Part shown: piece after piece, positions 1 to 64,000 of the stretch
Layout of the letters: each line of letters begins with the position of its first letter
Numbering within the stretch: position 1 is the first letter of the stretch
Assembly (NCBI GenBank): GCA_048939625.1
Contig: JBHLPH010000001.1
Location: 96,001 to 160,000, forward strand
Reading direction: 5' to 3'
Origin: Promethearchaeota archaeon
Lineage (GTDB): Archaea; Asgardarchaeota; Hermodarchaeia; Hermodarchaeales; Hermodarchaeaceae
DNA length: 64,000 bases
The notes under the pieces: generated by a model
Databases searched by the model: none
Seen by the model: only the letters and a program-made list of their open reading frames with translations
Told to the model about the DNA's origin: nothing
Made by a program: the position numbers and the translations under genes

Positions 1-596
1 ATAACACCAATCATTGTGCCTACACCAAGTATGGCGAGAGCGATGAAAACAATACCTAAGAGATCACCAACGGTGGTGGTGAGTGGGGGAATAATGCTAT
101 CGGGGTCACGACCAGAGCGGTAGACCAGTCGCGCCGTGAATAAGCCAATTAGGCTTGTTACAAGTGTGGCCAATACTCCGGCAGCTACTATAGCACCGAA
201 TAAATGGGGAAACCCAAAGTAATGGATCACCAGTATACCTGTTATTGTCTGAAAGCCAATCGTTATTCCAATTACGCATAGGCCCAGGAAAGCATAAGCA
301 GTTGCGGAGACGAGGAGAATGGCAAGCAGATTACTAAGGAGCAGGCGATATGGTCGGAAGCCTTTGTCGAGTTCACCTGTGTAGAGATGACTTGTGACGC
401 GTGCACCAACCACTCCTGCAAGGTCCCCGGTTATGTCAATGAAAGCAGGCACCATGAGGAGGATAAATGGAAAAATAATCCGTAGTCCTTCAATGGCACT
501 GTCTAAGAATTGTCCGGCCGCAAGGGCGAAGACTAAAACTACCACTAGGACTGGGAGGCTTTCGGTGAGGATTTTTCGGACAGTGTATTCAACCAT
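1..596 (-). CDS. MgtE/SLC41-type divalent cation transporter membrane domain (3' end runs off window; not in ORF track)
   Basis: Manual translation from ATG 596 (SD GAGGTGA): MVEYTVRKILTESLP...MVPAFIDITGDLAGVVGARVTSHLYTG...GRDPDSIIPPLTTTVGDLLG, which carries the MgtE motifs. Confidence 0.85.
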   Translation of the reverse strand, partial: MVEYTVRKILTESLPVLVVVLVFALAAGQFLDSAIEGLRIIFPFILLMVPAFIDITGDLAGVVGARVTSHLYTGELDKGFRPYRLLLSNLLAILLVSATAYAFLGLCVIGITIGFQTITGILVIHYFGFPHLFGAIVAAGVLATLVTSLIGLFTARLVYRSGRDPDSIIPPLTTTVGDLLGIVFIALAILGVGTMIGV

Positions 597-606
597 TATC
601 TTCACC

Positions 607-1245
607 TCAGGATAGGAGTGGTGGTAGTGGAAATACAATGAGTGCCACTGAGATGGCAATGAGTAGACAGGCGATGGTAATGATGTCACCAATTGCAGCC
701 ACAAGGGGAATGGTGATGTTGTCAGGGTCAAGACCCCGTGCATGGGCAAGTAGTGAGACGGTTACAGTAATAGTTACTTGAAATACACTTGCTAGCAGAG
801 CGGTGACTAATGCGATTGTGAGAAAGTGGGATAAGTTGAGAGGGATTCCGTCTCGGGGAGCGATTCCTTGTATAAAGACTGAGACGAGCCATGCGCCAAC
901 TCCTAATGCTGTAGACATAATGAGAACAAGGTAAAAGGCGGCTTTGATGTTGGCACGAAGTGGCTGGTTTAGGCCTTGTTTCCATGAAATTGTGCCTAGA
1001 TGAGTACCCGAGCCTAGGCGTTGGGCGAGACTAGTTGAGATATTGCCCCGTAATTGCATTAGACCTGGAATGAGTATGAAAAGACCGATAAGGCTGTGGG
1101 TAGCAATATCAAGCTGCCAAAGAAGAAAGCCAGCAAATAGCTCCGCTAGGACGGTGAAGAGTAAGACGGGCATCGCTTCGCGGTAGACCCGCCAGATTAG
1201 AGTACGCTCTAGTGAGCGGCCGTTGGCCATCCCCATCGTCATCAC
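607..1245 (-). CDS. MgtE/SLC41-type divalent cation transporter membrane domain
   Basis: IPGLMQLRGNISTSLAQRL and GLDPDNITIPLVAAIGDI motifs; tandem paralogue of the downstream gene. Confidence 0.85.
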   Translation of the reverse strand: MMTMGMANGRSLERTLIWRVYREAMPVLLFTVLAELFAGFLLWQLDIATHSLIGLFILIPGLMQLRGNISTSLAQRLGSGTHLGTISWKQGLNQPLRANIKAAFYLVLIMSTALGVGAWLVSVFIQGIAPRDGIPLNLSHFLTIALVTALLASVFQVTITVTVSLLAHARGLDPDNITIPLVAAIGDIITIACLLIAISVALIVFPLPPLLS

Positions 1246-1424
1246 CTTGCGAACTAGTGGAGGTCGGCGTAGTCTGGCATTGGGCAGGTCGGTTGTAGAT
1301 TGTCATTAGATGGTCACCCTTTTGGAGCTTTGTATTACGCGCCAAGAATTTAGGCACGCTTAACGGCTTACCTTGATTAACTCAATAAATATGTTTCGAC
1401 TGAAACACAGCGTGTTTTGAGGTG

Positions 1425-2855
1425 TTAAAGGGATAGAAGATATTGATGAATATTCCGTGCAGCAATTTTTCCTTCGCCTGCTGCGGCAATAACGGTGCCT
1501 TCGCCTCCAGTGATGTCGCCTGCCGCCCACACATGGGCGATGGAGGTTTCAAGAGATTCAGGATCAACAATGACATCACCCAATCGGTCACACTCTAATC
1601 CCGGGGTACAACTAGGCACCGAAGGATTGGCACTAGCGCCTATGGCAAAAATAACTGTATCGACAGAAATTTCGAATTCTGATCCTTCAATGGGTTCTGG
1701 TCGACAGCGCCCACTCTCATCGGGTTCGCCAAGGCAATTGCGAAGACATTTCATCACTTTAACACGCCCTTGCTCATCGCCCAGTAATTCAATGGGCTGG
1801 GTCAGGAACTGGAACTCAACCCCTTCTTCCTGAGCGTGATGGTATTCTTCTCGGCGAACAGGCATTTCATTTTCAGACCGACGATAAACGATGTAGACCT
1901 TTGTGGCTCCGAGTCGTAAAGCGGTACGGGCACTGTCCATAGCGGCGTTCCCCCCACCAATAACTGCAACGACTTTCCCTCGAATAATTGGTGTATCAAA
2001 AACAGGGAATTGATAGGCACGCATGAGGTTGACTCGTGTCAAGAATTCATTGCTGCTGTAGCTTCCAACAAGGTTCACTCCAGGAACACGGAGAAAACGT
2101 GGAAGTCCTGCCCCAGAAGCAAGTAGAATGGCTTTGTAGCCTTTTTTGAAAAGGTCATCAAAGGAATATAATTGACCAATAAATGCATTCAATTGAAACT
2201 CGACACCCAATTGTTTCAAGTAATCAACTTCTGCCTTGACAATTGCCTTGGGAAGTCGAAACTCAGGAATGCCATAAACCAAGACGCCACCTGGTTCATG
2301 TAGACTTTCAAAAACGGTGACTTGGTGACCGAGTAGCGCCAAATCACCAGCGGCAGTAAGACCAGCAGGACCACTCCCCACAATGGCTACTTTATGACCA
2401 GTGGGTCTAGGAAGTTGGGGAACCTCAACACCATGCTCGCGTTCCCAATCAGCCAAGAACCGCTCAATGCGACCGATTTCAATGGCATTCCCCTTCTTAC
2501 TGAGAATGCAAGCAGCTTGACATTGAGCTTCTTGAGGGCAAACCCGACCACATATGGCAGGAAGACTGTTCTTTTCCTTGATGATGAGAATAGCCTTCTG
2601 ATAATCACGATTTCGGACCGCTTCTAAGAATCGATTAATTTCAATCTCAACGGGGCATCCACTCACACACTTTGGGTTCTTGCATGCCATGCACCGTTCC
2701 ACTTCTTGAAGTACCTGGTCTTCGCTGTACCCCAAATTAACCTCGTCGAAATTCCGAATACGTATCTTCGGGTCTTGTTCGGGCATTTCCGGGGGCTCAA
2801 TGAGCCAAGGTTTCGGTCGCTCTCTTTTTGCATCTTTGGATTTTCTTGGTGACAT
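1425..2855 (-). CDS. NfnB/SudA-type (GltD-like) NADPH-dependent Fe-S flavoprotein large subunit
   Basis: RCMACKNPKCVSGCP and CGRVCPQEAQC clusters; GSGPAG and GGGNAAMD dinucleotide folds; partner NfnA at 8969-9805. Confidence 0.9.
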   Translation of the reverse strand: MSPRKSKDAKRERPKPWLIEPPEMPEQDPKIRIRNFDEVNLGYSEDQVLQEVERCMACKNPKCVSGCPVEIEINRFLEAVRNRDYQKAILIIKEKNSLPAICGRVCPQEAQCQAACILSKKGNAIEIGRIERFLADWEREHGVEVPQLPRPTGHKVAIVGSGPAGLTAAGDLALLGHQVTVFESLHEPGGVLVYGIPEFRLPKAIVKAEVDYLKQLGVEFQLNAFIGQLYSFDDLFKKGYKAILLASGAGLPRFLRVPGVNLVGSYSSNEFLTRVNLMRAYQFPVFDTPIIRGKVVAVIGGGNAAMDSARTALRLGATKVYIVYRRSENEMPVRREEYHHAQEEGVEFQFLTQPIELLGDEQGRVKVMKCLRNCLGEPDESGRCRPEPIEGSEFEISVDTVIFAIGASANPSVPSCTPGLECDRLGDVIVDPESLETSIAHVWAAGDITGGEGTVIAAAGEGKIAARNIHQYLLSL

Positions 2856-2943
2856 GGTCAAACCCTCATGTGATGAACCCGGTCACCGAGGGAGCACTTG
2901 CAACAGAATTAAAGCCTTCCGCAAATACAGCGTTGTTCCCGTG

Positions 2944-4797
2944 CTATTTTTTCACCTGCCAAAGATCTTTTGATATGTCTGGCAGATTTAGCTTCAGTAA
3001 GAGCTCGTTAGTAGGCTTCCCAGTCTTTGAATCCCATTGGCTAGTTTTGTAGAATTGTTGCAACTGCTCGTGTAGACTCGGTATTTTGCCTTCATTGGCT
3101 CCGGTTGTGAATGGTTTATTCAGTCCTTTAGGAAGGCAATCATCGGAGGCTGTGATGCCACAGCGAATATTGAACGCCCGTTTCACTGTCATAGTTCGTT
3201 CACCGATTTCCAATAGTTGTATTGGATTGAGAGTGCGGCCTGTTGCTGCATTATAGAGTTTTGTGACGAGAGTCGGTTCAAGGAGGGCAAGTTGACAGAG
3301 AGTCAGCGAATTAAAAAGCGATCGCCAATTTCTGAGTTTCGCGACAGAGGTTCCTTGGTTTTGGTCATTATGCCGATCTCCTGATTTAATTTCATATTCT
3401 GGAATCTCGACTCCCATATCAACAGTATGGATGTCACCTTGCATATGTGAGGCACCAATGGGAGAAACGGCATAAGTGGTGGCTAATCCAAAAAAGGCGC
3501 GAGGGTCGTGCATAGGAAGTTCTAGCCCCTTCACATGATAGGCCAAGTCGGGAGCTCCGATGGTTTCGGCTGCTCGTTGAACCCCTTCCGCTAGTATATC
3601 ACCTAATCCTTGCCGATGGACAATCAATTCAATGAGGTTCAATATGGTATTGCCGTTACCAAACTCCAAGTTCAATGAAGCACTCAAATTACTTGGGAGC
3701 TTTCCAGCTTCGTTGGCAGCAAAACTGAAAGCAATTACATTACCGCATGAAATCGTATCTAAACCATACAGATTACAGAGATGATTCGCTTGGCAAAGTA
3801 TAGGAAGATTATCGACCTGACATAAAGTTCCGAAAGCCGCAACGGTTTCGTACTCAGGACCTGCAATATTGTCTAATTTTACATCTCCTTCATCAATTGT
3901 GATGATAGGGCCACAGCCAATAGGGCAGGCATGACAACGGAATTGTCCAGACCGATATTGTTTCAGAGCTGCTGCGTTGATGCTAGAAATGTCCATAAAT
4001 GGTTCAGAAAAGTAGCGAACAGGCATATCGTTGAATAAGTTCATCAGCATATCGGCACCATACAAAGTCCCGTTAGCACCTAGAAAGGGAGCAAGTCCTT
4101 CAAGGAGCTGATATGCCGTTTTGACATGTTCACGAAAGGTATCCGGATCGGCAAGTTCTGGTTTTTGGGACCCGTGAACACTTATGGCTTTGAGTCGTTT
4201 CGCTCCCAGGACTGCACCGGCTCCAGCTCGTGCACTAGCACGTCCCATATCATTCATGACAGCTGCAAATCTTACTCGATTCTCGCCCGCAGGGCCAATT
4301 GAGAGAACGCGAATCTTTGAATCGCCTACATCAGCTTTAATGAGCTCTTCCGTTGTAAAGCTATCCTTACCCCAGAGATGGTCTGCAGAAACCAAGGAGG
4401 CATTCTCATCGTTAATCTGTAGGAATACTGGGGTTTCAGCTGCACCCGTCACGAGAATACCATCAAGACCCGCTTGACGTAATTCTGCTCCAAAGTACCC
4501 CCCTCCTGTTGATTCACCCCAAATACCAGTCAACGCCGATTTCGTACAGATTGCGTGCCGACCTGTGCATGGAGCACCGGTAGCAGTTAAGGGTCCAGTG
4601 AAAATGGCGACTTCATTCTGTGGGTGAAAGGGATCGAGGTCTTCGATAGGAAGGCGATCATAAAGTAGTCGGCTGGCATAACCAGCTCCACCAATGAAGT
4701 CATGAACATACTTCTGATTGATAGATTTTCGTTTAGCGATTCCTTTTGTTAGATCAACAAAGAGAAACTTGCCCATGTACCCAGGCAGAGAAGTCAA
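2944..4797 (-). CDS. Tungsten aldehyde:ferredoxin oxidoreductase family protein
   Basis: IGPAGEN, GAVLGAKRLKAI, CHACPIGC, GPEYET, GLDTIS and HDPR motifs. Confidence 0.92.
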   Translation of the reverse strand: MTSLPGYMGKFLFVDLTKGIAKRKSINQKYVHDFIGGAGYASRLLYDRLPIEDLDPFHPQNEVAIFTGPLTATGAPCTGRHAICTKSALTGIWGESTGGGYFGAELRQAGLDGILVTGAAETPVFLQINDENASLVSADHLWGKDSFTTEELIKADVGDSKIRVLSIGPAGENRVRFAAVMNDMGRASARAGAGAVLGAKRLKAISVHGSQKPELADPDTFREHVKTAYQLLEGLAPFLGANGTLYGADMLMNLFNDMPVRYFSEPFMDISSINAAALKQYRSGQFRCHACPIGCGPIITIDEGDVKLDNIAGPEYETVAAFGTLCQVDNLPILCQANHLCNLYGLDTISCGNVIAFSFAANEAGKLPSNLSASLNLEFGNGNTILNLIELIVHRQGLGDILAEGVQRAAETIGAPDLAYHVKGLELPMHDPRAFFGLATTYAVSPIGASHMQGDIHTVDMGVEIPEYEIKSGDRHNDQNQGTSVAKLRNWRSLFNSLTLCQLALLEPTLVTKLYNAATGRTLNPIQLLEIGERTMTVKRAFNIRCGITASDDCLPKGLNKPFTTGANEGKIPSLHEQLQQFYKTSQWDSKTGKPTNELLLKLNLPDISKDLWQVKK

Positions 4798-4801
4798 TTA
4801 A

Positions 4802-5476
4802 TCACCGTTTCTTCATCCGCTTCATAAGATCAAACATCTGCGCTTGGGTTTCAACCGCATCAGGAGGGATGGTGGTCAGCTGCTTATTACCACCTGCTGC
4901 AGCTGACGCTAGCAAATAAATATGGGCAACACGCTCGAGCAGAAGTGCATTATGGAGTGCCACTTCCATCGTGGGTCCGCAACACAAAGCACCATGATTC
5001 GCAAGGAAGACAGCATTCCGTGGACCTAAAGCTTCCACCACGTTTTTAGCTAGTTCCTCACTTCCAGGCATACCATAATTGGCTACCTCAACTTGACCTC
5101 CAAGACGAATCACGAATTCATCAACAATGGGTGGAAGAGGTTCTTGGAGCACGGCCAAAGCTGACGCATAAATACAGTGAGTATGAACAATGGCGTTTAC
5201 GTCAGGTCTTGCTTTATAGATCGCAAGATGTAGGGGATGTTCGATGGATGGATTTCGATCGCCTTCGATGATTTCACCGTCCATATCGATGATCATTACA
5301 TCTTCAGCACTCATGCACGAATAGTCAACGCTACTTGGTGTAATAGCAATTTGGCCAGTCCCTTCGATGCGATAACTGGCGTTGCCTGAGCTACCGATGA
5401 CCAGTTCTGCTGCTTGCATATTCTGACAGGTAGACAGAACTTGGGTTTTTGCCTCCTTTGTTTTGTTCGAAGTCAT
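4802..5476 (-). CDS. Class II aldolase/adducin family (fuculose-1-phosphate aldolase-like)
   Basis: SSGNAS, PSIEHPLHLAIY, IVHTH and LANHG Zn motifs; start taken at MTSNK. Confidence 0.88.
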   Translation of the reverse strand: MTSNKTKEAKTQVLSTCQNMQAAELVIGSSGNASYRIEGTGQIAITPSSVDYSCMSAEDVMIIDMDGEIIEGDRNPSIEHPLHLAIYKARPDVNAIVHTHCIYASALAVLQEPLPPIVDEFVIRLGGQVEVANYGMPGSEELAKNVVEALGPRNAVFLANHGALCCGPTMEVALHNALLLERVAHIYLLASAAAGGNKQLTTIPPDAVETQAQMFDLMKRMKKR

Positions 5477-5505
5477 AGTAATTCCCTTAACACAATGGCT
5501 TGACA

Positions 5506-7035
5506 CTATAAATTTACAGATTGGTTGTATAATGTCTGCCATCTGGTGAAATAGGTTGTGTACTGATTATGAATGTCCTCTCGTGGCACTAAATCAGGTC
5601 GCAACTTCACCATCCGGCGCATCGCAGTTGTCAACGATTCATAGACTCCAGTAGCAGTTGCTGCACAAATAGCCGCACCTAAACTTGATGCCTCTGTCAC
5701 TTGCCCGCTTCGAATGATCAAACCGGTCACATCAGCCAGTAATTGCCGCCAAAAGTCGCTTCGAGTCAACCCGCCAGCAACAACACAGGTCTCGACCTGG
5801 CAATTCGCCAAGTTCTGAATCCGCTCGATATTCGTGCGAGCTGCAAAACAAATATTCTCAAATAAAGCCCGTGAAATTTCTCTGATTGAAGTCGGTGTAA
5901 CAACGGGTGAGGTAGGCGGAGGAAAAAGGAAGAATGATGGCCGAACTGTTGTCATGTCACTAGCATCCATGATTTGAGGTCCAAGTAAAGCGATAGTATC
6001 ATTTGAGCCCACAGGAGCTTGGGCAGCTAGAGCTTCAACCTGCTTGAATGTCTGCTCTGTGAGTCCTGTTAACTCGGAACTAAGAGGAGCGATGAAATTT
6101 GTTATAAACCACTTGAGAACTGAACCAGTTGGTCCTGAATTCGCTTCAAGAACCCATTTTTCTGGAAAGAGGAAACGTCCAGTCCAAAGCCGATAATTTG
6201 GATCGATTAATAGTTCAGACGTTACTAATTGAATCGGTCCGGTGTTCCCCGCTACAAACCCAATATCTCCGGATTCAATTGCACCGGATCCGAGAAGTGC
6301 ACATTGTGTATCTGCTCCTCCAATGCCCACCTGAGATGTCCTTGATAATCCAGTACTTTTACATGCAGCAGATGTGACCTGACCAACTAATGTGCCTGAG
6401 TCTGAAATGTCAGGTAATAACTCGCTTGATAATTCTGCCATTTCTAAGATTTCAGGTGCCCATTGAGAGGACCGAATATCCATTAACTGTGTGTTGGAAG
6501 CCTGTGTCGGATCTGTGGTAACCTCTCCTGTGAATTGATAGACTAGCCAGTCACTAATTGATAAGGCATGGCGGATTTTCGAAAACAGACCAGGCTTTTC
6601 GCGTTTAAACCAAAGTAACCGGCACAGTGAATACAGGAGGGGCGGCCAGCACCCTGTAGGCGGACAAGATTCCTCTAAACCTTTTTTAACGGAATCCTGC
6701 GTGAAGACTCCACGGGCATCAAGGTTCGGCCCCGCATAAATTACTTCGCCGTACTTATCGAGAAATACTGCACCATGCCGTTGACTGGTTGGGGCGATAC
6801 CGACGATATCTTTGGGTTGAGAATTCGCTTCTTTGATAGCCAAAGGAATCATTTCGCAAATCATATTCCATACCGCTGGTGCATCGAATTCCTTCCCGAT
6901 GCCAAAAAGACCCTCAGCATCTACGTATTGGATTGACTGAAATTGTCGAGCAAGCGCTATCCCTTCTTGTGAAAATACCATGCATTTGATACCTGAGGTA
7001 CCAAAGTCAATTGTCAGAAAGTGCGACTTGGACAT
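5506..7035 (-). CDS. FGGY-family carbohydrate kinase (LsrK/xylulokinase-like)
   Basis: IDFGTSGIK, TSQR, GGADTQCA and AGGLTRS...QLLADV motifs. Confidence 0.88.
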   Translation of the reverse strand: MSKSHFLTIDFGTSGIKCMVFSQEGIALARQFQSIQYVDAEGLFGIGKEFDAPAVWNMICEMIPLAIKEANSQPKDIVGIAPTSQRHGAVFLDKYGEVIYAGPNLDARGVFTQDSVKKGLEESCPPTGCWPPLLYSLCRLLWFKREKPGLFSKIRHALSISDWLVYQFTGEVTTDPTQASNTQLMDIRSSQWAPEILEMAELSSELLPDISDSGTLVGQVTSAACKSTGLSRTSQVGIGGADTQCALLGSGAIESGDIGFVAGNTGPIQLVTSELLIDPNYRLWTGRFLFPEKWVLEANSGPTGSVLKWFITNFIAPLSSELTGLTEQTFKQVEALAAQAPVGSNDTIALLGPQIMDASDMTTVRPSFFLFPPPTSPVVTPTSIREISRALFENICFAARTNIERIQNLANCQVETCVVAGGLTRSDFWRQLLADVTGLIIRSGQVTEASSLGAAICAATATGVYESLTTAMRRMVKLRPDLVPREDIHNQYTTYFTRWQTLYNQSVNL

Positions 7036-7053
7036 ACGAGCCTCTCATTTTTC

Positions 7054-8070
7054 TTATTTGAAAACATCAGGGTTTGCCAAGTATTTGGGCGTTTCTCCCC
7101 TTAAGAACCGGTCAATATCCTTGGCTAGAATCATGGATTGTCGATACACCACATCCTCGGTGTTACCTCCAATATGGGGAGTTACAGTGACATTGTCAAA
7201 TTGAAGGAACCGGTTATCAGATCCAACGGGTTCCCGTGAGTGGACATCAAGCCCGGCTCCGCCAATGGTACCCGCCTGAATGGCGTCAAAGAGAGCACCT
7301 TCATCAATTATGGCAGACCGTGCCGTATTGATCAAATGCGCAGTGGGCTTCATCCAAGCCAGCTGCTCCTTTCCTATCATTCTAAAAGTTTCAGGGGTTG
7401 CCCGAGTGTGAAGCGTGACAAAATCGGATTCCTGCAAGAGAGTCTCCAAATCGACCTTCTCTGCGTCCACCTTCTTGCCTTGTTTGGAATTAACATAGGG
7501 ATCCGTAAAGAGAACTCGACAACCGAAACCCTGAAGACGTTTAGCCACCTGCATCCCAATTTGACCTAATCCAACAATTCCAACTGTACTCCGTCCAAGT
7601 TCCCGCCCCTTTAATGAATCATGGAGAGTTGCAAAGTCTTCAGCACTATCAATTGAAACCGCCCCAGATTTAAGAAGACGATCAGCAGGAATTAGTTTTC
7701 GTGCTTGAGCAAGAATCAGAAGTATCGTCAAATCAGCAACTGATTCAGCATTACGTCCGGGAGCATAAAACACTGGAACACCGTGAGCAGACGCCGCTTC
7801 AAGGTCCACTTCTTTTGGATTATCACGAGCACTGCCGATGAACTTCAGAGAAATGCCTTCGAAGACTTCTTCCGTGACAGCATCAGCTTCAACAATAGCT
7901 GCATCGGCTTTCGTGACTTTCAGTTTTTCTAGGAGTTCTTCGCCCCAAAGGACTTGCCCAGTAGTTCGCCAATCTTCGTAAATTACAGTCCCATGCTTTC
8001 TTAACAGATTTAGTCCATCCTCATGGAATGAGGCAGTAATGAAAATTCTCATACTCCTTCGAATCATCAA
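7054..8070 (-). CDS. D-isomer-specific 2-hydroxyacid dehydrogenase (SerA-like)
   Basis: GLGQIG, LINTAR, GLDV and TPHIGG motifs. Confidence 0.88.
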   Translation of the reverse strand: MMIRRSMRIFITASFHEDGLNLLRKHGTVIYEDWRTTGQVLWGEELLEKLKVTKADAAIVEADAVTEEVFEGISLKFIGSARDNPKEVDLEAASAHGVPVFYAPGRNAESVADLTILLILAQARKLIPADRLLKSGAVSIDSAEDFATLHDSLKGRELGRSTVGIVGLGQIGMQVAKRLQGFGCRVLFTDPYVNSKQGKKVDAEKVDLETLLQESDFVTLHTRATPETFRMIGKEQLAWMKPTAHLINTARSAIIDEGALFDAIQAGTIGGAGLDVHSREPVGSDNRFLQFDNVTVTPHIGGNTEDVVYRQSMILAKDIDRFLRGETPKYLANPDVFK

Positions 8071-8080
8071 GGCAGTTAAG

Positions 8081-8416
8081 CTACATAAGGATTTGGAGTT
8101 TGAGAAGGTCAGTCATGCTCCCTTTGGCCTTCAATTTGCCAACCGAATAAGCATCCAGTGGGCTAAGGCTTCCCTGCATGATTCCAACAAGTGTTCCACT
8201 ATCAGTTGTTACCAGTAGGTTTGGTTTCTCCAATTTTCCTTCCGAAAAAGGATCCATGACACCCTCATGGATGCGTGTATGAAAACTAGTTTCAAGATCT
8301 GTGAACTGAAACTGGAGCGTGCGATCAAACCCTTCGAACTTGGATTTCATATCCTGAGCAACAAATTTTTCTCTTACACCCTCAAGAACTTGTAATACCT
8401 CGTCTTTGGTAGCCAT
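8081..8416 (-). CDS. SCP2 sterol/lipid-binding domain protein
   Basis: C-terminal LSPLDAYSVGKLKAKGSM SCP2 signature; 111 aa. Confidence 0.8.
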   Translation of the reverse strand: MATKDEVLQVLEGVREKFVAQDMKSKFEGFDRTLQFQFTDLETSFHTRIHEGVMDPFSEGKLEKPNLLVTTDSGTLVGIMQGSLSPLDAYSVGKLKAKGSMTDLLKLQILM

Positions 8417-8523
8417 TTTTCTGGTTCACCTTTTAAACACACCAATAACTAAGATAGTTAAAAACACACTCCCTATTCAGAATAATCGACTTAACGTCTA
8501 AGGGCTATCAGTAAGACTGCGAA

Positions 8524-8886
8524 TTAAATCACCGGAAACAAGGGAAGGAGAAAATATCCGAGTAAGCCGACAATTAGAAGCAGGGCACCAGATGCAAGTA
8601 TTACGATGCCACTTCCAGATTGTTCACTCCGTCGATCTGGATAGTGTCGAGCCGTATCGCGAGTCACTTGCGGATTTACTGCATACCTTGCAGTTGCCAT
8701 GGCTTCTATGAAGGGCGTCTGAAGGCAAGCCCCGAAAACTAGTAAAAATATTCCTAGACCGACCAAAATGAGAAAGAAATTGGTAAAAGTCCATATCTGA
8801 AAAATCACAATTGTGGCAACCCAGGCAGCGATAATACAAATCACAGTAAGGAGAACAAATCGTTTTCCAAAGGACACCCAGTCCAT
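8524..8886 (-). CDS. Hypothetical membrane protein (about 3 TM)
   Basis: Three hydrophobic segments; co-oriented with the cluster. Confidence 0.6.
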   Translation of the reverse strand: MDWVSFGKRFVLLTVICIIAAWVATIVIFQIWTFTNFFLILVGLGIFLLVFGACLQTPFIEAMATARYAVNPQVTRDTARHYPDRRSEQSGSGIVILASGALLLIVGLLGYFLLPLFPVI

Positions 8887-8968
8887 TCGAGTAACCCAAG
8901 TTTACTCAGGAAATCTAAAAACAAAAAGTTATGTACGTTAGACACCGGTGACAAATGGAAGTTCTGTA

Positions 8969-9805
8969 TTAACTGTGTGAACACTTCTGCTTATATGACT
9001 CGAAAGCTTGTGTCTCTTGTTCCTTATAGGTGTCAAGCCGGGAGATTAGTAAATCGAAATCTACTTCATGGGCATCAAATTCGGGTCCGTCCACACAGGC
9101 GAATTTCATTTCCCCACCTACATCAACGCGGCAGGCGCCACACATGCCAGTTCCATCAACCATGATGGGATTTAAGCTGCATTCAGTTTTGACATTGAAG
9201 GGTTTGGTGGTAGCAGCAACAAACTTCATCATGATTGGGGGCCCAACGGTGAAAACATAATCAATCTGTCTGTCAGATTCAAGGAGCTCTTTGAGTTTTG
9301 TAGTTACAAAACCGTGTGTCCCTTTGGAACCGTCGTCAGTGGTGATGTGGAGTTCATCACTAATCTGGTTGAGTTCAAGCTCACATACCAAGAGATCCTC
9401 TTGCCGGGCTCCTAAAATTGTAATGAGGTAATTTCCAGCCGCTTTGATTTGACGTGCCCGTGGAAGAGCCGGAGCAGCACCACAACCACCAGCAACCACT
9501 ATAACCGTCCCATATAGCTCAACAGTTGGAGCATGCCCTAAAGGTCCAAGGATATCTTTGATAAAATCACCAGGCTTCAGTTTAGCTAACTCCATCGTTG
9601 ATTTGCCCACAACCTGGAAAACAATGGTTACCAAACCTTTCTCACTCTCCCAATCTTTGAGGGTAAGAGGAATGCGTTCACCCTGATCATGTAATCGAAG
9701 AATCAGAAATTGGCCAGGCTGAGCTTTAGCAACAATTTCTGGTGCTTCAACATCAAACTCGTAAATATCAGGAGCGATTTTCCTGGTCGCTAACACCTTG
9801 AACAT
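8969..9805 (-). CDS. NfnA/SudB-type FAD/[2Fe-2S] subunit (PyrK-like)
   Basis: GERIPLT and MVDGTGMCGACRV...CVDGPEF motifs; ATG 9805 preceded by AGGTG. Confidence 0.9.
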   Translation of the reverse strand: MFKVLATRKIAPDIYEFDVEAPEIVAKAQPGQFLILRLHDQGERIPLTLKDWESEKGLVTIVFQVVGKSTMELAKLKPGDFIKDILGPLGHAPTVELYGTVIVVAGGCGAAPALPRARQIKAAGNYLITILGARQEDLLVCELELNQISDELHITTDDGSKGTHGFVTTKLKELLESDRQIDYVFTVGPPIMMKFVAATTKPFNVKTECSLNPIMVDGTGMCGACRVDVGGEMKFACVDGPEFDAHEVDFDLLISRLDTYKEQETQAFESYKQKCSHS

Positions 9806-9876
9806 AGAGTCAACACCTGTATTTGTATTGGGGAAAGTACTGAATGGCGGGACACAAGCGATGGTAAAAAGATTAC

Positions 9877-10605
9877 TCACACATCAATAGAAACTGTTAG
9901 CCCATCAACCGTGTAGGAGTAGGCATCATAGGTTTTGGGATTATAACGTCCACCAGCCTTCTTAACTTGGAGTAATCGTGTGTTGCTTTCACGATTCAAT
10001 TCAATGACGACTTGCGTGGTATGTTCGATCGCTGCAAGAAATTCTTTGTTGTGGGCATTTCGGTTTATTGTCCAGTAAGCTAAGGTTTTGTACGCATACA
10101 ATGCGGGACAGATATGGCCAAAAAGGCTCCGAGCGTTCTCTTGCCCCCAAAGGATTTCCATTGCTGTGAGACTATTAATTACAAGGCGGGTTCCATCTCC
10201 AATAAACTCCCTTTCGATACGACCAAAAAAGTGGTGGAACCTTTCAATCTCTCGGGACATAGGGACCTTTCGTATCCAAGAAGGAGCTTTATCATAAAAA
10301 TCCGTGAATACAAGTTCCCCACGACCCCCAGATTCGGAGAAACAATCTAACACTAAGAAATAATCCTCCCAACCCGAAGGAAGAGAACTAATTAGGGGTT
10401 TAAGAAATAATAGCAAAGCCTGTGGTGGATAAATGAAATCCAAGTAAATAACTTGCTTCTCTTCATCTATCCCCTTCCTCATGAAGTTCTGAAGGAATTC
10501 GTTTACAAAAGTTCCTGTTTCATACTCCCAGACTACGTTTTCACCGAGAATTAACCCTTCACCAAGAATGTCATCTAACACCGGAATACCAGTCGAAGTT
10601 GGCAT
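9877..10605 (-). CDS. KaiC/RAD55-like RecA-fold protein with degenerate Walker A
   Basis: STGIPVLDDILGEGL start; WEYETGT in place of GxxGxGKT; RLVINSLT Walker-B region. Confidence 0.7.
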   Translation of the reverse strand: MPTSTGIPVLDDILGEGLILGENVVWEYETGTFVNEFLQNFMRKGIDEEKQVIYLDFIYPPQALLLFLKPLISSLPSGWEDYFLVLDCFSESGGRGELVFTDFYDKAPSWIRKVPMSREIERFHHFFGRIEREFIGDGTRLVINSLTAMEILWGQENARSLFGHICPALYAYKTLAYWTINRNAHNKEFLAAIEHTTQVVIELNRESNTRLLQVKKAGGRYNPKTYDAYSYTVDGLTVSIDV

Positions 10606-10664
10606 GAGACCTCAATCCATTCAATTCTTTTCATCCGCGCATTAAATGTATGATTGTTGTTTGA

Positions 10665-10710
10665 TGTACATACGTGTACAATTTGAACATAAGCTTTGAA
10701 TAGTTGAACA
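10665..10710. promoter_or_regulatory. Array of TGTACA/TGAACA boxes in the divergent KaiC-like/gdh promoter region
   Basis: Boxes start at 10665, 10675, 10684 and 10705; the last three share spacing with the array at 12565-12600. Confidence 0.6.
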
Positions 10711-10740
10711 CTATATTCTATCTTAACCAGGTGAAGTCAC

Positions 10741-12519
10741 ATGCTGAACCTGGTTGAATTAACACCAACTGAATTGGGCTTGCAAAAGTTAATGGTTGAC
10801 TTTTTTGCAGAAAAGCCTCAATACACAGCCGGACTGGATCAATTCACATCCACACATTATGCCTTAATGACGGCATTATCCGAGAATTACAACATTCCTT
10901 TTGCAACAACCTCAATTATCTTCGAACAGCTAGCCATGAAGATTCGTCGGGCGGAATATCTGAATGTCGAATGTCCTGATGATGCATCAGGAAATGGGTG
11001 CTTAACCCGTCAGGAACATCAAATTCTGAGTGCAATGTTTGATTATTTTGCTGAACAACCGTCTCAAGCTGAAGCAAGCCTTCTCGCTGATCGTCGCGAA
11101 GCGTTCATCGATTACTTCAAATGGATTCACGGTGGTGATGTTGCTAAAATCTCAACCTGTTGTGATCGTGTAATCGATCAATTACAGAGAGCAGTCTCTG
11201 CAACAATCCAAACCTTGGATGAAGTTACACCTACACCTAATCCTTATGAAGCGGCCCTCGAACAACTGGATCTCGCTGCCGAAAAGCTGGGATTAGACCC
11301 AGCCACTCATGAGGTTTTACGTCATCCAGAACGAATTCTCATCGTAAATATTCCAGTCCAAATGGACGATGGATCAGTTCGTGTTTTTACGGGATACCGT
11401 TCTCAGTACAATGATGCGCTGGGACCTACAAAAGGAGGTATTCGCTATCATCCTGATACAACAATCGATGAAGTTATTGCCCTATCTGCCTGGATGACTT
11501 TCAAAACAGCTGTCGTGGGCTTACCCTTGGGTGGCGGTAAAGGCGGGATACGGTGTAATCCTAAAGAGATGTCATTAGGCGAGCTTGAACGTCTAACTCG
11601 TGGATATACAAGAGAAATGGTTCGATTCATCGGTCCACAATTAGATGTTCCGGCCCCAGATGTGTATACGGATGCACAAACAATGGCATGGATTATGGAC
11701 GAATATGTCGAATGTACGGGTGCATATTGTCCAGGTGTGGTCACAGGAAAACCTGTGGGGATTGGTGGTTCGAAAGGCCGAGAAGAAGCAACCTCACTTG
11801 GCTTGGTCTTCACTGTTATTGAGGCAGCTCAAGAACTTGGTGTCCCCCTAGACGAAATCCGGGTGGCTATTCAAGGGTTTGGCAACGTTGGGTTCAACGC
11901 CGCCCGAATTCTCCATGAGAGAGGGTGTAAAATCATTGCGGTGTCTGACTCTAAAGGAGGAATCCTAAATCCCGAAGGATTGGATCCCCTGAAGGTAAAG
12001 GAACATAAGAAGCAGTCTGGTTCCGTCATTGGTTACAAGGATTCTATTCAAATTAGTAATAGTGACCTTCTGGAACTTGAATGCGATATACTCATTCCAG
12101 CAGCATTAGAAAACGTCATTACTGCTGAAAATGCCCCTCGAATCAAAGCGAAGATAATCGCTGAGGGAGCAAACGGTCCTACAACACCGGATGCGGATCT
12201 CATTCTCCATGAACAAAACGTCTTCCTCATCCCTGACATTCTTGCGAATGCAGGTGGCGTTACGGTTAGCTATTTCGAAATGGTCCAAAATCAAATAAAC
12301 TATTTTTGGACTCTGGAAGAAGTACATAGTAAACTCAAACAAATTATGCAGACCGCATTTCATGATGTACTAGTGCTTTCTAAGGAACATGATGTTCCGA
12401 TGCGTATTGCTGCATATATGCTTGCTTTGAGTCGTATCAGCTATGCAATGCAGACTAGGAAACATTCGTTCTCACCAAAACGAGTTACTGGTTCAAAACC
12501 GAAAATCTTGAAAGGGTAA
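10741..12519 (+). CDS. gdhA: Glutamate dehydrogenase (Glu/Leu/Phe/Val family) with about 165-aa N-terminal extension
   Basis: KGGIRYHP, GGGKGG, DVPAPDV, GFGNVG, EGANGP and NAGGVTVSYFE motifs. Confidence 0.9.
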   Translation: MLNLVELTPTELGLQKLMVDFFAEKPQYTAGLDQFTSTHYALMTALSENYNIPFATTSIIFEQLAMKIRRAEYLNVECPDDASGNGCLTRQEHQILSAMFDYFAEQPSQAEASLLADRREAFIDYFKWIHGGDVAKISTCCDRVIDQLQRAVSATIQTLDEVTPTPNPYEAALEQLDLAAEKLGLDPATHEVLRHPERILIVNIPVQMDDGSVRVFTGYRSQYNDALGPTKGGIRYHPDTTIDEVIALSAWMTFKTAVVGLPLGGGKGGIRCNPKEMSLGELERLTRGYTREMVRFIGPQLDVPAPDVYTDAQTMAWIMDEYVECTGAYCPGVVTGKPVGIGGSKGREEATSLGLVFTVIEAAQELGVPLDEIRVAIQGFGNVGFNAARILHERGCKIIAVSDSKGGILNPEGLDPLKVKEHKKQSGSVIGYKDSIQISNSDLLELECDILIPAALENVITAENAPRIKAKIIAEGANGPTTPDADLILHEQNVFLIPDILANAGGVTVSYFEMVQNQINYFWTLEEVHSKLKQIMQTAFHDVLVLSKEHDVPMRIAAYMLALSRISYAMQTRKHSFSPKRVTGSKPKILKG

Positions 12520-12564
12520 GGGCAGTCATCACTGCCTTTCTTTTACATTTGTTGGATCCTAAGG

Positions 12565-12600
12565 CGTACACTATGTACAACATTAATAAACGAGTGTACA
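12565..12600. promoter_or_regulatory. (C/T)GTACA boxes flanking a TATA-like TTAATAAA upstream of the RHH regulator
   Basis: Boxes start at 12565, 12574 and 12595; TATA-like element at 12583-12590. Confidence 0.6.
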
Positions 12601-12624
12601 TCGCATCAAAATGAGGGCCCACTG

Positions 12625-14556
12625 GTGTCGGTTCATATTCACACAACCATCCCCAAAAAAACAGGGGCAATTTTAGATGAATTAGCTGGAACATATGGGA
12701 CCAAAAGCCGCGTTCTTGAAATAGCTTTGGAAACCTTGCTTCGCGTTGATAAAGTTGGTTCCTGTGACGATTGTCAATTGAAGGCACAAATCGAAGAACA
12801 GCTAAAACTACGCGAAACATTAGAGCTTGCTTCATTTCGCCGAGACTTATTGGATGAACTTCTCAAAATCGCTTTAGCGGACCAAACACTGGAAGAATTC
12901 ATTCAATGGCAACAAAAGGAAGCACAACATACTATAGAGCTAATTCAGAGTGCCATCCAGTGGAAAACACCAACACAATTTAGTGAATTTCTAGCGGTGA
13001 TAGAGCTAATCAGCAAGACAACAAGGGGATTTGAGATTGCTTCCCATCGAGAAATGGATCACTCAATCGTTTTACGACCCGTAGTATTTCTTAGACTACC
13101 GGAATTAGTTGCTCTACAACTCGCGATCATACTGGAAGGCATTGGCTGCCATTTTGATCTTCGAATTATACGAAAAGAGGTTATAATCAAAATGCTTCGA
13201 AGAGATTTATCAGCAATTCGACGTACTGATCCTATGCAACTAATCCTTCAAAGCCTAAAGGAGAAGTTAGCCACCCTTCAACCATTACTTTTCAAGGACC
13301 AACTTGCCTTAGTTGGACCTGCCTTCTTGAAATGGGCAACAAAGAACCTTGAAGTGTCGGTCACAGACTTAGGAACTGCAATTGAGGATATTCAATTATT
13401 CCTTAAACCCAGCGAATTGCCTGATGTACCTCAAGAATTCATGCAAGGATTGCTCGAAGCAACTCGGGCAATGAATTGGATTTCGCAGTACAGAATCGAT
13501 CATGAGTCCAATAGTCAATATCATATAACCTTTCAAGCAACATCACCCCCCATGGCTAACATCGCTACAATAAGCTTTGCAATTATTTTGGCAACACGAG
13601 GATGGAAACTCAACCGATACTCCACTGAATATAACCACGGAACATTAGACGTAGAGCTAGTGGGAGAAAGCTCTCAGAATATTGTGGACCAGTTGAGTGA
13701 TTTGAATCTGTATGGCGTAGTAAACGAACAGTTCTTGGATTCCATTCCAGTTCCACGAGAACTATATGAGACCTTTACGGTGAAAGTCTATGACAGTGAT
13801 CGTCGACGATTTGACGAAATCTATCGAAATATGGGTTTCCGAGTGGCAAATGCTATTCGTATGCTAGGTAGCGATGATGATTCACGCATATTACAACTCG
13901 CTCAAATGTTTATTGAGAAAAACATCCACCAAGCTCAGCCCAATGCTGACGTTCGATTTGTTGATGATGAAAATTTCTCAATAGTCTTCAAGAAAATGAA
14001 TGCGGTAACATTGGCTAGCCAACGATTAATCATTGGAGCGATGCTTGAGGCTTTAGGGTATCAAGTTTCTTTCAAGGAGTTCCAAAATCTACTGAGTGTT
14101 GTGATGAAGAAAGTTGACAAACCATTCCTAAGTCCTCTTCATCGAAGGGAAGTTGTTCAAATGGTGAGTGATGCAATTGCCGCAGATTCAGCAAAGAATG
14201 CCCTTAAGCAAGTGAAACCCACATTAGACGATCTATTTCCATTGGATTATCCTTGGACGATACATGAAATTGGAGACCGGCTCTTAGAGATGTATCGTGA
14301 GTTAGGAATACAAGTGGAAATCGAGTACTTCGAGGGGGGGTTTACCCTCAAATATCGCACTTGCCCCTATTACAAACTGGTTAAGAATGATCAAAAGACA
14401 TGGCTCTGTACCTTCCGAAAAAAGGCCATTGAGTATATTCTCTCACGAGTAACAAAAACAGGTAAAGGACAAATCAGGGTACTCAAGTCGCTAATTCAAA
14501 ACGGCACACACCCCTGTGAATATGCGGTCTTCTTAGAGGAGTTCCTTGCTACATAG
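12625..14556 (+). CDS. Putative transcription regulator: N-terminal ribbon-helix-helix, CxxC, C-terminal V4R/methanogen-output-like domain
   Basis: VHIHTTIPKKTGAILDELA...KSRVLEIALE RHH pattern; CDDC; C-terminal TCPY...WLC...HPCEY Cys pattern. Confidence 0.55.
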   Translation: MSVHIHTTIPKKTGAILDELAGTYGTKSRVLEIALETLLRVDKVGSCDDCQLKAQIEEQLKLRETLELASFRRDLLDELLKIALADQTLEEFIQWQQKEAQHTIELIQSAIQWKTPTQFSEFLAVIELISKTTRGFEIASHREMDHSIVLRPVVFLRLPELVALQLAIILEGIGCHFDLRIIRKEVIIKMLRRDLSAIRRTDPMQLILQSLKEKLATLQPLLFKDQLALVGPAFLKWATKNLEVSVTDLGTAIEDIQLFLKPSELPDVPQEFMQGLLEATRAMNWISQYRIDHESNSQYHITFQATSPPMANIATISFAIILATRGWKLNRYSTEYNHGTLDVELVGESSQNIVDQLSDLNLYGVVNEQFLDSIPVPRELYETFTVKVYDSDRRRFDEIYRNMGFRVANAIRMLGSDDDSRILQLAQMFIEKNIHQAQPNADVRFVDDENFSIVFKKMNAVTLASQRLIIGAMLEALGYQVSFKEFQNLLSVVMKKVDKPFLSPLHRREVVQMVSDAIAADSAKNALKQVKPTLDDLFPLDYPWTIHEIGDRLLEMYRELGIQVEIEYFEGGFTLKYRTCPYYKLVKNDQKTWLCTFRKKAIEYILSRVTKTGKGQIRVLKSLIQNGTHPCEYAVFLEEFLAT

Positions 14557-14656
14557 GAGGAGAAGAGGCGCATTATGTATCGAAGTCGAATGTATCACCA
14601 AACTCTGTATAATCCTGGAGGTTTTAAAATCAGGAGAAATAAAGGAGTGGTTGGAT

Positions 14657-17470
14657 TTGGTAACAACTAATTTGGATCAAATTTTTAATCCCAAGAGTAT
14701 TGCCCTCATTGGCGCTAGCGAAGAGGAGGGATCAGTAGGGCAAATTCTCATGCGTAATTTAACGATGATTGCATTACATGAAAAGGTCTTTCCAATTAAT
14801 ATTCGTCACAAAGAAGTAATGGGCATCAAGACTTTTGCCAAGGTGGGCGACGTCCCTGAACCCATTGATTTAGCTATAATCGCGACTCCAGCAAAAACCG
14901 TGCCTGGGATTGTGGAAGAATGTGGACAAGCAGGAATCAAGGGAATAATCATCATCTCTGCAGGGTTCAAAGAAATCGGCTCTGAAGGCCTCGCCCTTGA
15001 GAAGGAATTAATCGAACTTAAACGAAAATATAACCTTCGAATAATTGGACCGAACTGCTTTGGTATCATCCGTCCGAGCATCCAACTAAATGCAACCTTT
15101 GCAGAAGCGATGCCAAAAGCAGGAAACATTGCATTCATTTCTCAGAGTGGAGCATTGGGTTCAGCTATCATCGATTGGGCACTTAGCCAAAATCTAGGAT
15201 TCAGTAATTTCGTTTCGGTCGGTTCGATGATCGATGTGGATTTTGGAGATTTGATCGACTATTTTGGAACCGATCCCCAAACGCGAAGCATAATTTTGTA
15301 TATTGAAGGCATAACTGATGCAAGGAAATTCATGAGTGCAGCCCGCCATTTTGCAAAAACCAAACCCATTATCGTAGTAAAGGCAGGTAAATATGGTGAA
15401 AGTGCCAAGGCTGCGGCATCTCACACAGGATCATTAACCGGTTCAGATTTGGTTTACGATGCAGCATTTAAACGGGCAGGCATTGTCCGAATCGAAGAAA
15501 TTTCGGATCTCTTTAATGCCGCAGAAACCTTGGGGATGCAACCATTACCTGGAGGCTCGCATCTAGCCATTATTACAAATGCGGGGGGTCCCGGAGTGAT
15601 GGCTGCGGATGCGTTACTCCAAAGAGGAGGAAAACTCGCACAGCTTTCAGAAGCTACAATAAAAGAATTGGATAAGATTTTACCGCCGTTTTGGAGCCGA
15701 GGGAACCCTATTGATATTCTTGGTGATGCTGATGCGCAGCGTTACCGCGAAACGATGAGTATATGTTTGGCTGACAAAAACGTTGATGGAATCCTGCTTA
15801 TTTATACACCACAAGCAATTGCGGCTGCAGAAACAATCGCGAAGAATATCGTTTCGGCTTGTGACGCCCGTGGAGGCTGCGAAAAGACTATTTTGACTTC
15901 TTTCATGGGTGGGAACAAAGTTGAGAAGGCAAACCAAATTTTCACAGAAAACGGATACCCCACCTATTGGACACCCGAACATGCTGTTGCCACTTACATG
16001 TACATGTACCAGTATAAGCGAAATCTTGAATTATTATACGAAACCCCAGAAGAACTACCCATTGAGAGTGCTCCACCAAAACGTCCTATTACGGTGCTTT
16101 TACGGAATGCTGCTAAGCAGAAACGTGAGATCCTTACTGAAGTTGAAGCCAAACAACTTTTAGAATTCAACAATATCCCAGTGGTAAAAACCCGAATCGC
16201 CAATTCCGTGGATGAAGCTGCCGCCGTAGCCGCCACAATAGGGTATCCTGTCGTCTTAAAGATTCATTCACCAGATATCACACACAAATCTGATGCGGGT
16301 GGAGTGAAACTCAATCTTCATGACGATAACGAAGTCCGTAATGCCTACAACGCCATTATCGAAGCAGCGAAAGCACACAACCCAACAGCGAAGATCCAAG
16401 GCGTGACAGTTCAGGCAATGATTGAGCCAACAGGAACTGAAGTGATTCTAGGCGCAAAACGCGACCCGCTCTTTGGACCTGTCATACTCTTTGGAATGGG
16501 AGGTGTCGGTGTCGAGTTTTTCAATGATGTATCACTTGGTTTTCCTCCTCTTAATCAAACCCTTGCTCGACGCATCATGGAGGACACCCGAGTGTACGAA
16601 GTTCTGGTCAAAGGATATCGGCGGATTCCTCCTGTAAATCTAAAATTACTGGAAGAACTCATTGTTCGCTTCTCTCAAATGATTGTTGATTTTCCTGAAA
16701 TTAAAGAACTGGACATAAATCCCCTGCTTGTTGATGATAAACACGTCATTGCCCTTGACGCGCGCGTGGTTATCGATTTATCGCGAATTGAAAAAAAAGG
16801 AGACAGCCCACAGGAACTGGTAATTAGTCCCTATCCAAAACGGTATGAACAGATTTGGCGAATACGTGATGGGCGAACGGTCTTATTCCGTGCTATCAAA
16901 CCTGAAGATGAACCGCTTTGGTTGGAAATGTTTCAGAACTTTTCTGAAGAATCGATTCGCTACCGGTTTTTCGAAATTATCAAAGATACTCCCCATGAAG
17001 TACGAATACGATATACTAACATCGATTATGACCGTGAAATCGCGATCGTACCAATCCTTAATGAAAGAGGAAAAGACCGAATTCTTGGTGTGGTGCGATT
17101 AATTGAAGAACCCGATGGGAAACGTGGAGAAATCGCCTTCATCATTGCTGATCCGTGGCAAGGTCTTGGCCTTGGCTCGAAGCTGATTGATTATATGATT
17201 GAAATTTCAATCGACCGAGGATTGGAAGAAATCTATGGAGTGATGCTTCCCGATAACTATCGAGCCCATAAGCTAATGCAAAAGATGGGATTTACACTCG
17301 AAAAGACAAAAGATGACTTGGTCAAAGCTACGCTTGATTTAGCCGCAGAAAGGCGATGGAGAACGCCACGAGAATTTCGACCAAGCGCAGAACCAGAAAA
17401 TGAAGCTGAAGCACCCAAGAAAGGTGTTCAGTCAAAAAAGAAACGAACAAAAAAAGCAAAAAAGCCCTGA
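14657..17470 (+). CDS. Acyl-CoA synthetase (NDP-forming) alpha/beta fused to a GNAT domain (Pat/Pka-type protein acetyltransferase)
   Basis: IIGPNCFG, SQSGA, SHTGS, NAGGPG and HKSDAGGV motifs; C-terminal GNAT WQGLGLGSKL; start approximate. Confidence 0.88.
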   Translation: MVTTNLDQIFNPKSIALIGASEEEGSVGQILMRNLTMIALHEKVFPINIRHKEVMGIKTFAKVGDVPEPIDLAIIATPAKTVPGIVEECGQAGIKGIIIISAGFKEIGSEGLALEKELIELKRKYNLRIIGPNCFGIIRPSIQLNATFAEAMPKAGNIAFISQSGALGSAIIDWALSQNLGFSNFVSVGSMIDVDFGDLIDYFGTDPQTRSIILYIEGITDARKFMSAARHFAKTKPIIVVKAGKYGESAKAAASHTGSLTGSDLVYDAAFKRAGIVRIEEISDLFNAAETLGMQPLPGGSHLAIITNAGGPGVMAADALLQRGGKLAQLSEATIKELDKILPPFWSRGNPIDILGDADAQRYRETMSICLADKNVDGILLIYTPQAIAAAETIAKNIVSACDARGGCEKTILTSFMGGNKVEKANQIFTENGYPTYWTPEHAVATYMYMYQYKRNLELLYETPEELPIESAPPKRPITVLLRNAAKQKREILTEVEAKQLLEFNNIPVVKTRIANSVDEAAAVAATIGYPVVLKIHSPDITHKSDAGGVKLNLHDDNEVRNAYNAIIEAAKAHNPTAKIQGVTVQAMIEPTGTEVILGAKRDPLFGPVILFGMGGVGVEFFNDVSLGFPPLNQTLARRIMEDTRVYEVLVKGYRRIPPVNLKLLEELIVRFSQMIVDFPEIKELDINPLLVDDKHVIALDARVVIDLSRIEKKGDSPQELVISPYPKRYEQIWRIRDGRTVLFRAIKPEDEPLWLEMFQNFSEESIRYRFFEIIKDTPHEVRIRYTNIDYDREIAIVPILNERGKDRILGVVRLIEEPDGKRGEIAFIIADPWQGLGLGSKLIDYMIEISIDRGLEEIYGVMLPDNYRAHKLMQKMGFTLEKTKDDLVKATLDLAAERRWRTPREFRPSAEPENEAEAPKKGVQSKKKRTKKAKKP

Positions 17471-17499
17471 GCTAAATCAATGATTGGATTTGTGTATTG

Positions 17500-18036
17500 A
17501 TGACAAACCTATGGCGCGATTTACCCCCGGGGCCTAATCCTCCTAAACGAGTCAATGTGATTGTGGAAGTTCCGAAGGGAGAGACGAATAAATATGAATA
17601 CGACCACAAATGGGGAGTGTTTCGCCTTGACAGGGTCCTATACGGGGCACTCTATTTTCCCGCAGACTACGGTATCATCCCCCAAACCTGGTATGATGAT
17701 AATGATCCACTTGATATCATGGTGTTGACTTCAAAAGCCACATTTACCGGATGTGTTCTGGAAGCACGACCCATCGGAGTTCTCACAATGGAAGATGAAA
17801 AAGGCGAAGATGATAAGATCATCGCGGTCCCGGTTAATGATCCTCGATTCGACGAGCTTACTGATTGCTCGATGATGGCCAAACACCTCCGTGCTGAGAT
17901 TGCAGATTTCTTCTTGAACTATAAGAACCTGGAACCCCGAAAATGGGTAAAAGTCAAAGTATGGAAAGACTCACTCCCTGCAGAAAAAATCATCACGCAT
18001 GCCATTGAACAATACAGGGTGCAAATGAACCAGTAG
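17500..18036 (+). CDS. ppa: Inorganic pyrophosphatase (family I)
   Basis: NKYEYD, YGIIPQT, DNDPLDI and DDKII motifs. Confidence 0.95.
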   Translation: MTNLWRDLPPGPNPPKRVNVIVEVPKGETNKYEYDHKWGVFRLDRVLYGALYFPADYGIIPQTWYDDNDPLDIMVLTSKATFTGCVLEARPIGVLTMEDEKGEDDKIIAVPVNDPRFDELTDCSMMAKHLRAEIADFFLNYKNLEPRKWVKVKVWKDSLPAEKIITHAIEQYRVQMNQ

Positions 18037-18039
18037 CCG

Positions 18040-18615
18040 TTACGAACGTTGTTTTTCATCTCGATGGCGCGCAAAATATAACCGTATACTCGGAACCAAA
18101 AACGGGGTTCTCTTCTTGTACGCCAAATATTCTGCACCAAAACGATGTTCTAAATTCGGTTCTTCACGTTTTTTTATTATGATAATTTGCACTATAATGA
18201 CTATCAATGGAATAACGAGAGTCATAGCAAGGGATCTGAAGAGCAAACCCATTCCAGCAGGGAGTAATGTATATCCAAAAGTCATAGGGTTTCGTGTATA
18301 AGCAAAAATCCCTGTCGTGAGAAGAATAGATGACTGCGATCTTTGATCTGCCTCACCCCAAGGTAATCCTCTCCCAATCTCTCTTAATTGTCTGGTTGCC
18401 TTAATCCCAATTACAGCACCTCCTACCATAACGAAAATACCAGAAAAGATGTTAAAAGGAATTGGTGGAAATGGTGGAAGGTGTAATAGTAGATCAACCA
18501 TAGTGCCGAGTAGAAAAGTCCCCAGGGGGACTAGAATGAAGATCAAAATATAAGGAATCAAATAACGTAAACGAATAACTGGTTTTGTAGTGTTAGAGGC
18601 AGTAGGGGTGGTCAT
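18040..18615 (-). CDS. Isoprenylcysteine carboxylmethyltransferase/PEMT family membrane protein
   Basis: TTGIFAYTRNPM and EEPNLEHRFGAEYLAYKKRTP motifs. Confidence 0.8.
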   Translation of the reverse strand: MTTPTASNTTKPVIRLRYLIPYILIFILVPLGTFLLGTMVDLLLHLPPFPPIPFNIFSGIFVMVGGAVIGIKATRQLREIGRGLPWGEADQRSQSSILLTTGIFAYTRNPMTFGYTLLPAGMGLLFRSLAMTLVIPLIVIIVQIIIIKKREEPNLEHRFGAEYLAYKKRTPFLVPSIRLYFARHRDEKQRS

Positions 18616-18633
18616 AGAGGTGCCATCCGAGAA

Positions 18634-18710
18634 TGGCGGGCCCGCGGGGATTCGAACCCCGGTTTTTCGGCTTAGAGGGCCGATGCCTTATCCAGCTTGG
18701 CCACGGGCCC
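18634..18710 (-). tRNA. tRNA-Arg(TCT), CCA encoded, atypical C33
   Basis: Cloverleaf: acceptor GGGCCCG/CGGGCCC, anticodon arm TCGGC-CCTCTAA-GCCGA, T arm CGGGG-TTCGAAT-CCCCG, G73, CCA. Confidence 0.9.
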
Positions 18711-18820
18711 GAATTGAGTGGATTAAGGAATTCGGGAAGTTCGCAACTGATAGCAGTGAGAGCCGGATATATTTTTATCTGTACATCGTGATGAGGGAAG
18801 TGTGTTGCGGTGGTGTCTCG

Positions 18821-19036
18821 ATGGAAGCGGATTTTAACCTGACAGAGATGGCGTTACGAAGCGGTCTTACCGAATTGCAAATGACAGAAACCAAGACAGT
18901 ACGGTCACTTTTAAAGGAATTGGGGTTACTTTACCGACATTATGTCGTCTTGGTTGATGGAAGACGAGCCCATCTTGAAGATGAAATCGTTGAAGGACAA
19001 CGCGTAATCGTTCTTCCAATCATTGCAGGTGGATAA
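18821..19036 (+). CDS. MoaD/ThiS/SAMP ubiquitin-like protein
   Basis: 71 aa, VVLVDG and C-terminal LPIIAGG; the ORF-track extension over the tRNA is rejected. Confidence 0.85.
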   Translation: MEADFNLTEMALRSGLTELQMTETKTVRSLLKELGLLYRHYVVLVDGRRAHLEDEIVEGQRVIVLPIIAGG

Positions 19037-19105
19037 GAGACGATTCATTATTTTTTACAGGGTATTTAGTAGAATTTTGTTTGGATATTTCTACCAGAAA
19101 ATCTT

Positions 19106-19620
19106 GTGAACTGCTCCTACATAGATGAAGGAGCTTCCATCTAGTCCACTCTAGAGAGGACATTGGGGAGGGCTGTATGTCGATGCAAGCTAGCCCAAAA
19201 CGCATGGATTAGCGCCCCGTTCACAGGGGGTTGCTGCAATAAGAACCGTAATATAATCTGCATAAAGACGGCAAAGGGTCATTTGAAGTACTTTGGAGTT
19301 GACTCAGGCGTATTCTGGGTATTGTGTTTTAAGGGCAGGCAAGGTGTTTTGTTGTTGGGTATAGGTGATCTATTACGTTGGGCTTCAGGCTTCGAGTGAA
19401 CCGTCGCCCCATGATTGCGTCGTTCAGCAAGAGCGAAGTTATAAAGGAGGCGGCATTTTTCTGACAGGACCCAAAGGACTTGAGCCTGTTCAGTTGTCGA
19501 AGTGATGCGGATTTTTCGTTTTAGCAGCATCGAGGTCATGCTGGGACTAGATGGGAAGTCAATATTTTTCAGTCTGGTGGAGTGGTCCGGATAAGTATCA
19601 AGTCAGTTCATACTTGATAT
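19106..19620 (-). mobile_element. Internally deleted IS200/IS605-family (tnpB-only) element
   Basis: Right end with hairpin GCTCCT-N10-AGGAGC followed by AGTTCAC; candidate left-end hairpin TATCAAGT-N8-ACTTGATA (19596-19619); left boundary uncertain. Confidence 0.7.
19141..19539 (-). pseudogene. tnpB: tnpB pseudogene (frameshift, premature TGA, RuvC region deleted)
   Basis: N-terminal CRLLYNFALAERR; shifted frame ITYTQQQNTLPALKTQYPEYA*VNSKVLQMTL; then joins directly to C-terminal-like RFLLQQPPVNG. Confidence 0.8.
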
Positions 19621-19716
19621 CCAAAAAGAGGTTTCTTAACGAAGAAGTTAAAAACAACCTTTGAGTATTCGGGTTCACTCCGGTAAGAAGTTCTCATTAC
19701 ATGATGGTGTTTAACT

Positions 19717-21093
19717 GTGAAGAAAATGACAACATTGATTCCCATCCTGGTCTTACTAGCCATGCTGATACTGAGCCCAATCATTGCGCCAACTATTAGC
19801 TTACAACTAGGAGAGTCAGGAAAGAACAATCTATTGCAATCAAAGAGCCCTCCAGCTCCACAGATCACAGCGGACTGGCTTGATGTCAACCTTGATGTAG
19901 AATTCGGTTTTGATAGTGATTCGGTGACCATTGGATGGACCGGACGTCCCCGAACTGGCACACAATCCCCCTTTAATCCCCTTTATACCTGGACGAAATC
20001 TGGCTCTATTGATGGTGGAATCTGGGAAGGCAATCCTGGAAATGCCACAATTTCAGCTGTTGCGTGGGATAATACTACAACAGCTTCTGAAGTCAGCGAT
20101 TTCTTGAATTACACCATGGAAAACTACGTACGTTTTACCAGTTATCCCTCCCTTAGTAGCTTTAACTTTACAGACTACGAGAATCAAACCACCTGGCTTT
20201 TTAATGACGTGATTGCCTCACATGAAGAATTTCTTAACAACACGTTCTATCTTGTAAACAACGCTACAGCGTACCTTATGGATGGTTTTAATGCAACCGG
20301 AATCATCGGAAGTCTCAGTGAATATCACATTCATCTTGAATGGTTCGAGAGCGACCCAATTGCTGATGTGACCTTCACCTACACCATCTCGGATATCATA
20401 ACCCAGATAGGGAACACCTACGACTTTCGCCTTGGAGATGCTTTTGGCTATTCTGCTCCTCTGGATCTAACTGGCGAAGGCACTGTAATTATTAATGCCC
20501 CACATAATCGTGTCTACTTGAATGGAACCCCCACGTGGGTATTTGAGGATAAGCCCTTCCCTTTCTATCCAATAGGCACTGAGGAATATTCGCTGTCAGA
20601 TTCTACTGAGGATTTTGAGTACTGGATTTCCTTCCAAGAGGGATCCTCGGTACTGTCCATTACCCGAGAGCTCAGCACGAACGTCCTCAATCGTGGTGAT
20701 CTCCTGACTGTAAGAATCATAGTTGAAAACACTGGAAATACCATCTTTACTGAAGCGATAATTCGGGATGTTGTTTCAATTGAAACGGGTGTATTCCAGC
20801 TCGTTAGTGGAATCGCATCGACAACCATTCAAGACCTTCATCCTGGCGAAAACGTCACCCTTGAGTACACTGCTATGGCACTTCAAGCAGGTATCTACGA
20901 ATATCCCTCAGTCATCATCGTGGGTTTTGATGTGTTCAGCAGCCAACACACCTTTACTTCCATGACCGAATCGATTACCATCGGAAGTGGTTTAATCCCA
21001 AGTGAACTCTCCCTAATCGGGATAGTTGTCGCCATTATCATTATCTTCATTATTCTACTCATCCTCTATCGGTTCCGACGACGAATCTTCTAG
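19717..21093 (+). CDS. Cell-surface glycoprotein: signal peptide, Ig-like (DUF11/BatD-like) domain, C-terminal TM anchor
   Basis: Hydrophobic N-terminus; many NxS/T sequons; GDLLTVRIIVENTG; TM followed by RFRRR. Confidence 0.7.
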   Translation: MKKMTTLIPILVLLAMLILSPIIAPTISLQLGESGKNNLLQSKSPPAPQITADWLDVNLDVEFGFDSDSVTIGWTGRPRTGTQSPFNPLYTWTKSGSIDGGIWEGNPGNATISAVAWDNTTTASEVSDFLNYTMENYVRFTSYPSLSSFNFTDYENQTTWLFNDVIASHEEFLNNTFYLVNNATAYLMDGFNATGIIGSLSEYHIHLEWFESDPIADVTFTYTISDIITQIGNTYDFRLGDAFGYSAPLDLTGEGTVIINAPHNRVYLNGTPTWVFEDKPFPFYPIGTEEYSLSDSTEDFEYWISFQEGSSVLSITRELSTNVLNRGDLLTVRIIVENTGNTIFTEAIIRDVVSIETGVFQLVSGIASTTIQDLHPGENVTLEYTAMALQAGIYEYPSVIIVGFDVFSSQHTFTSMTESITIGSGLIPSELSLIGIVVAIIIIFIILLILYRFRRRIF

Positions 21094-21216
21094 CCAAATC
21101 TTCAACCGCATAAATCCGATTTTCGGTAAAAAAGACTCAATATGAGGACGTAAGATTAAGTTGGGCAAAGTCCTAAAAGCTCAAAACCCTAAGATGCCTA
21201 CAGGCGGTTGTTCAAT

Positions 21217-22572
21217 ATGCCAATAGAGGAACCTGCCGGATATCTCGGCAATGCTCAGAAAACTCTTAGCAAAGCAAAGGTCCGGATTGGAGATCGCATA
21301 TCCATCGAAACTACTGATAACACCTTTGAAGGGATTGTAATTCCTCGTGCAGAAATTGGTGCTGATGACCAACACATAGTCCTCAAACTGGATTCTGGAT
21401 ATAATGTGGGTATTCATGTTGATAATATTAAGCAACTCAAACGGGTAGCCGCAGGAAGAGAAGTTCAACCCGAAATGCCTTCAGTTCTGAGGAAAACTAA
21501 GAAAGGATTACCCTGGGTCAGTATCTTGAGTACCGGAGGAACCATTGCCAGTCGGGTTGACTACCATACGGGCGCTGTCAATCCTGCCTTAACAGCAGAT
21601 GATCTCTATACAGTCGTCCCAGAACTAGGTGAGTTGGCAAATATTCGTGCTGAGGTCCTACTTAGCATATTTAGTGAAAACCTACTCCCAAGCCATTGGA
21701 CAGCAATCGCTAAACAGACGGCAAACCATCTTGAGGAGTCCGAAGGCGTTGTAATTGCTCATGGGACAGATACAATGGGATATACGGCTGCAGCACTTAG
21801 TTTTGCCCTCCAACACCTCCCGCGTCCAGTAATTCTAACGGGTTCACAGCGATCGTCTGACCGCCCATCTTCGGATGCGGCCTTGAATTTAACAGGTGCG
21901 GTTATCACAGCGTGTCAAGCACCCTTTGCCGAAGTTGTAATCGCAATGCATCGCTCCCCGGATGATACCCGAATAGCCCTACACCCAGGAACCCAGGTTC
22001 GTAAATGTCACACCAGCCGCCGAGATGCTTTCTTGACCATCAACGCAGACGTGCTAGGCGAGGTCAAAGATGGAAAGTTGCATATGTTCGTCGATAAGTC
22101 TTTGTACCGCCATCGTGATACTAAGCGAAAACTAAAATTGCAGCCTAACTTCGACGCCAAAGTTGCATTATTGAAAACCACCCCCGGGATAACTGGTGAA
22201 CTAGTTGATACACTTATTGATCGCAACTATCACGGAATAGTCCTCGAAGGAACTGGGCTTGGCCATGCCCCTGAATCGATGTTCGCTGCAATTGAAAGAG
22301 CCCGAGAAGAACGCATTCCGATTGTGATGACGTCTCAGTGCATTTGGGGGCGCGTTCAGATGCGCGTTTACCGAACAGGAGTGGAATTAGTCCAACGCGG
22401 AGTCATCCCCGCCGAGGACATGATTGCGGAGACAGCTTACGTGAAGTTAATGTGGGTTCTGGCTCAAACTCGTGACCCTTCCGAAGTTCGGAAAAAAATG
22501 CTGAAAAACCTCACTGGAGAGATAACAGACCGTTCGAAACGCAGTCAATACGAGGAGATGAGTCAAGGATGA
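21217..22572 (+). CDS. gatD: Glu-tRNA(Gln) amidotransferase subunit D
   Basis: KLDSGYNVG, TGGTIAS, HGTDT and GSQRSSDRPSSD motifs. Confidence 0.95.
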   Translation: MPIEEPAGYLGNAQKTLSKAKVRIGDRISIETTDNTFEGIVIPRAEIGADDQHIVLKLDSGYNVGIHVDNIKQLKRVAAGREVQPEMPSVLRKTKKGLPWVSILSTGGTIASRVDYHTGAVNPALTADDLYTVVPELGELANIRAEVLLSIFSENLLPSHWTAIAKQTANHLEESEGVVIAHGTDTMGYTAAALSFALQHLPRPVILTGSQRSSDRPSSDAALNLTGAVITACQAPFAEVVIAMHRSPDDTRIALHPGTQVRKCHTSRRDAFLTINADVLGEVKDGKLHMFVDKSLYRHRDTKRKLKLQPNFDAKVALLKTTPGITGELVDTLIDRNYHGIVLEGTGLGHAPESMFAAIERAREERIPIVMTSQCIWGRVQMRVYRTGVELVQRGVIPAEDMIAETAYVKLMWVLAQTRDPSEVRKKMLKNLTGEITDRSKRSQYEEMSQG

Positions 22573-24476
22573 CTCCCATAGATTTCGAGAAAGTGGGAGC
22601 TCTCATTGGTATTGAGGTTCATCAGCAGTTGGATACGAAAACCAAATTATTCTGTAATTGTCCTACTGCAATCCGAGAAGATGACCCCGATTTCACTTTT
22701 CTCCGTCGCTTGCGTCCAACTCAGAGTGAACTTGGTGAGGTAGATCCTGCTGCGCTGTTTGAATTCCAGAAAGGTCGAGTTCACATTTATGAAAACTATG
22801 ATGATAGTGTCTGTTTAGTGGAACAGGATGAAGAACCACCCCACCTTCTAGATGAAGAAGCGGTAGATTTCGCCTTAGAAATTTCGCTACTAATGAAAGC
22901 ACAACCTGTAGATGAGATTCAGGTTATGCGTAAGCTAGTCATTGATGGCTCTAACACAACAGGTTTCCAACGAAGCGTCGTCGTCGCTTTTGGTGGATTA
23001 ATTAATGTAAATGGATTGACTGTGCCAATCCAAACCATCGGCGTAGAAGAAGATGCGGCAAGAAAAATCCGAGACGAAGGATTTCGAACCTATTGGCGTC
23101 TTGACCGTTTGGGAATTCCGCTCATTGAGGTTGCGACCGCACCTGTAATGAAAACGCCCCAACAGGTTTTAGATACGGCTCTTCGTATCGGACAAATCTT
23201 CAGAGTCACTGGAAAAGTCAAACGAGGTTTGGGAACAATTCGCCAAGATATTAATGTATCAATCGAAGGGGGAGCCATTATAGAAATAAAGGGAGTTCAA
23301 AAACTGAATCTCATTGGTCAAGTGGTCCAATTTGAGGTTCAACGACAGATTGAACTCCTTAAATTGCGTGACGAATTGAAGCAAAAAGGCATCCGTCCCA
23401 GCCAAATAAAGAAAGACATTCATGATGTCTCGGAGCTATTTCGGCAGAGTAAAAGCAAAGTTATCAAGGCAGCACTTAAACGAAATGAAGGTGTTTATGC
23501 CTTGGTGCTTCCAGGATTCACCGGGTTTGTTGGGCGGGAGATACAGCCTGGTCGTCGACTAGGAAGTGAGTTTGCGGATTATGCGAAATTCTGGGGCGGA
23601 GTTCAAGGACTATTCCATACCGATGAACTCCCTAATTATGGAATTACCGCCGAAGAAGTATCACAATTACGGAGTAATATCAAAGCCGAAACGAAAGATG
23701 CTGTTATCATTGTTGCTGCATCGGAATCCGCGTCTATGGAAGCACTCAAAGCAGTTGCTGAACGAGCAAAAGAAGCACTGAAAGGTGTACCAGCAGAAAC
23801 TCGAGGTCCAATAGAGAATGGTACAACGCATTACTCCCGACCAAGACCTGGTGCGGCTCGCATGTATCCAGAAACGGATGTGGCACCTGTTGTAGTGACC
23901 ACTGAACGGCTTGCTCGTATTCGTGCAGGCTTACCTGAGTTGCCAGAGGAAAAATTGCAGAAATTCCGGGACGAGTATCAACTTAGCGATGAGTTAGCAG
24001 GAATTATGATTCGTTCTCTCCGAATTGACCTTTTTGAGCAGATCACCAACAAACATCCGTCTTTAGCCGTCACAGCTGCTTCAGCTCTTGAAACAACATG
24101 GCGGAATCTCGAACGAGAAGGCTTGGCAGTTGATGACATATCTGAAAAACAGATCCTGCTTTTATTTGATCGACTAGCAGAGGAAAAATTTGCCAAGGAA
24201 GCCATTGAAGAGCTTCTGACATGGTTAGCGAAAAATCAAGAGAAATCAGTGGATGATGCCATCACCGATCTCGGGTTAGGTGTGATCTCCCGAAAAGAGC
24301 TTAAGTCTATTATTGATAAGATTGTTGAATCAAATGCTTCGATGGTTACCGAGCGTGGAGAAAGAGCTATTGGCCCACTCATGGGTATGGTGATGAAGGA
24401 AGTAAGAGGGCGGGCTGATGGAAAACTGGTAAATGAATTATTACAAAATGCAGTAAAAGCGCATCTTATGAACTAA
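22569..24476 (+). CDS. gatE: Glu-tRNA(Gln) amidotransferase subunit E
   Basis: GIEVHQQL, DGSNTTGFQR and RPRPGAARMYPETD motifs; 4-nt overlap with gatD. Confidence 0.95.
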   Translation: MTPIDFEKVGALIGIEVHQQLDTKTKLFCNCPTAIREDDPDFTFLRRLRPTQSELGEVDPAALFEFQKGRVHIYENYDDSVCLVEQDEEPPHLLDEEAVDFALEISLLMKAQPVDEIQVMRKLVIDGSNTTGFQRSVVVAFGGLINVNGLTVPIQTIGVEEDAARKIRDEGFRTYWRLDRLGIPLIEVATAPVMKTPQQVLDTALRIGQIFRVTGKVKRGLGTIRQDINVSIEGGAIIEIKGVQKLNLIGQVVQFEVQRQIELLKLRDELKQKGIRPSQIKKDIHDVSELFRQSKSKVIKAALKRNEGVYALVLPGFTGFVGREIQPGRRLGSEFADYAKFWGGVQGLFHTDELPNYGITAEEVSQLRSNIKAETKDAVIIVAASESASMEALKAVAERAKEALKGVPAETRGPIENGTTHYSRPRPGAARMYPETDVAPVVVTTERLARIRAGLPELPEEKLQKFRDEYQLSDELAGIMIRSLRIDLFEQITNKHPSLAVTAASALETTWRNLEREGLAVDDISEKQILLLFDRLAEEKFAKEAIEELLTWLAKNQEKSVDDAITDLGLGVISRKELKSIIDKIVESNASMVTERGERAIGPLMGMVMKEVRGRADGKLVNELLQNAVKAHLMN

Positions 24477-24495
24477 TGCAGATATGTAGTGTTTC

Positions 24496-25119
24496 TTAGT
24501 AAATGGCAGCTAAAACCACTAAGATAAGACCAGTAACAACCCCTGCCAACACCATTCGTAATCCCCCTACTATCATATTTGAATTAGCTATTCGCCCCAT
24601 CCAAACACCTAGAATAAACAGGAAAATCATTGTAATAGATACAGAGAAAGCAGCTGCAACGAGAAAATTAGCGGGTAAAATCATGAGAGGGATGAGAGGA
24701 AGAATTGCTGCTGGAAGTGGTGCAAAGCCATGAATAAACGAAGCCCAAATCGTGGCGAACCGCACTGCAGAATTCACTAAACAGCCATCCATTGGGCGTT
24801 GCATTTGTATTTCGAGTTGGTGAATTTCTAATTTTCTTTCCACGCGTTCAGCTTCATAAGCCCCCCATCCACTAGAGATTGCTAACCCAATTGCTGCGGC
24901 TACACTAGCGTTTACTAGAAGCCGAACATCAAAGGGGCTAATAATATTGCCAAAAAAGACAACAGCGGCAAGGGCACCCAGTACAATGGCTACAATGGTT
25001 AAAGCCCCATCAAATGCACCAATCACGATATAGCGACGAGTGAGTGAACCGAGTTCCGTCATTCGCCAATACATTTTCCAGCATTCGATACGTCCCATTG
25101 TCTTTGCCATTATTGTCAC
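24496..25119 (-). CDS. VIT1/CCC1-family metal transporter
   Basis: RRYIVIGAFDGALT and GAYEAER motifs; 5 TM. Confidence 0.75.
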   Translation of the reverse strand: MTIMAKTMGRIECWKMYWRMTELGSLTRRYIVIGAFDGALTIVAIVLGALAAVVFFGNIISPFDVRLLVNASVAAAIGLAISSGWGAYEAERVERKLEIHQLEIQMQRPMDGCLVNSAVRFATIWASFIHGFAPLPAAILPLIPLMILPANFLVAAAFSVSITMIFLFILGVWMGRIANSNMIVGGLRMVLAGVVTGLILVVLAAIY

Positions 25120-25229
25120 CCTAGCCTGTTTACTTGGAAATGAATCAAAGGATACTATTGAAAGGGCTCTAAACCTGAAAAAAGGTAGGCTGTGAAAAGC
25201 AAATTAAGAAATTGAGGGGGGTAGAACCT

Positions 25230-26720
25230 TTAACAATTCAGGAGATTAGGTATTTCACTAATTAGGTGACGGGTTTGATCCCCAGTATCACGGTCCCGAA
25301 TCGTTGCAGTTTGATCCTCTAGACTTTGAGGATCAATTGTTACTGCTTTCGGTATTCCAATTTCATCTGCTCTTGCATACCGACGGCCTATACGTCCACT
25401 GGCATCATATTGAACTGCCAGACCCTGGGACTTACAGACATTATAAAGTGTGGTTGCTTTCTCTTCAATCTTGGATCGATTCAAGAGAGGTAATATTACG
25501 GCTTGGTACGGTGCAAGCGCGTTTGGAAATTGGAACCAGCTCCATCCACGTGCTTTATCTTTAGGTCGGTAAGCATGTTCTAAAATGGCATAGATAACTC
25601 GATCTACACCGAATGAAGGTTCAATAACATGGGGGATTACCTTTCGACCCTCAACATCGATACTTAGATCCTTTTGACTTCCATTCATATGTGATTTGAG
25701 GTCGTGATCTCGCCGATAGGCATTGCCAATTACTTCCTTCCATCCAAAACTAAATTGGACCTCGAGATCGAAATTCCCTCCACTATAGTGTGGTGTTTCT
25801 TCTTTTCGCATATGCCGAAACCGCAACGCATTGTCAGGAATTCCCAAGAGCTTAAAGAATTCCACTTCTTCACCCAAGGTTGCCGCCATCCATTGGTTTG
25901 GGACGTATTTTTTTTCAAAGGCTTCTTGCACACTCAATTGAACTGATTTATACTCAGTACTTCCCTTTTTAGCAGCCTTTTCTTGTTCTTCACGAGTAAC
26001 GAAGTTTAAGGATACTCCTGCGACGTCTTCAATTAATGGACAATCATCCAAAGCCTGAGGATCAATGAAGTATTCGATTTCCATTTGACCAAATTCGCGA
26101 ACCCGAACTATGCTTTGACGTGGAGAAATTTCATTTCGATATGAGCGCCCGATTTGTGCAATGCCAAAAGGTAACTTGGCACGCATGGCTGTTTGGATGC
26201 GCTTGAAACCAAGAAAAATATTCTGAGCGGTTTCAGGTCGAAGGAATGCTTGACGGCGTTCACCACCCACATTTGTTCCAAACATCAATCCGAAGCTTTT
26301 GACTTCACGTAACGGTTCTCCACAAACCGGGCAACGTAATTTCTTTTCTTGCACAATGGCTTGCAATTCCTTGTTGGATTTACCTTCTGCGGGGATTTTC
26401 AACCGCTCTTCGATTAACTGGTCAATGCGGGAAACGTGCCCCTTGGAGCACTCAGCTGATGGGTCAGTAAAATGATCTAAATGCCCTGAAGCTTTGAATA
26501 CCAAGCTGGGTAGAATGGTATTACCACTTACTTCAAATACATAGTCTCGACTTTCAACGAACCGATCTCGCCACAGCTTGATAAGTTGGTTTCGGATTCG
26601 AGTGCCTATGGGACCAAAATCGTAAAATCCAGCAAGCCCTCCGTAGATTTCGGCACTAGGATATAGAATACCACGGCGTAATGAAATAGTCATTACTTCT
26701 TCAAGAAGTGATTTCGGCAT
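25230..26720 (-). CDS. glyS: Glycine--tRNA ligase (archaeal/eukaryotic type)
   Basis: LRPETAQ, YRNEISPR, VIEPSFG and IGRRYARADEIG motifs. Confidence 0.95.
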   Translation of the reverse strand: MPKSLLEEVMTISLRRGILYPSAEIYGGLAGFYDFGPIGTRIRNQLIKLWRDRFVESRDYVFEVSGNTILPSLVFKASGHLDHFTDPSAECSKGHVSRIDQLIEERLKIPAEGKSNKELQAIVQEKKLRCPVCGEPLREVKSFGLMFGTNVGGERRQAFLRPETAQNIFLGFKRIQTAMRAKLPFGIAQIGRSYRNEISPRQSIVRVREFGQMEIEYFIDPQALDDCPLIEDVAGVSLNFVTREEQEKAAKKGSTEYKSVQLSVQEAFEKKYVPNQWMAATLGEEVEFFKLLGIPDNALRFRHMRKEETPHYSGGNFDLEVQFSFGWKEVIGNAYRRDHDLKSHMNGSQKDLSIDVEGRKVIPHVIEPSFGVDRVIYAILEHAYRPKDKARGWSWFQFPNALAPYQAVILPLLNRSKIEEKATTLYNVCKSQGLAVQYDASGRIGRRYARADEIGIPKAVTIDPQSLEDQTATIRDRDTGDQTRHLISEIPNLLNC

Positions 26721-26920
26721 TGAAAACCCACACACACAAGGAAGAGTGCACCCTATTAAAGCCTGCTACGTTAATTTTCAACTTTATTCCTTTCTGAAAA
26801 CCGACAAAGGGGACAACTGTGGGTCGAAACATTTTAAGCAATATGTGGGAGTGGTTATTTATCGCTCAGTAAAGCGTGTTTAACACGTTTGATTATCTGT
26901 GGGAAAGGTGTAACTCCGAA

Positions 26921-27634
26921 ATGTCACAGGAAGAATTTGGTCAAATGTACTGGAACGGCGTACGAGACGCATTACGTATGGCTCAAACGTTTCTCTTTTG
27001 GAAAGAAAAGAACCCAAACGAGGATCGCACAATCGAAACCTTTGTTAGTGAAGCTCTTGAAGCTGTTCGTCAAAAGTGTGCCCCCTGCTTGAAAGAGATT
27101 TTGGGTGTCACGTTTGGAGAAGATGAAGCAGCTGTTGAAGAAATGCTGCCAGGCCTCCAAGAGATTGAAACAGCTCCAGAACCAGCCCCTGAGCCGGTTG
27201 TTGAATCCGAGCCGATTCCAGAACCGATGCCTGAACCAGAGCCTGAAGAGATTCCACCACCCGTCCCTCCTGTTCCTGAGCCTGAAGCAGTCCCCGAGCC
27301 GATTCCAGAACCGGCACCTATTGAAGCACCACCAGTAGCTGCTACTGAACCGGAACCAGAGCTTCCAGTCTTTCCTGCTGAAGAACCAGAAGCCCCAACG
27401 GAACCACCAACATTTGATTTTGGTGAAACAGAACCCGCTCCTGCACCTGCTCCTGAACCAGAGCTTCCAGCAGAACCAACCTTCGAACCTGCACCCGAAT
27501 TCGAAACTCCTGCTGAACCGGTTGCTCCAGCTCCCGTAGAACCAGCACCTGAACCAGCTCCTGCTGAACCTGCGGCTGAGGAATCCCAAGAGGGTGAAGA
27601 AGAAGAACCTAAACGGCGAACCTTCTTCTTCTAA
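26921..27634 (+). CDS. Hypothetical protein: small N-terminal helical domain, long Pro/Glu/Ala-rich disordered region, KRRTFFF tail
   Basis: Composition; BRE/TATA-like CGAAAC-ATTTTAAG at about 26825; start at ATG 26921 uncertain. Confidence 0.7.
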   Translation: MSQEEFGQMYWNGVRDALRMAQTFLFWKEKNPNEDRTIETFVSEALEAVRQKCAPCLKEILGVTFGEDEAAVEEMLPGLQEIETAPEPAPEPVVESEPIPEPMPEPEPEEIPPPVPPVPEPEAVPEPIPEPAPIEAPPVAATEPEPELPVFPAEEPEAPTEPPTFDFGETEPAPAPAPEPELPAEPTFEPAPEFETPAEPVAPAPVEPAPEPAPAEPAAEESQEGEEEEPKRRTFFF

Positions 27635-27678
27635 ATCATACACTCCCGTTCAGGCGACGTTCACACCCTGAAAGCATA

Positions 27679-28065
27679 TTAGGTTGACTTAAATAACTGC
27701 TGAAGCTGTTTTGCTGCCTGCTCAACCAAAATTAGTATTGCTCCCAGATGCTGCCGTTTGAATACGGCCACAAAGACCATATCATCATTCACCCCTCGCA
27801 GGATTAAACTCCCACCCTCAGTATCCAAGATTAATCGAGCAGGGGTCAGTGTAAACAGCTTGTCTGACAAGTCCACCGACACGTTGAGGAGAGTAGCCAA
27901 ACTCGCCGAGAGAAAGGTTTCATCTACATGCGCCCGAATTCGTGCCGTTACCGGTAACCCGGTCTTCATTAGCAACACAACTGCAATAACTCCCCCTGCC
28001 CGCTCATCAAATGTCTCCAACACTTTCTCTACATCCGCCATCAAACGATCTGCATCAACCGTCAC
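27679..28065 (-). CDS. Roadblock/LC7 (MglB-like) domain protein
   Basis: GVIAVVLLMKTGLPVTA...LSASLATL...LILDTEGG...LGAIL pattern. Confidence 0.8.
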   Translation of the reverse strand: MTVDADRLMADVEKVLETFDERAGGVIAVVLLMKTGLPVTARIRAHVDETFLSASLATLLNVSVDLSDKLFTLTPARLILDTEGGSLILRGVNDDMVFVAVFKRQHLGAILILVEQAAKQLQQLFKST

Positions 28066-28210
28066 ATAAACACCCCAGGCACAGTAACCATGCACTCCTA
28101 GGATAGAACCGTGTTTAAGAGTTTGGGCAAGTCCTAAAGACCACATAGCAAAGAATCAAGAGAAACTAAAATCGGATCAGAGGCAAAATATTCGCGCCTT
28201 AGATCTTTCA

Positions 28211-28528
28211 CTAAAGAATCTCAGCAAGCTCTTTCTCAATCTCTTCCCGAGGCCAAACACCGATATGTGTCTGAATCGGTTTTCCATCCTTAAACAAAAT
28301 CAATGTCGGAATCGCTCGAATCTGAAAGCGCATCGACGTCTCTGGCGCTTGATCCGCATCAATCTTCGCGATCGCTACACGACTCTTATCCAACTCCTTT
28401 TCCAAACTCTCCAATATAGGTGTCTGCATCTTACAGGGACCACACCACACTGTGTAGATGTCAAGTATTACGATTTCGTTTTTGTTGAGGAAGGCATCGA
28501 TTGTGGCATCAGTTAGTTCTTCGACCAT
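28211..28528 (-). CDS. trxA: Thioredoxin
   Basis: WCGPC active site and cis-Pro IPT; SD GAGGT. Confidence 0.92.
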   Translation of the reverse strand: MVEELTDATIDAFLNKNEIVILDIYTVWCGPCKMQTPILESLEKELDKSRVAIAKIDADQAPETSMRFQIRAIPTLILFKDGKPIQTHIGVWPREEIEKELAEIL

Positions 28529-28635
28529 GGTGATTACCTCGGTGGTTGGTTGGACTGTATCTTTTCCTCTTTATGGTTTGCCCTTTTTCGGTTTCTTCTT
28601 TTTCTTGTTCGATGCTGATATTGGATATTGTAGAG

Positions 28636-29154
28636 TTAGGCATTTTCAAGAAGTGTCGAGATGTTTAAGCCTTTGCCGATGTCACCGAGGTAGCGGATGA
28701 ATTGGATGAGAAGTTGGTCGAGCCCAAGAGCGCGGTGGGCTTGGGTGGGAAAGACCGGTGCCTGGATATTCATTAGAGTTTCGATTTGTTTAGGATGGAT
28801 AGCACCGGGGAGGTCTTGTTTGTTCGCGGCAACCGCGACTGGTGGTGGGTTGGGTCCGAAAATCTCGCGAAGATAGCGTTCGCCTTGGATAATTGTGTGG
28901 GGATTAGCACTGTCGACGACGAGGATGACACCGTCGGTTCCGCTGGAGAGGGCTTTGCGGACTAGACCAAATTGTTGGAGACCAGGGCTGCCAAATAGAT
29001 GCGCTTTGAACTCGCGATATTCAAGCGTCCCAAAATCTAAGCAAACCGTGCAACCGTTTACCTCGGTGGAAATGGCGTGATTGCTGACGCTTTGAATAAG
29101 AGTGGTTTTGCCGACGCCTTGAGGTCCTATGACAAGGATTTTCAGATGCCGCAT
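28636..29154 (-). CDS. Small Ras-like GTPase (MglA-like)
   Basis: G1 GPQGVGKTT, G2 TVCLDFG, G3 GSPG, G4 NKQD. Confidence 0.85.
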   Translation of the reverse strand: MRHLKILVIGPQGVGKTTLIQSVSNHAISTEVNGCTVCLDFGTLEYREFKAHLFGSPGLQQFGLVRKALSSGTDGVILVVDSANPHTIIQGERYLREIFGPNPPPVAVAANKQDLPGAIHPKQIETLMNIQAPVFPTQAHRALGLDQLLIQFIRYLGDIGKGLNISTLLENA

Positions 29155-29332
29155 GGTGCTACCCCCTAATGGTTAAGCCGTGGGTTGTGTGGTCTTAAGC
29201 CTTAAGGTTTATGTTTTCACGCGATTTCCGCACTCTTTAGTGGAGTACCGAAGTAAATGGGTCGCTGGAAATCCGCGCGGTAACAGCAAGCGTGTTGGGC
29301 GATGGAGGGATGTTGAGGTTGGAAAATTGGGA

Positions 29333-29398
29333 TTAGTTCATGCGAGGAGGAGGGGAGGGAAATATTGGGATAGGAGGGAGTTCCGGGTTCCTCAACAT
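29333..29398 (-). CDS. Candidate proline-rich leader peptide MLRNPELPPIPIFPSPPPRMN
   Basis: GGAG SD 5 nt before ATG; 8 of 21 codons are Pro; duplicate promoter-like motif upstream; downstream anti-SD. Confidence 0.4.
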   Translation of the reverse strand: MLRNPELPPIPIFPSPPPRMN

Positions 29399-29513
29399 CC
29401 TATCTCCGCGGTTTTGCGTATTGGGGCTTTTTGTCGGCTTGTTACTCTTAAGCCTTACGGCTCAGAGATCATAACGTGAAGACGCGAAAGGAAGCTCATT
29501 TCTAAGCAGGAAT

Positions 29514-29843
29514 TCATTCCTCGACGTAAACGACGGTTACGTATTCGATGATTGCAAATCGGTCTTTGCTTCGTGAAATGAGTTTGAGATCCTCGCGAAG
29601 AGCATTTAGGTGAAGGAACCGTTTCAGATAGGTTCGTAGCTGGGTTTTACTTGGGTGGTTGGCAGTGTCACTTCGTATATAGACTTCGTTGTCGGATACT
29701 GTAACTGTGATGTCATTAGCGAGTTTCTCGCTGAGAAAGTTAACCATTGCTGTACCTAGCTCATTGCCATGATTGAGCATATTTTGGATTTCAATAGTGA
29801 TGAAAGTTTTACTAGATTCTGGTTCCGTTGTGGATTTGGACAT
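29514..29843 (-). CDS. Ribosomal protein eL22 (L22e)-like
   Basis: FLSEKL...SKTQLRTYLKRFLH...LREDLKLISRSKDRFAI resembles the L22e C-terminal half. Confidence 0.65.
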   Translation of the reverse strand: MSKSTTEPESSKTFITIEIQNMLNHGNELGTAMVNFLSEKLANDITVTVSDNEVYIRSDTANHPSKTQLRTYLKRFLHLNALREDLKLISRSKDRFAIIEYVTVVYVEE

Positions 29844-29906
29844 GAATTTGGTCCCTCAGATGCAAGGATAATGCCCTTACCAAAAGTATGCCCCTTAAAA
29901 GTTCTC

Positions 29907-30482
29907 CTATTCTTCACGCTCAGAGTTTTCCCGACTTTTGGAGGAAGGAGAGAGGTGAAGGGGTGGAGGATTGTCTTCGCGGAGTGCCTGGCGTTTTTCT
30001 CGCCACCGGATTATACGTGGAGACAGAGCTCCGAATCCAAGTGTATATCCACTGTAGAGAATGACGACAATGAGATAATAGAATAGGTTGAAGGAGGAGA
30101 GGACAAATCCGACAGCATAACCCAAGAGGAACCCGGTGAGGGCACGAACGGGATTGCGACTTTCTCGTATCCGTAGCGTTTGAGTGGACCAATCGATGAC
30201 CGCAGGCAGGCTTATGATAAAAGCCCCAAGGAAGGTTATAGGGTTGATAGGAATGTAGACTAGGAAGATATGGATGTAGAGTGCAAGAACGATTCCGATT
30301 AGGAGGGCAGAGCATCGAGCACAAATATGGAGCGTGTGCCCACGAAAAGAGATGGACCAGGTTCGATGCATATAGGGTGGATCGTGATGACTGATAAGTA
30401 AGTGGAGTGTATCGAGGATCCGACGTTTTCGTGATTTTCGGGGAGGTTGTTCGGTCACATGAACACCTACATTCGCAACCAC
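29907..30482 (-). CDS. DUF2085-like membrane protein
   Basis: H...R...ICARC; LPAVIDW; SRNPVRALTGFLLG. Confidence 0.75.
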   Translation of the reverse strand: MVANVGVHVTEQPPRKSRKRRILDTLHLLISHHDPPYMHRTWSISFRGHTLHICARCSALLIGIVLALYIHIFLVYIPINPITFLGAFIISLPAVIDWSTQTLRIRESRNPVRALTGFLLGYAVGFVLSSFNLFYYLIVVILYSGYTLGFGALSPRIIRWREKRQALREDNPPPLHLSPSSKSRENSEREE

Positions 30483-30560
30483 TACACAGAGGTTAAGAGA
30501 TTAAAAATTCACTACTCAACCTAGGGTTTCTTGTAGGGGTGAATGCTAGTATCTTGAAAG

Positions 30561-30956
30561 GTGATTTGGGTGTCCCCCTCTAGCCTGCTCGCGACTGGAG
30601 TAGCCATTGTTGTTCGGGGAAAACTTCTATTGACCTGCGAAACTGAAAAGGGTGCACTTCAGCTACCAGGGTATTTCGTCGAAGAAGGGAAAAGAGCAAT
30701 TAGTCTTCTTCAAACATTTCTTTCAAAGAACAATCTAAACGAACTCCCCCAACAAACTCTCTATATTTCGGAGATTAAGTTGCGTCATCCAAAAAAAACC
30801 GAGGTTACCGGAGTGGTGACAGTGATTAATCTCCCCAAAGCACTTGGAACTAAAATGCTCAACTGTAAATATTTGACCGGAAAACAGCTCTCAAGAGACG
30901 AGAGAGCTAATGGTTTGCTAAAAGCCGTTGCCCAATGGCTCAGTAATAGTCTTTAG
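30561..30956 (+). CDS. Hypothetical protein, possible degenerate NUDIX fold
   Basis: GVAIVVRGKLLL...LQLPGYFVEEG, but the REXXEE part of the Nudix box is missing. Confidence 0.45.
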   Translation: MIWVSPSSLLATGVAIVVRGKLLLTCETEKGALQLPGYFVEEGKRAISLLQTFLSKNNLNELPQQTLYISEIKLRHPKKTEVTGVVTVINLPKALGTKMLNCKYLTGKQLSRDERANGLLKAVAQWLSNSL

Positions 30957-31474
30957 GCGTCAATGAGAATCCGTAACAATTCAACACTGAAGTAACCCTT
31001 AGCGCGAAGATCCTCCAACGGGGTGTGGAGCTTAATCGACACATAAGCTGCTTCCCCTTTTACACCGATCATTTTCTTGTAGGTCTTTTTAAATTCGAGT
31101 AAAGAGGTCGTCATAGCTAGGGCACCTGCAGCTTCTTCAGATATTCGAATGAAGACATCGGATTGAATACTCCGTTCAAGAACAAGTCCCATCGGTTGAA
31201 CACCTTCCTTCTTCATGAGGAGAGGTTCTCCCCCAACGATGAGTTGCAAGCGGGTATCTTTCAAGGCCTTTGTTTTTTCACTAACATCAGGATCAGCAAG
31301 AAGTTCATCTAGGCGTTGGATATAGGCTTCAACGGGATTTGTCAATGACACTATGGAGGTTTCAGGGAGAACGGATTCCATTGGAGAAGGAGTTGATGAA
31401 AAGTCATCGTCCCTAGCCTGCGGAGTAGTTTGTTGTTTGGTCTCGTCTGATTTCTTCCGTTTAAACCATCGCAT
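30953..31474 (-). CDS. Hypothetical protein
   Basis: 173-aa ORF filling the gap; no motif recognised. Confidence 0.55.
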   Translation of the reverse strand: MRWFKRKKSDETKQQTTPQARDDDFSSTPSPMESVLPETSIVSLTNPVEAYIQRLDELLADPDVSEKTKALKDTRLQLIVGGEPLLMKKEGVQPMGLVLERSIQSDVFIRISEEAAGALAMTTSLLEFKKTYKKMIGVKGEAAYVSIKLHTPLEDLRAKGYFSVELLRILIDA

Positions 31475-31652
31475 GATCTTTCATTCCTAAAATACTCTCT
31501 TTGCCGTGTGACGGTTAGGGAAGACGGTGGAAGCCATAAAAGCCTGCCGAAGTCCATTTCGAAATCTGGCTGAATAACAGGAAAACGCAGAATCCCCAGA
31601 AAAGAGCGGATTTTATAACCGCTATTATTCCAATAGTCAATGGTGAACTACC

Positions 31653-31943
31653 TTGACGAAAGTAACTGAAATCGTCCACTTTTTTGAACAAAAAATCTCA
31701 TCAATCCTGACAGTTGATGGTTTCCTCCCGGAAACAAAAAAGGACCGATTCGTAAAGGAAGGGGGTTTCTTCATTCGTGTCGCTGATGGTGATGGCAATG
31801 CACAAACCATCAAACTAAGTGATACAGAAATGACCACCCTAATACAGGACGTTAAACTTGCCTTGGAGAACCACCGACACCATAAACTCCAGCTATATGC
31901 TGAAATCGATGATCGCCAACGATCTAGTGCAAGCCAGGACTAA
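31653..31943 (+). CDS. Hypothetical protein
   Basis: SD GGTGA and TATA-like TTTTATAA upstream. Confidence 0.6.
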   Translation: MTKVTEIVHFFEQKISSILTVDGFLPETKKDRFVKEGGFFIRVADGDGNAQTIKLSDTEMTTLIQDVKLALENHRHHKLQLYAEIDDRQRSSASQD

Positions 31944-31950
31944 ACGGAAT

Positions 31951-32712
<762 letters not shown>

Positions 32713-32793
32713 CTAAACACCTCCTCTGTGGTCACCCATACATTTTTAGTAAGAAAGACAGCGGGAAAAACCCAACCACACGGATGTGATGGA

Positions 32794-33189
32794 TTGTCAA
32801 CCAATGAACAGATGTTAGAAGAACTCAAACAAATCCGAGAAGCCTTAGTCCCCCCGCCTACACCCCCACCAGAAAAGAAAGGATTATGGCAGGAATTCAA
32901 GGAATTTCTGGATCAATATAAAGTCATGGGTTTAGCTGTAGCTTTCATAATGGGATTGTACCTAGGAAGACTCGTACAAGCCTTAGTGACTGCCTGGATT
33001 ACACCGATTATCAATGTCGTCTTAATAACACTTGGCCTTCTAACGCCAGACCAAGTTTTGCTTAATCCAAGTGCCTATCCACTAGCCTTTAACCCTACAT
33101 TATTCATCAGTGAACTCATTACCTTTCTAATCGTCGCTGTTGTGATTTTCATTTTGGTGAAATTCTCAAAACGTTTAGGTCTTAAATAA
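32794..33189 (+). CDS. mscL: Large-conductance mechanosensitive channel
   Basis: EFKEFL...VMGLAVAFIMG...ITPII...FISELITFLIVAVVIF; start approximate. Confidence 0.85.
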   Translation: MSTNEQMLEELKQIREALVPPPTPPPEKKGLWQEFKEFLDQYKVMGLAVAFIMGLYLGRLVQALVTAWITPIINVVLITLGLLTPDQVLLNPSAYPLAFNPTLFISELITFLIVAVVIFILVKFSKRLGLK

Positions 33190-33273
33190 ACCATAAACCT
33201 TGGTCGGGTTAAAAACCTCAATTACCATCAATAAAAAATGCCATTGTTGAGTAGTTGATAATGAAAATCAAGC

Positions 33274-33825
33274 TTATTTCTCGATACTGAATTCCCATGC
33301 ACACCACCATTCATCTGGGTGTGAATCAGGAGGACAACCAAGACACCGCGTCGTGATGCGAGGATCGATAGCTTTGGCAAATTCCGAGTACTCAACCATA
33401 CCAACGGGTTTACAGGGAAAATCCGGTAATCCTTTTCGTTTACGGGCATCCTGAACGCGACATTTCTCCATGCGAAAAATAAAGTGTGTCTCATCAACCT
33501 CTTCAATGGACTGTCTGTTCAGTCGAGTATAGACGCGATACTGAAGAGCTATTTTTAATCCATCTAAGCCTGAATTAGGCTGAATTCCTACTTCATTCAT
33601 AATCCGTTTTGCTTCAATTGGAGAAAAGACACGCCAAGACTCGGTGTCTAGTTCAATAGCAGTCTCAATATCATACTTTTTTTCGGCAGCAAGAAACCAC
33701 GTACCATCAATGGCTAGCCAGTTTTTCGCATACATATCGATGATTTTCAGTAGTTCTTTACGGGGAAGGTCTTCAAAGCGAATAGGTTGGGGCAAAAAAG
33801 TCGATCCTCCGCTCACTCTTTTCAC
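33274..33825 (-). CDS. DUF6125-like protein (V4R-like, Cys-containing)
   Basis: NWLAIDGTWF, CRVQDARKRKGL..FPCK and CPPD..P..WWCAWEF motifs. Confidence 0.7.
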   Translation of the reverse strand: MKRVSGGSTFLPQPIRFEDLPRKELLKIIDMYAKNWLAIDGTWFLAAEKKYDIETAIELDTESWRVFSPIEAKRIMNEVGIQPNSGLDGLKIALQYRVYTRLNRQSIEEVDETHFIFRMEKCRVQDARKRKGLPDFPCKPVGMVEYSEFAKAIDPRITTRCLGCPPDSHPDEWWCAWEFSIEK

Positions 33826-33860
33826 GTGCAGTTATTTTAGTCTAGCTTGCAGCTATTAAA

Positions 33861-34823
33861 TTAAAATTCTACAGCGAGATCGAGTTCGCGGACGAGTTCT
33901 TTGTACCGGTTTCGGACTGTAACTTCAGTGACATGGGCAACTTCTGCAATTTCGCGTTGGGTACGGCGTTCACCTTCCATGATTGCTGAGATGTACAGTG
34001 CTGATGCCGCGAGACCAGTGGGGTCTTTACCAGCGGTGATGCCTTTCAGTCGGGCGTCTTCAAGGATTTTGACAGCACGGCGCTGTACACGATTACTCAA
34101 GCCCAAGCTTTGGGCGAATCGCGGAATGAAGTTGGCTGGTTGTGAAACTGGCATCCTTACATCGAGTCGACGCAGGAGTAAGCGGTAACAGCGGCCTAGT
34201 TCTTTTCGGTTGATACGACTATGGTGAGCGATTTCGTCAAGGGTACAAGGAGCCTCGCGAAGCCGACAGGCCGCGTACATGGCTGCAGCAATCATTGCGT
34301 CGATACTTCGGCCGCGGATGAGTCGACGTTCAAGGGCTCGTCGATACATCACTGCGGCGGTGTCTTTTACAGTACGGGATACACCGAGTTGACTAGTCAG
34401 GCGGTCCAATTCACTCATCGCATTGGCGAGGTTACGTTCAATACTTGAATGGACGCGTGATCGACGCTGCCATTTTCGGAGGCGATAGATTTCAGCGCGT
34501 CGATTGGAGGAAATTTGACGACCCGCTGCATCACGGTTGCGCCAGTCAATCATGGTGCTTAGATCATGATCTTGCAGAGCATAATTAATGGGACTTCCGG
34601 TGCGAGCGCGTTTATCACGTTCTTCCGTAGTGAATGCTCGCCATTCAGGACCTGAATCAATCGTGTTAACATCTAGGACTAACCCACAATTCGCGCAGGT
34701 TAGTTCTCCTCGACTCTCATCTCGGATTGCCTCCCGTTCACCGCAGTCAGGACAGGGAGGGTGTTCCTGCGAATCTTGGAATTGCCGATGTTTTTCATGG
34801 ATCGAGGAATTTTCTTCCATCAT
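33861..34823 (-). CDS. tfb: Transcription initiation factor TFB (paralogue 1)
   Basis: CPDC/CANC ribbon; GPEWRAF, GKDPTGLAA and TEVTVRNRYKE motifs. Confidence 0.95.
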   Translation of the reverse strand: MMEENSSIHEKHRQFQDSQEHPPCPDCGEREAIRDESRGELTCANCGLVLDVNTIDSGPEWRAFTTEERDKRARTGSPINYALQDHDLSTMIDWRNRDAAGRQISSNRRAEIYRLRKWQRRSRVHSSIERNLANAMSELDRLTSQLGVSRTVKDTAAVMYRRALERRLIRGRSIDAMIAAAMYAACRLREAPCTLDEIAHHSRINRKELGRCYRLLLRRLDVRMPVSQPANFIPRFAQSLGLSNRVQRRAVKILEDARLKGITAGKDPTGLAASALYISAIMEGERRTQREIAEVAHVTEVTVRNRYKELVRELDLAVEF

Positions 34824-35110
34824 GCATTCTTCTCCTAATATATGGTTAGGGAAGTTTAGGATGTCTTTTCAGCATCTTGTCTACAGACTCTAAGTGTTTC
34901 AAGGTGACCAAGAGGTTCAAAAAGGAACCTGGAGTGTCAAGATATCTAGCGGAGTAAGGTGCTATTCGCCGCGTTGCTCATCGATAACCTTTTAAACTTT
35001 CCCATTTATTTTCTAGTTGAACAAATATTTAAATGTTCGCTTTTTCTTCACACTAACTCAAGAGGCGCAACACATGGGACTGGGAATAAGTAAGTGGTGT
35101 CAGTTCTGAC

Positions 35111-36079
35111 TTAGATCTCAACTTGAAGGTCAAGAACCCGAACCATTTCCTTGTACCGATTGCGAACAGTGACCTCGGTCACACGAGCCACTGCTGCAAT
35201 TTCCCGTTGGGTCCGACGTTCACCCTCTTGAATCGAGGCGATATATAACGTCGCAGCAGCAAGACCAGTGGGATCCTTGCCTGCAGTGATGCCTTGGGCC
35301 TTCGCTTTATCGAGAATATCAATCGCTCGCCGTTGCACCCGACTTGAAAGATCCAAAGCTTGAGCAAAGCGTGGCACGAAGTCAGTTGGTTGTGAAATGG
35401 GAACGCGCATATCGAGTTTCCGTAGAAGCAGCCGATAGCAGCGACCAAGTTCTTTGCGGTTAATGCGACTATGATGAGCAATCTCATCTAGTGTTCGAGG
35501 GACTTGACGAAGTCGACATCCAGCATACACACAAGCTGCAATCATCGCTTCAATGCTGCGTCCACGAATGAGATGGCGTTCAACAGTTCGACGGTATAAG
35601 ATTGCTGATGCTTCTTTAACTGGACGGGGAACACTGAGTTGGCTGGTGATACGATCTAGCTCACTCATGGCCCGTGCTAGATTTCGATCGATACTGGAAT
35701 GGACTCGTGTCCGGATTTGCCACTTGCGGAGCCGATAAATTTGAGCCCGTAAACCTGGAGCTAGTTTACGTCCATTAGCGTCCCGATCTCGCCAGTCGAT
35801 GGTTGTGCTAAGGCCCTTATCATGTCGAGTATAATCTATGGGAGCTCCGGTTCGCGCCCGTGCGTCACGTTCTTCGCTAGTAAAAGCTCGCCATTCTGGA
35901 CCCTGGTCTACCATATGAGAATCAAGGACCAGTCCACAGTGCGTACAAATTACCTCACCTCGGACGGGATCACGAATGACATCCGAGTTGCCACAGTCAG
36001 TACAGTTGGCTACTATGGCGTCGGGCTCGCGTTGACGTTGGGCGCGAGGAGATAGTTCGGAATAAGCAGGATTTGCCAT
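35111..36079 (-). CDS. tfb: Transcription initiation factor TFB (paralogue 2)
   Basis: CTDC/CTHC ribbon; GPEWRAF, HDKGLST and TEVTVRNRYKE motifs. Confidence 0.95.
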   Translation of the reverse strand: MANPAYSELSPRAQRQREPDAIVANCTDCGNSDVIRDPVRGEVICTHCGLVLDSHMVDQGPEWRAFTSEERDARARTGAPIDYTRHDKGLSTTIDWRDRDANGRKLAPGLRAQIYRLRKWQIRTRVHSSIDRNLARAMSELDRITSQLSVPRPVKEASAILYRRTVERHLIRGRSIEAMIAACVYAGCRLRQVPRTLDEIAHHSRINRKELGRCYRLLLRKLDMRVPISQPTDFVPRFAQALDLSSRVQRRAIDILDKAKAQGITAGKDPTGLAAATLYIASIQEGERRTQREIAAVARVTEVTVRNRYKEMVRVLDLQVEI

Positions 36080-36403
36080 TTATCTTCTACCAATGTGTGC
36101 TTATGTAGCGCGGAGGAATAGTCTCTCCTAATATACGGATAATTATCCTTGGGGAGGTACTACGAGGGAATTTGAACCGGTTGTGAACTCTCCGATACTC
36201 ATAGAAGAATCCATGGGGATTGGGGAGAGTGAGAGACGGTGTGTGAAATCGAGGAGTAACTCCGTGCAAAGTGTCGAAACGTTTTTAAGGTTCCGAGTGG
36301 CGTTCGACACTTCTTTCTCCTATAAAAATGTTATTAATTTATACGGTTACTTCGACGAAACTTCCAAACCCTAGTACTAAAGAAAAAACCTGAGAGTTGA
36401 TAG

Positions 36404-37285
36404 TTAGAATTCTTTCTCACAGGCATTACAGTACCGGGAACCATGGATGACTGTGGCATTACAATGTGGACAGCGCGACTGGCCCGTTGGGGCTTTCGTT
36501 CCGGTGCCTTTCAAGTGTTTGGTCACTTTTCCTTTTAGGGAGGCGATAGCTTTGGCGCTAGGGGATCCTCCTTTGGATGATGGGGGTGGAGGTGGCGGAG
36601 CCTCTTCAATTGCTGGGGGTGCGGGCATTGGTGGTGGTGCCTCCGGAACCGAAGCCAGTGGAACTGAAGGACTTTGAGAAGGAACATAAGCAGGTTGGGT
36701 GTCAACCGCTAGTGTAGATGGTGGAGCAGGTTCAGCGATTGGCGGAGCCTCAACGGCGGGTTCTGGAGCAGTAACAACATGCAAATCTGATGTGCGAGTG
36801 ACATGTCCACTAATTCCTGTGACCAAGAGACCAATGAATCCGATGAACGAAGACGCAACGACGAATTCGAAGAAGATTGCTAATATTGATTCTCCACCAG
36901 TAATAGCCCGTAAGGTAGCTGCAACATCAGAGAGAATTGATAGGAATGGAACAAAGTCATTGATAATGCCTTGAAAGATGTTCCAGGCATCTACTATTTC
37001 ATTAACGAATAATGGCGGAAACTGTACGCCAACAAGTAATGTACCAGCAATGGCAAGAAATACCATTAATCCAAGATAAATTATGAAAGACATCAGAATA
37101 AGATGTAAAACACGAAGTCGTCCGATAACACCGATTATGATGCATGCGAGAATAAATCCAAGTGGGATTAACCATATCCGAATGGCGGAAGGGAGCAAAA
37201 GAAGCCCTGCAAGCAGGGTAAATACGATAACTATGAGAGTGCCAGCAATAACCGCTAGAAGGCTTCGATCCATTAGAAGCACCAA
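36404..37285 (-). CDS. Membrane protein with Pro-rich linker and C-terminal zinc ribbon
   Basis: N-terminal TM segments; poly-Pro; CPHC...YCNAC. Confidence 0.7.
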   Translation of the reverse strand: MVLLMDRSLLAVIAGTLIVIVFTLLAGLLLLPSAIRIWLIPLGFILACIIIGVIGRLRVLHLILMSFIIYLGLMVFLAIAGTLLVGVQFPPLFVNEIVDAWNIFQGIINDFVPFLSILSDVAATLRAITGGESILAIFFEFVVASSFIGFIGLLVTGISGHVTRTSDLHVVTAPEPAVEAPPIAEPAPPSTLAVDTQPAYVPSQSPSVPLASVPEAPPPMPAPPAIEEAPPPPPPSSKGGSPSAKAIASLKGKVTKHLKGTGTKAPTGQSRCPHCNATVIHGSRYCNACEKEF

Positions 37286-37429
37286 TATCTAGTGTCCTCG
37301 AATATACTTTATAAGGAGATTGTCGAGTTTTCCAGATCGCACAAACTTTGGAGAGAATCACAATAGCTATATATGAGAGATGCGAATGCGCGGGTAATCG
37401 ATTACATTGTATTGGAGGTGTACTGCATT

Positions 37430-37513
37430 ATGCCGGTCTTAGTAAATTTTGCACAATGGAACCGTTCTGTCTTCCGAGTAGGCGTAATTGCTACCTCCGA
37501 AGATAGGCACTAG
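37430..37513 (+). CDS. Candidate leader peptide MPVLVNFAQWNRSVFRVGVIATSEDRH upstream of the RIO kinase
   Basis: SD GGAGGTG at 37414-37420; TATA-like CTATATAT at about 37367; internal anti-SD. Confidence 0.45.
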   Translation: MPVLVNFAQWNRSVFRVGVIATSEDRH

Positions 37514-37652
37514 CTGATCCCGTTTTTATGGGAATAACATTAGCCAATCTCTTCATCTGCACAGCCAAAATCATAGGATGCCTTGGGTGAGAGGCAAGCT
37601 GTGGGTGATAGTGGGAGAGGCAAACCAAATCACAAGAGTGAGTTAGAAAAAA

Positions 37653-38468
37653 GTGCCAAATGATCCAGCACCTTATATCAGTAAGCGCAGTATGGCGAAC
37701 CGTCAAATGAGCAAACTTGACGGGCAACGAGGGCGATTGGAAGACCTGCCCGAAATCACATTGCCCTCGGTCCGAGCGGATGCTATCGCAACCCAATTAG
37801 CTACCGACGTAAGTGGAATAATTAGCGCCGGAAAAGAGGCCACAGTCTTCTTCGCATTCTGGCATGATTTTCCACTTGCTCTCAAAGCATACCGCTTTTA
37901 TGCAACACCTCACGCAAAAACTGGCAAACGGAAGAAAATGGGTGGAGGAAAAGCAGGATTTTCCAAAGACATCATGAGCTTCTGGGCAGCCCGGGAATTC
38001 TGGATTTTAGATCGCGCTTTCCGTGCTGGCGTAAAAGTACCAACACCTGCGCGGCATATCGATAATATGTTCACAGCCCTCTTCTTGGGAGAAGAGGGAA
38101 GACCTGCCCCCTTACTCAAGGATATTGATATTGAGTATCCACAACGAGTCTTTGATTTAGTCATCGAGGACATCTTTACCTTATACCGAGTCTTCATTAT
38201 TCATGGCGATTTATCTGGATACAACATTCTTCTCTTCAAAAATGATCCATGGATTATCGACTTCCCCCAGGCAATTGACTTTGCTTCTCGTCCTGGACGA
38301 CATCGAGTACTCAAGGAAGGGCGAACCATTCTTCTTCGAGATATCACCAATATTGTCCAGTTCTTCTCGCGCCATGGAATTTCTGCAGATCCAGAAGCCA
38401 TTTGTGATGAATGCATGGAACAGGTCGATGAACATGACCGATTTGATCCCCAAATGCTGGTGCGCTAG
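37653..38468 (+). CDS. RIO1-family atypical protein kinase/ATPase
   Basis: ISAGKEATV, IIHGDLSGYNIL and IIDFPQA motifs. Confidence 0.9.
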   Translation: MPNDPAPYISKRSMANRQMSKLDGQRGRLEDLPEITLPSVRADAIATQLATDVSGIISAGKEATVFFAFWHDFPLALKAYRFYATPHAKTGKRKKMGGGKAGFSKDIMSFWAAREFWILDRAFRAGVKVPTPARHIDNMFTALFLGEEGRPAPLLKDIDIEYPQRVFDLVIEDIFTLYRVFIIHGDLSGYNILLFKNDPWIIDFPQAIDFASRPGRHRVLKEGRTILLRDITNIVQFFSRHGISADPEAICDECMEQVDEHDRFDPQMLVR

Positions 38469-38473
38469 TCTGC

Positions 38474-39277
38474 TTAAATAGCCAATCGATCAGGGTGTGT
38501 ATAGATATTCATCCGTGCACCCCGCACAAACCCAATCAACGTAATGCCTGCGGCTTCTGCTAGTTCGATACCCGATGAAACTGCTGCGCTAATCGATGCG
38601 ACAACGGGTATCCGTGCAACCGCCGCCTTCAAGATAAGGTCACCTGTAAGACGCCCGGAACAAACTAGAATCAAATCGGATACACTCTGATTATTCCTGA
38701 GAGCAGCCCCAATCACTCGATCAACGGCATTATGTCGTCCGACATCCTCCGCCACTTGCACCAAGTCACCTCCAAGCGCAGCTAGTGCAGCACCATGCGT
38801 TCCTCCGGTCTCGCGATATATACTCATTTCGTGGCTCATGTTTTGAATTGCTGTATGAACAGCAATCGGAGACAATACAAGTGGATTATCTATTGCTGGA
38901 ATATCACACGCCTGCCAGGTCCCCAAAGCTCCCTCCTCAGGACCACACAATCCCATAACAATTCGAGCAGTTGGACGAATAGCAGCAAGTTTCTCCTCAA
39001 AGTTAGTACCATCGGATAGTTGGACTGTTGCCAATCGGTTACGAATCCGAATCTGAATTATTTCATTAGGGGAGGCAACTAGCCGGGAAGTAAATAACAA
39101 CCCCACAATCAAAGACTCATAATCGATAGGGAGTGTGTGAACCAAAGCAAAGTTATCCTCTGCACCAGAATCACGTAAAATGATTCGTAAACCGACCTCA
39201 CGAGTAACGATATCAGTCCGTTTCTCGGAGCCAGTTTCATCATGCCGGAGAATCGATACCGCTTGAGTCATCTTCAA
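38474..39277 (-). CDS. fdhD: Formate dehydrogenase accessory sulfurtransferase FdhD
   Basis: TGGTHGAAL, EDVGRHNAVDR, SGR and LIGFVRG motifs. Confidence 0.9.
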   Translation of the reverse strand: MKMTQAVSILRHDETGSEKRTDIVTREVGLRIILRDSGAEDNFALVHTLPIDYESLIVGLLFTSRLVASPNEIIQIRIRNRLATVQLSDGTNFEEKLAAIRPTARIVMGLCGPEEGALGTWQACDIPAIDNPLVLSPIAVHTAIQNMSHEMSIYRETGGTHGAALAALGGDLVQVAEDVGRHNAVDRVIGAALRNNQSVSDLILVCSGRLTGDLILKAAVARIPVVASISAAVSSGIELAEAAGITLIGFVRGARMNIYTHPDRLAI

Positions 39278-39443
39278 TTAGACCAACTCCATACATTCAT
39301 CGATGAAAGCATGTGTCACACCTTTTTATCTTGTCGACCAAAAAGACAATTCATTCATCGCGAGGTATTAGAGCTTTATTAGGCAAATATCGTACATCCC
39401 TTATTATTAACAGTTCACACCAATGACCTAGCAATTTAATGAG

Positions 39444-40028
39444 ATGATTATGTTGGCGTCTCACCAATCTGTTGCCGAAGTGTTTGATGCAATCGAAAAT
39501 AAAACTGACCATATCGCAGAACTTCTCTGTGAGCTAATTCGAGTTCCAACCGTGGTCCCACCTGGTGATAATTATGAAGATTTCGTAAATCTTGTGGAAC
39601 CCATATTCCAAGATTTGGGATGCACGACGGAACGAGTGATTATTCCTGAAGAAGATATTGAAGATGTTGCTCGAGAAATTCGGGAAGCCATTGACAGGGG
39701 CAAAGCTCAGAGTAAGGCAATTGATGTTGAAGTCGAGGAAATGCGAAACTACCCTGCCTTCAAAACTAAACTTAATAGCCCCTATTTGAAGAAAATGGCT
39801 GAGGCACTCAAGGTCGTTCACAGATACAAAGACAGCGATATCTTAATTGTTGGCATTTCAGGTTCAACGGATATGGGATATGTTGAACAGGTTATTGACT
39901 CGATTGACATCATTGGTCTCGGCGCCCTCAGCTTTGACGCTATTACAGCTCATACTGCGGACGAATATGTCCAGATTTCAGCTCTTGTGAATATGACCAA
40001 GCAGCTCGCCTACTACTTAACCTTCTAG
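39444..40028 (+). pseudogene. M20 (ArgE/DapE-like) peptidase with a large in-frame internal deletion
   Basis: N-terminal ELIRVPTVVPPG joined via IPEE to C-terminal GSTDM...AHTADE; HxD, D and EE metal ligands absent. Confidence 0.6.
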
Positions 40029-40052
40029 AAATCTACGGCGGATTTGCGTTTT

Positions 40053-40439
40053 TTATAACAACCAAGTGAACACTAGCGGAATTATCATCAAGATTAGAAT
40101 AGACGAATTCAACACGACTTTGATTATTACGCCAAACCACAAGGAAATACCAGTTTCTAGCAAGACCCAGAGAATGACGCTTACGAAGACACAATACCAA
40201 GCCCACTGCTGCTTCTGCCCAAAGGCGAACCATGCAATGAATAACATTGTAATCCCCCATCCCATCACTGTGGCACCCCAGGCTCCATAGATCCAAGCTT
40301 GAAACGCCTGAGTAGGAGCGGGAACTGGATTAGATCCCCAGAACACCGGATTAATTTGGGCATTGAAGAAGACAAATATGATTATTGTATTGAGGAGTGC
40401 CATGACAGATCCAAAGATGATGATGAATATACTCACCAC
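40053..40439 (-). CDS. Hypothetical membrane protein (about 4 TM)
   Basis: Hydrophobic segments. Confidence 0.6.
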   Translation of the reverse strand: MVSIFIIIFGSVMALLNTIIIFVFFNAQINPVFWGSNPVPAPTQAFQAWIYGAWGATVMGWGITMLFIAWFAFGQKQQWAWYCVFVSVILWVLLETGISLWFGVIIKVVLNSSILILMIIPLVFTWLL

Positions 40440-40560
40440 GATTAACCAATAATGCTAGATTCGATAGTATGACATAATCCAAAACCTCTTGTGCACCTAT
40501 TCGTTTGTGAGGTGTTATAAGTGTGAATTCAAATGACACCTCCAATAGATGTGACAGACG

Positions 40561-41280
40561 ATGAAGATTTTAGCGCTCAATAGCAGCCCAAGAAAAGCAC
40601 GTGGCGGAACCGCCCTTATCCTGAATAACTTCCTAGAAGGTGCCAAGGAGGCGGGTGCCAAAATCGATTTAATCTATGTTCATGACCTTAAGATAAAACC
40701 CTGTCTCGGGTGTTTCAATTGCTGGATCAAAACACCAGGCATCTGTGTCCAAAAGGATGACATGAAAGAGGTGCTTGACAAGTGGTTAAGCAGTGATGCC
40801 CTTGTCCTTGCCACCCCAATATACGTTGATGGGATGACCAGCACCCTGAAAGCCTTGCTGGACCGGTCGATCCCCCGCGTGCAACCTTTCTTTGAAATTC
40901 GCGACGATCACTGCCGTCACCCACCACGACTCGGAAAGAAGCCAATGAAGGTAGCCTTAGTCTCAGTCTCGGGATTCACCGAGTTAGATAATTTTATTCC
41001 ACTTGTCACACACGTTCAAGCCTTTTGTAAGAACTTAAATGGAAATTATGCTGGAGCGCTTCTACGACCGTTGGGGGCGCAATTACAGATGTTCAAGCAA
41101 ATTGGGCTCCCTGTTGATGATATCTTTGATGCAATGAAGCAAGCAGGCAAAGAATTCGTCAAACAAGACCAAATTAGTTCCAAAACGCAAGAAATTATTA
41201 GCCGTGAAATCGTTCCTCGAAGCGAATACATTAAACGGCTGAATCAAGGATTTCAACAGCAACTTGACGCTATTAAATAA
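40561..41280 (+). CDS. Flavodoxin family / iron-sulfur flavoprotein-like
   Basis: NSSPRK, CLGCFNCW...C and ATPIY motifs. Confidence 0.85.
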   Translation: MKILALNSSPRKARGGTALILNNFLEGAKEAGAKIDLIYVHDLKIKPCLGCFNCWIKTPGICVQKDDMKEVLDKWLSSDALVLATPIYVDGMTSTLKALLDRSIPRVQPFFEIRDDHCRHPPRLGKKPMKVALVSVSGFTELDNFIPLVTHVQAFCKNLNGNYAGALLRPLGAQLQMFKQIGLPVDDIFDAMKQAGKEFVKQDQISSKTQEIISREIVPRSEYIKRLNQGFQQQLDAIK

Positions 41281-41300
41281 TTCCAGCTACACGCTGAATC

Positions 41301-41981
41301 TTATTCGTCCTCAGAGCTAGCGTCTTTCTTCCGTCGTACACGAGGGAATAGCCGTCCCGTTTGTTCCATATACTCTCGATAACGATCACCAAACTGTTCT
41401 ATCATCATTTCTTCTTCTACGCGCATTCGAGAGGCTATAACTAAAAGTCCAAACAAGACGATAACCAGAAGAATAAGATTCAGCGTTATTAGGAATAACC
41501 CAATGTTGAAGATAAAATAGACCAAGTACATTGGATGCCGGATGTATGTGTAGGGACCACTGGTCACCATGGTGTGACCTTCTTTGATTTCCAATGTGCC
41601 AGAAACTTGTCGGTCCAGATGAATCCCCACCCATGTCATTCCCAATATCATCGCAATGCAAATGGCGACACCAATCCATCGAACCACTGGCAGATTCACC
41701 AAGATAATTTGAGTATAAGCTGGAATTAAAATGGGAAATAGGCTCCAAATTAAAACAAAGACAATCATCGTGTATACTAACACAATTCGAAGGATAACCA
41801 AGATCTTACTTTCATATCTGACCTGATCGGCCCATCGTTTTTGGCGTGTTCGTTTTTGTCCTTCAGGCTGGGCTTTGCGTCCATAATATCCACGGATTCC
41901 CATGAAAATTAAGAAAAGAAAGAGTCCACTGAGTCGAAAGATTAACTCTTCTGCCATTAGTTGATATCTCCATTTGGACAT
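41301..41981 (-). CDS. Isoprenylcysteine carboxylmethyltransferase family protein
   Basis: VTSGPYTYIRHPMY and EEEMMIEQFGDRYREY motifs. Confidence 0.85.
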   Translation of the reverse strand: MSKWRYQLMAEELIFRLSGLFLFLIFMGIRGYYGRKAQPEGQKRTRQKRWADQVRYESKILVILRIVLVYTMIVFVLIWSLFPILIPAYTQIILVNLPVVRWIGVAICIAMILGMTWVGIHLDRQVSGTLEIKEGHTMVTSGPYTYIRHPMYLVYFIFNIGLFLITLNLILLVIVLFGLLVIASRMRVEEEMMIEQFGDRYREYMEQTGRLFPRVRRKKDASSEDE

Positions 41982-42114
41982 CTGAAATACAGGCTTAAAT
42001 AGAGTTGTACTTGTCCCCGTTACTCCTTCGAACAGAAGGTTATGGATTAGAGAAAATCACTTATAGACTCCAACAATAAAGCTCCGGTAGAAATGAGGTT
42101 CAGGAAGGAAATCA

Positions 42115-43779
42115 ATGAAGCGTGAACCGATTCGAGCCTTCCGAGGCACTAAGCTGCATTGCAAGAACTGGCAAATTGAAGCCATCCTCCGCATGCTCCA
42201 AAACAATTTGGACCCGGATGTTGCCAAGGATTGGCAGAGACTTATTGTGTATGGAGGAACTGGACAGGCAGCACGGAACTGGGAAGCTTTTGATAAAATT
42301 GTTGAAACCCTATTAGCTTTAGAACCAGATGAAACCATGCTAATTCAATCCGGAAAACCTGTAGCAGTATTTAAGACCCATACAGATGCGCCTCGTGCCC
42401 TGATTGCCAATTCCTTGATTGTTCCGTTTTGGGCTACAGAAGAAAACTTCCACACACTATACAAGAAAGGCTTGACGATGTTCGGTCAAATGACAGCGGG
42501 TTCATGGATTTACATCGCCACGCAAGGCATTCTCCAGGGAACTTTTGAAACCTTTGCAGCAGTTGCTGACAGGCATTTCAATGGGACCTTGAAAGGGAAA
42601 CTCACCCTCACTGGGGGCGTTGGTGCCATGGGTGGAGCACAACCATTGGCAGTCACTTTCAACGAAGGTGTCGTTATCGCTGTTGATATTGACGAAAACG
42701 CAATCGAGAAGCGAATGCGCGCAGGATATTGTGAACTCAAAACAGATAGTCTTGACGAAGCTCTTGCCCTCGCCAACGAAGCTTTAGAAAAGCAAATACC
42801 ACGGTCTATTGGTCTGATTGGAAACACAGCTGAAACACATCCCGAGATAGTGAACCGAGGAATCAAAGTGGATGTAGTGACTGACCAGACTTCAGCCCAT
42901 GATCCATTAACCGGATACTACCCAGCAGGTTACAGCAAAGAGGAAGCCGACCAACTTCGGGAAAAGGACCCTGAGGAGTATATCCGCCATTCGAAAGAAT
43001 CAATGCTACACCACGTGAAAGCTATTCTGCAATTACAGAAAAAGGGTACAGTAGCTTTTGATTACGGGAATAATCTGCGACAACATACAAGCTCAATTGC
43101 CTGGAATGAAAAAGAGAATCGATGGAAGTATCCTGGATTCGTAGAAGCCTATGTACGACCCCTATTCTGTGAAGGACGGGGACCATTCCGGTGGGTGGCT
43201 TTATCTGGGAAACCTGAGGATATCTACAGAACTGACCAACTTGTTCTCGACCTATTTCCTGATAACTATATCCTGAAACGCTGGATTACACTCGCGCATG
43301 AAAAAGTCCAGTTTGAAGGCTTACCGGCGCGAGTCTGTTGGCTGGGATATGGTGAACGGGCAAAGTTTGGCAAAGCCTTGAACGACTTGGTGGCAGAAGG
43401 TGAATTGAAAGCCCCCATTGTGATTGGTCGTGATCACCTAGATGCAGGTTCGGTAGCTTCTCCAAATCGAGAAACGGAAGGGATGCGGGACGGAAGCGAC
43501 GCTATTGCCGATTGGCCAGTGCTCAATGTCTTGATTAACGCAGTGGCAGGAGCAACCTGGGTTTCCCTTCACCAAGGTGGCGGAGTGGGCATTCCTTATG
43601 CAATCTCTGCTGGTCAAGTTTCTGTCGCAGATGGAACACCCGAGGCTGAACAACGATTGGGGCGAGTGTTGACCACAGATCCAGGTATGGGAGTTGCTCG
43701 TCACGCAGATGCAGGCTATCCTAAAGCGATCAAATTCGCAAAAGAACACGCCATCAAAATTCCATTTCTCAATAAGTAA
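42115..43779 (+). CDS. hutU: Urocanate hydratase
   Basis: [24 protein letters not shown] and GRDHLD motifs. Confidence 0.95.
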
Positions 43780-43794
43780 CGTAGGTGAAGAAAG

Positions 43795-44739
43795 TTGAAA
43801 CAAATCGTAGAATGTGTACCCAATTTCAGTGTCGGCGATGACCCCAAGACTATCGAAGCCATCGTCGATGCTATTAAGAAGACTAAGGGTGTTCAGCTCC
43901 TCGATTTTGAACATGATACAGCATACAACCGACTTGTGGTAACTTACTTTGGTGAACCACATGCCTGCAAATCCGCCATGCTCAATGCCGGTAGAGTAGC
44001 AGTTGAACGCCTAGATATGCGGAAACACAAGGGACAACACCCACGGATTGGTGTATTAGATGTTGCCCCATTTGTCCCCATCAAGAATATCACTATCGAC
44101 GAATGTATCCAACTCTCCAAAGCGTTCGCCAAAGCCTTTGCCGAAGAACATCAGGTTCCAGTTTATTTATACGGCGAAGCAGCAGAAACGCCTGAGAAAG
44201 GCGATGTCGATTGGATTCGTAAAGGTGAGTGGGAAGCCCTTGAAACGAACATGCAAGATCCGGAAAGACGCCCTACTTTTGGTCCCAGTAAACCACATCC
44301 AAGTGCTGGTGCGACAATGACTGGCGCCCGTGAGGTAATGGTGGGTCTTAACATTAATTTGGGAACCACCGATTTACGCATTGCCAAAGCCGTTGCGAAA
44401 GCAATTCACAAAAAGAAAGGGGGACTTGTTCGAATCAAAGCCATGGGATGTGCTTGGGAGGAGCGGGGAATAACGCAAATCGGCATCACAAACACAGACT
44501 TTCGAAAATCTCCTCTTTATCGACAATTCGAGTTAGTTAAAATTGAAGCCGCCCGTTACGGGGTCAATGTAGTAGGTGCAGAATTCTGTGGGCTGGTTCC
44601 CATTGAAGCCCTCGTCGACGTCGCCAACTACTATCTTCGTCTTGAAGGATTCGAGATGAAAGATATCCTTGAGATTGCCATTGACCAGAAGCTTGCACAA
44701 GCTGACCCTAACTACTCCAGCATCCTCTCAAAAGACTAG
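43795..44739 (+). CDS. ftcd: Glutamate formimidoyltransferase
   Basis: IVECVPNFS, HKGQHPRIG and PHPSAGA motifs; between hutU and hutI. Confidence 0.9.
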   Translation: MKQIVECVPNFSVGDDPKTIEAIVDAIKKTKGVQLLDFEHDTAYNRLVVTYFGEPHACKSAMLNAGRVAVERLDMRKHKGQHPRIGVLDVAPFVPIKNITIDECIQLSKAFAKAFAEEHQVPVYLYGEAAETPEKGDVDWIRKGEWEALETNMQDPERRPTFGPSKPHPSAGATMTGAREVMVGLNINLGTTDLRIAKAVAKAIHKKKGGLVRIKAMGCAWEERGITQIGITNTDFRKSPLYRQFELVKIEAARYGVNVVGAEFCGLVPIEALVDVANYYLRLEGFEMKDILEIAIDQKLAQADPNYSSILSKD

Positions 44740-44788
44740 TACTTGAAAGACCAGGAATCTGTTGATTTATTAGGTTCCAACACCTTCA

Positions 44789-46072
44789 ATGGTAATAATG
44801 GAACGCCTGGATCTTGACATGGTAATCCTGAACGCCTCCGAACTCCTTACATTACAAGGAGCCAGCCATACACCCAAACTAGGCGAAGACCTCAACGAGC
44901 TTGGCATCATAAATAACGGAGCCATAGCCATCCGTGAAAATCAAATTGTTGCAGTAGATTCTACCAAAAATATCAAGCGCTTAGTGAAGCCTGGAAGTCG
45001 TCCACAAATCATTGACGCCAAAAATCAAACCGTAATGCCTGGTCTTATCGATCCCCATACTCACTTAGCCTTTGCTGGGAGTCGAGAACAGGAATTTGTC
45101 CAAAAAATCCAAGGCAGATCATATATGGAAATTCTTGAATCCGGTGGAGGAATCAATGTCACTGTGAACGCAACCCGAAAAGCGAGTAAGAACACGCTTG
45201 TTCGCATAGGAAAACCAACTTTAACACGAATGCTTGAGTATGGTACAACCACCGTTGAAGGAAAATCAGGTTACGGATTAGACCCCAAGCATGAACTGAA
45301 ACAACTTTTAGCGATGCGAGACTTGAATCTCATTCACCACATCGAGATTGTTCCAACATTCATGGGAGCCCATGTCATTCCCTCAAAATACAAGGGCGAC
45401 CCAGACAAATACGTGACCCTTATCATCGAGAAGATGATCCCCTCAGTTGCCAGAAAAGGCCTAGCAGAATTCTGTGATGTCTTTGCTGAAACAGGCGTCT
45501 TTGACATTGACCAGTCACGCCGCATTTTACTAGCCGGAAAGGAACATGGCCTTATTCCGAAAGTGCACGCAGATGAAATGACTACGCTTGGAGGAGCGGA
45601 ACTAGCTGCTGAAGTGGAAGCAGCATCTGCAGATCATTTATTGAAGGTATCGAAAAACGGCATTAAACAACTAGCCAAAAAACAGGTTGTAGCAGTCCTT
45701 CTGCCAGCGACAGCTCTAGTGTTAATGGAAAAAGAGTACGCGCCTGCTCGTGAATTGATCAATTCAGATGTTCCGATAGCATTAGCTACAGATTATAATC
45801 CGAATTGTATGACCGAATCGATGCAACTCGTCATGACACTGGCCTGTTTAAACATGCGTATGACGCCGGCAGAAGCAATTTCAGCAGCGACTATAAACGC
45901 TGCTCACGCCATTAAACGCTCACATCTCGTGGGGAGTCTGGAACCGAATAAACAGGCTGATGTTGTCATCATGGATGTTCCGAATCATGCCCACATCCCC
46001 TATCATTTTGGCGTAAATCTCGTCGATAAGGTGATAAAAGCAGGAAAACTTGTCTTTTCTGCACAGTTGTAA
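44789..46072 (+). CDS. hutI: Imidazolonepropionase
   Basis: DPHTH, GKSGYGL, HADE, ADHL and ATDYNP motifs. Confidence 0.93.
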   Translation: MVIMERLDLDMVILNASELLTLQGASHTPKLGEDLNELGIINNGAIAIRENQIVAVDSTKNIKRLVKPGSRPQIIDAKNQTVMPGLIDPHTHLAFAGSREQEFVQKIQGRSYMEILESGGGINVTVNATRKASKNTLVRIGKPTLTRMLEYGTTTVEGKSGYGLDPKHELKQLLAMRDLNLIHHIEIVPTFMGAHVIPSKYKGDPDKYVTLIIEKMIPSVARKGLAEFCDVFAETGVFDIDQSRRILLAGKEHGLIPKVHADEMTTLGGAELAAEVEAASADHLLKVSKNGIKQLAKKQVVAVLLPATALVLMEKEYAPARELINSDVPIALATDYNPNCMTESMQLVMTLACLNMRMTPAEAISAATINAAHAIKRSHLVGSLEPNKQADVVIMDVPNHAHIPYHFGVNLVDKVIKAGKLVFSAQL

Positions 46073-46210
46073 GTATAACGTTTTAGTCGGCTTTTTTGTT
46101 AACTAATTAAACGAAAATAGGAATAACCATAGTAAAATTAACATTTTTCCATGATTAGAACAATCCATTAGGCTTTATTAACAGACTTACCTTATATTCT
46201 CCTGAGGTAC

Positions 46211-46315
46211 GGGCATTATTTGTTCTAGGCCGTTAATGCCCCAGCGCGGATATCAGTGGAGGTAAGCTGCCTCAAGTGGAGTAGGGAGGAGGCTAGCTGT
46301 CACCATAATCTCCAC
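46211..46315 (+). promoter_or_regulatory. Structured 5' leader with two hairpins
   Basis: GGGCATTA/TAATGCCC; GTGGAGGT/ATCTCCAC enclosing GCCTC/GAGGC. Confidence 0.35.
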
Positions 46316-46349
46316 AGAAAAATAAACCCAGAATTAACGGACGAAATGA

Positions 46350-46874
46350 ATGAAATCAAATGATAAACAATTAATGCTCGTAATCTCTGCTATAGCTGCA
46401 GCTTTTATTATTATTACACTTACAACCAGCACTCAACCAGTTGTTGAAGGATGTTATGATTCTCCACCCGCAAGATCATTATCCAAATACTTCTTCTATG
46501 ACTACCTGGATCCAGAAGTCCTCGACGGCTTCCTAGACTGTCCATTAGCCTACAACATTGTAGGGCTTCCAGTCAACATTACCTGGTGGTCTTATGGTTG
46601 GACTCATAGTTACTTCCTTGGCACCTTCTATACTGATCACAATGGCCTAATCTACTTGAATGATATTCCACGCGGTTGGTATGTCATCGAGTATATGTGG
46701 AACGGCGAGAAATTCACGGAGGAACTGGAAGTCGGGTGCTGCATGAGAGACTGGACCTATCGAAATGAGTTGGATGCGAAAGGTGGAGATTCAAATAATT
46801 TCCTGAGGTGGGGACAAGAATTTTCTATTAATTGTCCTCATCTCAATTTCTTACCTCATTTTCAGCTCCCTTAA
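46350..46874 (+). CDS. Hypothetical secreted or membrane-anchored protein, prealbumin/Ig-like beta domain
   Basis: N-terminal hydrophobic segment; YTDHNG...DIPRGWYVIE. Confidence 0.6.
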   Translation: MKSNDKQLMLVISAIAAAFIIITLTTSTQPVVEGCYDSPPARSLSKYFFYDYLDPEVLDGFLDCPLAYNIVGLPVNITWWSYGWTHSYFLGTFYTDHNGLIYLNDIPRGWYVIEYMWNGEKFTEELEVGCCMRDWTYRNELDAKGGDSNNFLRWGQEFSINCPHLNFLPHFQLP

Positions 46875-46919
46875 CCACTTCGTGAGAAAAAGTTGGAATG
46901 AATAATTCCGTTACCTTCG

Positions 46920-47351
46920 TTAGTGGGCAAGCAATACTCGTGAACCAGTCCCCGTCAGATAAGCCCCATTTTCTCGAAAAGCTGAGATTTCATATTGCAA
47001 TCGAAAATCAGGGTCTCGCGTTAATGTCAAATGCGGACGGAACAAGATTTTAAATTTCATGCTTGCTTCTTGGTTCTTCATTATCAGACGTTCATCGGAG
47101 ATTTCTCGTTTGGGTTGAATTTGCTTGATTGAGGTACTTCGTACGACTCGTCGAGTTAAAGTTTCAAAATAAACCGAAGGAGTCAAAGAGCGAGCAATAA
47201 CTTTCAGATTCAGAGTCGAATCAGTTGTGTTTTTAATTTGAAAAGTTAGGTTTCCCATAGTAGATCGCTTTGATGAAAGTCTTAGGTTTTTGGGGAGATG
47301 TATGGTCCAGTGAATGAAGCCATCCTCCGTTTGCCACCAAGTTTGGGTCAT
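46920..47351 (-). CDS. Hypothetical protein
   Basis: SD AGGTGG; beta-rich basic 143-aa ORF. Confidence 0.6.
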   Translation of the reverse strand: MTQTWWQTEDGFIHWTIHLPKNLRLSSKRSTMGNLTFQIKNTTDSTLNLKVIARSLTPSVYFETLTRRVVRSTSIKQIQPKREISDERLIMKNQEASMKFKILFRPHLTLTRDPDFRLQYEISAFRENGAYLTGTGSRVLLAH

Positions 47352-47410
47352 TCCCGGCCACCTAATGGAAGAAAATTCAAGTCGATCTGATTGGATACAC
47401 TGAGTTATTG

Positions 47411-49264
47411 TTAGTATTCGAAGGCGCGTATTGTTTTCTTAATGGGTTCAATGATTTGACCTCGATGTACAAGTTGCCAGATTTGGTTGATGTCCCTGTG
47501 AAGCAAATAATCTTGAGATAATTTATCAATTTGGGTTGACTGGTCTTTGATATATCTAGAAACAACCTCACGAACCACATCATAAGCTAGTTGTGAGCCG
47601 TCTCCTAAGATTATAGTTTTTGATAATCGGCGTATATCGACTCCTTGAGCTGCACAGAGAATTTCAATAGCGATGATGTGTTCCACATTTAGGAGGATTT
47701 CCTGAGTTTGGCGAGCAGCTATAGTGCCCATGCTTACATGATCTTCCTGATTGGCTCCTGTGGGAATGGAACGAATACTTGAAGGGGTGGCTAAAGTCTG
47801 GCATTCGGCGACTAGAGCAGCAGCCGTAATTTGTGCCAGTCCAAGACCAAAATGCACTCCTTGATCAGCAAGCGTAGGATGAATAAGTAGGAGAGGCAAG
47901 CCATTGCTAAGTTTATCATCAATTAAGCGGGCAATTCGACGTTCCGCAATGCTTCCGATACTGGTTAAGGCAATTCCGAGAAAATCCATAACCGCTGCAA
48001 TAGGTTGCCCATGAAAGTTACCTCCTGAAATAAAAATTTTCGATTGAGGGAAGATCAAGGGATTGTCTGTTGCCGAATTTATTTCAATAGCCACAATTTG
48101 CTCAGCGTAATCTAACGCATCTCTGGCAACGCCTATGACTTGTGGGGTACAACGAATTGAATACGCATCTTGAACACGCCTAATTTGAGTAGCAGCAACA
48201 AGGGCGGCTTCAAACGCGTCATCCGAGATCCCTAATGCCTCGAGATGAGTCTGGATGCTTTTACGTTTCTTCTTCAGCAGCTTTGCTGATTCTGTTGGTT
48301 CAACCACGATTTGGGCATCCAAAGAAATTACTGCGTCAATGCTTTGTTCAAGTATAGTTTTAATGGTTTCAGGATCTTTTCCAGACGGAACTTTGAGCGT
48401 GGTGTGAAACTTCTCTATCGCTTTATTAGCTAAATGGGCTCGTTTTCGTGAAGTCACCACTTGTTGGCTACCCATTAGAAGAGCAGTAAGATTGCTGGCA
48501 GATTGACATTGACCAGGGTGAGGCCGGATTTGATGGATCCTAGGATCAAAGGCGTCTAAAACAGCTTCGAGTGCTTCCATTGAGAGAGCGGCAGCAGCTT
48601 CTGCGGATGCAATAAGATTGCGGGCGTCTGCAATTGCTAGAGCAGCAATCGCGGTCATAATCTGTGTTCCATTTATGAGTGCAATACCTTCCTTTGGTCC
48701 AAGTTCAATAGCTTTTAACTTCGCCTGTTTTAGAGCTTCTGCGCCTGAGAGGACTTTACCACCGGATTCAGCTTCCCCCTCGCCGATGAGCACGAGAACC
48801 ATATGTGAAAGAGGAGCTAAATCACCACTGGCTCCCACTGAGCCTTTCTCAGGTATAATCGGATGTATCCTCTTATTAAGGAGAGCAATTAGAAGCTGAA
48901 GCGTTGTCAATCGAATACCTGAGTGACCCTTAGCCAAAGTATTCGCTCGTAAAAGCATTGCCGCTCGAACGACCTCGGTGGGTAAAGGTTTTCCCACCCC
49001 AGCTGCGTGGCTAATAATTAGATTACGCTGTAATATACGAGCCTTATCCTCTGAGACGATAACCTCACTAAAGGGACCGAATCCGGTTGTGACTCCGTAA
49101 ATTACCTCACCTAAATCTATCCATCTCTGAATGAGCTTCGCAGCGTCTTTAACCTTCTTTTCGGCTGCAGGGGCTAATTTCACTTTTGCTCCATGACGGG
49201 CAACAGCTACTACTTCGTCAATCGTTAGTGAGTTCCCGTTAATCACGATTTGTCCGGCGCTCAT
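47411..49264 (-). CDS. hutH: Histidine ammonia-lyase with an internal insertion
   Basis: YGVTTGFG, specificity SH (LIISHA), MIO-forming GASGDL, VQDAYSIRC, GGNFHG and NQEDHVSMG motifs. Confidence 0.92.
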   Translation of the reverse strand: MSAGQIVINGNSLTIDEVVAVARHGAKVKLAPAAEKKVKDAAKLIQRWIDLGEVIYGVTTGFGPFSEVIVSEDKARILQRNLIISHAAGVGKPLPTEVVRAAMLLRANTLAKGHSGIRLTTLQLLIALLNKRIHPIIPEKGSVGASGDLAPLSHMVLVLIGEGEAESGGKVLSGAEALKQAKLKAIELGPKEGIALINGTQIMTAIAALAIADARNLIASAEAAAALSMEALEAVLDAFDPRIHQIRPHPGQCQSASNLTALLMGSQQVVTSRKRAHLANKAIEKFHTTLKVPSGKDPETIKTILEQSIDAVISLDAQIVVEPTESAKLLKKKRKSIQTHLEALGISDDAFEAALVAATQIRRVQDAYSIRCTPQVIGVARDALDYAEQIVAIEINSATDNPLIFPQSKIFISGGNFHGQPIAAVMDFLGIALTSIGSIAERRIARLIDDKLSNGLPLLLIHPTLADQGVHFGLGLAQITAAALVAECQTLATPSSIRSIPTGANQEDHVSMGTIAARQTQEILLNVEHIIAIEILCAAQGVDIRRLSKTIILGDGSQLAYDVVREVVSRYIKDQSTQIDKLSQDYLLHRDINQIWQLVHRGQIIEPIKKTIRAFEY

Positions 49265-49386
49265 TTCTTTCACCAGTTTTCTATCCTGATTGCCTACAAC
49301 ACCTAGACTAAAAAAGATTCATCTATTACTGGCAATCTGCCGAGATGATATTGAAACGTCTTTGAAGCACTAAAGGATCGAGGAAG

Positions 49387-50994
49387 TTAATTTTTCTGAT
49401 ACAAAGTAATTGCGATTTGACTAATTCCGCCCCATTTAGTTTCCTTTCCGGAGGGATAATAGGTTTCAATCACAATAGAATCTTGGTTCATAATAAGCTC
49501 GAGATCTTCAAGCATACGAAGTTGTTCCGCAACATCGACAGCTCGGTAGATGAGTTTTCCTCGAGCGCGGATAGTCACTGACCCCTTTCTCCGTATTTGA
49601 TGCTGGGCAGCTCGTACATATTCAATGGTACGCTTCTTACCAACATATACGATGTCTTCAATCCACTTAGGATCTGTAATGACATGTGTGGAACTTGGGG
49701 AAGTAGTATGTTTAGAGATTGATTTGACCAGTGGCTTAGGTTTGACAAGTGAGGAGAAGCCTAAAAGAGGTGGGGCAACTATTTCCTTACGGTCGATTGC
49801 CGGAACCATTTCTCCCTCTTCAGAGACTGGGATTGCAGCAAGAGGTTCAACATCCTTCGCTAAAAAGGCGTCAAATTTCGCAATCTCTTCATCAAGGAGT
49901 TCCATCGTAACGCGATGTTTTGGTTTCCAACTTTCAATCCTTTCGATGATCGTGTTGATGAGTTCTTGGTTTCGTGTGAAAATTCCGGCTTCGTCACTGG
50001 AAAACCAGCTATGTGTTGTAAGATTTTGCGATGACACTAAGGCTGCTTTGTTATCGACTATAATACAATTAGCATTTAGCTTTGGACAATTTTCGATTAT
50101 AACTCGGTCAGAAAGCAGACTTTCAAGTGCTTCAGGATCCGATTGCTGATTTGCCCAATTCCGCCAATTAAGCGTAGTGATGAACCTAACTTGAACGTCA
50201 CGAGGAATGATGCTAAGGAGATACTCGACGATATCGTTTGTGATGAAAGGGGACATTAACATGACTGTATCTTTGGCAGAGGATAAGAGGCCATGAACTA
50301 TGTCATGTAATCCATTCGATGTATTTACGAATATGCTTTCTGTGTTGAGGGGCACTTCTGATGAGAAGGTATAGATTTGATTTGGTTGAGGATATTCCTT
50401 AGATTCCCCGTAAAAGGCAGAGATGTACTGTTGGACTTGATCCACAATCTTCGGATCTGACGAAATTATAGCTAAATCGTGAAAGACGGTGGTATTTTTT
50501 GCCGATAAGTTAGCACAACCGATAGCCACGCGCTGGTCAGTGCCAAGAATTTTAAAATGAATACGAGGACGGTACTCAATTTTGATTCTTCGGTCAAGTT
50601 GTGTTGCAGTCCGTTTCAGGGTCTCCGTCGCTGATTCATTAGCTAAAATTATACGAATAGTTGCCTCTTCGTTAATCCATCTTAGAAGATTTTTGAAGTA
50701 AAATGCGGGTATATGTTGGAACCCAAAGTATGCGATTTTTTCAGCACTTTTTACTAATATTGTATACTCCGATTCAATTTTTATCGATGCCAAATAAATC
50801 GGGGCTCTAGTTTGTCTTTCTTCTGCGACTGAAAGTAAATCAACAATTTTGGGTAAAACATGCTTCTTAATTAAGGGATTAAATTCCCACAAAGCCATTA
50901 GAATTACTGAACCGAATATTAGAATAGCTGCTACGAGGGGAAACATTTTGGAAATACTCGCCCCAAACCTGGAAATTCGACCCACATTTGTCAA
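49387..50994 (-). CDS. N-terminal TM + two PLD-like domains + C-terminal Alba domain
   Basis: HFKILGTD...GCANLS; degenerate NANCIIVD...SSQNLT; VYVGKK..IEYV...VTIRARGKLIYRAVDVAE (Alba). Confidence 0.8.
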   Translation of the reverse strand: MTNVGRISRFGASISKMFPLVAAILIFGSVILMALWEFNPLIKKHVLPKIVDLLSVAEERQTRAPIYLASIKIESEYTILVKSAEKIAYFGFQHIPAFYFKNLLRWINEEATIRIILANESATETLKRTATQLDRRIKIEYRPRIHFKILGTDQRVAIGCANLSAKNTTVFHDLAIISSDPKIVDQVQQYISAFYGESKEYPQPNQIYTFSSEVPLNTESIFVNTSNGLHDIVHGLLSSAKDTVMLMSPFITNDIVEYLLSIIPRDVQVRFITTLNWRNWANQQSDPEALESLLSDRVIIENCPKLNANCIIVDNKAALVSSQNLTTHSWFSSDEAGIFTRNQELINTIIERIESWKPKHRVTMELLDEEIAKFDAFLAKDVEPLAAIPVSEEGEMVPAIDRKEIVAPPLLGFSSLVKPKPLVKSISKHTTSPSSTHVITDPKWIEDIVYVGKKRTIEYVRAAQHQIRRKGSVTIRARGKLIYRAVDVAEQLRMLEDLELIMNQDSIVIETYYPSGKETKWGGISQIAITLYQKN

Positions 50995-51119
50995 TATGTG
51001 CTTATTTTATGTTTTGGAAGGATATCGTGTTCTTTAGACATTTAACTGAACGTCTATAGTTTATGTGCTCCTTCTAGGATAAATCATGAACTAGGCTGTA
51101 AACCTCACGAAAAATTAGG

Positions 51120-52766
51120 TTATTCCAGTCGAAGATACGAGTGAGCGGACCAACTTAGGAGGATAATTACCAAGCAAATTGTGTAGGGAGTAACAAGAAG
51201 TGAGCTCAGGAGCATCAGTGGCACACCGCCAGGAAGAAATCCGAGCTGGAAGATGAGAACAGGGATGATCGCCATCCACGAGATGACTGGGAAGGTTATC
51301 ATGAGGGCAACCGGGGTTTCATTTTTTGCACGTGAGGCGTACGGATAGCGGCTGCCTAGACCTACGCCAATTGCCGTTGCAATAAGAATAGCATGAGGAA
51401 GGATAGCTAGCCCAACCGTGAGTAGGCTCAGGCTTCCCAAAATAACTGCGAAATAGATTGCAAAGGGAATGGCAAGGCAAATGGGTGTGATGAGTAGTTG
51501 GATGTATTTAATGAAGGTAAACCGTAATGGAGCTACCGGTGCTAATCGAACGAGATGGATTGAGCCGTATTCGCCTTGGAAGGGATCAGAAGAGGCGATG
51601 GCTAGCAGCGGAATGATGACAACAAGAAGAATGGCGTAAAGAGTTTCCATGAGGGGGATGAACTCAGGAGGAATAGGAAGCATGGATCCAAAGGCAGGAG
51701 CTAGATAGATGAAAAGCAAGGCGAAGACGAAATTGGCGATTAAACCGAAGATATAGAAGGCTTTTCCGGGTTTTCGGAGTCCTGTGATGAAATCCTTTTT
51801 GAAGAGAGCGTGGAGCGGTGTTTTCGCTGAAGTGAATTGAACGGGAAGACGACTGAAAGCCCCAATTGCTGTGCCTTTGCGTCGTGCCACGACTGCGATT
51901 TCTTCATACATATCAATGGAAATCCTGTCTGTGAGAAACCTAGTAAGAACCAAGATGAGGAAGAAAGTTACAATGAGTCCGAGAAGAACCCAAGGAAGTG
52001 CTGGAAAATAGAGTACTGTAAATGCACCATCGGAACCAGGTAGAGCTCCACTAAACGCGATAGCCACGAGCATGTAGGCTAAATTGTACATTGGCGAAGG
52101 ACTAAGAACTCCATTGACAAGCCAAACGGGAGTTAGCAGAAGAATCGTGCCGACCATTAGAACTGCAAAGAATATTATTCGGAAAATTCTGCGATGCTGA
52201 CGGGGTTGGGATACAAATTTTCTGAGAGCATAGAGCCCATGTGTTGCAATTGCTCCAATTTCAGCCAAAAGGAAAATCATGACAATAAAGAGCATAAACA
52301 TCCCAAAGGTTAACCCATAATTTTGCCCAAAATACCAGAGGATGGGTTGAAATGCCAGGCCTATGTAGACGAAAAGCATTAATCGCCGTGGTATAGACCG
52401 CAGGTATTTTGCAGTGAAATAGACATGACCCTTCATAGGTGCAGGAAATAGGTAATCCACATCTGCGGGTTCTGATTCAGATCCGAGAGGGACGCCCATA
52501 ACAGCTTTTACGATTTGTTGAGCTATTATTAGTGACAATAGGGCGTAAACTATCCAGACCGTGTTGGCCCCAATCATCCCGCTATTAATTATAAGCCAGT
52601 AGAGGGAACCGCGTAGCTGAACAGGAAGTGTAAACATGAACAGCCACAGCAACCAGATGACGAGGGCAATGACGGTCACAGAGATTACTTGAACGGTGAT
52701 GAAAATAGGTTGGAGTATCGATTTACGGAGATAATTCCTTGTTCGTTGAAATTCCCACCGAGCCAC
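51120..52766 (-). CDS. ABC exporter permease (two-repeat multi-TM)
   Basis: DVDYLFPAP...KY and LVRLAPV...KY repeats; adjacent ABC ATPase. Confidence 0.75.
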   Translation of the reverse strand: MARWEFQRTRNYLRKSILQPIFITVQVISVTVIALVIWLLWLFMFTLPVQLRGSLYWLIINSGMIGANTVWIVYALLSLIIAQQIVKAVMGVPLGSESEPADVDYLFPAPMKGHVYFTAKYLRSIPRRLMLFVYIGLAFQPILWYFGQNYGLTFGMFMLFIVMIFLLAEIGAIATHGLYALRKFVSQPRQHRRIFRIIFFAVLMVGTILLLTPVWLVNGVLSPSPMYNLAYMLVAIAFSGALPGSDGAFTVLYFPALPWVLLGLIVTFFLILVLTRFLTDRISIDMYEEIAVVARRKGTAIGAFSRLPVQFTSAKTPLHALFKKDFITGLRKPGKAFYIFGLIANFVFALLFIYLAPAFGSMLPIPPEFIPLMETLYAILLVVIIPLLAIASSDPFQGEYGSIHLVRLAPVAPLRFTFIKYIQLLITPICLAIPFAIYFAVILGSLSLLTVGLAILPHAILIATAIGVGLGSRYPYASRAKNETPVALMITFPVISWMAIIPVLIFQLGFLPGGVPLMLLSSLLVTPYTICLVIILLSWSAHSYLRLE

Positions 52767-52795
52767 GGTGGTTGTGCCAACCGTTCCCAGTGTTG

Positions 52796-53560
52796 TTACC
52801 TCCCACGCAGAGTCTGAATATAGTAGTTCTCTAAAGCCACACCGCCTCCAACCTCAGCACGGAGCTCTTGGACCGTTCCTGAAGCAACCTTTACACCATT
52901 TGATAGGATAGTAAATTCATCACTGACTTCCTCTGCAACACTCAAAATATGAGTAGAAAGTAAAACTGTTGAACCATTTTCAGCTAGCTCGCGGATTACC
53001 TGTTTGAGGACATACCCTCCTTCAGGGTCTAATCCATAGAGTGGTTCATCCATTAGCAAAACTTTGGGATTCCGAATCAGCAATCCGGCGAGTAGGGTTC
53101 GTTGTAGCATTCCACGAGAGAGCTCGCCGAGGTATTTGTTTAGAAAACCACCGATTTCAAAGCGATTGATGTATTCAAGTCGGCGTTGCTGAAATTCTTC
53201 TTCCGGCACTTGATATAGACTGCCGATAAAAGAGAGAAATTCATCAACTCTCAGCGTCTCGTATGCTGCAGGGGCATCTGGTAAAAAGCCTAGATTAATT
53301 TTTGCTTGCCAAGATTCTCGAAGCATATCATAACCCATAATGAAGATACTTCCGCGATTGGGACGACTCAATCCGGCAATTAGTCGAAGCGTGGTTGTTT
53401 TTCCGGCTCCGTTTGGCCCAACCAGCGCATGAACAACTCCTTGTCTGATTTTGAGGTTCAGTCGATTTACTGCCAAAACTCCAGGGGGGAAAATCTTACT
53501 CAGACGAAAGGTTTCCAAAGCAGGTATTTCCTTATTCGATTGGTTCGTCGCATTAGCCAT
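52796..53560 (-). CDS. ABC transporter ATP-binding protein
   Basis: GPNGAGKTT, LSRGM, LMDEP..GLDP and STH motifs. Confidence 0.92.
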   Translation of the reverse strand: MANATNQSNKEIPALETFRLSKIFPPGVLAVNRLNLKIRQGVVHALVGPNGAGKTTTLRLIAGLSRPNRGSIFIMGYDMLRESWQAKINLGFLPDAPAAYETLRVDEFLSFIGSLYQVPEEEFQQRRLEYINRFEIGGFLNKYLGELSRGMLQRTLLAGLLIRNPKVLLMDEPLYGLDPEGGYVLKQVIRELAENGSTVLLSTHILSVAEEVSDEFTILSNGVKVASGTVQELRAEVGGGVALENYYIQTLRGR

Positions 53561-53605
53561 CATGTGGACCTCATAGCAGTATTTCAGTCATATAGTAGTC
53601 CCGTT

Positions 53606-54073
53606 TTATGGGAGTCCCCATTGAGGAGGTAGTGGTATAAACATCAACACGATAATGATGATGAGTGCCCCTCCTATAATGAGTGCAGCTCGAACAATAG
53701 GTGTGATGCTTTGATACCCTGTTTTTAGTGCCAGTGAGAATAACGCGGCACCAATAAGAAATCCACCAAGTCCTCGGAATACAATATAGATTGGAGCTAA
53801 GATGGGAATAAGACTTGGTGTCGTGAATTGGAAATAGGTAATGAGAGCTAAAATGAAAGTGGCGAGTGTAATGAAAAACAAGCCCACAATGAGAAAACGA
53901 TGCTCAGAGAAGGATTTGAGCTCCCCGAATTCTTGGAGCGCATACTGTTTTTCAATGAGGGTTATGAGTTCAGCTCGACTCATCGAATCAGTAACCTTGA
54001 TCCCAAGTTGTTCAGCTTCTTTTTCCAGTCCCTTGCGGTCTAATGTCAATAACTTGTCACGTAAATCTGTCAC
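53606..54073 (-). CDS. Rho_N/HeH-like domain followed by 3 TM segments
   Basis: LDRKGLEKEAEQLGIKVTDSMSRAELITLI resembles the Rho N-terminal helix-extension-helix pattern. Confidence 0.6.
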   Translation of the reverse strand: MTDLRDKLLTLDRKGLEKEAEQLGIKVTDSMSRAELITLIEKQYALQEFGELKSFSEHRFLIVGLFFITLATFILALITYFQFTTPSLIPILAPIYIVFRGLGGFLIGAALFSLALKTGYQSITPIVRAALIIGGALIIIIVLMFIPLPPQWGLP

Positions 54074-54238
54074 GTTCCAACCTCCACACTAAAGTTATGG
54101 GGTTTTCTGCTATTAATTAGCCTGGGAAGTATAGCCTTTTGCTTGCGACTAGCTTCTTATACATTTTTATCTTGGCAATATTTGCCGCTAGAGCCTATCT
54201 GCTACACGTGTTGACTAAGACGAGCTCCTTTTAGGCAT

Positions 54239-54505
54239 TTATACAGATTTAGTTGGTGGTGGGGTGGTGTTCAAAAGTAGGAAGAGGCTGTAAATGAGGA
54301 GCCCAATGAAGATTCCTGAGGAAATGAAGAAGTAAGTAGTTTTGAACAGATCTGATCCAAGAAGCGGAACCCACGCAGGCCAGAATGGCGCTGTCCAGCC
54401 AAATGCAAATATGATGGACCCAATTGTGAGTAACAATGCAGCGAGAAGCCACCGACCGCGATCGGACATTTTTGATACCATATTATGACCTACATTAAGT
54501 ATCAT
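54239..54505 (-). CDS. Small membrane protein (2 TM)
   Basis: Two hydrophobic segments; start uncertain. Confidence 0.55.
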   Translation of the reverse strand: MILNVGHNMVSKMSDRGRWLLAALLLTIGSIIFAFGWTAPFWPAWVPLLGSDLFKTTYFFISSGIFIGLLIYSLFLLLNTTPPPTKSV

Positions 54506-54540
54506 TTCACTGGGAAAAAGGGATTCTATAGTTTTTTGTC

Positions 54541-57402
54541 TTAACTGTTTCCCTTCCTTTGAGGTTCGTCTGTCTTCGATTCGAAGGTGGGTTCCCTTTG
54601 ATGTCGTTCACGATAGCGTAGAATGAACTTGAAGACTTCCACAACTACAAATATTGAGAAGGTGAGAAGAATGATGATGAGCCAATCTTGAAGAAGAAGA
54701 GGTTGTGTACGAAAAACAATTTGGAGTGGTGGAAAATAGATAATGAATAATTGGAGTATAATAGAAACAGCGATTGCAAGGATCAGATACCGATTTTTGA
54801 AAAAGCCCACTTGAAAGAGAGAGAGATGCCCTGACCGAGAATTCAGAGCATGCACCATCTGAGTCATCACCAGAACCGTTAAAGCTAGTGTACCCGCTCG
54901 AAGAACAGCTTGATCAGGTGATAAGTTGAATGGTGGATTTGTAAGGCTAAACATTGTAACATAATATATCCATAAAGTGGCAAGGGCAATGGCTACACCC
55001 ACCACCCATATTAGGACCCAGACCTGTCTTGTAATGATGCCTTCTTGGGGATCCCGGGGCCCCCGTTTCATCACATCAGGTTCCATGGGATCCATTCCCA
55101 ATGCGAGGGCAGGTAGTCCATCAGTAACCAGGTTAATGAATAGAATCTGAATAGCTAGCAGGGGTAGTGGCCAGCGGAAGATAATCGAGAGTGTGATGCT
55201 GGCTAGAAAGATGACTAGGATTTCTCCTGCATTACAAGATAAGAGATATGAAATAAATTTCCGGGTATTGTCTCCGATACCTCGACCTTCCTCAATGGCA
55301 TTCACTATCGAGGAGTAGTTATCATCTGTTAGGATCATATCAGAGGCTTCTTTAGCTACATCCGTTCCTGTGACACCCATAGCAATTCCGATGTCAGCGT
55401 ATTTGAGGGCAGGCGCATCGTTGACTCCATCACCTGTCATCGCTGTGATGTGCCCACGGGTTTTCAAAGCTTGAACAATCCGAAGCTTATGTTCAGGTGA
55501 GACACGAGCATAGACACGAACTTGGGGAGCAGCATCCGTGAGGTCAGCATCTGAAAGGGCATCGAGAGCACTACCAGTTAGGACTGCATCATCCTCTTCG
55601 AACATTCCGAGTTCGTTTGCAATGGCAAGCGCTGTATACTGGTTGTCGCCAGTAATCATGATAGATTTGATTCCCGCAGTCCGTGCTGTTTTAATAGCAT
55701 CGTATACTTCAGGACGAGGCGGATCCATCATCCCGACAAGTCCCACGAATACGAGATCAAATTCGATGCCTTCTGGTGAGATGTCGCAGAGATCTTCGGG
55801 ACAAATCCGGTACGCCATTCCCAGAACACGGAGGGCTTTGTTAGCCATTTTATCATTGTTGCTTAAGATTTCAGCGCGTTGTTCTTTGGTTAGGGCTTGA
55901 ATTCCGTTAGCTGTAAATATGTAGGAACTTTGCTCCAGAACAACTTCAGGAGCACCCTTGATGTAAGCAGTTGTCTCCTGTTCGGGCGTATCATGGAGCG
56001 TGGACATACGTTTTCTATCAGGATCAAAGGGCAATTCGGCAATCCTAGGATATTCATTTAGTTGCGTGTCAGTGAATCCTGCTTTCTGAGCTGCAACCAC
56101 CAAAGCTCCCTCAGTAGGATCACCTATTACATGCCATTTACCCTCTTCTTCCCGAATTATAGCATTACTACAAAGAACACCTATACGTAGAAGCAAGGCT
56201 AGTTGACCATTTTGTAAAGGATCAATTGGTTGACCGTCGGCTGAAAAGGAGCCCTCTGGAGAATATCCAGCGCCTGTGACATGCACAGAGTATCCGGGAA
56301 CATAGAGCTCACGGACTGTCATTTCATCTTTGGTTAGAGTACCGGTTTTATCAGAGCAAATAATATCAGCAGAGCCTAGGGTTTCAACGGCGGGAAGTCG
56401 TCGGATGATGGCATTTCGTTTCACCATCCGTTGGACGCCTAAAGCCAAAGTTATTGTTACCACTGCAGGTAGACCTTCTGGTATTGCGGCAACAGCGAGT
56501 GCTACAGCAATTACGAATAAGTCGAGGAAGGTCGAAAAAGTAAGCATGGCCATAATCCAAGCAACAACTACCTGAATGGTCAGCACAATCATACAGATAA
56601 TCAGAATCGCAATACCAAGTTGTCGCCCAAGTTGTCGCATGCGTTTCTGTTGAGGAGTTTCTTTTTCTCCCGCTTCTGAAATGAACCCTGCAATCCGTCC
56701 TATTTCAGTGTTCATCCCCGTTTCGGTCACAACTGCAAGACCTCGCCCAGAAGTGATTGCGGTACCTGCGTGGACCATATTGGATTGATCAGCTAGTGGG
56801 ATGTTACGATCAAGAATTCTGTCTGCTTCCTTTTTAACTGGCATCGATTCCCCTGTGAGCGATGCCTCGTCTGTATAGATATTATTGGACTCAATTAGCC
56901 TTGCATCTGCTGGGAGACGGTCACCCATTTCCAATCGTAGAATTTCACCTGGTACTACTTCCGTTGCTGGAATATCAATCGGTTCGCCATTTCGGAGCAC
57001 ATGCGCTTGAGGTGCTGCCATTTTTTGGAGAGCTTCAATAGATTTCTCAGCTCGATATTCCTGAGTGAAGCCAAGAATAGCATTGAGAATTACAATTATC
57101 ATGATAACAATGGCGTCAATAGGTGGTTCGGGATGCTCCGTTATGATTCCTGAGTAGACATTCACGACCAAGGAAATAATGGCTGCAAAAATCAGTATGA
57201 TGACTAACGCTTCTTTGAATTGTGAAAGAAACATGGAAAGGGGACCAGGGCCCTTGGCTTCTTCAAGAGCGTTTGGACCGTATTCAGCTAATCTGCGTTG
57301 TGCCTCTTCCAGACTGAGTCCATCTTCTGTGACTTGCAGCTGTTCCATGACTTGGGATGCATTCTGAGTATGAGGAGGAGGAATATCAGTCGTCAAGGAC
57401 AC
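54541..57402 (-). CDS. P-type cation-transporting ATPase (type IIA, Ca2+-like)
   Basis: TGES, PEGLP, DKTGT, KGAPE, GDGVND and NLVTDGLPA motifs. Confidence 0.92.
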   Translation of the reverse strand: MSLTTDIPPPHTQNASQVMEQLQVTEDGLSLEEAQRRLAEYGPNALEEAKGPGPLSMFLSQFKEALVIILIFAAIISLVVNVYSGIITEHPEPPIDAIVIMIIVILNAILGFTQEYRAEKSIEALQKMAAPQAHVLRNGEPIDIPATEVVPGEILRLEMGDRLPADARLIESNNIYTDEASLTGESMPVKKEADRILDRNIPLADQSNMVHAGTAITSGRGLAVVTETGMNTEIGRIAGFISEAGEKETPQQKRMRQLGRQLGIAILIICMIVLTIQVVVAWIMAMLTFSTFLDLFVIAVALAVAAIPEGLPAVVTITLALGVQRMVKRNAIIRRLPAVETLGSADIICSDKTGTLTKDEMTVRELYVPGYSVHVTGAGYSPEGSFSADGQPIDPLQNGQLALLLRIGVLCSNAIIREEEGKWHVIGDPTEGALVVAAQKAGFTDTQLNEYPRIAELPFDPDRKRMSTLHDTPEQETTAYIKGAPEVVLEQSSYIFTANGIQALTKEQRAEILSNNDKMANKALRVLGMAYRICPEDLCDISPEGIEFDLVFVGLVGMMDPPRPEVYDAIKTARTAGIKSIMITGDNQYTALAIANELGMFEEDDAVLTGSALDALSDADLTDAAPQVRVYARVSPEHKLRIVQALKTRGHITAMTGDGVNDAPALKYADIGIAMGVTGTDVAKEASDMILTDDNYSSIVNAIEEGRGIGDNTRKFISYLLSCNAGEILVIFLASITLSIIFRWPLPLLAIQILFINLVTDGLPALALGMDPMEPDVMKRGPRDPQEGIITRQVWVLIWVVGVAIALATLWIYYVTMFSLTNPPFNLSPDQAVLRAGTLALTVLVMTQMVHALNSRSGHLSLFQVGFFKNRYLILAIAVSIILQLFIIYFPPLQIVFRTQPLLLQDWLIIILLTFSIFVVVEVFKFILRYRERHQREPTFESKTDEPQRKGNS

Positions 57403-57509
57403 GTCCAGCGATATTTATAGGATAGTCTAATGTGAGCGTTAATATTGAGGCATTCAACGTATCTCATTTATTTAACGTTGTGTATCGTAAGCTCACTTCT
57501 GGGAAGTGA

Positions 57510-58163
57510 TTATGCACTAGGCTTTTCAACTGTCGTTTCCTTTGGAAAAAGTGTCTTGGCGATTTCGTGTCGATATTTCACTTCGACTTGTGAGAGTAAG
57601 GTCTCTATCCGATAATCCACGGTGATATTGCCTTCTTTGTTTTGAACCATAACGCCACCAATTATGCCAAGTGCTTGTTTTCCAACGGTGACTTTGGTAC
57701 TCTGATTAGTTGTTTTTGAAATTGCCGTTCCAAGACCTGTAATCTTTGAGATGACAGCGTGGTCTTCCTTTCGGGCAAGAACAATAAGATCCCCACCACC
57801 AACCTGAATTCCAGCATTGATGATGAGATTTTTCAGAAATGCCTTATATCGCGCAGTTCCTCGTTCCTTTTCAAATTGCGTCTGAGCTTCTTGGAACGCT
57901 GTATCGATCATCTTAGCTTTGGCACTCATTATCCGCATATGCGCATCATTTCGAGCTTTTCCTATAATTCGGTCACCTGATCGCTCAGCCATTTGCTTCC
58001 GACGGTCAGCCCAACCAGAGAGAGTGGATTGTGCGTTTTCTTGAGCAACCTCGATTAGTTCTCGTGCTGAGACTTCAGCTTTTTGGATAATCTGTTTAGC
58101 GTCAGCTTTTGCCTCACTAATAATCATTTGTTCGATTTGATCTGAAGACGAGATATTGCTCAT
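57510..58163 (-). CDS. atpE: A/V-type ATP synthase subunit E
   Basis: N-terminal coiled coil; IIGGVMV...ITVDY..E..L. Confidence 0.85.
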   Translation of the reverse strand: MSNISSSDQIEQMIISEAKADAKQIIQKAEVSARELIEVAQENAQSTLSGWADRRKQMAERSGDRIIGKARNDAHMRIMSAKAKMIDTAFQEAQTQFEKERGTARYKAFLKNLIINAGIQVGGGDLIVLARKEDHAVISKITGLGTAISKTTNQSTKVTVGKQALGIIGGVMVQNKEGNITVDYRIETLLSQVEVKYRHEIAKTLFPKETTVEKPSA

Positions 58164-58486
58164 TTGTTTGCACCTCCATATGAATAAACAGAAGAAACTA
58201 TGAGATCAACGGTTTTCTTCAAATGCTTCTTCCCTTGTTCCTCAATAGCGGCGGCTTCTTGCTCAGCTTTGGAAAGAATAGTTTTGGATTGCGTTTGAGC
58301 CTTTTTCTCTACACCCTTTTGCTGGGTAGCAATTTGCGCCGCCAGTTCATCCCGAACTTTCTGTTCAGTTTCGCGTGCCTGGCGTTCAGCCTCACGCTTA
58401 ATTTGCTCAGCTTTTGCTTGGGCTTCTTCAATAATCTTTGCAGCCTTAGCTTCGGCACTTTGGATACCAGATAAAACCTCGCTCAT
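58160..58486 (-). CDS. atpH: A/V-type ATP synthase subunit H/G (peripheral stalk)
   Basis: IQSAEAKAAKIIEEA coiled coil; overlaps the atpE start. Confidence 0.75.
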   Translation of the reverse strand: MSEVLSGIQSAEAKAAKIIEEAQAKAEQIKREAERQARETEQKVRDELAAQIATQQKGVEKKAQTQSKTILSKAEQEAAAIEEQGKKHLKKTVDLIVSSVYSYGGANK

Positions 58487-58654
58487 CGTTTACACCGAAA
58501 GAACCTGACAATACCTTAGTCGGTAATCGCCTTTCAACAAAGACCTATCCTAATAAGCATTATTATCCGTTAAATTTCTGAAATTGGATAATCTTCCGAA
58601 ACCTTAAGAATGGGATTCCCTTTACTATCGACCCCCAAATGAGAATTTATCTCA

Positions 58655-58903
58655 ATGGGAGCTTCGGTGACAGAGTTGAGTGATGAACCTCCAATGTCAG
58701 GTGGAAGGGTATTCCGTTATACCACGATCGCCTGCGAGATTCTCGTTTTTGCCTTTGTTGGATGGATTATTGGACCATATATCTGGGGACCAAACGGACA
58801 ATATCTTGGAGCCCTTATCGGAGCATTACTCGGTACTCTTATGATGTTTTGCACGCTGTTCTACCTAGCAGGACTCTTTGGAAGAAAGGAGAAACAAGCG
58901 TAA
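58655..58903 (+). CDS. Small 2-TM protein, AtpZ/AtpI ('gene 1')-like
   Basis: Two TM segments (FVGWIIG; GALIGALLG) directly before atpC. Confidence 0.5.
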   Translation: MGASVTELSDEPPMSGGRVFRYTTIACEILVFAFVGWIIGPYIWGPNGQYLGALIGALLGTLMMFCTLFYLAGLFGRKEKQA

Positions 58904-58943
58904 GAAGAAGGCTTATCAAAAGTGAGTGAGAAGGTAGCACACA

Positions 58944-59993
58944 ATGTCCGTCGCACGATACAGTTTCATCAACGCTAAAATTAGAGGATATAAAGCCGAT
59001 ATGCTTACTTCTGAGCATTGGGATGCTCTTCTTGGTGCGCGAGACATGTATGCGGCCCTCCGTGTGCTCGATACAACCAGTTATGCCGATATCGTGAAGG
59101 ACTTTGATGAAACTGCGACGCCACAAGAGGTTGAACAAGCTCTGCAGCTAGACTTCAACCGTGTTCTTTCAGAAATCCGGACCGATGTCCCTAAAAGCGC
59201 CCAAACACTCATGAACTGGATTACACGAAAATTCCAACGAGAAGTTGTTAAACCCATCCTCCGACTTTTCGTTACTGAGAAAGATGCGAGTTTGGCAGAA
59301 CGTCTACTTGTGCCTGTGGATCCTTTCACAACAACCGTTCTGCTAGATCTGCTTTCAGCCAAAGACCTAAATGAATTTATAGACAAAATCCCCGATCGAT
59401 ATTTCAGAAATATAATCAGGGATAATCTGCCGAAATACGAGGAAACTAGCAGATTGGTAATTATCGAACAAGCCATTGACGCAGATATTTTGAATAACTT
59501 ATACTTGGAAGCCCAGAAACTCAAAGGTCTTGATAAAGACGTTACCTCAAAGCTTGCTGGTGTAGAAATTGATCTTGTGAACCTAATGATAACTCTTCGA
59601 ACTCACTTTCTCGGAATCGAGCAAGCAGACGCTGAAGCCCTTCTTCTCGATGCGGAATATCGCCTATCTCGTAATTTATGTAAAGAGGCATTAGCTGCAA
59701 GAAGCTTTGAGGAACGCGTACGAAAACTCCAAGAAAGTGTATATGGATCGATGATTGCCAAAAGCTGGGAAGCTTATGAATTACACCAAACGCTCTACAC
59801 TTTTGAGCACACATTTCATGAACAAATCCGACGAGATAGCACCGATGCACTCCTCGGGTATCCATTCCATCTGGGAATTGTCCTTGGCTACCTTAATCTG
59901 AAATGGTACGAAATCGTCAATTTGAAAGCCGTGATGAATGGAAAAGCTGATCAAATTGATCCAAATATAATCCGTCGCGTCCTTATCCTATAA
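58944..59993 (+). CDS. atpC: A/V-type ATP synthase subunit C (V0 d-like)
   Basis: RYSFINAKIRG, EIDLVNL..LR and YLNLKWYEIVNLK motifs. Confidence 0.88.
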   Translation: MSVARYSFINAKIRGYKADMLTSEHWDALLGARDMYAALRVLDTTSYADIVKDFDETATPQEVEQALQLDFNRVLSEIRTDVPKSAQTLMNWITRKFQREVVKPILRLFVTEKDASLAERLLVPVDPFTTTVLLDLLSAKDLNEFIDKIPDRYFRNIIRDNLPKYEETSRLVIIEQAIDADILNNLYLEAQKLKGLDKDVTSKLAGVEIDLVNLMITLRTHFLGIEQADAEALLLDAEYRLSRNLCKEALAARSFEERVRKLQESVYGSMIAKSWEAYELHQTLYTFEHTFHEQIRRDSTDALLGYPFHLGIVLGYLNLKWYEIVNLKAVMNGKADQIDPNIIRRVLIL

Positions 59994-60034
59994 TCGCTCC
60001 TTAATGTGTGACTGAGTAAAAATCTGGAGGTACG

Positions 60035-60415
60035 ATGAATATGGGTTCCCATCACATTCTTTTTGATGAAAATTTGAGCACCTCCCGAAAAACGCTAGCG
60101 GGTCAACTCTATCAAATACTCCTATCGAATAACTGGGTATGCCATTCTGTTCATGATTTCCCGGATTTAATTGGTCACCCTGACGAAGAAATCATCGCAT
60201 ATGCAAAGAAGCAGAAGTGGTCCTTACTAACCCTTGATAAACGAATGGCCTATTTATCCGTCAAAGAAGGAGTTCAAACCTACCTGATTCTTCACGAGAA
60301 ACGAAGTGATGAAGACGAAGAAATCGAAGAATATACGGTCGTTCATCTCGAACCCTTCGCTACTATCGAAGCCAGGAAAAGCTACGATGCCCGACTCACA
60401 GGACCCAGCAAATGA
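60035..60415 (+). CDS. PIN-like (DUF5615/Mut7-C-type) domain protein
   Basis: ILFDENL...DEEIIAYA...LLTLDK. Confidence 0.65.
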   Translation: MNMGSHHILFDENLSTSRKTLAGQLYQILLSNNWVCHSVHDFPDLIGHPDEEIIAYAKKQKWSLLTLDKRMAYLSVKEGVQTYLILHEKRSDEDEEIEEYTVVHLEPFATIEARKSYDARLTGPSK

Positions 60416-60427
60416 GAAAAGTGCAAA

Positions 60428-60790
60428 TTAGATTAGTCGCAATTCATGGACTTTTCCAATGAACTTATCGTAATCGCCTTTACTCACCGAATAGATGTGA
60501 TACTTTGAATTCCCAGAATCATCATCGTAGGTCAAATACATTAACGTGGGTCCACCAGTCCAACGTTCATAACTTTGACCAACAAGTCGATCAGAGGGAA
60601 AGGCATGTAGTCGTTTCTTTTCTTTCTTGAACGTACCCTTAACTTTAAGAAAGACGAATTCTTTTTCTGTGAGAACCAATTCGCCTTTCGTTTTCTCTAG
60701 CGTGTTAAATCCGGTTTCATCACGAATTTCATGCGTTGCTTTGATAGAAATGATTACTTTTGCACCACCGAAAGGATCAGCCTCAGTCAA
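60428..60790 (-). CDS. Hypothetical protein, possible PH/GRAM-like fold
   Basis: GELVLTEKEFVF strand pair and C-terminal helix; SD GAGGTG before TTG 60790. Confidence 0.55.
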   Translation of the reverse strand: MTEADPFGGAKVIISIKATHEIRDETGFNTLEKTKGELVLTEKEFVFLKVKGTFKKEKKRLHAFPSDRLVGQSYERWTGGPTLMYLTYDDDSGNSKYHIYSVSKGDYDKFIGKVHELRLI

Positions 60791-60909
60791 TACAGCCCAC
60801 CTCAATACAAACGTGACTAAGAAAGATAAAAGCGTTGGGAAGACTTCAAGCGTACCTTCCCAACTAGCTTCTTCTAAGTATCAAGTCGAGAAAAGGAAAA
60901 TTCATTCAA

Positions 60910-61944
60910 TTAGATTAGCGCATCGCTAACTTCACTAATGATCTGATGATAGATTGACTCTGCTTTCTGTTGGGATTTAATTCCTCGAATTAAGATATTG
61001 CCTTCCCCAACAATACTGACTTCAATTCCTTTCGCAAACTGTATTTGCACACCCATCGATGTTTGAGCTATAATAGGATACTTTTGTCGAAGAATAGCGG
61101 TTGCCTGTTTGATATCAATCGGAATGGCATCATATGCGTGTACCAAGAAGGTCTCCTCTGTACATAATTCTGTTATTTCAAGTCCAGCTTGAATCTTAGG
61201 TTCGGCTAGTTTAACCGCAGGTCCGCAGACTGGACAGTTCTCATGGGATTGCAGAGGAATCTGGTCAAGTCGAAAGCGTGTGATATCAAACATGAGAAGT
61301 TCGTTCGCTAGTAACGGTGGTTTATCGAGAATTAGATGCAACACCTCTTGTACCTGCAGATTAGCAATTACTCCCAACACCGTCGGATAGATCCCGACTG
61401 TCGCACAAGTCGGTTGATCCTCCTCCAAGCCACCAAATACACATTCGAGGCAGGCAGTTTTCCCAGGAATTATAGTTGTTAAATTGCCTACCCCAGCCAA
61501 TGCCCCAGCAAACACGTAAGGAATTCCCTGACGCACGCAAGCACGATTCAGGGCATATCGTGGCTTAAAACTATCTAAACCATCCACCACTACATCCATC
61601 CCTTTCACCACACGATCCGCCGTAGTTTCCGTCACCGAAAGCGCCCATGGTTCAACCGAAACCTCCGCATTAAGTTGCTTCAATCGATTCATTGCCACCT
61701 CCACCTTCGGCTTCCCCACATCCTCAGCCGTATACAGTAACTGACGCTGCAGATTCGAAAGTTCAATAATGTCACGGTCCACAATTCGAAGCGTGCCAAT
61801 CCCCAGTGAAGCCAATTGCCGAGCCGACACACTCCCTAATCCACCAATCCCAACAACCACAACTTTCGCCTCACGGATTCGCTCTAAACCCACTTTTCCA
61901 ATTCCATCAAGCACGCGGAATCGGCTATACCGATCTTCCGTCAT
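60910..61944 (-). CDS. ThiF/MoeB/UbaA E1-like adenylyltransferase
   Basis: GIGGLG, DRD..ELSNLQRQ, CLEC, TCATVG and CPVC motifs. Confidence 0.92.
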   Translation of the reverse strand: MTEDRYSRFRVLDGIGKVGLERIREAKVVVVGIGGLGSVSARQLASLGIGTLRIVDRDIIELSNLQRQLLYTAEDVGKPKVEVAMNRLKQLNAEVSVEPWALSVTETTADRVVKGMDVVVDGLDSFKPRYALNRACVRQGIPYVFAGALAGVGNLTTIIPGKTACLECVFGGLEEDQPTCATVGIYPTVLGVIANLQVQEVLHLILDKPPLLANELLMFDITRFRLDQIPLQSHENCPVCGPAVKLAEPKIQAGLEITELCTEETFLVHAYDAIPIDIKQATAILRQKYPIIAQTSMGVQIQFAKGIEVSIVGEGNILIRGIKSQQKAESIYHQIISEVSDALI

Positions 61945-62022
61945 TTATGGCACCACCATTTCACCGAGTACTAACTGGTACTGACAATTCTTGACCTTTT
62001 CTAAACTTCTATAGAAAGTGCC

Positions 62023-63915
62023 TTAAATCTGCATGATGAGCATGAACGCCACAAGCAGCGTATAAATAGCAAGGGCTTCCGCTAACACCACTGGCACCAT
62101 GGACTTACTGAATACTTCTGGTTTATTCACCAAGGCACCTACCATGGAGGCACCAGCCCACCCAATCGCGACACCTGCGACGAGACCACCAAGGCCAACC
62201 GTCAAAGCAGCAGACAATCCCGTAAATGCTGTCGACATTGTTACTGTATCCATCCGCATGACTAACATAAAGGCAGCTAACAAACCGTAAATGCCGAGAG
62301 CCTCTGCCAGCACAACACTGACCAGCCCTTTACTGAAGGTTTCAGGAGCAAACCGCAGACTAGCACATAACGCAGCACCACCAAGCCCAATACCAATCCC
62401 TCCACCCAAAGCGGCAAGGGAAATTGAAGATCCCGCAGATATTGCCATAATTCCTTGCGCCATCGCTTGTGCGACATCAGGAGCAGCCGCTACCGTATCG
62501 ATACGCATCACAACCATAAAGCCAATTAACAAACCGTAAATGCCGAGAGCCTCTGCCAGCACAACACTGACCAGCCCTTTACTGAAAGCTTCAGGTCGCT
62601 CAGCTATCGTTTGACTGAGTGACTCGCCAGCATAAGCAATACCAAAGCCAGCACCGATACAGGATACACCAATTGCAATACCTGCACCTATACCCATAAG
62701 TCCTTGTGCGACAGCGAAGCCGGGATCTGTGCTGAGTCCGTCGATTCGCATGATTAACATGAAACTTAATAGTAGCCCATAAATGCCGAGGGCCTCTGCT
62801 AGCACAACGCTAACAAGACTCTTTGAGAATGCATCTGGGGCCCGGACTAGACTTCGACTCAACGCACCACCAGCTTTGGAAATACCATACCCAGCCCCAA
62901 TCGCGGCGAGTCCTATAGCCATGCCTGCAGCGAGACCTACTAATCCCTCCCCAAACAAAGCGACCTGCTCTATTCGCATTAGCAACATGAAACTTGCTAA
63001 TAAGCCGTAAATTCCCAAGGCCTCTGCCAGCACCACGGCGACTAAGCCCTTGCTAAATATCTCCGGCTTCTCGACAAGACTATCGGAGAGGGCTTCACCT
63101 GCTGAAGCGATACCAATTCCTGCACCAAGTGCTGCTAGCCCTATAGCGAGCCCAGCAGCCAGTGCAATTGTTCCAGCAGCAAGTTGTTGTTCGAGGGCTC
63201 CAGTGATTTGTTCGATTCGCATTAGGAGCATGAAACTTGCTAATAAGCCGTAAATTCCCAAAGCCTCTGCAAGCACAACACTGACCAGCCCTTTACTGAA
63301 GGTTTCAGGAGCACGAACCAAACTCTTGCACAGAGATGAGCCAGATTTAGCAATTCCAATGCCTGCACCAACCGCAGCGATACCGATTGCAAGTCCTGCG
63401 GCAATAGCAATGAGCCCCGCTCCAGGATTCGTAGCCACAGCACCTTCAATACGCATGAGAAGCATGAAGCTTGCTAGCAACCCGTAAATGCCAAGGGCCT
63501 CAGCTAACACAACTGAAACGAGGGCTTTACTGAAGGTTTCAGGGGCCTCCGCTAGACTGGTGCACATGCTACTCCCAGCATAGGCAATGCCAATCCCTGC
63601 CCCGATGGCTGCAATACCAATCGAGAGTCCGGCTCCGAGGGCAATCATGCCTTGGACCATATTGGTGATTGATGGTAGACGCATGAGTATCATGAATGAA
63701 GCGAGTAAGCCGTAAATTCCCAAGGCCTCTGCGAGGACAACAGCAATCATGCTTTTGCTGAAGGTTTCAGGTTTTTCGGCGATGGTGCCGATCATGGCGC
63801 TACCGCTGAAGCCGATGCCGATGGCGGCGCCTGCGGCGCCGAGTCCGGCAGCCAGGAGCGCGCCGAATGTGGCAAGAACCTGTCCCATGGCTTCTGGGGG
63901 TATCAGCTGCAGCAT
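62023..63915 (-). CDS. atpK: A/V-type ATP synthase proteolipid (subunit K/c) with 8 fused hairpins
   Basis: Eight copies of P(E/D)xFSKxxxxVVLAEALxIY, each after a Gly/Ala-rich helix; ATG 63915 lies 5 nt after the atpI stop. Confidence 0.92.
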   Translation of the reverse strand: MLQLIPPEAMGQVLATFGALLAAGLGAAGAAIGIGFSGSAMIGTIAEKPETFSKSMIAVVLAEALGIYGLLASFMILMRLPSITNMVQGMIALGAGLSIGIAAIGAGIGIAYAGSSMCTSLAEAPETFSKALVSVVLAEALGIYGLLASFMLLMRIEGAVATNPGAGLIAIAAGLAIGIAAVGAGIGIAKSGSSLCKSLVRAPETFSKGLVSVVLAEALGIYGLLASFMLLMRIEQITGALEQQLAAGTIALAAGLAIGLAALGAGIGIASAGEALSDSLVEKPEIFSKGLVAVVLAEALGIYGLLASFMLLMRIEQVALFGEGLVGLAAGMAIGLAAIGAGYGISKAGGALSRSLVRAPDAFSKSLVSVVLAEALGIYGLLLSFMLIMRIDGLSTDPGFAVAQGLMGIGAGIAIGVSCIGAGFGIAYAGESLSQTIAERPEAFSKGLVSVVLAEALGIYGLLIGFMVVMRIDTVAAAPDVAQAMAQGIMAISAGSSISLAALGGGIGIGLGGAALCASLRFAPETFSKGLVSVVLAEALGIYGLLAAFMLVMRMDTVTMSTAFTGLSAALTVGLGGLVAGVAIGWAGASMVGALVNKPEVFSKSMVPVVLAEALAIYTLLVAFMLIMQI

Positions 63916-63920
63916 TGCTA

Positions 63921-64000
63921 TCACTTCTTGGTGGTTGGTTCGGTGGTGGTCCATTTATCAGGGAGTTCGAGAGGCGTATACTCATACCCCGTGCCAGCAT
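63921..64000 (-). CDS. atpI: C-terminal end of A/V-type ATP synthase subunit I (partial)
   Basis: Frame reads AGTGYEYTPLELPDKWTTTEPTTKK*, matching the subunit a/I terminal GxGxxYxP pattern; immediately upstream of atpK. Confidence 0.65.
   Translation of the reverse strand, partial: AGTGYEYTPLELPDKWTTTEPTTKK

Follow-up and report, generated by a model that had tools for sequence, protein, structure and literature searches.

A gene on the minus strand of the window, by which we mean the whole 64,000-nucleotide stretch of a Promethearchaeota archaeon analysed here (GCA_048939625.1 JBHLPH010000001.1:96001-160000), encodes a protein in which an N-terminal transmembrane (TM) helix and two PLD domains are joined through a disordered linker to Alba. 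The architecture is real and under purifying selection in the window copy. Our best explanation, which we hold at roughly even confidence, is that the protein is a domesticated and probably non-catalytic membrane tether for nucleic acid that derives from soluble tandem-PLD nucleases. A sequence-only reading of this DNA had not recognised the architecture, and no description of it was found in the papers that we searched; the proteins of the family are already in databases under generic names.

Gene, architecture, and Alba domain

The open reading frame at 49387-50994 (minus strand) is present in the window, as the sequence-only reading had reported, but we rejected its TTG start at 50994 in favour of the ATG at 50946 (MFP...), which is probably the true start codon. 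The gene then spans 49387..50946 (519 codons plus stop), and the Met of MFP... is invariant in an alignment of 20 relatives. Upstream DNA is conserved across eight orthologous loci: a putative promoter element, the TATA-like box ATAAAATAA (51002..51010, a consensus reading of these loci), follows CCAAAA and lies approximately 55-60 nt upstream of the ATG; the element GAATTTCCAG lies approximately 25-30 nt and a GGGGAG-like Shine-Dalgarno sequence (GGGGCGAG) approximately 12 nt upstream of it. The latter two occupy 50957..50978 (minus strand) and probably belong to a 5' leader. The TTG sits approximately 8-12 nt downstream of the TATA-like box and upstream of both leader elements; since it directly follows the box, it is probably not transcribed. 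With the ATG as start, the protein has 519 aa, and the hydrophobic helix is its first element. Behind the stop codon, an oligo-T run (49310..49315, minus strand) reads as a possible archaeal terminator ahead of a lyase gene, and the PLD-Alba gene probably has its own promoter and terminator.

A word-indexed search recovered approximately 20 protein clusters at 43-100% identity, all of which combine PLDc_2 with Alba, and approximately 22 homologues share the layout of the window protein. A contig from an independent metagenome assembly (run X4, 3218 nt) aligns with 49499-51200 across the PLD-linker-Alba junctions and shows no indel. The fusion is thus carried by relatives as well as by independently assembled reads, and it is not an assembly artefact.

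Pfam, profile, and model evidence agree with the domain order that had been proposed from sequence. In the AlphaFold2 (AF2) model (20 homologues; mean pLDDT 72, pTM 0.63), residues 2-21 and 23-38 each form a helix, two alpha/beta domains come next, and residues 348-363 make up a long helix; residues 365-430 are disordered (pLDDT <50) and lead to a C-terminal Alba fold. The first helix is the TM helix (FPLVAAILIFGSVILMALWE; 50884..50943, minus strand) and has a Kyte-Doolittle 19-residue mean of 2.58, within the 2.35-2.69 of its relatives. The acidic and Pro-rich linker (residues 366-427; 49666..49851, minus strand) is the low-complexity segment seen earlier and falls in the disordered stretch of the model. 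It contains a conserved short motif, PPLLGF (residues 392-397; 49756..49773, minus strand), in which P392, L395, and F397 are invariant across the family alignment; the monomer model has no confident structure here (pLDDT <50). A YPxHxGxxLxL motif in a soluble sister group (see below) is possibly related to PPLLGF.

The protein is probably a single-pass membrane protein with its large C-terminal part in the cytoplasm. No residues precede the TM helix and the flank behind it carries 2-4 K+R and 1-5 D+E depending on the member, and a charge rule applied to this flank leaves the topology undecided, as the balance varies among members. We infer the cytoplasmic orientation from the soluble sister proteins, which lack a signal sequence, and from the known biology of Alba and DrmC-type PLDs, which are intracellular proteins.

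The C-terminal fifth of the protein (residues 428-519; 49390..49665, minus strand) is a complete Alba-like domain, as had been proposed. It passes the Alba model of Pfam (PF01918; 3.7e-9, 36.7 bits against a curated cut-off of 25), and the family profile matches solved Alba chains with E-values of 9e-16 to 5e-9 over residues 428-517. The NCBIfam Alba match also spans the whole domain; full-length equivalog models reach 38 bits, below their cut-offs of 88-90, as would be expected for a divergent fused copy. In the AF2 model, strands at 432-434, 456-462, 491-496, and 508-517 and helices at 440-454 and 463-478 (pLDDT mostly 64-83) follow the order beta-alpha-beta-alpha-beta-beta of an IF3-C-like fold. 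Alba proteins bind nucleic acid through a GKK loop after beta1 and a K/R-A-R-G loop after beta2. In the VGKK and (R/K)ARG loops of the family, V435, G436, K438, A461, R462, and G463 never vary and K437 hardly does, and these residues align with the same residues of solved Albas.

Compared with canonical Alba (Sac10b; AF1956, 1nfh; Sso10b, 1h0x), the fused domain matches over its full length and shares the GKK/KARG loops and the order of secondary structure elements; by prediction it may also use the same dimer interface. Unlike canonical Alba, which is free and approximately 90 aa long, it is part of a larger membrane protein and has a lineage-specific hairpin (YYPxGKxxKWGGIS). Complex prediction with two copies of residues 425-519 gave a score of 0.61 against 0.00 for the best control, a mark that 20 of 30 solved one-chain pairs and one of 23 solved single chains reach. 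The runs had at least 96% contact agreement and a partner pLDDT of at least 80, and the predicted interface (463-478, 488-495, and 509-513, corresponding to alpha2, beta3, and beta4, as in canonical Alba) falls on invariant residues. This prediction points to a likeness to Alba dimers, not to binding as such, and may reflect solved Alba dimers that the predictor has learned. The genome also encodes a separate free Alba on another contig (C70); free Albas of the genus have a K/E/A/P-rich N-terminal tail of approximately 57 residues and are 39-44% identical to the fused domain, which is 32-40% identical to Albas of the sister group.

A PLD module with decayed catalytic motifs

The PLD part matches PLDc_2 of Pfam in two stretches (6.1e-19, above the cut-off). 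PLD domain 1 (residues ~45-195; 50362..50814, minus strand) includes a PLDc motif match (146-163 in 535-aa numbering). PLD domain 2 (residues ~196-345; 49912..50361, minus strand) begins with an invariant FVNTSNGL, contains the best PLDc_2 stretch, and has a weak DrmC-like match. Foldseek aligns the model over 358-430 columns with two-domain PLDs at E-values of 1e-16 to 1e-13 (lowest value 1.4e-16), which include 7e0m, vaccinia F13, PLD3/PLD4, and PssA. Both PLD domains therefore form one bilobed unit, in which motif 1 is modelled to face a degenerate motif 2 within one chain. Weak matches to DrmC, DpdK, and NucT (NCBIfam) and to MkoB suggest that the module is of nuclease type (DrmC/NgoFVII/DpdK-like).

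In PLD enzymes, which bear two HxK(x)4D motifs, one His acts as nucleophile and the other as general acid, with the transition state stabilised by both Lys residues. The two motifs quoted in the sequence-only reading are present in the window copy: HFKILGTD (H130, K132, and D137) lies exactly at 50536..50559, as had been stated, and NANCIIVD, with His and Lys replaced, at 50053..50076 (both minus strand). The description of motif 1 as intact holds for the window copy but not for the family, in which its His or Lys is replaced in eight of 22 members. The His is Arg in the nearest relative (P0003, 87% identity), Gln in P0004, and Asn in P0016, and in five members Asn takes the place of the Lys; clade A, to which the window copy belongs, also shows decay of the GSxN signature in this motif. 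Motif 2 of the window copy reads N-A-N-CIIV-D, so that two His and two Lys are not assembled, and none of the 22 members has a complete HKD pair. The Lys position of motif 2 is Asn in every member, and the His position is His only in clade B, which also keeps HxK in motif 1, and in one member of clade A; elsewhere in clade A it is Asn, Cys, Tyr, Met, or Glu.

Other residues around the motifs are retained. The Asp of motif 2 and the SSQN that follows it are kept, R126, R128, and F131 are invariant around motif 1, and N293, D298, S305, S306, and Q307 form an invariant pocket in PLD domain 2. The pocket is thus preserved in a non-canonical form, which would fit ligand binding and could equally fit an unusual catalysis. 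Given the known PLD mechanism, the decay of the motifs means that canonical catalysis is not the conserved function of the family; a reduced or altered phosphodiesterase activity may persist, above all in clade B.

Approximately 100 alignment columns are invariant across the family, and conservation differs by domain. Alba has the highest mean pairwise identity (72%; 88% within clade A), followed by the TM helix (70%), PLD domain 2 (68%), PLD domain 1 (44%), and the linker (34%). The domain that bears the supposedly intact motif is thus the fastest-evolving folded part of the protein, and Alba, PLD domain 2, and the TM helix are the slowest.

DrmC is the best sequence-profile match to PLD domain 2 (PADLOC 1.4e-13; NCBIfam 1.1e-7; MkoB/MkoC and DpdK are related), but its 31.6 bits compare with a family cut-off of 133. 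The window protein also differs from DrmC in having two PLD domains and a degenerate site as well as a TM helix and Alba. Partner genes of the DISARM, Mokosh, or Dpd systems were not found near the window gene, whose neighbours encode an ABC ATPase, a 548-aa membrane protein, and a lyase; with a score below the cut-off and no drmA, drmB, drmMI, or drmE beside it, the protein does not qualify as a DISARM DrmC. Vaccinia F13 has non-canonical motifs and acts at the membrane, and PLD3/PLD4 are type II membrane proteins with a single N-terminal TM helix and a luminal PLD module that acts on nucleic acid. The window protein shares the two-lobed fold with them (Foldseek E-values 1e-15 to 1e-13; TM-score 0.5-0.66 depending on the target), but identity is 9-16%, a sequence-level family link is absent, the orientation is probably different, and these proteins have no Alba. 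Cardiolipin synthases, in which an N-terminal TM helix is followed by two PLD domains, are similar in this layout only. At E-values up to 10, NCBIfam returned no Cls or Pss model, whereas DrmC, DpdK, and NucT appear, and the HKD pair is incomplete; membership in the cardiolipin synthases was rejected.

PLD nucleases with a separate DNA-binding domain are a known kind. BfiI is a PLD endonuclease with a fused DNA-binding domain, and in the PLD-wH enzymes Aba4572I and CbaI a PLD nuclease is likewise fused to a DNA-binding domain (PMC11037411). As in these three enzymes, where the PLD domain is a metal-independent nuclease, the PLD part of the window protein is joined to a separate nucleic-acid-binding domain for target binding. 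However, the three are soluble bacterial restriction enzymes with a catalytic HKD and a wH or B3-like reader, whereas the window protein has an Alba reader, a degenerate site, and a membrane anchor.

Soluble relatives, locus, and gene loss

An exhaustive profile search with the PLD part against 1.84 billion cluster representatives returned only two representatives of the membrane-anchored family. The next tier (E-values 1e-47 to 1e-35) comprises tandem-PLD proteins of 479-736 aa, the sister group of the family. All nine sister proteins have HxK in both motifs and none of the nine has an N-terminal hydrophobic helix; the motif spacing is that of the family, the acidic linker is similar, and the group matches the PLD domain of the NgoFVII restriction enzyme. 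Their C-termini carry another domain or, in P0025 and P0028, Alba (26 and 53 bits, respectively). Sister genes have TraG/VirD4, N6/N4 methylase, DUF87/HerA, NurA, and DpdA as neighbours at one locus (L022), PAPS reductase at another (L023), and a LigD-type PrimPol with a HerA-like ATPase at a third (L014).

The two Alba-bearing sister proteins, both archaeal and metagenomic (P0025, 504 aa; P0028, 563 aa), share the PLD-PLD module of the window family across both domains (profile E-values 1e-40 to 1e-42), with identical motif spacing; like the family, they have a disordered, acidic linker and end in Alba. Unlike the window family, they have two intact HxK(x)4D motifs and lack the N-terminal TM helix, in place of which P0028 has a weak TrmB-like HTH. 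They adjoin TraG, methylase, HerA, NurA, DpdA, or PAPS-reductase genes and not the ABC-transporter/lyase locus. PLD and Alba are thus also combined in a soluble, apparently active, conflict-associated protein, and the window family appears to be a membrane-anchored, catalytically degenerate derivative of this type that is inherited through the chromosome. The sequences line up as a series of intermediates, which would lead from soluble, active-looking PLD-Alba proteins through clade B, in which both His residues are kept, to the decaying clade A.

Among 400 genomes, which are a sample of the phylum, full-length copies occur in the genus of the window only (G000, G095, G096, G102, G103, and G106), and two further copies are cut by contig ends (the first 323 residues in G099, the Alba part alone in G093). 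The usual locus lies between the gene for the 548-aa membrane protein, which is paired with the ABC ATPase, and that for a 620-aa aromatic amino-acid lyase, and the order of neighbours, including a HeH-3TM gene, is conserved. In G100, all that is left between the flanking genes is a decayed Alba remnant, whose 65-codon frame runs into a stop and is altered at conserved residues; in G094, only the last 37 codons of the gene are recognisable; and in G101 and G104, the two flanking genes abut and no trace of the PLD-Alba gene was found. In a tree of the lyase, G100 and G094 group together (support 100/100) inside a clade (100/98) whose other four members all carry the PLD-Alba gene. G101 and G104 are not part of this clade, and carriers occur on either side of the midpoint root. 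Together with the remnants and absences, the tree implies that the gene was present in the ancestor and was lost at least twice.

We also considered whether the gene belongs to a required functional operon with the HeH-3TM gene, the ABC ATPase, the 548-aa membrane protein, and the lyase. We rejected this, as the HeH-3TM gene, the membrane protein, and the lyase are all still present in G101 and G104, which lack PLD-Alba, and the neighbours are therefore independent of it; the gene is displaced by two genes in a metagenomic relative (L005), and its own promoter-like and terminator-like signals also speak against such an operon. Since it occurs in one genus of the sample and was lost at least twice, the PLD-Alba gene is dispensable, though conserved, and it fits an accessory or conflict-related role better than that of a core chromatin organiser.

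Candidate functions and their significance

The tether that we favour would have originated from soluble tandem-PLD nucleases whose C-terminal domain binds nucleic acid and which are encoded in archaeal defence or mobile-element islands. In the genus of the window, this scaffold would have acquired a TM helix at its N-terminus, come to occupy a fixed locus, and lost the site made of two His and two Lys. The Alba domains would pair as the usual Alba dimer, which would bind double-stranded nucleic acid or RNA through the GKK and RARG loops, and the TM helix would retain this nucleic acid, or else free Alba, at the membrane. The conserved, non-canonical pocket of PLD domain 2 would serve as a binding and not as a cutting module. 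RNA, DNA, and free Alba may each be the ligand. The sequence-only reading had offered two alternatives, a pseudo-enzyme that tethers chromatin to the membrane and a nuclease that needs trans-dimerisation. The decay of the motifs argues for the former, with chromatin as ligand a conjecture, and the bilobed single-chain PLD unit argues against the latter.

The main rival is an active membrane-anchored nuclease or phosphodiesterase that is guided by Alba and, for example, degrades incoming DNA at the membrane as a defence effector; it may also be that only those members are active in which the His residues are retained. We consider this rather unlikely. Descent from proteins with intact HKD motifs in defence-like contexts agrees with it, as do the intact H130, K132, and D137 of the window copy, the residues kept by clade B (HxK in motif 1 and the His of motif 2), and a patchy distribution with repeated loss, which is typical of defence genes. 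Against it, no member has the second Lys, the window copy lacks both His and Lys in motif 2, its nearest relative has replaced the motif-1 His by Arg, and PLD domain 1 is the least constrained folded domain; the gene also sits at a stable chromosomal locus among housekeeping-like genes and not in a defence island. With both PLD domains modelled as one bilobed unit, two motif-1 sites are unlikely to pair in trans. If the catalytic residues are lost, the protein could instead be a decaying relic of a defence nuclease without current function. The independent losses, which left remnants in G100 and G094 and clean absences in G101 and G104, would agree with such decay, and the gene evolves faster than those that flank it (for the same pairs of genomes, its product is 55-61% identical and the lyase 72-74%). 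Yet full-length frames are open in approximately 22 lineages down to 43% identity, and the invariant columns, the strongly conserved Alba of clade A, and the conserved promoter and leader elements are the mark of purifying selection and not of drift, which makes a relic improbable.

The remaining rivals concern where the protein acts and on what. Its C-terminal part could face outward, in the type II orientation of PLD3/PLD4, and bind or process extracellular nucleic acid at the cell surface, for which the hydrophobic helix at the very N-terminus, the ambiguous charge balance of the post-helix flank in several members, and the luminal PLD module of these structural neighbours can be cited. There is no positive segment before the helix, however, because the protein starts with MFP; the sister proteins have no signal sequence, and Alba and DrmC-type PLDs work inside the cell, so we give this orientation only a slim chance. 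Most improbable of all is a lipid-directed PLD enzyme, similar to cardiolipin or phosphatidylserine synthases, that happens to carry Alba. The order of a TM helix and two PLD domains and the PssA structures among the Foldseek matches are in its favour, against which stand the lack of any Cls or Pss model among the NCBIfam matches, the match of the sister group to the restriction-enzyme PLD domain of NgoFVII, and the incompleteness of the HKD pair that such transferases need.

The membrane tether can be taken further, to a dedicated link between the membrane and the nucleoid or RNA, in which a domesticated defence nuclease presents dimeric Alba on a flexible 60-residue leash and pins DNA or RNA or sequesters the tailed free Alba; this extension is speculative and we regard it as doubtful. 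The finding has limited weight insofar as the gene is dispensable, is found in one genus of the sample, and encodes proteins already deposited under generic names. New are the soluble relatives with intact HKD motifs, the absence of a complete HKD pair throughout the family, the restriction of the anchored form to one genus of the sample, the locus-level series of losses, the gradient of decay between clade A and clade B, the corrected start codon, and the conserved leader elements. The family is a clear natural example of a defence-type nuclease that became a probable pseudo-enzyme. Since Alba is regarded as a free protein that binds chromatin and RNA, its conserved anchoring in a membrane is an unusual means of bringing nucleic acid there. 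The hosts are Asgard archaea, the archaea that are closest to eukaryotes, in which links between genome and membrane are of special interest; a dedicated link of this kind, if it exists, would be a prokaryotic functional analogue of the proteins by which eukaryotes attach chromatin to the inner nuclear membrane.

Upstream element and flanking genes

The start codon of the PLD-Alba gene is preceded, at a distance of about 25-30 nt, by the conserved element GAATTTCCAG (window 50969-50978), which recurs at orthologous positions in seven other loci (L003, L004, L005, L007, L008, L011, and L013). It is kept across species despite a PLD-Alba protein identity of only 45-60% and may mark a transcription start or a regulatory site.

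On the upstream side, the gene is flanked by a 548-aa polytopic membrane protein (51120-52766, minus strand), for which we found no Pfam family, and its paired ABC ATPase (52796-53563, minus strand); the pair is kept genus-wide, even where the PLD-Alba gene is absent. On the other side, Pfam identified an aromatic amino-acid lyase of the HAL/PAL family (620 aa; 47411-49273, minus strand). Its match to the 466-position model is split into two stretches, suggesting that the protein has an insertion that the model lacks, and the length of about 620 aa is kept in all relatives.

Linker motif and free Alba proteins

The disordered linker of the PLD-Alba protein contains the invariant peptide PPLLGF (49756-49773, minus strand), around which the linker is otherwise fast-evolving. 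The sister group of soluble tandem-PLD proteins has YPxHxGxxLxL at the corresponding place. PPLLGF may serve for docking; in plants, ALBA domains reportedly recognise a short linear motif in YTHDF proteins (PMC11649824).

Free canonical Alba is encoded in the window's own genome (contig C70, L001:3-368, minus strand, cut by the contig end) and at L017:1480-1929 (plus strand). In the window's genus, free Alba begins with a Lys-, Glu-, Ala-, and Pro-rich tail of about 57 residues that is reminiscent of histone tails. The tailed protein has 149 aa in G094, a congeneric genome retaining only a decayed PLD-Alba remnant, and a short free Alba of 105 aa occurs in the other genus of the same family (L018).

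Soluble tandem-PLD loci

The HKD motifs are intact in the soluble tandem-PLD proteins encoded at L022:1-13703, L023:1-6572, and L014:1-3728, and these proteins end in Alba or an unassigned domain. Their gene neighbours are DUF87/HerA, NurA, DpdA, an N6/N4 methylase, TraG, PAPS reductase, or LigD-PrimPol, and these loci are candidates for a so far uncharacterised archaeal module of defence or of mobile elements.

What the first reader, a model, noticed from the sequence alone, without database searches (positions are those of the whole stretch)
62023..63915. ATP synthase proteolipid with eight fused, all-Glu-bearing hairpins: possible single-chain c8 or two-chain c16 rotor
Seen: a 630-aa ORF with eight hairpin repeats joined by short, variable linkers; every repeat keeps the ion-binding Glu (LAEAL). 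The Glu is followed by Ala, not Ser/Thr, and the first helices lack the Gln of the Na+ motif. Known: archaeal proteolipids usually have 1-3 hairpins, Methanopyrus kandleri has a 13-hairpin gene, c8 is the smallest known F-type ring, and eukaryotic V-type c has two hairpins with one Glu. Inference: the rotor is H+-coupled and its size is genetically fixed at a multiple of 8, giving about 2.7 or 5.3 H+/ATP. That would bear on energetics and on V-ATPase origins if the lineage is Asgard.
Basis: partly seen in the sequence, partly recalled or inferred. Interest (0 to 1): 0.85.

Follow-up and report, generated by a model that had tools for sequence, protein, structure and literature searches.

The report
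Eight-hairpin ATP synthase rotor subunit
An uncultured Asgard archaeon (Hermodarchaeota) encodes the proton-carrying rotor subunit of its only rotary ATP synthase as one protein of eight fused, all-active units; because sister species use a 15-unit version with interchangeable partner subunits, two copies most likely build a 16-site ring that would let the cell make ATP from a weak proton gradient.

Summary
Observation confirmed. Window 62023-63915 (-) encodes a 630-aa proteolipid (643 aa from an upstream ATG) with eight ATP-synt_C hairpins, each carrying the helix-2 Glu in VVLAEAL. It follows subunit I directly and is the only c gene of the only A-type ATP synthase in this Hermodarchaeota MAG.

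It is not a misassembly. The DNA repeats are only 67-90% alike, 12 other protein clusters from independent assemblies have the same eight units, and dN/dS against a congener is about 0.004.

Two of the three Na+ ligands are missing, so H+ coupling is predicted.

Congeners carry a 15-hairpin gene at the same locus, and a sister genus has 7 + 3. No chain of 9-14 hairpins turned up. Partner subunits a and d do not sort by c type, and the c and I trees conflict, so c types were exchanged on a resident a/d background.

My reading is two chains forming a 16-site ring, about 5.3 H+/ATP (~0.55). A single-chain c8 ring is less likely (~0.2).

The scan had already found this 8-hairpin gene and its 15-hairpin relatives on other DNA, with the same reading. 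The papers I could search still name Methanopyrus (13 hairpins) as the extreme.

The parts
62023..63915 (-). Proteolipid (subunit c/K) gene: 630 aa plus stop from Met14. An alternative upstream ATG at 63954 gives 643 aa.
   Evidence: ORF and translation; Pfam PF00137 x8; orthologue starts.
63667..63885 (-). Hairpin 1, the N-terminal type. It is orthologous to hairpin 1 of the 15-hairpin and 7-hairpin relatives.
   Evidence: HMM envelope, residues 24-96; 79% identity to hairpin 1 of the 15-mer; 64% on variable columns.
63442..63654 (-). Hairpin 2, orthologous to hairpin 2 of the 15-mer.
   Evidence: Residues 101-171.
62737..63420 (-). Hairpins 3-5, the generic internal type. They are 69-80% identical to one another and to hairpin 2.
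   Evidence: Residues 179-250, 259-331 and 335-406; self-matrix.
62242..62709 (-). Hairpins 6 and 7, individually distinct (GFMVVMR; GGGIGIG...ALC). Their positional orthologues are kept in the sister-genus 8-mer.
   Evidence: Residues 416-488 and 499-571; diagonal of G000 vs G017b.
62026..62232 (-). Hairpin 8, the C-terminal type (GWAG, KSMVPVV, AIYTLL). It is orthologous to hairpin 15 of the 15-mer and to the last hairpin of the 7-mer.
   Evidence: Residues 575-643; 74-75% identity to hairpin 15; sequences.
63921..64000 (-). 3' end of the subunit I (a) gene. The whole gene is 648 aa at G000:C9:159921-161867. Its stop lies 5 nt before the c start.
   Evidence: ORF list; tblastn and Pfam V_ATPase_I in relatives.
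58944..59993 (+). Subunit C (the V-type d subunit), 349 aa. This is the rotor socket that sits on the c ring.
   Evidence: Pfam vATP-synt_AC39, 1.1e-53, full length 1-338 of 339.
57510..58486 (-). Subunits H (58160-58486) and E (57510-58163), the peripheral stalk.
   Evidence: Pfam vATP-synt_E, 7e-27; weak V-ATPase_G_2 for the 108-aa ORF.

Best explanation
The gene encodes the single rotor proteolipid (subunit c/K) of the organism's only A-type ATP synthase, as eight covalently linked two-helix hairpins. Each hairpin has a protonatable Glu, so one chain carries eight H+ sites. It is co-transcribed or translationally coupled with stator subunit I.

Shown here: eight intact units under very strong purifying selection, an H+-type site, one c gene per genome, and the same architecture in many independent assemblies.

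Inferred: two chains assemble head-to-tail into one ring of 16 hairpins (32 helices) with two non-covalent seams, each between a C-type hairpin 8 and an N-type hairpin 1. This gives 16 H+ per turn, or 5.33 H+/ATP. That is close to the 15-hairpin single-chain ring of congeners (5.0).

Such a high ratio allows ATP synthesis at roughly 100 mV. That figure uses pmf = dGp/(nF) and assumes dGp of about 50 kJ/mol. It fits an energy-limited anaerobic sediment archaeon.
For: Gene and sites.

Only c gene in the genome. One copy each of A, B, F and D and of C, E and H.

Real and selected:
- 12 other 8-hairpin clusters, 613-644 aa and 62-97% identical, come from NCBI, JGI, ENA and Logan.
- Every hairpin best matches its positional counterpart in a sister-genus 8-mer.
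- G000 versus G010 shows 17 aa changes in 630 residues while pS is 0.74, so dN/dS is about 0.004.

H+ type: Gln32 and Ser/Thr66 equivalents are missing. The best PDB sequence hits are eukaryotic H+ V-ATPase c''/c.

Ring of about 16:
1. Seven congeners carry a 15-hairpin ORF (1146-1147 aa) at the same I-c-ThiF locus.
2. Hermod-type chains in 5.8 billion proteins have 3, 7, 8 or 15 hairpins. None has 9-14 and none has more than 15. The apparent 11 and 14 are a scaffold gap and a miscalled start. Across other archaea the counts also fall into two groups, 4-9 and 12-13. This is what a minimum full ring of about 12 or more, plus half-ring chains, would give.
3. Partner subunits do not sort by c type. 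The d subunit of G010 (8-type) is 81% identical and sister to that of G011 (15-type), closer than to the other 8-types at 76-77%. Subunit I of the 8-types nests inside the 15-type grade.
4. A tree of the terminal hairpins splits 15-mers from all 8- and 7-mers at 100/100, which conflicts with the I tree. A c type was therefore exchanged on a resident a/d background, and that works only if ring geometry is nearly the same.
5. Solved A/V rings contain 12 hairpins (Thermus c12; PMC7367684) to 20 hairpin-equivalents (E. hirae K10 and eukaryotic c rings; background knowledge). Sixteen lies inside this range and eight lies outside.
6. Subunit d is full size, 349 aa.
Against: There is no direct evidence on stoichiometry.

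AlphaFold2 folds the single chain with high confidence (pLDDT 90.9, pTM 0.89). The tool returns no coordinates, so a closed eight-hairpin ring cannot be excluded and may be what was predicted.

The sister genus's 7 + 3 pair, if 1:1 and in single copy, would give a 10-hairpin ring. That would make small rings plausible in this family.

No fused 16-mer was found.

The partner-subunit argument assumes that 75-81% identical a and d subunits cannot serve rings of twofold different diameter. That is reasonable but untested.

MAG completeness is 87.6%, so an unlinked second c gene is not strictly excluded.
Confidence: 0.55

Rival explanations
1. Single-chain c8 ring. One polypeptide closes on itself into an 8-hairpin, 16-helix rotor with 8 H+ per turn (2.67 H+/ATP). 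This would be the smallest ring in any A/V-type enzyme and would suit ATP-driven proton pumping in a fermenter.
For: Whole-ring fusions are the accepted reading for Methanopyrus (13) and the natural reading for the 15-mers. AF2 folds the monomer very confidently. Eight units is conserved across two genera. 7 + 3 = 10 in the sister genus would be a neighbouring small size. Bovine F-type c8 shows that 8 hairpins can form a ring (background knowledge).
Against: Partner subunits a and d are shared with 15-hairpin genomes, and the c type was swapped against the I phylogeny. No 9-14-hairpin chains exist, which would be expected if any size from 8 to 15 were viable. All solved A/V rings have 12 or more hairpins and hold a full-size d subunit, and d here is full size. 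Synthesis at 2.67 H+/ATP would need about 190-200 mV, assuming dGp of about 50 kJ/mol.
Confidence: 0.2
2. Three or more chains per ring (c24 or larger), giving 8 or more H+/ATP.
For: Any multiple of 8 is formally allowed. The number of c copies per ring is not fixed by the gene.
Against: It would be much larger than the congeners' 15 and than any solved A/V ring (20 hairpin-equivalents). The same partner-subunit argument applies.
Confidence: 0.07
3. Heteromeric ring: the 8-hairpin chain combines with a second proteolipid that is missing from the bin, as in the 7 + 3 system of the sister genus.
For: G015 and G018 have two adjacent c genes. The MAG is 87.6% complete.
Against: No second PF00137 match was found in G000, G010 or G012. 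In the 7 + 3 genomes the second gene is adjacent, whereas here ThiF follows the c gene.
Confidence: 0.04
4. Artefact or processed precursor: the repeat number comes from misassembly, or the polyprotein is cleaved into single hairpins.
For: Logan contigs of four runs tile the gene, but none spans it. Short-read assemblies can miscount repeats.
Against: The units are 67-90% identical at DNA level and each is unique. Twelve independent clusters and three other genomes give eight units in positional register. No alternative joints appear in the laid contigs. Linkers are short, variable and carry no conserved cleavage motif. The terminal hairpins are specialised, which makes sense only if the chain stays intact.
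Confidence: 0.04

Closest known systems
Methanopyrus kandleri A-ATP synthase subunit K (1021 aa, 13 hairpins; Lolkema & Boekema 2003, as cited in PMC2359735)
   Same: Many c hairpins are fused in one ORF and every hairpin keeps its carboxylate. It is the single c gene next to subunit I. I recovered it as P0035 with 13 of 13 Glu.
   Different: 13 units are deduced to close a ring alone, whereas 8 probably do not. Methanopyrus has the full Na+ ligand set (Glu-Thr), and here it is Glu-Ala. Identity is only 31%, and the lineage is unrelated (Methanopyri versus Asgard), so the fusion is independent.
15-hairpin c subunits of congeneric Hermodarchaeota (G001, G002, G003, G006, G011, G014; P0122-P0125). 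Unpublished as far as I could search, but noted earlier by this scan.
   Same: Same locus (I-c-ThiF) and same Glu-Ala site. The first, second and last hairpins are orthologous. Partner subunits are 59-81% (d) and 64-75% (I) identical.
   Different: Seven more internal hairpins. The terminal hairpins form a separate clade at 100/100. Presumably a one-chain ring of 15 rather than a two-chain ring of 16.
Multi-hairpin c subunits that must oligomerise: Methanocaldococcus jannaschii (3 hairpins; PMC2359735), E. hirae NtpK and eukaryotic V-type c (2 hairpins), and the 6-hairpin Methanomicrobiales forms seen.
   Same: Several hairpins per chain, and several chains per ring. Hairpin pairs of the AF2 model fit V-type c and NtpK at 1.3-1.7 A.
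   Different: Those forms usually lose one carboxylate per chain (5 of 6 in Methanomicrobiales, 1 of 2 in NtpK and V-type c). Here all 8 of 8 are kept, so fusion does not lower the ion/ATP ratio.
Bovine mitochondrial F-type c8 ring (background knowledge)
   Same: Eight hairpins and eight carboxylates, if the single-chain reading were true.
   Different: It is F-type, made of eight separate chains, and has no d-subunit socket. It is not homologous at the level of ring architecture.

Membership tests
A/V-type ATPase proteolipid, subunit c/K (Pfam PF00137) | Two-helix hairpin matching ATP-synt_C above the gathering score | tested here: met
   8 stretches, 417.6 bits against a cut-off of 24. Each unit scores 48-68 bits alone.
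A/V-type ATPase proteolipid, subunit c/K (Pfam PF00137) | Conserved carboxylate in the middle of the second helix | tested here: met
   Glu in VVLAEAL in 8 of 8 hairpins.
A/V-type ATPase proteolipid, subunit c/K (Pfam PF00137) | Encoded with the other A-type subunits, next to subunit I (a) | tested here: met
   Subunit I's stop lies 5 nt upstream. C, H and E are in the window. F, A and B are on C36 and D is on C63.
A/V-type ATPase proteolipid, subunit c/K (Pfam PF00137) | Forms the rotating ring of the assembled enzyme | not testable with these tools
   Needs purification and structure.
Monomeric-rotor class (whole ring in one chain, Methanopyrus type) | Enough hairpins in one chain to close a ring of A/V size (12 or more in solved or deduced cases) | tested here: not met
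   8 hairpins. Solved or deduced A/V rings have 12-20 (and background knowledge). Single-chain candidates in public data have 12, 13 or 15.
Monomeric-rotor class (whole ring in one chain, Methanopyrus type) | Every hairpin keeps the ion site | tested here: met
   8 of 8 Glu.
Na+-binding c subunits | Gln/Glu32, Glu65 and Ser/Thr66 ligand set (I. tartaricus numbering; PMC2359735) | tested here: not met
   Position 32 equivalents are K/A/A/K/A/R/A/K and position 66 equivalents are Ala in all eight. Only Glu65 and Tyr70 are kept.
Eukaryotic V-type c (16-kDa proteolipid) | Two hairpins with a single carboxylate | tested here: not met
   There is one Glu per hairpin here. V-type c is nevertheless the best PDB sequence and fold match.

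The most novel reading that the evidence does not exclude
The chain closes on itself into a one-polypeptide c8 rotor. This would be the smallest ring of any A/V-type enzyme (2.67 H+/ATP), in the same genus as a one-polypeptide c15 rotor (5.0 H+/ATP). Close relatives with interchangeable stator and socket subunits would then run rotary motors of nearly twofold different gearing.
Probability: 0.18. Interest if true: 0.9.

Novelty: new variant of a known kind. Interest (0 to 1): 0.62.

Why it matters
The number of c-ring sites sets the H+/ATP ratio, a basic bioenergetic parameter. It normally cannot be read from sequence. Here the gene fixes it to a multiple of 8, and to 15 in congeners, so the ratio becomes predictable and testable in Asgard archaea, the closest known relatives of eukaryotes.

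A 16- or 15-site ring would be among the highest gear ratios proposed for an A-type synthase. That fits life at very low energy yield.

The 8, 15 and 7 + 3 series within one family is a natural experiment on how ring size, chain fusion and partner subunits co-evolve. These naturally concatenated rings would also be useful reagents for structural and single-molecule work, which has so far relied on engineered fusions.

Tried and rejected
1. Ring closure from AlphaFold2. The 8-mer model is confident and the 15-mer control is poor (pLDDT 60). No coordinates are returned, so curvature per hairpin could not be measured.
2. ESM Atlas fold search gave only unrelated membrane proteins at TM 0.36 or below.
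3. Foldseek against the PDB matches only two-hairpin stretches. The 1.3-1.7 A fit to units of 20-hairpin rings is too coarse to tell 8 from 16.
4. Laying Logan contigs of four runs from three studies: they tile the gene without alternative joints, but no piece spans the repeats, so this neither confirms nor refutes the unit number.
5. A two-copy complex prediction was not run, because 2 x 630 residues exceeds the 1000-residue limit. A c + d job was judged unable to discriminate.
6. Hypothesis that the 15-mer is a head-to-tail fusion of two 8-mers minus one (8 + 8 - 1): rejected. No internal hairpin of the 15-mer resembles a terminal type.
7. Hypothesis of a recent transfer of the c gene between G000 and G010 (97% protein identity against 75% for subunit I): rejected. 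The DNA is only about 80% identical, so the pattern is purifying selection.
8. Apparent 11- and 14-hairpin proteins (P0011, P0002) are a scaffold N-gap and a miscalled start.
9. Literature: no paper in the library links Asgard archaea with multi-hairpin proteolipids. The founding Hermodarchaeota paper never mentions ATPase.

Full report
THE OBSERVATION

The minus strand of the window holds an ORF at 62023-63954, 643 aa from the first ATG. Pfam ATP-synt_C matches eight times (E = 6.1e-128). The motif LAEAL occurs eight times at a spacing of 75-83 residues.

A hairpin HMM built from the eight units cuts the protein into eight full-length hairpins joined by linkers of 3-10 residues. That is the better start for two reasons. 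Subunit I's TGA stop lies five bases upstream of it (sequence; ORFs). All orthologues begin MLQLIPPEAMGQ.

IS IT REAL?

The units are not identical copies. The best-conserved 105 nt are 67-90% alike between units, and Tandem Repeats Finder reports no array.

A search of 5.8 billion proteins returned 12 further clusters with exactly eight hairpins. They are 613-644 aa long, 62-97% identical, and come from NCBI, JGI, ENA and Logan assemblies. Three other species-level genomes have the same architecture (G010, G012, G017b).

Against the sister-genus 8-mer, each hairpin best matches its positional counterpart. The eightfold architecture is therefore old and each position evolves on its own.

Between G000 and G010 there are only 17 amino-acid changes in 630 residues, while 74% of synonymous sites differ. 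This gives dN/dS of about 0.004.

Logan contigs from three studies tile the gene without alternative joints, but none spans it. That test was neutral.

CONTEXT

The window is G000:C9:96001-160000 of a 2.31-Mb MAG (87.6% complete, 6.3% contamination). Record titles of relatives name Candidatus Hermodarchaeota, an Asgard lineage. Several are labelled Promethearchaeota, Thor- or Odinarchaeota by their depositors.

The c gene is the only PF00137 match in the genome. Subunit I lies directly upstream. ThiF follows downstream. Subunits C (d), H and E lie within 4 kb. F-A-B are on contig C36 and D is on C63, one copy each. There is one rotary ATPase and one proteolipid.

ION SPECIFICITY

PMC2359735 lists Gln/Glu32, Glu65 and Ser/Thr66 as the Na+ ligands, and notes that all 13 Methanopyrus hairpins keep them.

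Here the residue before the loop Pro is K/A/A/K/A/R/A/K, and the residue after Glu is always Ala. By contrast, nearly all Glu-bearing hairpins of the multi-hairpin proteins from other archaea carry Glu-Thr (one is Glu-Ser).

The best PDB sequence matches are eukaryotic H+ V-ATPase c'' and c (about 3e-14), ahead of Thermus K and E. hirae NtpK. Proton coupling is therefore predicted, but it has not been measured.

RELATIVES CHANGE THE PICTURE

A PF00137 scan of 40 related genomes showed that the same genus also carries 15-hairpin ORFs of 1146-1147 aa: G001, G002, G003, G006, G011 and G014, with G007 split by a contig end. The sister genus carries a 7-hairpin ORF followed by a gene with a roughly 320-aa N-terminal domain rich in N-x-S/T sequons plus 3 hairpins. 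The rest of the phylum has open frames of 59-168 aa over its matches.

The 15-mers sit at the same locus, with I upstream and ThiF downstream. In the protein database, Hermod-type (Glu-Ala) chains have 3, 7, 8 or 15 hairpins. An apparent 11 is the part after a scaffold N-gap, an apparent 14 has a miscalled start, and nothing exceeds 15.

In the other archaea (Glu-Thr type) the counts are 4-9 and 12-13, with no 10 or 11. One bacterial CPR-like protein, in which my model finds no Glu, has 10.

HOW THE 8-MER AND THE 15-MER RELATE

Hairpins 1, 2 and 8 of the 8-mer correspond to hairpins 1, 2 and 15 of the 15-mer. The terminal hairpins are special types, only 43-59% identical to the internal ones. 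Signature residues suggest that hairpins 6 and 7 correspond to 13 and 14 of the 15-mer (read from the sequences).

No internal hairpin of the 15-mer looks like a terminal one, so it is not a recent end-to-end fusion. The two forms differ by seven internal generic units.

Both chains of the 7 + 3 system start with an N-type hairpin and end with a C-type hairpin. If both chains sit in one ring, as assumed, rings with more than one non-covalent C-type/N-type seam exist in this family.

ONE CHAIN OR TWO?

No direct test was possible, so I used comparative evidence.

(a) Partner subunits. All-against-all identities and ML trees show that subunits a (I) and d (C) do not sort by c type. The d subunit of G010 (8-type) is 81% identical and sister (88/96 support) to that of G011 (15-type). 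It is 76-77% identical to the other 8-types. In the I tree, the 8-type clade (G010,(G000,G012)) is nested within a grade of 15-type genomes with 97-100% support.

(b) Conflicting trees. A tree of hairpin 1 + hairpin 2 + last hairpin separates all 15-mers from all 8- and 7-mers at 100/100. This conflicts with the I tree. At least once, one c type replaced the other while the resident a and d lineages continued. That is easy if (c8)2 = 16 is close to 15. It is hard if the ring halves or doubles.

(c) The gap in chain lengths. If any single-chain ring from 8 to 15 hairpins were viable, repeat arrays this prone to unequal recombination should show intermediate lengths. None of 9-14 appears.

(d) Known rings. 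Solved A/V rings range from Thermus c12 (PMC7367684) to 20 hairpin-equivalents (background knowledge). Each carries a full-size d subunit, and d here is full size.

(e) Energetics. With dGp of about 50 kJ/mol, 5.33 H+/ATP needs about 100 mV and 2.67 needs about 195 mV. This is my calculation, and the value of dGp is assumed. Hermodarchaeota are described as anaerobic sediment organisms (PMC8163825).

AGAINST THE TWO-CHAIN READING

AlphaFold2 folds the single chain very confidently (pLDDT 90.9, pTM 0.89). Because no coordinates are returned, I cannot say whether it is a closed ring or an arc.

The 7 + 3 pair could be a 10-ring. No 16-mer exists. I therefore put (c8)2 at about 0.55, c8 at about 0.2, and the remainder on larger or mixed rings and artefacts.

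NOVELTY

The library holds no paper that links Asgard archaea with multi-hairpin proteolipids. A bioRxiv preprint dated October 2026 still gives Methanopyrus (13 hairpins, 4.3 ions/ATP) as the extreme case. The founding Hermodarchaeota paper does not mention ATPase.

Within this scan, the same 8-hairpin gene and the 15-hairpin and 7 + 3 relatives were already reported on other DNA, with the same reading. I reached the 15-hairpin observation independently. The partner-subunit and tree-conflict tests are my own; I did not see the full earlier reports.

It is a new variant of a known kind: fused proteolipids, with Methanopyrus as the precedent.

Noticed in passing
L029-L034 (G001, G002, G003, G006, G011, G014), e.g. 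L033:3875-7318 (+): Congeneric genomes carry a 15-hairpin, all-Glu proteolipid ORF (1146-1147 aa) at the same I-c-ThiF locus. That is two hairpins more than Methanopyrus kandleri.
   Followed up: yes
L039:2523-5769 (-) (G015) and L040:1842-5088 (-) (G018): The sister genus has a 7-hairpin c gene that overlaps a second gene. The second gene encodes a roughly 320-aa N-terminal domain with a hydrophobic leader and many N-x-S/T sequons, fused to 3 hairpins. Both chains have N-type first and C-type last hairpins.
   Followed up: partly
window 62023-63915 versus L038 (G012): Against G012 the flanking genes are 82-95% identical at DNA level, but the interior of the c gene is only 64-76%. G010's c gene is about 80% identical throughout. 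The repeat array seems to be a recombination or replacement hot spot.
   Followed up: partly
trees: The subunit I, subunit d and c-terminal-hairpin trees are mutually incongruent within the genus. For example, G011 pairs with G006 for I but with G010 for d. This suggests reassortment of ATPase genes among species.
   Followed up: partly
L085:4801-9637 (+) (G000:C36): The ATP synthase genes are dispersed over three contigs. In the F-A-B cluster, a 358-aa ORF with an AbrB/MazE-type domain sits between A and B.
   Followed up: no
proteins P0028-P0121: Multi-hairpin proteolipids are widespread in public data. Methanomicrobiales have 6 hairpins, with no Glu found at the expected position of the first. 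Thermoplasmata have 6 hairpins fused to PKD domains. DPANN-like and other archaea have 12-13 hairpins with 9-13 Glu. CPR bacteria (Gracilibacteria, Vampirococcus) have 7-10 hairpins with no Glu at the expected position.
   Followed up: partly
window 54541-57402 (-): A 953-aa P2-type cation ATPase (Cation_ATPase_N and _C domains, as in eukaryotic Ca2+ or Na+/K+ pumps) lies directly downstream of ATP synthase subunit E.
   Followed up: no
window 58655-58903 (+): An 82-aa glycine-zipper membrane ORF lies between the divergent H-E and C genes of the ATP synthase. It may be a small accessory membrane protein.
   Followed up: no
L041 (G017:C282) versus L030 (G002:C9): A sister-genus MAG holds an 8.7-kb contig whose subunit I is 100% identical to that of G002 and whose 15-hairpin c gives nearly identical hairpin scores. 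This is probably a mis-binned contig. That MAG's own c gene is the 8-hairpin one on C318.
   Followed up: partly
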